A stretch of DNA of 12,110 nucleotides from Candidatus Helarchaeota ASGARD archaeon Hel_GB_B (GTDB lineage: Archaea; Asgardarchaeota; Lokiarchaeia; Helarchaeales; HEL-GB-B), in NCBI GenBank assembly GCA_005191425.1, contig SUPR01000100.1, positions 1-12,110 on the forward strand, written 5' to 3'. Both the position numbers and the translations under genes were made by a program. How positions within the stretch are numbered: the stretch's first letter is position 1; each line of letters opens with the position of its first letter. Shown here in pieces: positions 1 through 12,110 of this stretch. The notes beneath the pieces were generated by a model, which was not told the DNA's origin, did no database searches, and saw only the letters and a list, made by a program, of their open reading frames with translations.

Positions 1-132
1 TTTCCAGATTTGGTGAAAGGAATAATAAAAGAAATGGAAATAGGAAAAAAGATGTTAGGAAGGTCGGTGGGACTTGTGTTAAAAGTAATAGAGAACTGCG
101 GCGGAAAAATAGTGGAAAAAAATAAAAATTAA
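1..132 (+). mobile_element. Partial CDS at the window edge, C-terminus of a repeated ORF (possible transposase, family unrecognised)
   Basis: Frame 1 is open from base 1: FPDLVKGIIKEMEIGKKMLGRSVGLVLKVIENCGGKIVEKNKN*, with TAA at 130-132, then 40 nt to the repeat end. A stop close to the end of a multicopy unit is typical of IS right ends. No DDE or other catalytic motif is visible in this fragment, so the transposase call is inference. Confidence 0.5.
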
Positions 133-172
133 AGATGTTTTATTTTTAAAGCATAGAATTTTGTAAAAAGTC
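1..172 (+). repeat. Left copy of 172-bp inverted repeat (probable 3' end of an IS-like multicopy element)
   Basis: Block-by-block comparison: 1-172 is the reverse complement of 11939-12110, with one mismatch at position 157 (A here, G in the other copy). Identity breaks after ...TTGTAAAAAGTC. Confidence 0.97.
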
Positions 173-190
173 TTAAATAATATATTGAAA

Positions 191-290
191 AATTATAATT
201 ATAATTGACTAATTATGATAGGATTTTTTAAATAGGAATTAAAAAGATTATTTAAGACTTTTTTTAAAAATTATCTATAAAAGAAGTGAT
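191..290 (+). promoter_or_regulatory. Candidate promoter region for the ORF starting at 298
   Basis: TATA-like TTTTTAAAAA (261-270) and CTATAAAA (275-282) lie about 15-35 nt upstream of ATG 298. There is an A/T-only palindrome at 191-206. The AT-rich background makes these weak evidence. Confidence 0.3.
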
Positions 291-297
291 TTGAAAA

Positions 298-435
298 ATG
301 AATGATAATAAGAAGGGAATAGAATTAATCATTTTACGACTTTTAAAAACATTGGGAAAGTCAACTATAGAAGATTTATTTGATAAAATGCCTAATTTAA
401 AAAAAAACAAATTAGGTCAAAATTGGACCAATTAA
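298..435 (+). CDS. 45-aa ORF encoding the N-terminal half of a winged helix-turn-helix domain (0-frame product of the frameshifted gene); not in the supplied ORF track
   Basis: Translation: MNDNKKGIELIILRLLKTLGKSTIEDLFDKMPNLKKNKLGQNWTN*. ILRLLKTLGKSTIEDLFDK matches the helix1-helix2 pattern of wHTH domains. The recognition helix and wing continue in the -1 frame. Confidence 0.75.
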   Translation: MNDNKKGIELIILRLLKTLGKSTIEDLFDKMPNLKKNKLGQNWTN

Positions 436-3377
436 TAGATTTTGGATTAGTTATTAAAAAAAGAGAAAATAATAAGATATATTATAAAAATGCACCGATT
501 TTTGAGGATAAAATCTCAAAAGTTCGTTCTATAGATCCTGGTACCGCAGATGGTAGAGATCTATTTGAGATTACAGATTTATCTGATGTAATTCCAAATA
601 TGCCGCCTATGGAATTAACACAAATGGCTATCTCACCATCTGAGGAGGAGTTTACCCTAGAACAAAGTACTATCGAAGAAAGAGAATCAATTACCCATGA
701 AGCTGGAGCAATCTATGACAATTATATCCCAACTAATTTCGAAGTTAGCCTAGAAAATGCATTTTCATCAGACCTCCCTTGGAAAAAAGAATTAATTGAA
801 ATAGTAAAAGCAAGAGCTTCCAATAATAAAAATAAAATTATTAAATTACTTAAAAAATCAATACAAAAGGCTATTAAAAATAATTTAATAAGTTATCTAC
901 CAGAACTATACAAAAATCTAGCTGAAGAATATTCAAACGATAAATTGGCTGTTAAAAATATATATTTAGAAGCAATAGATTTTTTTAATAAACTGGACGA
1001 TAAAAGATATTCTATAGATTTTTATATCAAATTGGGAGATTTCCAATATAAAACTAAAAATTATGAAGACGCCTTAAAACAATATAAAATAGGGCTGTCG
1101 CTAGTCAATGAGAATGATCTGATCGATTTTATTCATATTTTATTTAATAAAATTGCAATGGTATATAGAGAATTAAATCAATTTGAAAATGCCTTAGAAT
1201 ATTATTTGAAGGACCTGCCAATTAGTGAAAAACAATTTAAACAAGATTTAGGGAAACTTTTGAATAAAATTGGTGGTGTATTAATAAAACTTGGTAGAAA
1301 TTCAGAAGCATTAAACTATTTTGATAGAGCAATTTCGATTTTTAAGGATAACAATGACATAAATAACCAAATAATAAGTCTGATGAATAAAAATGTGGCA
1401 CTTTTTAATTTAAAACAGTGGGATAGTCTAATTGATCTTTATTTGAATGTCTTAGAACTTTTAAAAGACCCCGAAAAAAAAGAGAGAATTTGGCGAGAAC
1501 TAGGAACAATTATCCAACATACCTCCAAAAAGGAATTGATTGATAAATATAAGTCTAAAATTAAAGAACTTAAAATCATAGAATCAGAAGAAGAGTTAGC
1601 AAGAAGAGCAAGAACAATTACAAAAATGGCAGTTTCCTCAGAAATTTCAACTTCAAAAATTACAAAAGCTCTTTGGAGTTTTAATACTGCAGTGTCCGCT
1701 TTTGTTGAAGGAAATTATGAAAAAGCTGAAAAATTATATCTAGAATCTGAAAAATTATATCAAGAACTAGAAGATTTAAAGGGTATAGGGCTATGTAATC
1801 ACCATCTCGGTTTGATTTACCTTCAAAATGATCAAATTGACCAAGCAATATCTAGATTACAATTTGCTACAAATGCTTTTGAAAATATTAAAAAAGAAAT
1901 TTCAATTGAACAATTCCGGACTACTCTCCAATCAGATGTAATTCCAGTCCTTGAAGATTTAACTTATGCATTTATTTTAAAAAATAATAAAATTGATGCT
2001 CTCGATTCCTTAGAACGAGGAAAAAGTCGAGAATTAATTAGAAAAATGGACGGTTTTGATACTATCGATAAATGTCCAAAAATGACAGACCTTATTAGAA
2101 AAGAAAATATTTTGTTGGGATATTTTCAAGAACGTGAAGATGAAATTACTCAATTAAAAAGCGATTATATAAATAATTATATAAATTTTGAATCATATAA
2201 ACAACGAATCAAGAAAATTAATAAAGAAATAAAAGACGCTTCAATTAAACTAAGAGAAATTAGGACAAAAATTTATGAAAATTGCGCAGATCCAGGTAAA
2301 GTTCAACCTTCTTTAAATTATAGTATAGTGAATAAGTCTAGAGATATTATCGGAAAAATGGACATTTTAATTCTTGAATTTTTTTATTATAAACGAATGT
2401 CAAAAATTTTTACAATTGTATTAAACTCTAACCATGATTTAGAATATTATTCTAAACCAGTTAATAATAAAGAACTACTATCTAAAATCGAACAACTTAA
2501 AATGGGAATTGATACTTTAAATGAAGATATTGTCTCAAAATTAGGAAGAGATTTGTTTGAACTGGTTATTCCTACAGAGTTTAGTATGAAATATCTTAAT
2601 ACACCTATAGAGAAACCATTAATTATTATTCCACACCATGAATTGTTTGCTATTCCTTGGGAAATTCTACAGAACCCACATAGTTCAGGAAAATGGGATG
2701 GTTTTCTGGGTCTGGAATGTTTATTAACTCGAAATTTTTCACTTGACTTAACAAGGATAATGTTGCAAAAACACTTAGAGAAAAAAGGAAATGAAATTCT
2801 ATTATTAGGAAATCCTACTAATGATTTAGATGGAGCAATGGAAGAAGTATTAATAATTAATGAGGTAATTGGTCAACATGGAATTAAAACAAATTTATTA
2901 TTAGGAAAAAGTATTACATTGAACTCTTTAAAAAATAATTTACGTTCTAATAAATTTGGAGTGGTCCATTATGCAGGACATGCAGATTTTATGGAATCAG
3001 ACCCATCACTATCAATGCTTATCTTGAATGATGGCCCTATTACAGCAAGAGAATTAGGTTTAATGCATTCTAATAACTCATTATTTTATTTATCGGCTTG
3101 CGAAAGTGGACAAGCATCTAGTATCAGCGGTGGGGAAATTTTTGGCATAATCAGAGGATTAACATTATCCGGAGCTCAAACAATTATAAGCACAAATTGG
3201 AAAGTCGCAGATGATTCTGCTCGAGATCTTGCCATACAATTTTATAAATCTTTGGAAAGTGGATTGAACGCAGCCTATTCTTTAAGAGAAGCAAGAAGAT
3301 TTGTAAAAATTAAATATAAAGAGATTTTACATTGGGCAGCTCCAACGATTTATGGAAATCCAATATTTACTCTTTGA
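298..3377 (+). CDS. wHTH-acidic linker-TPR-coiled coil-CHAT (clan CD caspase-like) protease, split by a -1 frameshift at 399-407; reconstructed length 1026 aa (ORF track gives only 423..3377)
   Basis: TPR-like repeats (e.g. YIKLGDFQYKTKNYEDALKQYKIGL, FNKIAMVYRELNQFENALEYY, LNKIGGVLIKLGRNSEALNYFDRAI). ALDSLERGKSREL motif typical of TPR-CHAT proteins. CHAT motifs LIIIPHHELFAIPWEIL, VHYAGHA (2967-2981), LSACESG (Cys 3099-3101), IISTNWKVADD and WAAPTIYG. The main frame is open back to 396. Confidence 0.9.
396..433 (+). other. Slippery site / homopolymer tract with downstream hairpin
   Basis: T_TTA_AAA (396-402) and A_AAA_AAC (402-408) are in X_XXY_YYZ register with the 298 frame. A9 run at 399-407. 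An 8-bp stem-loop AATT(A)GGTC-aaaattg-GACCAATT lies at 410-433. Confidence 0.6.
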
Positions 3378-3400
3378 CTTTTTTTAACTCTTTTTATTTA
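3378..3400 (+). terminator. Oligo-T archaeal-type terminator after the CHAT gene
   Basis: CTTTTTTTAACTCTTTTTATT follows the TGA at 3375-3377 directly. Confidence 0.45.
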
Positions 3401-3437
3401 AATTATTAGAATTAAATTTAAATATTTAAAAGAAATT

Positions 3438-3872
3438 CTAGAATTTAATCTCATTCTTGTTTTTAAATTCTTTTAAATCTTTTTCTAATAGACCAATTCT
3501 CTCTTTTTCCTTGTTAGCCCTCTCTTTCTCGATTTCTTCTCTTGTCTTATAAATTTCCAAAGTTTTTAGATTTATTAATACTAACCTGTATGTATCTGAC
3601 CCACCTTCATATTTCATTGAAGTTTTCATAATACCTAAATTAAATGGTAATATTAAGCTTGTATCAACGATATTTTTTTTAATTATATCACCATTTTCGT
3701 CAAAAATTATACCTTTTATTGTTTTTATGACATAGTTTTTATCTTCATTATCTATGAAAACTCGAAGAAATGGTGGCTTATATAATGAAACTGAAAAATT
3801 AAGTAAGAGAATATGGAAATACAGAATACAAAAAAATAAAAGTAAAGATAAATGAAAAATACGAAAATGATT
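3438..3872 (-). CDS. Hypothetical protein; frame is open for 144 codons but the first canonical start is ATG 3629 (63 aa), so the start is uncertain or the gene is frameshifted/truncated
   Basis: Upstream of ATG 3629 the same frame reads ...LYKPPFLRVFIDNEDKNYVIKTIKGIIFDENGDIIKKNIVDTSLILPFNLGI- into MKTSMKYEGG..., with no stop until the TAA at 3873-3875. The C-terminus is charged and coiled-coil-like. Confidence 0.5.
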   Translation of the reverse strand, partial: NHFRIFHLSLLLFFCILYFHILLLNFSVSLYKPPFLRVFIDNEDKNYVIKTIKGIIFDENGDIIKKNIVDTSLILPFNLGIMKTSMKYEGGSDTYRLVLINLKTLEIYKTREEIEKERANKEKERIGLLEKDLKEFKNKNEIKF

Positions 3873-3949
3873 TTATTTTTAGAAAATCCAAAGTGAGGAA
3901 TATATCAGATAAACTTATTAAATAAAATTGAAAAATAAGTTTAAAAAAG

Positions 3950-5428
3950 TTAGCGACGTCTACCTTTTTTATGGATTGCCATACCGTGGACATCCTCAGC
4001 GGTTTCTTGGACAATTTCGGAAATTGTTGGGTGTGAGTGTATAGTTTTACTGATATCATGGACTTTTAGACCATTTCTCATAGCAAGAGCCACTTCAGCT
4101 ATTAATTCTGGAGCTTCTGCGCCAATACATGATGCGCCCAGAATTTCATCTGTATTTGCATCTGCAATTATCATCATAAAACCTTCTTCTTCGCCCATAC
4201 ATTTAGCTTTACCAAGGCTAGCGTAGCCAAATCGGCCAACAAATGTTTTAATACCTTTTTCTTTAGCGGCTTTTTCTCGTATACCAACGGAACCGATTTC
4301 AGGACTTGTAAATATTGTAGCAGGGACAACGCTATAATCAGCGACCATTGGATCTACGCCAAAATTTCCAATTGAAGCTAGTGCATTAGCCACAGCCACA
4401 TTTGCTTCGTAATATGCTACATGGGCTAGCATAATACCGCCAGTTACATCCCCTATTGCATAGATACCTTTGCAGTCAGTTTCAAGAGTTTTCAAGTCAA
4501 CGACAATTTGTCCGCGATTGGTTTTTATGCCCATTTTTTCGCAGTTAAGTCCTTGAGATACCCGTTGACGACCTATTGAAACAAGGCAGTAGTCAGCGGT
4601 AAATTCGGTTTTTTCGGCTGAATCGATTTGATCTCTTGGAATATCTGCGGAACATGTTGTAGCCTTTACACCGTTTCCTGTATTTTCTACATTCAATACA
4701 TTTTGACTGACATGTATCTTAATACCCATTGATTCAAACTTTTTTGTGATTTGTCTTATAATCAATTTTTCTTCAGTTGCAATAGGTGTTGGTAAATATT
4801 CCAACATTTCGACTTCAGAACCCATTCTGCGGAAAATATTGCCGAATTCGCAACCAATAACGCCAGCCCCAATTATCAATAATTTTTTAGGTAAAACTTT
4901 AAAGTTGGGGTCTAGGATATCATCACTTGTAAGGATTCTTTCATGATCAATATTAAAAGCAGGGATCATTGCAGGTGCTGACCCAGTAGCGATTATTACT
5001 TTTTTTGATGTTATTTCAGTATTGTCATTGCCTTCAATTTTTATTTTAAAATTCAGATCTTGTCCACCGACAAGTGAGCCAAATCCGTGGAATAAAGAAA
5101 CTTTATTTTGTTTTAAGAGAGACTCAACTCCACTTACAAGTTCTTCTACGACTTTATTTTTTCTTTCTACTGCTTTGGAAAAATTTGGTTTAATATCACT
5201 AACCTCTATTCCAAAACTACTTCCTTTTTCCAATATATCCTCTAATAATTTTGCAGACGCATAAAGTGCTTTAGTAGGGATACATCCGCGGTTAAGACAA
5301 GTCCCACCAACTTTATCTTTTTCAACAAGCGCTACTTTTGCACCATATTGAGCCGAGCGGATAGCTGCATGGTAACCACCAGGCCCTCCGCCTAATATAC
5401 AGATGTCAAATACATCATTTTTGCTCAT
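3950..5428 (-). CDS. lpdA: Dihydrolipoamide dehydrogenase (E3)
   Basis: FAD-binding ILGGGPGGY, redox disulfide GGTCLNRGCIP, NAD-binding IIGAGVIG, YAIGDV, and C-terminal HSHPTISE catalytic His-Glu motif. Confidence 0.96.
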   Translation of the reverse strand: MSKNDVFDICILGGGPGGYHAAIRSAQYGAKVALVEKDKVGGTCLNRGCIPTKALYASAKLLEDILEKGSSFGIEVSDIKPNFSKAVERKNKVVEELVSGVESLLKQNKVSLFHGFGSLVGGQDLNFKIKIEGNDNTEITSKKVIIATGSAPAMIPAFNIDHERILTSDDILDPNFKVLPKKLLIIGAGVIGCEFGNIFRRMGSEVEMLEYLPTPIATEEKLIIRQITKKFESMGIKIHVSQNVLNVENTGNGVKATTCSADIPRDQIDSAEKTEFTADYCLVSIGRQRVSQGLNCEKMGIKTNRGQIVVDLKTLETDCKGIYAIGDVTGGIMLAHVAYYEANVAVANALASIGNFGVDPMVADYSVVPATIFTSPEIGSVGIREKAAKEKGIKTFVGRFGYASLGKAKCMGEEEGFMMIIADANTDEILGASCIGAEAPELIAEVALAMRNGLKVHDISKTIHSHPTISEIVQETAEDVHGMAIHKKGRRR

Positions 5429-5437
5429 TTTTTTTTA

Positions 5438-5442
5438 ACCTC
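5438..5442 (-). promoter_or_regulatory. Shine-Dalgarno-like GAGGT for lpdA
   Basis: The minus strand reads GAGGT-TAAAAAAAA-ATG, a 9-nt spacer to ATG 5428. Confidence 0.6.
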
Positions 5443-5626
5443 ATAAATTTGAATAATTAAAAACTTCGAATATTCATATTTAATTTTTGTTTTAAATAAC
5501 AAGAAATTTATTTTATTCAAATTTAAGAATATTTTTTCGAGTATAATTCCAAAAAATTATATCTAGAAGAGAAAAAAAACGCTATAGTATTGTGACCTTT
5601 TAAAAGACTTTCATTAATTATTACAT

Positions 5627-6259
5627 TTAAACGAATTCATAATATTGGTGTAATATTTTAAACATTTTTTTAAAGGGTAAATCAGAATAAGACCCTCTAT
5701 CATTTACGTATTCTATGAATTTTTCACCATTTATTGTGGTTTTTGGGAGGACAATGTCATTTATACCATCAAATTCTGCAGGTATATAATTATATTTTTT
5801 ACTTAATTCGACATTAAAGGCGGGTGTGGCTTTTATCCATTTTCCATTTAAAAATAATTCAGTATATCCATGGAAAACGAATAGGTTAGTACCCATTATT
5901 TCTTTTAATTTTCCCGAAATTTTGTAGTTTTTGATATCAGCGAAATGTAATTTAGAAGGTATATTTATAGATCTAGCAAGTGCAGCTAAAACGCAAGCCT
6001 TCTGGACACACCAACCTTTACCTGCTTGTATAATTTTAGATGCTTTGTAATTTTTTTGTCGTGAAGAGAAACTTTCGTAAGGATTGTATTTAATCTGGTC
6101 TCGGGTCCAGTAGAAAATTGCTTTGGCTTTTTCAATAATGTCATTTAGATTTTCTGTAATTTTTTTAGATATATTTATAACAACTGGACTATCAGAATCA
6201 ATAAAATAAGTTGGTCTTAAATATTCAGTCATTTTTTCCAAACAATCAACCTCTTCCAC
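5627..6259 (-). CDS. Transglutaminase-like (papain-fold) protein; start may be GTG 6259, TTG 6241 or ATG 6232
   Basis: EKAKAIFYWTRDQIKY, GKGWCVQKACVLAALARSINIPS (catalytic Cys) and FHGYTELFLNGKWIKATPAF (catalytic His). A GAGGT at 6248-6252, inside the end of the upstream gene, fits a TTG 6241 start. Confidence 0.9.
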   Translation of the reverse strand: MEEVDCLEKMTEYLRPTYFIDSDSPVVINISKKITENLNDIIEKAKAIFYWTRDQIKYNPYESFSSRQKNYKASKIIQAGKGWCVQKACVLAALARSINIPSKLHFADIKNYKISGKLKEIMGTNLFVFHGYTELFLNGKWIKATPAFNVELSKKYNYIPAEFDGINDIVLPKTTINGEKFIEYVNDRGSYSDLPFKKMFKILHQYYEFV

Positions 6260-7103
6260 TCAATATTTTGACAATTTCTGGGAATATATAATCAGCTACT
6301 TTTATATTATCACCGCCCATTGAGGTAATCAAATATCGTCCCTTGCATAACTCCATTGCGCATTTATTAACTTTTTTAACCAATTTCAAAAAGAATTCTT
6401 CGGAGAGACCTCTCGAGCCGTAATCATCATAGTGTGTATCATGTCCTAAAACGTGAATAATAATATCTGGTTTAAAATCTTTTACTTTTAAGATAAAATT
6501 TTTTTCGACTTTGTCAAGATATGCATCGTCACTGGTCCGCCACCCAACATCCACACAAAATTTTGTATTTTCATCTTCAGCTAAGTTTTCATCGCAGAAA
6601 CAAACATGTAATACATCGTGATCCCCTAGGAACATATCACGTGTACCATCAGCATGGTGTGAGTCGGTATCAATGATAGCAAAACGGAAATTTTTATCAG
6701 GAAATTTATTTCTTAAATTTTTTATACCAGGGCCAGTAAGTGATGCATAAGTCCCACCCCAAGCTGAAGTTTTCCCAGCATGGTGACCAACAGCTACCAT
6801 AAAATTCAATGCATTGGTAATTTCATTTGTCCAAATTTTTTCTAAGGCACTCATGAACCCACCAATGGTATAAAGCCCACCTTCAGCATACCAAGAAGAT
6901 AAAAACGATTTTACAAGATTTTCTGAATGAACTTGATAAAGTATATCTGGAGGTGCTTTTGGAGACTCATATAAAACAACATTATCAAATTTTAAGACTT
7001 CGCTTAATACTTCTGGAAAGTGTATAAATTTATCACCAATAATTGGCCAGTTAGAACCTTTAAAAATATTATTCCAAAATATTCCAGTTTTTACATTGGC
7101 CAT
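6246..7103 (-). CDS. Histone deacetylase family (HDAC/AcuC/AphA-like) Zn-dependent amidohydrolase, divergent
   Basis: VGHHAG (His-His dyad), IIDTDSHHADGT (Zn ligands D and H), DFKPDIIIHVLGHDTHYDD (third Zn ligand). The terminal motif is SMGGD instead of EGGY. Confidence 0.9.
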   Translation of the reverse strand: MANVKTGIFWNNIFKGSNWPIIGDKFIHFPEVLSEVLKFDNVVLYESPKAPPDILYQVHSENLVKSFLSSWYAEGGLYTIGGFMSALEKIWTNEITNALNFMVAVGHHAGKTSAWGGTYASLTGPGIKNLRNKFPDKNFRFAIIDTDSHHADGTRDMFLGDHDVLHVCFCDENLAEDENTKFCVDVGWRTSDDAYLDKVEKNFILKVKDFKPDIIIHVLGHDTHYDDYGSRGLSEEFFLKLVKKVNKCAMELCKGRYLITSMGGDNIKVADYIFPEIVKILSGRG

Positions 7104-7445
7104 TTTATTTCATTCCATTAAATAATATCTTGAAATCAGAAAATTTTACAAGTTTATACCGAAAATAAATATTAAACTTAAAAATATTAATATTTGGCTA
7201 TTTACATTATTTTTTAATTTTTGAATGATGAGATTTTTCTGAATATCCAGATTTAACCTATTTTTTATTAAAATTATATAATATGTGTTTAAATAGATTT
7301 AAAAATGATTTTGAGTTTTTAGAAAAAAAGTTATAATGCCAAAAGTCTTAAATTTCTTAAATATTTGAGAAAAAAATTCATGAATTATATTAATGTGAAA
7401 TTTTATTAATTTACATTCTAATTTATTAATAAATGGTCTTCAATA

Positions 7446-9101
7446 ATGGATAGAATTAACCAAATTTCTGGGAATAGAATTTATGAATATATGATGGATT
7501 TAATAAAAATTGGTTGGCGTCGGGTTGGGAGTGAGAAATATAAAAAAGCTTGTAATTATATTTTAAAAAAATTTAATGAATTTGGACTTGAAGAGACGAG
7601 ATTTGAGTCTTTTGAAATGTTACTATATACACCATTCAAGTGGCATTTAAAAGTAAATAGTGAATTATTGGGATTAAATAGTATTGAATTTGATTCTTAT
7701 CCTTTATGGCATACCAAATCTACAGATGAAAATGGGATTGAAGCAGAATTAATTTATATTGGATATGGTACCGAAAAAGAATATAATAAGAAGGATATTT
7801 TAAATAAAATTGTCGTTGTGGACTCTATTCGTATGATGTCTTTTTATCCAACGATGGATTTTTGGAGGGTTTATGAAAGGGTAAGAAAAAGTGGTGCAGT
7901 TGGACTAATAGTAATTCATGATTCTCCTCCAAATACATTATTTGTTGAATACGCAACGCGACATCAGACGCTAAAAGATACGAATTTAGAAAGTGGTAAT
8001 ATTCCGGCGCTTATAATAAACTATGAATCGGGCATGTATCTTAAAAAATTAATTAAAATTGGAGGATGTCTCACGGCAAATCTTTTATTAAAATCGGATA
8101 TTAAAACGGTATTAACAGATAATGTAGTAGGAACTTTACCTGGGAAAAAAGAGGACGAAATAATTTTAATTGGGACTCATTTAGACAGTTGGTTTGATGG
8201 TGCTATAGATAATGCAGGTGCAAATGCAGGTATGATCGAAATTGTTGATTATTATAGTCAATTAAAACAGAATGAAAGAGAAAAAACAATGATTTTTGTA
8301 GGATTTGCAGGACATGAAGTTGGTTCAATTGGTGCTATTGAATTTGCAAAAAAGCATAATGAATTGCTCAATAAGGTTTCGACTTTTTGTATGCTTGATG
8401 GATTTGGGTCTAAAGGCTATATGTTGGAAAATCCAAGTAGAGGTGTTATTGAAACAGGATTAGATGAAGCTAAAGGACTTTTTACCACAGAAAATCAAAT
8501 TTTATTTGACTTTATTAAAAGTGCTGTTTTTAAATATAAACTATTTCCATCAATGTATGTTTCAGCAGTTACAGGTCCATTTTCAGACTTGGGTCCATTT
8601 GTATCCAATTATGTACCGAGTATTATGATAATTGGAAAAGGGATTTTTTATCATACTATTGAGGATACTGCAGACAAAATTTTACCGGACCAATTAAGAC
8701 GTGCTGCATGTGCTCACATAGAAATACTTAATAAAATTCACAATACTCCAACTAAATTTATAAAAAATGCTGATCGAAAAGGCATTCCACCAATTGGGGT
8801 TCCTAAAAAGGTTAAAAAAGGCTCAGTTTACGTTAATTTCAATATCACACCAAATCCAATGATAAGAGGTACTACAGCATTAATATACATTACATCATTT
8901 ATTAGTTCAGACCGGATTATTGTAGATTTAAAGTGGAAGATTAATGGAAAAGAAGTCCATTCCCCAATTTTACCCCAAAGATTTGGAAAATCCGGTACTC
9001 ATAAAATCGAATTAATAGTAAAGGATAATTATGGACATGAATATTCTTTTGTCAAATATGCCTATGTCATTAATAAAGTAAATAAAAATTTGAAAAATTG
9101 A
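7446..9101 (+). CDS. M28-family metallopeptidase with PA domain and C-terminal PKD/Ig-like domain
   Basis: PA domain ELIYIGYGTEKEY...ILNKIVVV. M28 motifs IGTHLDS, GAIDNAGA, FAGHEVG, MLDGFG, SDLGPF and YHTIED. The C-terminus (about 8832-9070) has the pattern W.ING...GTHKIELIVKDNYG of PKD-type folds. No signal peptide is evident. Confidence 0.88.
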   Translation: MDRINQISGNRIYEYMMDLIKIGWRRVGSEKYKKACNYILKKFNEFGLEETRFESFEMLLYTPFKWHLKVNSELLGLNSIEFDSYPLWHTKSTDENGIEAELIYIGYGTEKEYNKKDILNKIVVVDSIRMMSFYPTMDFWRVYERVRKSGAVGLIVIHDSPPNTLFVEYATRHQTLKDTNLESGNIPALIINYESGMYLKKLIKIGGCLTANLLLKSDIKTVLTDNVVGTLPGKKEDEIILIGTHLDSWFDGAIDNAGANAGMIEIVDYYSQLKQNEREKTMIFVGFAGHEVGSIGAIEFAKKHNELLNKVSTFCMLDGFGSKGYMLENPSRGVIETGLDEAKGLFTTENQILFDFIKSAVFKYKLFPSMYVSAVTGPFSDLGPFVSNYVPSIMIIGKGIFYHTIEDTADKILPDQLRRAACAHIEILNKIHNTPTKFIKNADRKGIPPIGVPKKVKKGSVYVNFNITPNPMIRGTTALIYITSFISSDRIIVDLKWKINGKEVHSPILPQRFGKSGTHKIELIVKDNYGHEYSFVKYAYVINKVNKNLKN

Positions 9102-9117
9102 TTGAGGAAGTATTTTC

Positions 9118-9645
9118 ATGAATTATAATGATTTTAAAAAAACTGAATTTTATAAATTTTTCAATTTAAACAAGACCAAAACTTCTATAAAAGACGATAT
9201 GACGGAAATTTATTTTAAAACTGGTGGATTTCAAGAATTTATCGATATTATAATTCTGATTAACAAAAATAATGATATTATAGAAGCAAAATTGATAATT
9301 GAACGGGAATGGATAGGAAATATAAAAAATATTAACCCATTTTGTAAGGATATAGTGAAAAGTTTTATTTCTGTATTCACGCCTCTAAATGATAAAAATA
9401 AAATAAATAAAATTATTGAAACAATTTGGAATTTAAAAGGAGAAAATGATTATATCCTGTATATTAAAGGGCCAGAAAAAAAGCAACATAAACTCAATGA
9501 AAAAGAGCAAAAGGTTATTGATGTATATTTAAATCTAATACCTTTCACTGAATTTAAATTAAAATCATCTACTTTTTTATTCAGAAATATTAAAATAAAT
9601 AAATCTGTTAAATTTAATATTATTTGGAAGATTAATAGTAAATAA
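9118..9645 (+). CDS. Hypothetical protein (175 aa)
   Basis: Intact ORF 16 nt after the M28 stop, with GAGG (9104-9107) upstream. No family recognised. Confidence 0.7.
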   Translation: MNYNDFKKTEFYKFFNLNKTKTSIKDDMTEIYFKTGGFQEFIDIIILINKNNDIIEAKLIIEREWIGNIKNINPFCKDIVKSFISVFTPLNDKNKINKIIETIWNLKGENDYILYIKGPEKKQHKLNEKEQKVIDVYLNLIPFTEFKLKSSTFLFRNIKINKSVKFNIIWKINSK

Positions 9646-9649
9646 ATAA

Positions 9650-10447
9650 TTAAATTACCGATTGTTCGATATCGAACCTGAATTCTTTTAATCCTAATTC
9701 TTGCGGAGTAGGTCTGTACAGGTCTTCTCTAGGTAAAATATTCTTAAAAATACTTCTAAACAATCGCCTGCCGAAATATATTATTATTCGTGGCATTTTT
9801 ATGGGATTTTTATTCTTTTTAATTATCGAATAATTTACTATTCTAAATGCTTCAGAAAAAATAGCGTGCGGTGTAAAAATACCATAAAAAAATTTCAAAA
9901 ACCAACTGAAATAGATAAAAAGTGGATTTGCAAAACCTTGAGATACGTGTTTTTTAAAAGCAATAACTCCTTTATTTCTATTTCTTGCTGGGATATAATA
10001 ATTCGGTAAATAAGTATAGTATAATAAATATAAAGGCTTTTTATTTAAATGTTTCCAGACATAATAAACGGTTTTCGCTAAGTTTATATGGTCAATATGT
10101 CGGTCAATTGTATAAAATGGGTCTGGTGCAAAGATGACATCGGGTTTAATTTTTAGGATAAAATTTTTAATAATTTTAATAGATTCTTTATCAAATCTCG
10201 AATATCCATCAATATAACCAATCCAATATAACTTATTTATTCCAACAACTTTTGCAGCTTCCCTCATTTCTCGGCGTCGAATTCTCGATATGCGTTCACC
10301 TTTAAAATCATTTCTATCTGTTCCATACTCATCTGCAGTATAGCAGGCCATTATTACATTATGCCCATTATTTACCAATTCGATTTCTGTACTAACACAA
10401 CTAAATTCAATATCATCCGGATGAGGTGAAAAAAAAAGTACCTTCAT
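9650..10447 (-). CDS. PIG-L/LmbE family N-acetyl-sugar deacetylase
   Basis: N-terminal FSPHPDDIEF (HPDD metal motif), RRREMREAAKVVG, KPDVIFAPDP and HIDH motif. Confidence 0.92.
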   Translation of the reverse strand: MKVLFFSPHPDDIEFSCVSTEIELVNNGHNVIMACYTADEYGTDRNDFKGERISRIRRREMREAAKVVGINKLYWIGYIDGYSRFDKESIKIIKNFILKIKPDVIFAPDPFYTIDRHIDHINLAKTVYYVWKHLNKKPLYLLYYTYLPNYYIPARNRNKGVIAFKKHVSQGFANPLFIYFSWFLKFFYGIFTPHAIFSEAFRIVNYSIIKKNKNPIKMPRIIIYFGRRLFRSIFKNILPREDLYRPTPQELGLKEFRFDIEQSVI

Positions 10448-11199
10448 TAATTTAAAATAATATTATTTTATTTTTAACTTTTACAACCATCTAAATTATT
10501 TATTATTTCGGATTTTTATCGTATTTTGAAGTTTTTTATCAAAATTAATTGTACCATGGATAATTTATTTAACCCACATATTATAAAGAGAGAATTTGTA
10601 ATCAAAAAAATTAGACGAATTAATTAGAACTAAAAAATTGTTATATAAATTGAAAATATCTAAAAAATTGGCTAATTATTTTAAAAAAGAAGAAGATTAA
10701 GAAATTTATTCAGTAGTACAATAGAAATAACAATTTAGTTTGTATATGTGCTTTTATTAAAATTAGATAAAGAAAAAATACAAGATACACTGTCGTTTAA
10801 AAAATTCAAAAGGAAATTAGATTTAATTACAAAGTTTAAAAGAATAAATTGAGATTATTATAAATTGTATGTTATTAATTGAACTTTTTAGGGATTTAAG
10901 AATGTATTTTTTAAAAATTAATATCTAAAACATAGTTTATATATATTAAAATATAATTTAATTGCTCTTTAAAAAATAAATTAAAATATCTTTTTTAAAA
11001 ATAAGGTTTTACTTAAAAAAATTGCAAATAAAAAATTATGTCTTGGCATATAAAACTTTTAAATATAAAGAAAATCTTGCAGGTCAATGAATTTCAGAAA
11101 TATATCTATTATTTTTACCAAATTAAATTTTTGGTGTATCTATGAATGCTAAATCTTAAAAAGTCAATTTGATAATAATTTTGTCAAACATTTATTTAA

Positions 11200-11240
11200 A
11201 AAGGTTTATAAATAAAGTAACTGTACTTTTAAAAGTATTA
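11200..11240 (+). promoter_or_regulatory. Candidate BRE/TATA promoter of tbp with overlapping palindrome
   Basis: Purine-rich AAAGG immediately before TTTATAAA (11205-11212). A perfect palindrome TACTTTTAAAAGTA (11224-11237) lies near the expected start site. Confidence 0.45.
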
Positions 11241-11285
11241 TAACTTTTTTTGAATTAAACAAAATTTAGTTTGTGTGCATAAAAG

Positions 11286-11873
11286 ATGTCCGATATAGAT
11301 AGCTCTGAAGAAGAAATTGACATCAAAAGTCTATATAAAGTAGTAAATATAGTAGCAAGTGTTCAATTTGAAATAGAAGGTCTGATAGACTTAAATTTAA
11401 TAGCATTAAAAAATAAAAATACCGAATACAATCCAGATACATTTCCTGGACTAATTTTGAGGTTGCAAAAGCCAAAAAGTACCGTTTTAGTATTTTCAAC
11501 GGGCAAACTTGTAATTACAGGATTGCGAAAAACAGAAGATGTTAATCCTGTTACATCTCAAGTAATTAAAATCCTTAAAAAAAGTCGAATTAATATTATT
11601 GGAGAACCAAAAATTGTCATTCAAAATATAGTAGCAAGTGGAGATTTACATATAAGTATCAATTTGAATTTAATGAGTATTAGTCTAATGCGAGCGTTAT
11701 ATGAGCCGGAAGTTTTCCCAGGACTTATATATAGGATGGACAACCCAAAAGTAGTGTTTCTAATTTTTGCCAGTGGCAAAATAGTTTGTGTTGGTGCTAA
11801 GTCGGAAGAATTTATTCAAGAAGCAGTAAAAAAATTATTAACTCAAATTCAAGATTTAGAATTTGAAATGTAA
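11286..11873 (+). CDS. tbp: TATA-box binding protein (archaeal TBP)
   Basis: Two direct repeats: VNIVAS...YNPDTFPGLILR...LVFSTGKLVITG and QNIVAS...YEPEVFPGLIYR...LIFASGKIVCVGA. All four DNA-intercalating Phe positions are present. Short acidic N-terminal extension. Confidence 0.98.
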   Translation: MSDIDSSEEEIDIKSLYKVVNIVASVQFEIEGLIDLNLIALKNKNTEYNPDTFPGLILRLQKPKSTVLVFSTGKLVITGLRKTEDVNPVTSQVIKILKKSRINIIGEPKIVIQNIVASGDLHISINLNLMSISLMRALYEPEVFPGLIYRMDNPKVVFLIFASGKIVCVGAKSEEFIQEAVKKLLTQIQDLEFEM

Positions 11874-11892
11874 TTTTATTTCAAATTTTTTG
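11874..11892 (+). terminator. T-rich putative terminator after tbp
   Basis: TTTTATTTCAAATTTTTT follows the TAA. Confidence 0.35.
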
Positions 11893-11938
11893 AATTAATT
11901 TAATTTAATTCATTTAATTTACATTTTTTATTATTAAT

Positions 11939-12110
11939 GACTTTTTACAAAATCCTATGCTTTAAAAATAAAACATCTTTAATTTTTATTTTTTTCCACT
12001 ATTTTTCCGCCGCAGTTCTCTATTACTTTTAACACAAGTCCCACCGACCTTCCTAACATCTTTTTTCCTATTTCCATTTCTTTTATTATTCCTTTCACCA
12101 AATCTGGAAA
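11939..12110 (-). repeat. Right copy of 172-bp inverted repeat
   Basis: Reverse complement equals 1-172 except one base (GCATAGGATT vs GCATAGAATT), which lies in the non-coding tail. Confidence 0.97.
11979..12110 (-). mobile_element. Partial CDS at the window edge, second copy of the repeated ORF C-terminus (possible transposase)
   Basis: Identical 43-codon open frame plus stop on the minus strand, running off the window end. Confidence 0.5.

Follow-up and report, generated by a model that had tools for sequence, protein, structure and literature searches.

Inverted ends of an Asgard archaeal contig probably mark two separate insertions of a multicopy, defective IS6-like element

Elements of the IS6/IS26 family produce 8-bp target duplications and have short terminal inverted repeats (Harmer and Hall 2019, PMC6807381; Varani et al. 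2021, PMC7986276), and IS6-type elements are known to build composite transposons (He et al. 2015, PMC4471558). IS26-bounded structures can also arise by intramolecular replicative transposition, and in the "in trans" pathway of this kind the 8-bp target comes to lie once beside each copy, inverted and with no direct duplication (PMC4471558). Short-read de Bruijn assemblies, for their part, break in multicopy repeats longer than k. The locus considered here is the whole of contig C3 (12,110 bp, the full stretch of DNA that was analysed, hereafter the window) of a 182-contig MAG (G000; k = 77 assembly) from an Asgard-type archaeon, and it breaks at both ends inside inverted copies of one multicopy insertion sequence (IS). 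It resembles the IS26-bounded structures in having two inverted copies around a ~12 kb chromosomal segment, and it differs in nothing from a repeat-induced contig break, for which such ends are standard behavior.

Positions 1–172 are the reverse complement of positions 12,110–11,939 with a single mismatch at 157 (A vs. G), an identity that an earlier note had described and that end reading and an alignment of 11 copies confirm. The same note had both copies starting within an open reading frame at the window edges with their 3′ ends towards the intervening DNA; indeed, both arms encode the same ORF end, the last 43 codons and the stop, at 1–132 (+) and 12,110–11,979 (−). A repeat search of the window gave slightly longer arms (1–182 and 11,929–12,110, 98% identity), but end reading and the 11-copy alignment show that the element actually ends at 172 and 11,939 (...GTAAAAAGTC|); bases 173–182 of the arms match only partly, which is AT-rich chance. 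The near-perfect match over 172 bases is itself far beyond chance and exists because the same element has 11 right termini in the genome.

Neighboring contig ends in the MAG overlap by exactly 77 bases, the 77-mer in the right end of the element being common to four contig ends and that in its left end to five, and the first 77 bases of C3 recur exactly at three other contig ends. The same two break places are found in at least six independent assemblies. Because both junctions are reproduced by independent MEGAHIT, JGI, and NCBI contigs and the left one is bridged by Logan contigs in two of the four runs examined, they are real rather than assembler artefacts, and the geometry claimed in the earlier note holds. 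Among the loose ends listed for the Logan contigs of these four runs there was no empty-site form at the left junction. With reads shorter than this multicopy element, the assembler could pass through neither copy, and the result is a contig with inverted identical ends.

The element is a defective, non-autonomous, IS6-like IS of ~1.4–1.5 kb with 11 right and 13 left termini in the MAG. Its terminal inverted repeats are imperfect (left, GGGTTTATTCATTTTCCTATGCT; right end, ...AGCATAGGATTTTGTAAAAAGTC), the left end agreeing with the reverse-complemented right end at 15 of 23 terminal bases. Direct repeats of 8 bp bracket it at four sites, three elsewhere in the MAG (C93, AAAAATAA; C119, TGTCCAAT; the C110/C140 pair, TTCAGTAA) and one at the left copy of C3 (TTAAATAA). 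The left end of the element carries a TnpB 3′ fragment; mobility of the TnpB/IS200-IS605 type was considered and rejected on the strength of the 8-bp duplications and of the lack of a conserved target motif beside either end. An exact-pattern scan of genome contigs with the right end returned no match outside its own genome. With copy interiors extended beyond C3 by three public contigs (L068, L071, and L096), the left and right copies appear to be ~6% diverged (~64 mismatches over ~1140 bases and a 29-base indel), a figure that compares contigs of different samples and may include chimeric assembler paths inside repeats, of which L095 may be one.

Assignment to a family depends largely on a relative. 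The remnant at 1–132 (+), recognized from its translation as the C-terminal end of a transposase, matches the end of a 150-aa remnant ORF in the C19 copy at 98% identity; that ORF in turn aligns with the C-terminal portion of an IS6-like transposase of 445 aa (L054). This full-length relative passes the Pfam profile DDE_Tnp_IS240 (PF13610; 32.3 bits, cutoff 27), is a DDE transposase with the order DE(T)...TD...N-x-E, and is bounded by repeats similar to the terminal repeats of our element. In contrast to the family, it has an N-terminal zinc ribbon and a lysine-rich insert, and it scores only 29 bits against NCBIfam IS6, far below the cutoff of 125. The remnant found no match in Pfam or NCBIfam, and its own assignment to IS6 is weak. 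Further differences lie in length (~0.8 kb for IS26 vs. ~1.4 kb for the copies here) and in content, as the copies here hold only a transposase remnant together with the TnpB 3′ fragment. Neither the left nor the right copy has an open transposase frame, both retaining stop-interrupted C-terminal remnants only; since no more than the C-terminal remnant is carried, the element must be moved in trans.

The left copy (1–172, +), delimited by the 11-copy alignment and an empty site in a conspecific, is represented by the last 172 bases, or right end, of a ~1.4 kb element within which the contig starts, and it is followed by its inner target-site duplication, TTAAATAA (173–180, +), an 8-mer that is found again outside the copy and at the empty site. 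Three other assemblies (L095, L096, and L098) contain the outer junction, ...TTAAATAA|GGGTTTATTC, and TTAAATAA on both sides gives the left copy a target duplication of its own; this outer junction was read in near-identical strains (99.7–99.9%), G000 having no contig that carries it. From one ENA sample the left copy can be pieced together out of two halves that share an exact 46-base overlap, for a length of ~1423 bp. The insertion falls within the 215-bp spacer that separates an ABC-2 permease gene from a CHAT gene, 125 bases upstream of the latter (the TPR-CHAT gene described below). A conspecific metagenome contig from JGI (Ga0366834_1002266), 99.2% identical to the window over 11.9 kb, has the order PadR-ABC-ABC2-CHAT with no IS between the ABC-2 permease gene and CHAT, and its empty site shows TTAAATAA just once. 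Absent from this conspecific strain, the left copy is hence polymorphic. Because the strains differ by ~0.8%, a search for exact matches to the ABC proteins of the JGI strain retrieved Ga0366834_1002266 alone.

The right copy (11,939–12,110, −), identified by repeat search, end reading, and copy alignment, is likewise the last 172 bases of the element, with the contig ending inside it, and it is found after the TATA-binding protein (TBP) gene in every assembly seen. Its inner flank, TTATTAAT (11,931–11,938, +; ATTAATAA in element orientation), is presumably one half of a target duplication, and the right copy would thus have a duplication of its own. Among public contigs, L059 lengthens it by 325 bases and L068 carries it to 1187 bases, L059 being the one contig retrieved by a metagenome scan with the element and adding to the right copy only. 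The partner, outer junction was not found among the MAG and public contigs examined, and none of the left-end contigs of the MAG carries ATTAATAA. The earlier note had proposed a search for target duplications; this succeeded for the left copy, with its TTAAATAA pair, and not for the right. Contig C38 holds orthologues of the congener genes downstream of TBP and ends within an SDR gene, with no IS sequence, and the JGI 278-kb contig and five others break off within or close to the gene of a 548-aa membrane protein rather than at an IS.

The DNA between the copies is housekeeping DNA. It opens with the gene for a TPR-CHAT (caspase-like) protein (298–3377, +; Pfam CHAT 1.6e-40, plus TPR), which a 1-base deletion in the window splits into frames of 45 aa (298–435) and 984 aa (423–3377) and which is a single 1026-aa frame in the JGI strain. 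A 63-aa ORF of no family (3438–3629, −), taken from the ORF list and called identically in nine public contigs, is followed by a dihydrolipoamide-dehydrogenase-like flavoprotein disulfide reductase (3950–5428, −; Pyr_redox_2 4.5e-63, Pyr_redox_dim 6e-34) whose congener orthologue is 84% identical, a transglutaminase-like protein (5627–6259, −; Transglut_core 1.7e-16), and a hydrolase of the histone-deacetylase family (6246–7103, −; Hist_deacetyl 2.1e-23). Beyond these lie an M28 peptidase with a PA domain (7446–9101, +; Peptidase_M28 8.8e-22), a 175-aa ORF of no family (9118–9645, +; no Pfam match), a PIG-L family deacetylase (9650–10,447, −; PIG-L 2.4e-24), and TBP (11,286–11,873, +; Pfam TBP 6.8e-57), detected nowhere else in the MAG (a single tblastn match in the genome). 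Scans for Rfam families and tRNA genes returned nothing in the window.

In a congener (G001) the genes run PadR-ABC-ABC2-CHAT-lpdA-TGase-HDAC-M28-LRR-PIG-L-TBP-M24-SDR-SDR-BKACE-ACAD, and no IS matches were obtained in the interval from PadR to the acyl-CoA dehydrogenase gene (ACAD). Gene order and orientation between the copies agree with both this congener and the IS-free conspecific allele, so that the synteny comparison suggested in the earlier note finds the segment collinear with its outer flank in each; judged by gene order, the segment is an old, conserved chromosomal neighborhood.

We therefore favor, with a probability of about 0.9, two independent insertions and assembly breaks, and not a mobile unit. 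This is the mundane explanation that the earlier note had itself offered, and the evidence favors it; of that note's interpretation, the two real inverted copies bracketing the segment stand and the cargo as a mobile unit does not. We propose that an ordinary piece of chromosome received, at separate times, two oppositely oriented non-autonomous IS6-like copies, one on either side. The right copy would have been inserted first and the left copy, probably the younger, later, by a copy-in mechanism of the IS6 type, with the copies mobilized in trans.

The closest rival accepts two independent insertions and adds homologous recombination that flips the 11.8 kb in part of the population. The copies do supply inverted homology over ~1.4 kb, their inner ends agreeing at 171 of 172 bases, and short-read contigs would look alike in either orientation. 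The flipped form was not observed among the contigs, whose junctions are alike in both orientations, and the apparent overall identity of ~94% would lower recombination. In the one sample mentioned above, moreover, the 46-base overlap that unites the ABC2-side half of the left copy with its CHAT-side half carries left-copy-specific variants, which fits the ancestral orientation, and a programmed switch is further disfavored by the window itself, no ORF of which has a recombinase domain in Pfam. We consider such flipping distinctly improbable; that the segment is inversion-prone is plausible but unsupported. A bolder proposal is that in some members of the natural population homologous recombination flips the TBP-bearing 11.8-kb segment and that, separately, the element is a chimeric non-autonomous transposon not described before, which an IS6-like transposase moves and whose left end is made up of the C-terminus of TnpB and its 3′ RNA-scaffold region; taken jointly, these two claims are unlikely.

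Much less probable is a one-step intramolecular replicative transposition "in trans" of the IS26 type, whereby a single resident copy attacked a nearby target and was thereby duplicated in inverted orientation, with the DNA between flipped. The geometry of inverted copies with like ends inward would fit, as would an IS6-like element with 8-bp duplications; however, the shared inverted 8-bp repeats of IS26-bounded structures are not seen here, the left copy instead carrying TTAAATAA as a direct repeat on both sides, the segment is not inverted relative to the congener or the IS-free allele, and the copies appear ~6% diverged rather than identical. Least credible of all is a composite transposon, in which both inverted copies and the 11.8 kb arrived as one unit able to move again: a segment bracketed by inverted copies of an IS6-like element recalls the units that such elements build, but the strain without the left copy has the cargo in the same place beside the ABC-2 gene, the cargo is collinear with the IS-free congener, the direct 8-bp duplication belongs to the left copy and not to the whole unit, no matching or reverse-complement pair was found among the outer 8-mers, both copies lack a transposase, and the only detected TBP gene is in the cargo, and this proposal of the earlier note is refuted by two of the three criteria set beforehand (outer-flank synteny and the left copy's own duplication).

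In a MAG, identical contig ends in inverted orientation are thus an assembly signature of a multicopy IS and not evidence of a mobile unit. The result is an ordinary one of little general biological consequence. What it adds is the record of an IS insertion, recent and polymorphic, that lies upstream of a TPR-CHAT protease gene in an Asgard archaeon of the Helarchaeales type, and the defined ends, 8-bp duplication, and copy list could help to scaffold the genome and to annotate Asgard transposable elements. Were the chimeric-transposon reading true, transposition of the element would scatter right-end fragments of TnpB across an Asgard genome.

The two ends of the window are inverted copies of one multicopy, IS6-like insertion sequence (IS), whose right ends face the enclosed genes. 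A repeat finder matched window 1-182 with 11929-12110 at 98% identity; when both ends were read and 11 genome copies aligned, the common element proved to terminate in ...GTAAAAAGTC at window 172 and 11939, the partial agreement over the ten bases past 172 arising because both flanks are AT-rich. The earlier note's description of a 172-bp inverted identity with one mismatch is thus accurate to the base (the mismatch lies at position 157), and its observation that both copies begin mid-ORF with 3' ends towards the cargo is confirmed, each arm carrying 43 codons and a stop in the same frame, directed inwards.

The window is a complete contig (C3) of a metagenome-assembled genome (MAG; 3.54 Mb, 182 contigs, 93.7% completeness) in which contig ends overlap by exactly 77 bases. 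Its first 77 bases recur at its own other end, at the end of contig C134 and at the start of C140, and a 77-mer from the opposite end of the element is common to five further contig starts. With 11 right and 13 left element termini in the MAG, the inverted identical ends therefore mark where assembly at k=77 halted inside a multicopy repeat. In public data, at least six independent assemblies of this organism are interrupted at these two positions (contigs of 11952-12540 bases), and the runs bearing the sequence are hydrothermal-vent and marine-sediment metagenomes. Exact 77-mers also link two more groups of four contig ends (C63, C105, C116 and C152; C26, C33, C87 and C114). These are other multicopy IS subfamilies fragmenting the MAG, and the first group encodes a more remote member of the element's transposase family, again as a C-terminal remnant (38-42% identity).

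The insertion site of the left copy (window 1-172) is free of the IS in the JGI contig Ga0366834_1002266 (38.6 kb), which matches window 157-12052 at 99.2% and continues past the CHAT side, without the IS, into ABC-2 permease, ABC ATPase and PadR genes and then DNA matching the end of contig C121. Its sequence across the insertion point is ...GTAATTAT TTAAATAA TATTATTG..., with a single 8-mer. In strains with the left copy (public contigs L095, L096 and L098) the outer junction is ...GTAATTAT TTAAATAA|GGGTTTATTC, and the inner junction in the window is ...AAAAAGTC|TTAAATAA; since the same 8-mer stands at both, the left copy is a simple insertion that has a target duplication of its own and lies 125 bases upstream of the ATG of the CHAT gene. 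It is polymorphic, and the right copy (window 11939-12110) is present in every strain seen. In L095 (GCA_054387055.1, JBQSIZ010000031.1) the ABC2 flank and element left end are joined to an interior and right flank 98.6% identical to C13:1-1079, which reflects either chimeric assembly within the repeat or genuine recombination of two copies. A 1-base deletion near 400, just ahead of an A-run, divides the TPR-CHAT gene into frames at 298-435 (45 aa, winged-helix-like) and 423-3377 (984 aa). ENA and NCBI contigs from strains with the IS have the gene called as the same two frames, and in the JGI strain, which lacks the left IS, it is a single uninterrupted frame of 1026 aa; frameshift and insertion are therefore found together in one lineage.

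The neighbourhood is conserved in a congener genome (G001), where one contig runs PadR-ABC-ABC2-CHAT-lpdA-transglutaminase-HDAC-M28 and a second, joined to it by an exact 46-base overlap within an LRR gene, runs PIG-L-TBP-M24-SDR-SDR-BKACE-ACAD; no match to the element was found on either. The 838 bases upstream of TBP (window 10448-11285; GC 16-23%) have no listed ORF of at least 60 aa and gave neither an Rfam family nor a tRNA; in the congener a frame of 127 aa occupies the equivalent position. The junction on the outer side of the right copy was not located: ATTAATAA is absent from all left-end contigs of the MAG, contig C38, which holds orthologues of the congener's downstream genes, terminates inside an SDR gene, and in other assemblies (at least five; L084:1-1648 and the starts of L103 and L105-L107) the equivalent contigs break off within or close to a gene for a 548-aa multi-pass membrane protein upstream of the M24 peptidase gene, which suggests a repeated or hypervariable gene at this site. 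Of the two window copies, target duplication is thus established for the left only, and synteny of the cargo with its outer flank holds in both relatives, the JGI strain and the congener. The mundane alternative in the earlier note, a contig broken at two insertions of a multicopy element, is borne out by the empty site, the left copy's own duplication, the synteny and the 77-base end overlaps, and we consider it very likely (probability about 0.9) that two independent insertions of a defective IS6-like element in a conserved neighbourhood are being seen through a repeat-broken assembly.

Inversion of the segment by homologous recombination between the copies is unlikely. Recombination within the element would leave both inner junctions unchanged, so contigs are blind to orientation, and orientation is not readable from the Logan contigs, which bridge the left junction in two of four runs. 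Against flipping, in one sample a 46-base overlap carrying left-copy-specific variants joins the ABC2-side half to the CHAT-side half, lending weak support to the ancestral orientation there. It is highly improbable that a one-step IS26-type event produced both copies: intramolecular replicative transposition in trans yields inverted copies with flanking 8-mers common to both in inverted configuration (He et al., PMC4471558), whereas here the duplication around the left copy is direct and the region is collinear with relatives. The composite transposon proposed earlier, with both copies and the cargo moving as a unit, is scarcely credible, being contradicted by the IS-free conspecific site that holds cargo and ABC-2 flank, the left copy's own 8-bp duplication, the element-free collinearity of the congener, a housekeeping cargo with the sole TBP gene that tblastn detects in the MAG, and divergence of the copies (~64 mismatches over ~1140 aligned bases plus a 29-base indel, between contigs from different samples, where repeats can assemble chimerically) that speaks against a fresh duplication of either copy from its partner.

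Both insertions involve a degenerate element. It begins GGGTTTATTCATTTTCCTATGCT and ends ...AGCATAGGATTTTGTAAAAAGTC, with imperfect terminal inverted repeats (15 of 23 terminal positions match). In public contigs the right copy reaches 1187 bases (L068), and the left copy is covered for 873 bases at its left end (L096) and 596 at its right (L071), halves from the same sample that overlap by 46 exact bases to give ~1423 bp. Neither copy has an open transposase frame, only a stop-interrupted C-terminal remnant, and the left 110 bases belong to a TnpB gene on the opposite strand, covering its C-terminus and 3' region. In two MITE-like derivatives of ~300 bases these 110 bases are fused to the right 150, between perfect 8-bp direct repeats (C93:42929-43229, L017, AAAAATAA; C119:486-770, L018, TGTCCAAT); contigs C110 and C140 likewise share the 8-mer TTCAGTAA. 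The copy at C9:51913-53013 (L041) retains 273 aa of TnpB after the left end (NCBIfam guided_TnpB, 3.7e-41) and, on the same strand, an N-terminal portion of an IS6-like transposase (weak NCBIfam IS6 match, E 2e-4), a combination hinting at a past insertion of a TnpB element into the ancestral transposase gene. A diverged copy at C19:15374-16890 (L014:1075-2591), without target duplication, has 186 aa of an ISH3-family transposase (NCBIfam 9.2e-13) lying between its left end and a 150-aa remnant ORF, and at C99:35400-36540 (L042), which terminates in the element's left-end sequence, a TnpB fragment adjoins a frame that by eye resembles an IS607-type serine recombinase with an N-terminal HTH.

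The C-terminal remnant aligns with the last third of a 445-aa protein from a genome of the same order (L054), which shows DE(T), TD and N-x-E motifs, with a zinc ribbon at its N-terminus and an insert rich in lysine separating the second D from the E; it passes Pfam DDE_Tnp_IS240 (32.3 bits, cutoff 27) and reaches only 29 bits against the NCBIfam IS6 model (cutoff 125). The protein is the IS6-like transposase of an IS that looks complete, is ~1.48 kb long and is bounded by imperfect terminal repeats of 22 bases (L054:1393-2873; G003:C114). We read the element as a probable chimera, non-autonomous and derived from a distant IS6-like insertion sequence, that a DDE transposase would move in trans, a reading that the 8-bp duplications fit; TnpA-type mobility is argued against by the absence of a conserved target motif. 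The general phenomenon is well known, and within its family this element appears to be undescribed.

Follow-up and report, generated by a model that had tools for sequence, protein, structure and literature searches.

The window analyzed here, a stretch of 12,110 nucleotides from a Candidatus Helarchaeota genome, begins with a copy of a repeated element that is followed on the plus strand by two overlapping open reading frames for a TPR-CHAT protein. In the list below, L012 is a related locus in which the gene is in frame, P0008 is an orthologous protein and P0002 is the translation of the long frame.

1-182: copy of a repeated element, an inverted repeat of 11929-12110 (98% identical), ending some 130 nt before the gene starts
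261-282: putative TATA-like AT-rich stretches
283-290, plus strand: candidate Shine-Dalgarno-like GAAGTGAT, preceding ATG 298 by 7 nt, in a region conserved in L012
298-435, plus strand: ORF of 45 residues, the product under standard decoding, from ATG 298 to TAA 433-435, with an out-of-frame tail of nine residues
298-405, plus strand: codons 1-36 of the ancestral gene, predicted to cover helix 1, a short strand and helix 2 up to the turn between helices 2 and 3
396-407, plus strand: T3A9 tract, site of a net one-base deletion, read directly from the sequence
405-495, plus strand: predicted recognition helix (helix 3) and beta-wing, in the -1 frame
410-433, plus strand: weak bulged hairpin of 8 bp, beginning 3-8 nt past the slippery heptamers
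423-425, plus strand: TTG, the called start of a 984-residue product, equivalent to Leu43 within helix 3
496-938, plus strand: linker between winged helix and TPR array, without Pfam match, partly conserved with P0008
939-1751, plus strand: TPR repeat region (Pfam TPR_12, TPR_2, TPR_1 and TPR_MalT at P0002 residues 182-329, TPR_16 at residues 425-452)
2541-3359, plus strand: CHAT (caspase-like) protease domain (PF12770), P0002 residues 716-988

The long frame comprises 993 codons and is open from 396 to 3377; the gene caller placed its start at TTG 423. Its overlap with the ORF 298-435 amounts to 40 nt and is located at the T3A9 tract, in which TTT (396-398) directly precedes a run of nine A residues (399-407). 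The step from the frame of position 298 into that of position 396 is a -1 shift, which at the DNA level amounts to one additional base, and the joined product would consist of 36 + 990 = 1026 residues with the junction ...MPNLKK/KQIRSKL.... In the frame of ATG 298 the tract contains three slippery heptamers of the X_XXY_YYZ type, namely T_TTA_AAA (396-402), A_AAA_AAA (399-405) and A_AAA_AAC (402-408). A previous sequence-only reading had described the two ORFs as overlapping at A9 and joinable by a -1 shift or an additional base, and both this layout and the junction were confirmed. Runs of this length are as such not rare, as 284 A9/T9 runs occur genome-wide. Gene calls on 11 public contigs include the identical 45-residue product.

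Uninterrupted versions of the gene are present in close relatives. Protein P0005, whose source is named Ca. Helarchaeota and which falls into the same 90% cluster as the product from the window, is a near-identical relative of 1026 residues, i.e. of exactly the predicted joined length, and is encoded in one frame. Codons 1-36 of the gene in the window differ from P0005 at three positions only (29, 34 and 36) and also align with P0008, while residues 4-33 of P0002 align with P0005 residues 37-66. P0008, an orthologue from the same genus that is likewise encoded by a single ORF (1012 aa), matches P0005 from residue 1 onwards. Since two natural orthologues thus carry the same N-terminus and body in one frame, the joining of the frames in the window is not a chance effect. 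At the nucleotide level, the gene at L012 is 98% identical to that in the window and in frame, with TTTTAAAGAACAA at the tract, which is one base longer. At L013, from the same genus, the gene is also in frame and has AAAAGAAAATAAAAC at this position. The homopolymer tract is missing from both in-frame orthologues, and no out-of-frame slippery motif is kept in either of them. It had been assumed that the in-frame form would contain A10; this is not required, as a comparison with L012 (TTTT AAA GAA CAA) indicates that the missing base could just as well have been a T, from a run of four T residues. In protein terms, P0008 has K-K-K at this position and L012 the interrupted form K-E-Q, either of which may be ancestral.

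The true start of the ancestral gene is ATG 298, which L012 shares; in L013 the same N-terminus begins at a TTG, with AAGGAG upstream of it. TTG 423, already doubted in the sequence-only reading, lies in the middle of the predicted recognition helix and is not the ancestral start. Further upstream, homology of L012 to the window begins only at position 157, and the repeated element, of which the genome contains at least ten copies, several of them at contig ends, is absent from this in-frame relative.

The two pieces separated by the frameshift had been proposed to be halves of one winged helix attached to a TPR-CHAT body, a proposal borne out by the in-frame proteins P0005 and P0008 and by the fold predicted for P0005. 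The AF2 model of P0005 residues 1-70, aligned with P0008, reached a pLDDT of 87.8 and a pTM of 0.73; the sequence folded is that of the orthologue and differs from the window's own joined sequence in 4 of 70 residues. The elements of this model follow the order H-b-H-H-b-b (helices 8-19, 24-30 and 36-48; strands 21-22, 52-57 and 60-65). When compared with the PDB by Foldseek, all of its best 50 matches proved to be winged-helix domains, with TMq values of up to 0.81 and an rmsd of about 1 A. According to the model, the N-terminal 70 residues of P0005 form a canonical winged helix with the topology H1-(b1)-H2-H3-b2-wing-b3 and a length of about 65 residues, and the frameshift is positioned in the turn that joins helix 2 to the recognition helix. 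At the sequence level no Pfam winged-helix family reached its gathering score (TrmB, 15.5 bits versus a cut-off of 25.6; SAMD1_WH, 15.3 versus 24.5; TFIIE_alpha, 14.4 versus 22.9). The weak matches of the N-terminus in Pfam, among PDB sequences and in the Atlas all belong to winged-helix families. A single-sequence fold of P0005 residues 1-120 was unusable (pLDDT 45.6) except for its order of secondary structure elements, which hinted at a winged helix.

In the Zalpha domains of ADAR1 and PKZ, a conserved Asn and a conserved Tyr of helix 3 contact Z-DNA. The best match of the N-terminus among PDB sequences is the Zalpha domain of fish PKZ (4lb5, E 0.004). Membership in this family was nevertheless rejected, as in the HMMER alignment the Asn of the PKZ segment ...TVNRHLYSL... 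falls on Arg/Lys and the Tyr on Asp. In fold and topology the predicted domain resembles AspA of pNOB8, ArsR/SmtB, MecI/BlaI, TrmB and Zalpha (TMq 0.7-0.81, rmsd about 1 A over about 60 residues). Unlike these small winged-helix DNA-binding domains, it is part of a protease fusion rather than a stand-alone regulator. By its predicted fold the domain is a winged helix of the DNA-binding type, with nucleic-acid binding as a predicted property.

The C-terminal part of the protein is readily assigned. The match to PF12770 (E 1.6e-40; 139.8 bits versus a cut-off of 24) extends over positions 3-289 of the 289 in the profile. HYAGH and SACES, two motifs which we take from knowledge of the family to be the catalytic His/Cys dyad, are present in the window translation and are kept in P0005 and in P0008-P0011. 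Judged from the sequence comparisons, the ancestral protein of 1026 residues is composed of an N-terminal winged helix, a linker, a TPR array and a CHAT caspase-like protease, in this order. The presence of a winged helix on a TPR-CHAT protein was found in this Helarchaeota genus only, in searches of 41 genomes and of 1.84 billion representative proteins. Among these representatives, the N-terminal 110 residues had no distant homologues: hits were confined to proteins of the genus itself and to two giant repetitive proteins. With the N-terminal 220 residues as query, a word-based search yielded nothing beyond the window's own cluster. A 1014-residue ORF with a weak winged-helix profile match (G035:C128) was considered as a second case and rejected, as it has neither a Pfam family nor a CHAT domain. 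The order-level TPR-CHAT relatives P0009-P0011 are devoid of the winged helix. Csx29 of the type III-E CRISPR 'Craspase' is an example of a TPR-CHAT protease; as in Csx29 and other proteins that combine PF12770 with TPR arrays, a TPR array precedes a C-terminal CHAT domain with a His/Cys dyad in the window protein. The latter differs in that CRISPR and other defence genes are absent from its surroundings within the window and in its N-terminal winged helix, a feature which the above searches found in this genus only. PADLOC returned a generic TPR model only and no defence-system assignment.

Homopolymers are classic sites of indel errors, and several of the sequencing runs are of low coverage (3-6x word depth). 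A sequencing or assembly error that conceals a truly in-frame genome, one of the explanations offered previously, is nonetheless hardly credible. The window shares an identical T3A9 tract with 11 further public records (MEGAHIT, SPAdes, JGI, NCBI MAGs and Logan) that derive from different samples; four or more assembly pipelines recovered this sequence, in over ten samples, and the Logan contigs of the three runs X2, X3 and X4 cross the tract without an indel. It follows from this agreement that A9 is not an assembly error. Furthermore, 52 other A9/T9 runs in the same assembly stay in frame inside long ORFs. When the strongest genome-wide candidates for genes joined across a homopolymer were checked, just one other, an ISL3-type transposase, resembled a split gene. 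Most such candidates are separate adjacent genes, which led us to reject pervasive homopolymer error. One of them, L025, was dismissed as a split gene because it consists of two separate genes, for an AAA ATPase and, beside it, a VWA protein; a further one has no Pfam match and may be two adjacent ORFs.

All frameshifted records represent one haplotype, including the upstream repeated element. These records show the allele to be real but stand for a single evolutionary event. This haplotype has been assembled more often than any other, from samples dated from 2017 to 2025. Neither an A10 nor any other in-frame version of it was found in any assembly or in a collection of 15 billion proteins. 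This distribution also bears on phase variation, according to which T3A9 would be a contingency locus that switches by replication slippage between OFF (A9) and ON (A10 or T4A9) within the population. Homopolymers of nine or more bases are generally known to be hypermutable (see also the discussion in PMC1088944), and switching would be plausible for a caspase-like protease of a type often tied to conflict systems. On the other hand, tract length was the same in all 12 records and the three Logan runs, a comparison of contigs that hides minority length variants and is weak evidence for this reason; the cluster members include no 1026-residue version of this haplotype, and the sole close in-frame allele is free of any repeat tract. 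We regard phase variation as very unlikely.

Rescue of frameshifts at poly(A) tracts occurs in AT-rich endosymbionts. A comparable leaky or even utilized rescue at the window locus, by insertion of one A through RNA-polymerase slippage on A9 and/or by -1 ribosomal slippage on A_AAA_AAA, would yield a minority of 1026-residue protein, so that the gene would be down-tuned and not dead. We consider this possible, albeit rather doubtful. It fits with the three overlapping heptamers in the correct frame next to the A9 run, with a downstream body that is intact and shows no excess of substitutions, and with the wide distribution of the haplotype. With nine residues, the A run at 399-407 reaches the length of about nine or more at which transcriptional slippage takes place, a threshold derived from bacterial work (PMC1088944). 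A9 runs support RNA-polymerase slippage in bacteria, examples with 9A or 9T being Thermus dnaX, IS elements and frameshift alleles rescued by slippage (PMC1088944). Just as in these cases, the window has nine sense-strand A residues exactly where one added A restores the frame; in contrast to the bacterial enzymes, slippage by the RNA polymerase of this archaeon is putative. Long A/T runs become progressively rarer within long ORFs (48% of the runs of length 5, 34% at length 8 and 18% at length 9). Following the reasoning of PMC1088944, such a depletion suggests that the runs are harmful, i.e. slippery, in this organism, but it is partly due to the higher A+T content of intergenic DNA.

For a ribosomal shift, the closest precedent is fucA1 of Saccharolobus solfataricus, the only experimentally shown archaeal case of programmed -1 frameshifting, the trans-frame product of which was demonstrated in vivo and in vitro (PMC8211752). 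Both loci have a short N-terminal ORF (81 residues in fucA1, 45 in the window) that overlaps by 40 nt with a long ORF in the -1 frame, an A-rich slippery site (A-AAA-AAT and A-AAA-AAA, respectively) and a putative stem-loop at near the right spacing after it. In both, the frameshift is confined to particular strains and close relatives are full length. Differences are apparent as well: a trans-frame product has been shown for fucA1, whereas that of the window locus is putative, and in other Sulfolobales the DNA surrounding the fucA1 site is conserved with an A run that differs in length by one base, whereas the in-frame relatives of the window are without a homopolymer. The structure that stimulates -1 frameshifting is expected 5-9 nt downstream of the heptamer. 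The window hairpin (410-433; -5.0 kcal/mol, z -1.71) is no better than shuffled sequence, 14 of 200 shuffles (7%) being equally stable, and the wider region (396-520) has an RNA-fold z value of -0.07. A pause at a hungry codon is not expected, since AAA is frequently used in this genome, which has 28% G+C. The lack of the slippery tract in the orthologues, together with the weak downstream structure and the restriction of the frameshift to one haplotype, leaves conserved programmed recoding unsupported. That the frameshifted allele provides a low, set level of the full-length winged helix-TPR-CHAT protein through slippage on A9 or -1 frameshifting appears improbable to us.

Among the four explanations put forward originally, a recent frameshift fits best, and those of conserved recoding, phase variation and sequencing error are unsupported or very unlikely. 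As it stands, the evidence speaks for an ordinary frameshift mutation of recent date: the T/A tract probably suffered a genuine one-base deletion specific to this haplotype, a strain-level event and not an evolved recoding signal. A recent mutation at the level of strains is suggested by the close relatives that carry the gene in one piece, and the origin of the deletion is explained by the fact that long A/T runs are mutational hot spots. With standard decoding, ribosomes that initiate at ATG 298 would produce a fragment of 45 residues and stop at 435, and the winged helix would thereby be lost. The TPR-CHAT body would in that case not be made unless ribosomes initiate internally or re-initiate, for which TTG 423, 10 nt ahead of the stop codon, would be one candidate site. 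Substitutions in the body relative to L012 yield a dN/dS of 0.21, and polarized amino-acid changes (seven in the window lineage, five in that of L012) give no signal of decay. An intact body without excess substitutions implies that the event is young or that the protease is still useful without the winged helix; order-level relatives naturally are without this domain. The open frame of 990 codons, the intact His/Cys dyad and the widespread haplotype also fit a frameshift that is tolerated or rescued, and the tract matches known functional sites in slipperiness (PMC1088944; fucA1, PMC8211752).

For annotation, the consequence is that the 984-residue model starting at TTG 423 is wrong for the ancestral gene, which begins at 298 and encodes a winged helix joined to a TPR-CHAT protease. 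Were the frameshifted allele indeed to supply full-length protein at a low, set level, it would join fucA1 as a second example of recoding in archaea and be the first from the Asgard group, and the tethered DNA-binding domain would be dosed relative to a form of the protease that lacks the winged helix. In any case, nature provides an in-frame and a frameshifted allele in genomes that otherwise hardly differ. The two alleles offer a probe of the role of the tethered winged helix, and they could serve as well to test for transcriptional or translational slippage on A9 in Asgard archaea.

In the window, whose G+C content is about 26%, two forward frames overlap:

298-435 (+): 45-codon ORF (product P0001), from ATG 298 to the TAA at 433-435; read from the sequence
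396-3377 (+): main frame (product P0002), one base behind the 298 frame and open over 993 codons; read from the sequence
body of the main-frame protein (+): TPR array, then at the C-terminus a CHAT domain (E 1.6e-40), HYAGH and SACES motifs present; Pfam for the domains, translation for the motifs

The overlap of 40 nt starts with TTT AAAAAAAAA at 396-407, and the A9 run at which the sequence-only reading had the two ORFs meet is indeed found at 399-407. Gene callers start the main frame at TTG 423, which yields 984 aa. A joined product of 36 + 990 = 1026 aa, in which the two parts meet as ...MPNLKK/KQIRSKL..., results from a -1 shift at any point of the tract or from one added base.

Comparison with relatives indicates that joining the two frames reflects a real gene. 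P0005 ('CHAT domain-containing protein [Candidatus Helarchaeota archaeon]'), a 1026-aa protein that clusters at 90% identity with the 984-aa product, aligns at its N-terminus with the window ORF at 298-405 and then with the main frame; within the first 70 residues it and the joined window reading disagree at 4 positions. At the tract site its locus, L012, reads CCT AAT TTT AAA GAA CAA CAA ATT versus CCT AAT TTA AAA AAA AAC AAA TT in the window, that is, it has one base more, is in frame and lacks a homopolymer. The second species of the genus (representative genome G001) has a single 1012-aa ORF, the product of which, P0008, is 49% identical, aligns with P0005 from residue 1 and contains the N-terminal domain; the place equivalent to the tract reads AAAAGAAAATAAAAC. 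Of the two outcomes envisaged for homologous genes, an intact frame or the same slippery motif, the first was therefore found, and the tract is kept in neither of these two orthologues.

The N-terminal domain is predicted to be a winged helix. Pfam matches were all sub-threshold and all to winged-helix families (TrmB, SAMD1_WH, O-methyltransferase dimerisation domain, Tfb2, TFIIE_alpha, Cac1_C and PaaX), and language-model neighbours, which serve as leads only, were small MarR-, DsrD-, BlaI- and FaeA-like proteins (scores 0.88-0.90). A two-sequence profile searched against the PDB retrieved Zalpha of PKZ (E 0.004), followed by archaeal and bacterial winged-helix regulators. A Zalpha identity was rejected, the Z-DNA-contacting Asn and Tyr aligning with Arg/Lys and Asp. 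AlphaFold2 modelled residues 1-70 of P0005, aligned with P0008, with a pLDDT of 87.8 and a pTM of 0.73 and predicted helices 8-19, 24-30 and 36-48, a short strand after the first helix, and strands 52-57 and 60-65. All 50 best Foldseek matches of this model in the PDB were winged-helix domains (AspA, ArsR/SmtB, MecI, MarR, Zalpha, RPC34 and TFE among them; TMq up to 0.81, rmsd ~1 Å). The frameshift position corresponds to residues 35-37, exactly the H2-H3 turn, and TTG 423 to Leu43, midway along the recognition helix; a foldable domain is therefore encoded by neither ORF alone. Profile and structure searches thus uphold the earlier proposal of a hidden winged helix split over two frames, and the position of the break agrees with its further claims that each half is incomplete and that TTG 423 is an improbable start.

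Three order-level relatives, P0009-P0011, are 29-32% identical over the TPR-CHAT body, and the N-terminal domain is absent from all three. These orthologues (L014, L015 and L016 in genomes G004, G002 and G006) comprise 893-933 aa, with Lys/Glu-rich low-complexity N-termini replacing the winged helix. In a profile search of 41 genomes the fusion of domain and CHAT was confined to this genus, and a scan of 1.84 billion representative proteins returned no relatives of the domain outside this group. From these comparisons the winged helix appears to be a genus-specific addition to the TPR-CHAT protein.

The T3A9 tract is identical in the window and 11 other records (12 in all), the latter being ENA MEGAHIT and SPAdes assemblies, two JGI metagenomes, three NCBI MAGs and one Logan contig; the runs in which the window's DNA occurs have hydrothermal-vent and marine-sediment metagenome labels. 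No indel interrupts the tract in the Logan contigs that cover it from three additional runs of different studies; those of X2 and X3 have a linked A>G at 535, and this polymorphism shows T3A9 to be shared by sub-strains that differ slightly. Among frameshift-carrying records position 535 is A in the window and G in L009-L011, X2 and X3; it is also G in the in-frame L012. Long ORFs of the same assembly contain 52 in-frame A9/T9 runs. Three other strong candidates from across the genome, each a pair of ORFs that one inserted or deleted base at a long A/T run would unite, were checked: on contig C13 the gene of an ISL3-type transposase appears to be truly split, the second candidate comprises two distinct genes (AAA ATPase and VWA), and the third, with no Pfam match, is not assignable to a class. 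Because of the identical tracts, the in-frame runs and the paucity of split genes an assembly error at A9 is very unlikely; the homopolymer sequencing error suggested earlier is not supported, and we regard error of either kind as highly improbable. In the C13 transposase, which could be frameshifted or slippage-dependent, the A9 run (C13:8565-8573; L023:766-774) lies between overlapping ORFs of 205 and 208 aa, the second with an ISL3 transposase family match (E 2.9e-9).

All frameshifted records share one haplotype, upstream repeat element included, and therefore represent a single mutational event, widely sampled. Phase variation at the tract is improbable, less likely than the slippage discussed below.

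Between window positions 157-6377 and L012:2861-9081 all 80 differences fall within 157-2765, with none in 2766-6377, and two neighbouring genes (Pyr_redox and transglutaminase) are 100% identical. The divergent part takes in the upstream region together with the initial 80% of the CHAT gene. Such a mosaic points to a recombination tract with its end within the sequence that codes for the CHAT domain, or else to a strain-chimeric assembly. Homology begins at 157, the sequences upstream being unrelated, and L012 has ABC-transporter genes where the window has a repeat element:

1-182: repeat element, inverted copy at 11929-12110; 98% identity between the two window ends
11286-11873: TATA-binding protein, which with the G+C content marks the window as archaeal DNA; Pfam

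The genome holds at least 10 copies of the repeat, several at contig ends. A full copy on contig C19 (L022) covers the end of a 149-aa ORF, preceded by a 175-aa ORF with a weak DDE_Tnp_1 match (E 0.006). In the window, 9118-9645 is a 175-aa ORF between M28 peptidase and PIG-L deacetylase without a Pfam or PADLOC match.

The tract holds three overlapping X_XXY_YYZ heptamers in the right frame, and nine A residues suffice for RNA-polymerase slippage in bacteria (PMC1088944). In its anatomy it is similar to Saccharolobus solfataricus fucA1, the one -1 frameshift that has been proven in archaea, with ORFs of 81 and 426 aa, a 40-nt overlap and an A-AAA-AAT heptamer, which is strain-specific (PMC8211752). 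Adventitious, low-level rescue by slippage is the main rival to the deletion reading and the less likely of the two. Weighing against a programmed site, the hairpin at 410-433 reaches only -5.0 kcal/mol (z -1.71; 14 of 200 shuffles were equally stable), and structure over the wider downstream region does not exceed that of shuffled sequence (z -0.07). Since, in addition, both in-frame orthologues lack the tract, conserved, evolved recoding, a form of the recoding put forward by the sequence-only reading, is not supported. Of the A/T runs in the window's genome, 48% of those of length 5 lie within long ORFs, against 34% at 8, 18% at 9 and 13% at 10 or more, the steepest fall being from 8 to 9. 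This depletion fits harm in coding DNA here; A+T-rich intergenic DNA also adds to the trend.

In the gene body 3' of the tract 56 nucleotides differ between window and L012, with 30 synonymous and 26 non-synonymous codon changes (dN/dS 0.21). With P0008 as outgroup, seven amino-acid changes were assigned to the window lineage and five to that of L012, while 15 were not polarisable. These substitutions give no decay signal in the frameshifted copy, which leaves a young deletion or a body that has stayed useful. Of the recent pseudogenisation proposed earlier, the recent frameshift mutation agrees with the in-frame relatives, but decay of the body finds no support in these values. Residue 37 is Lys in P0008 and in the window's joined reading, so the tract may descend from a Lys-rich, A-rich stretch; as the missing base, a T from a T4 run and an A from an A10 run are equally compatible with the data. 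The best explanation, and in our judgement the probable one, is that a mutable T/A tract has recently undergone a real deletion of one base, which under standard decoding would remove the winged helix from a wHTH-TPR-CHAT protease.
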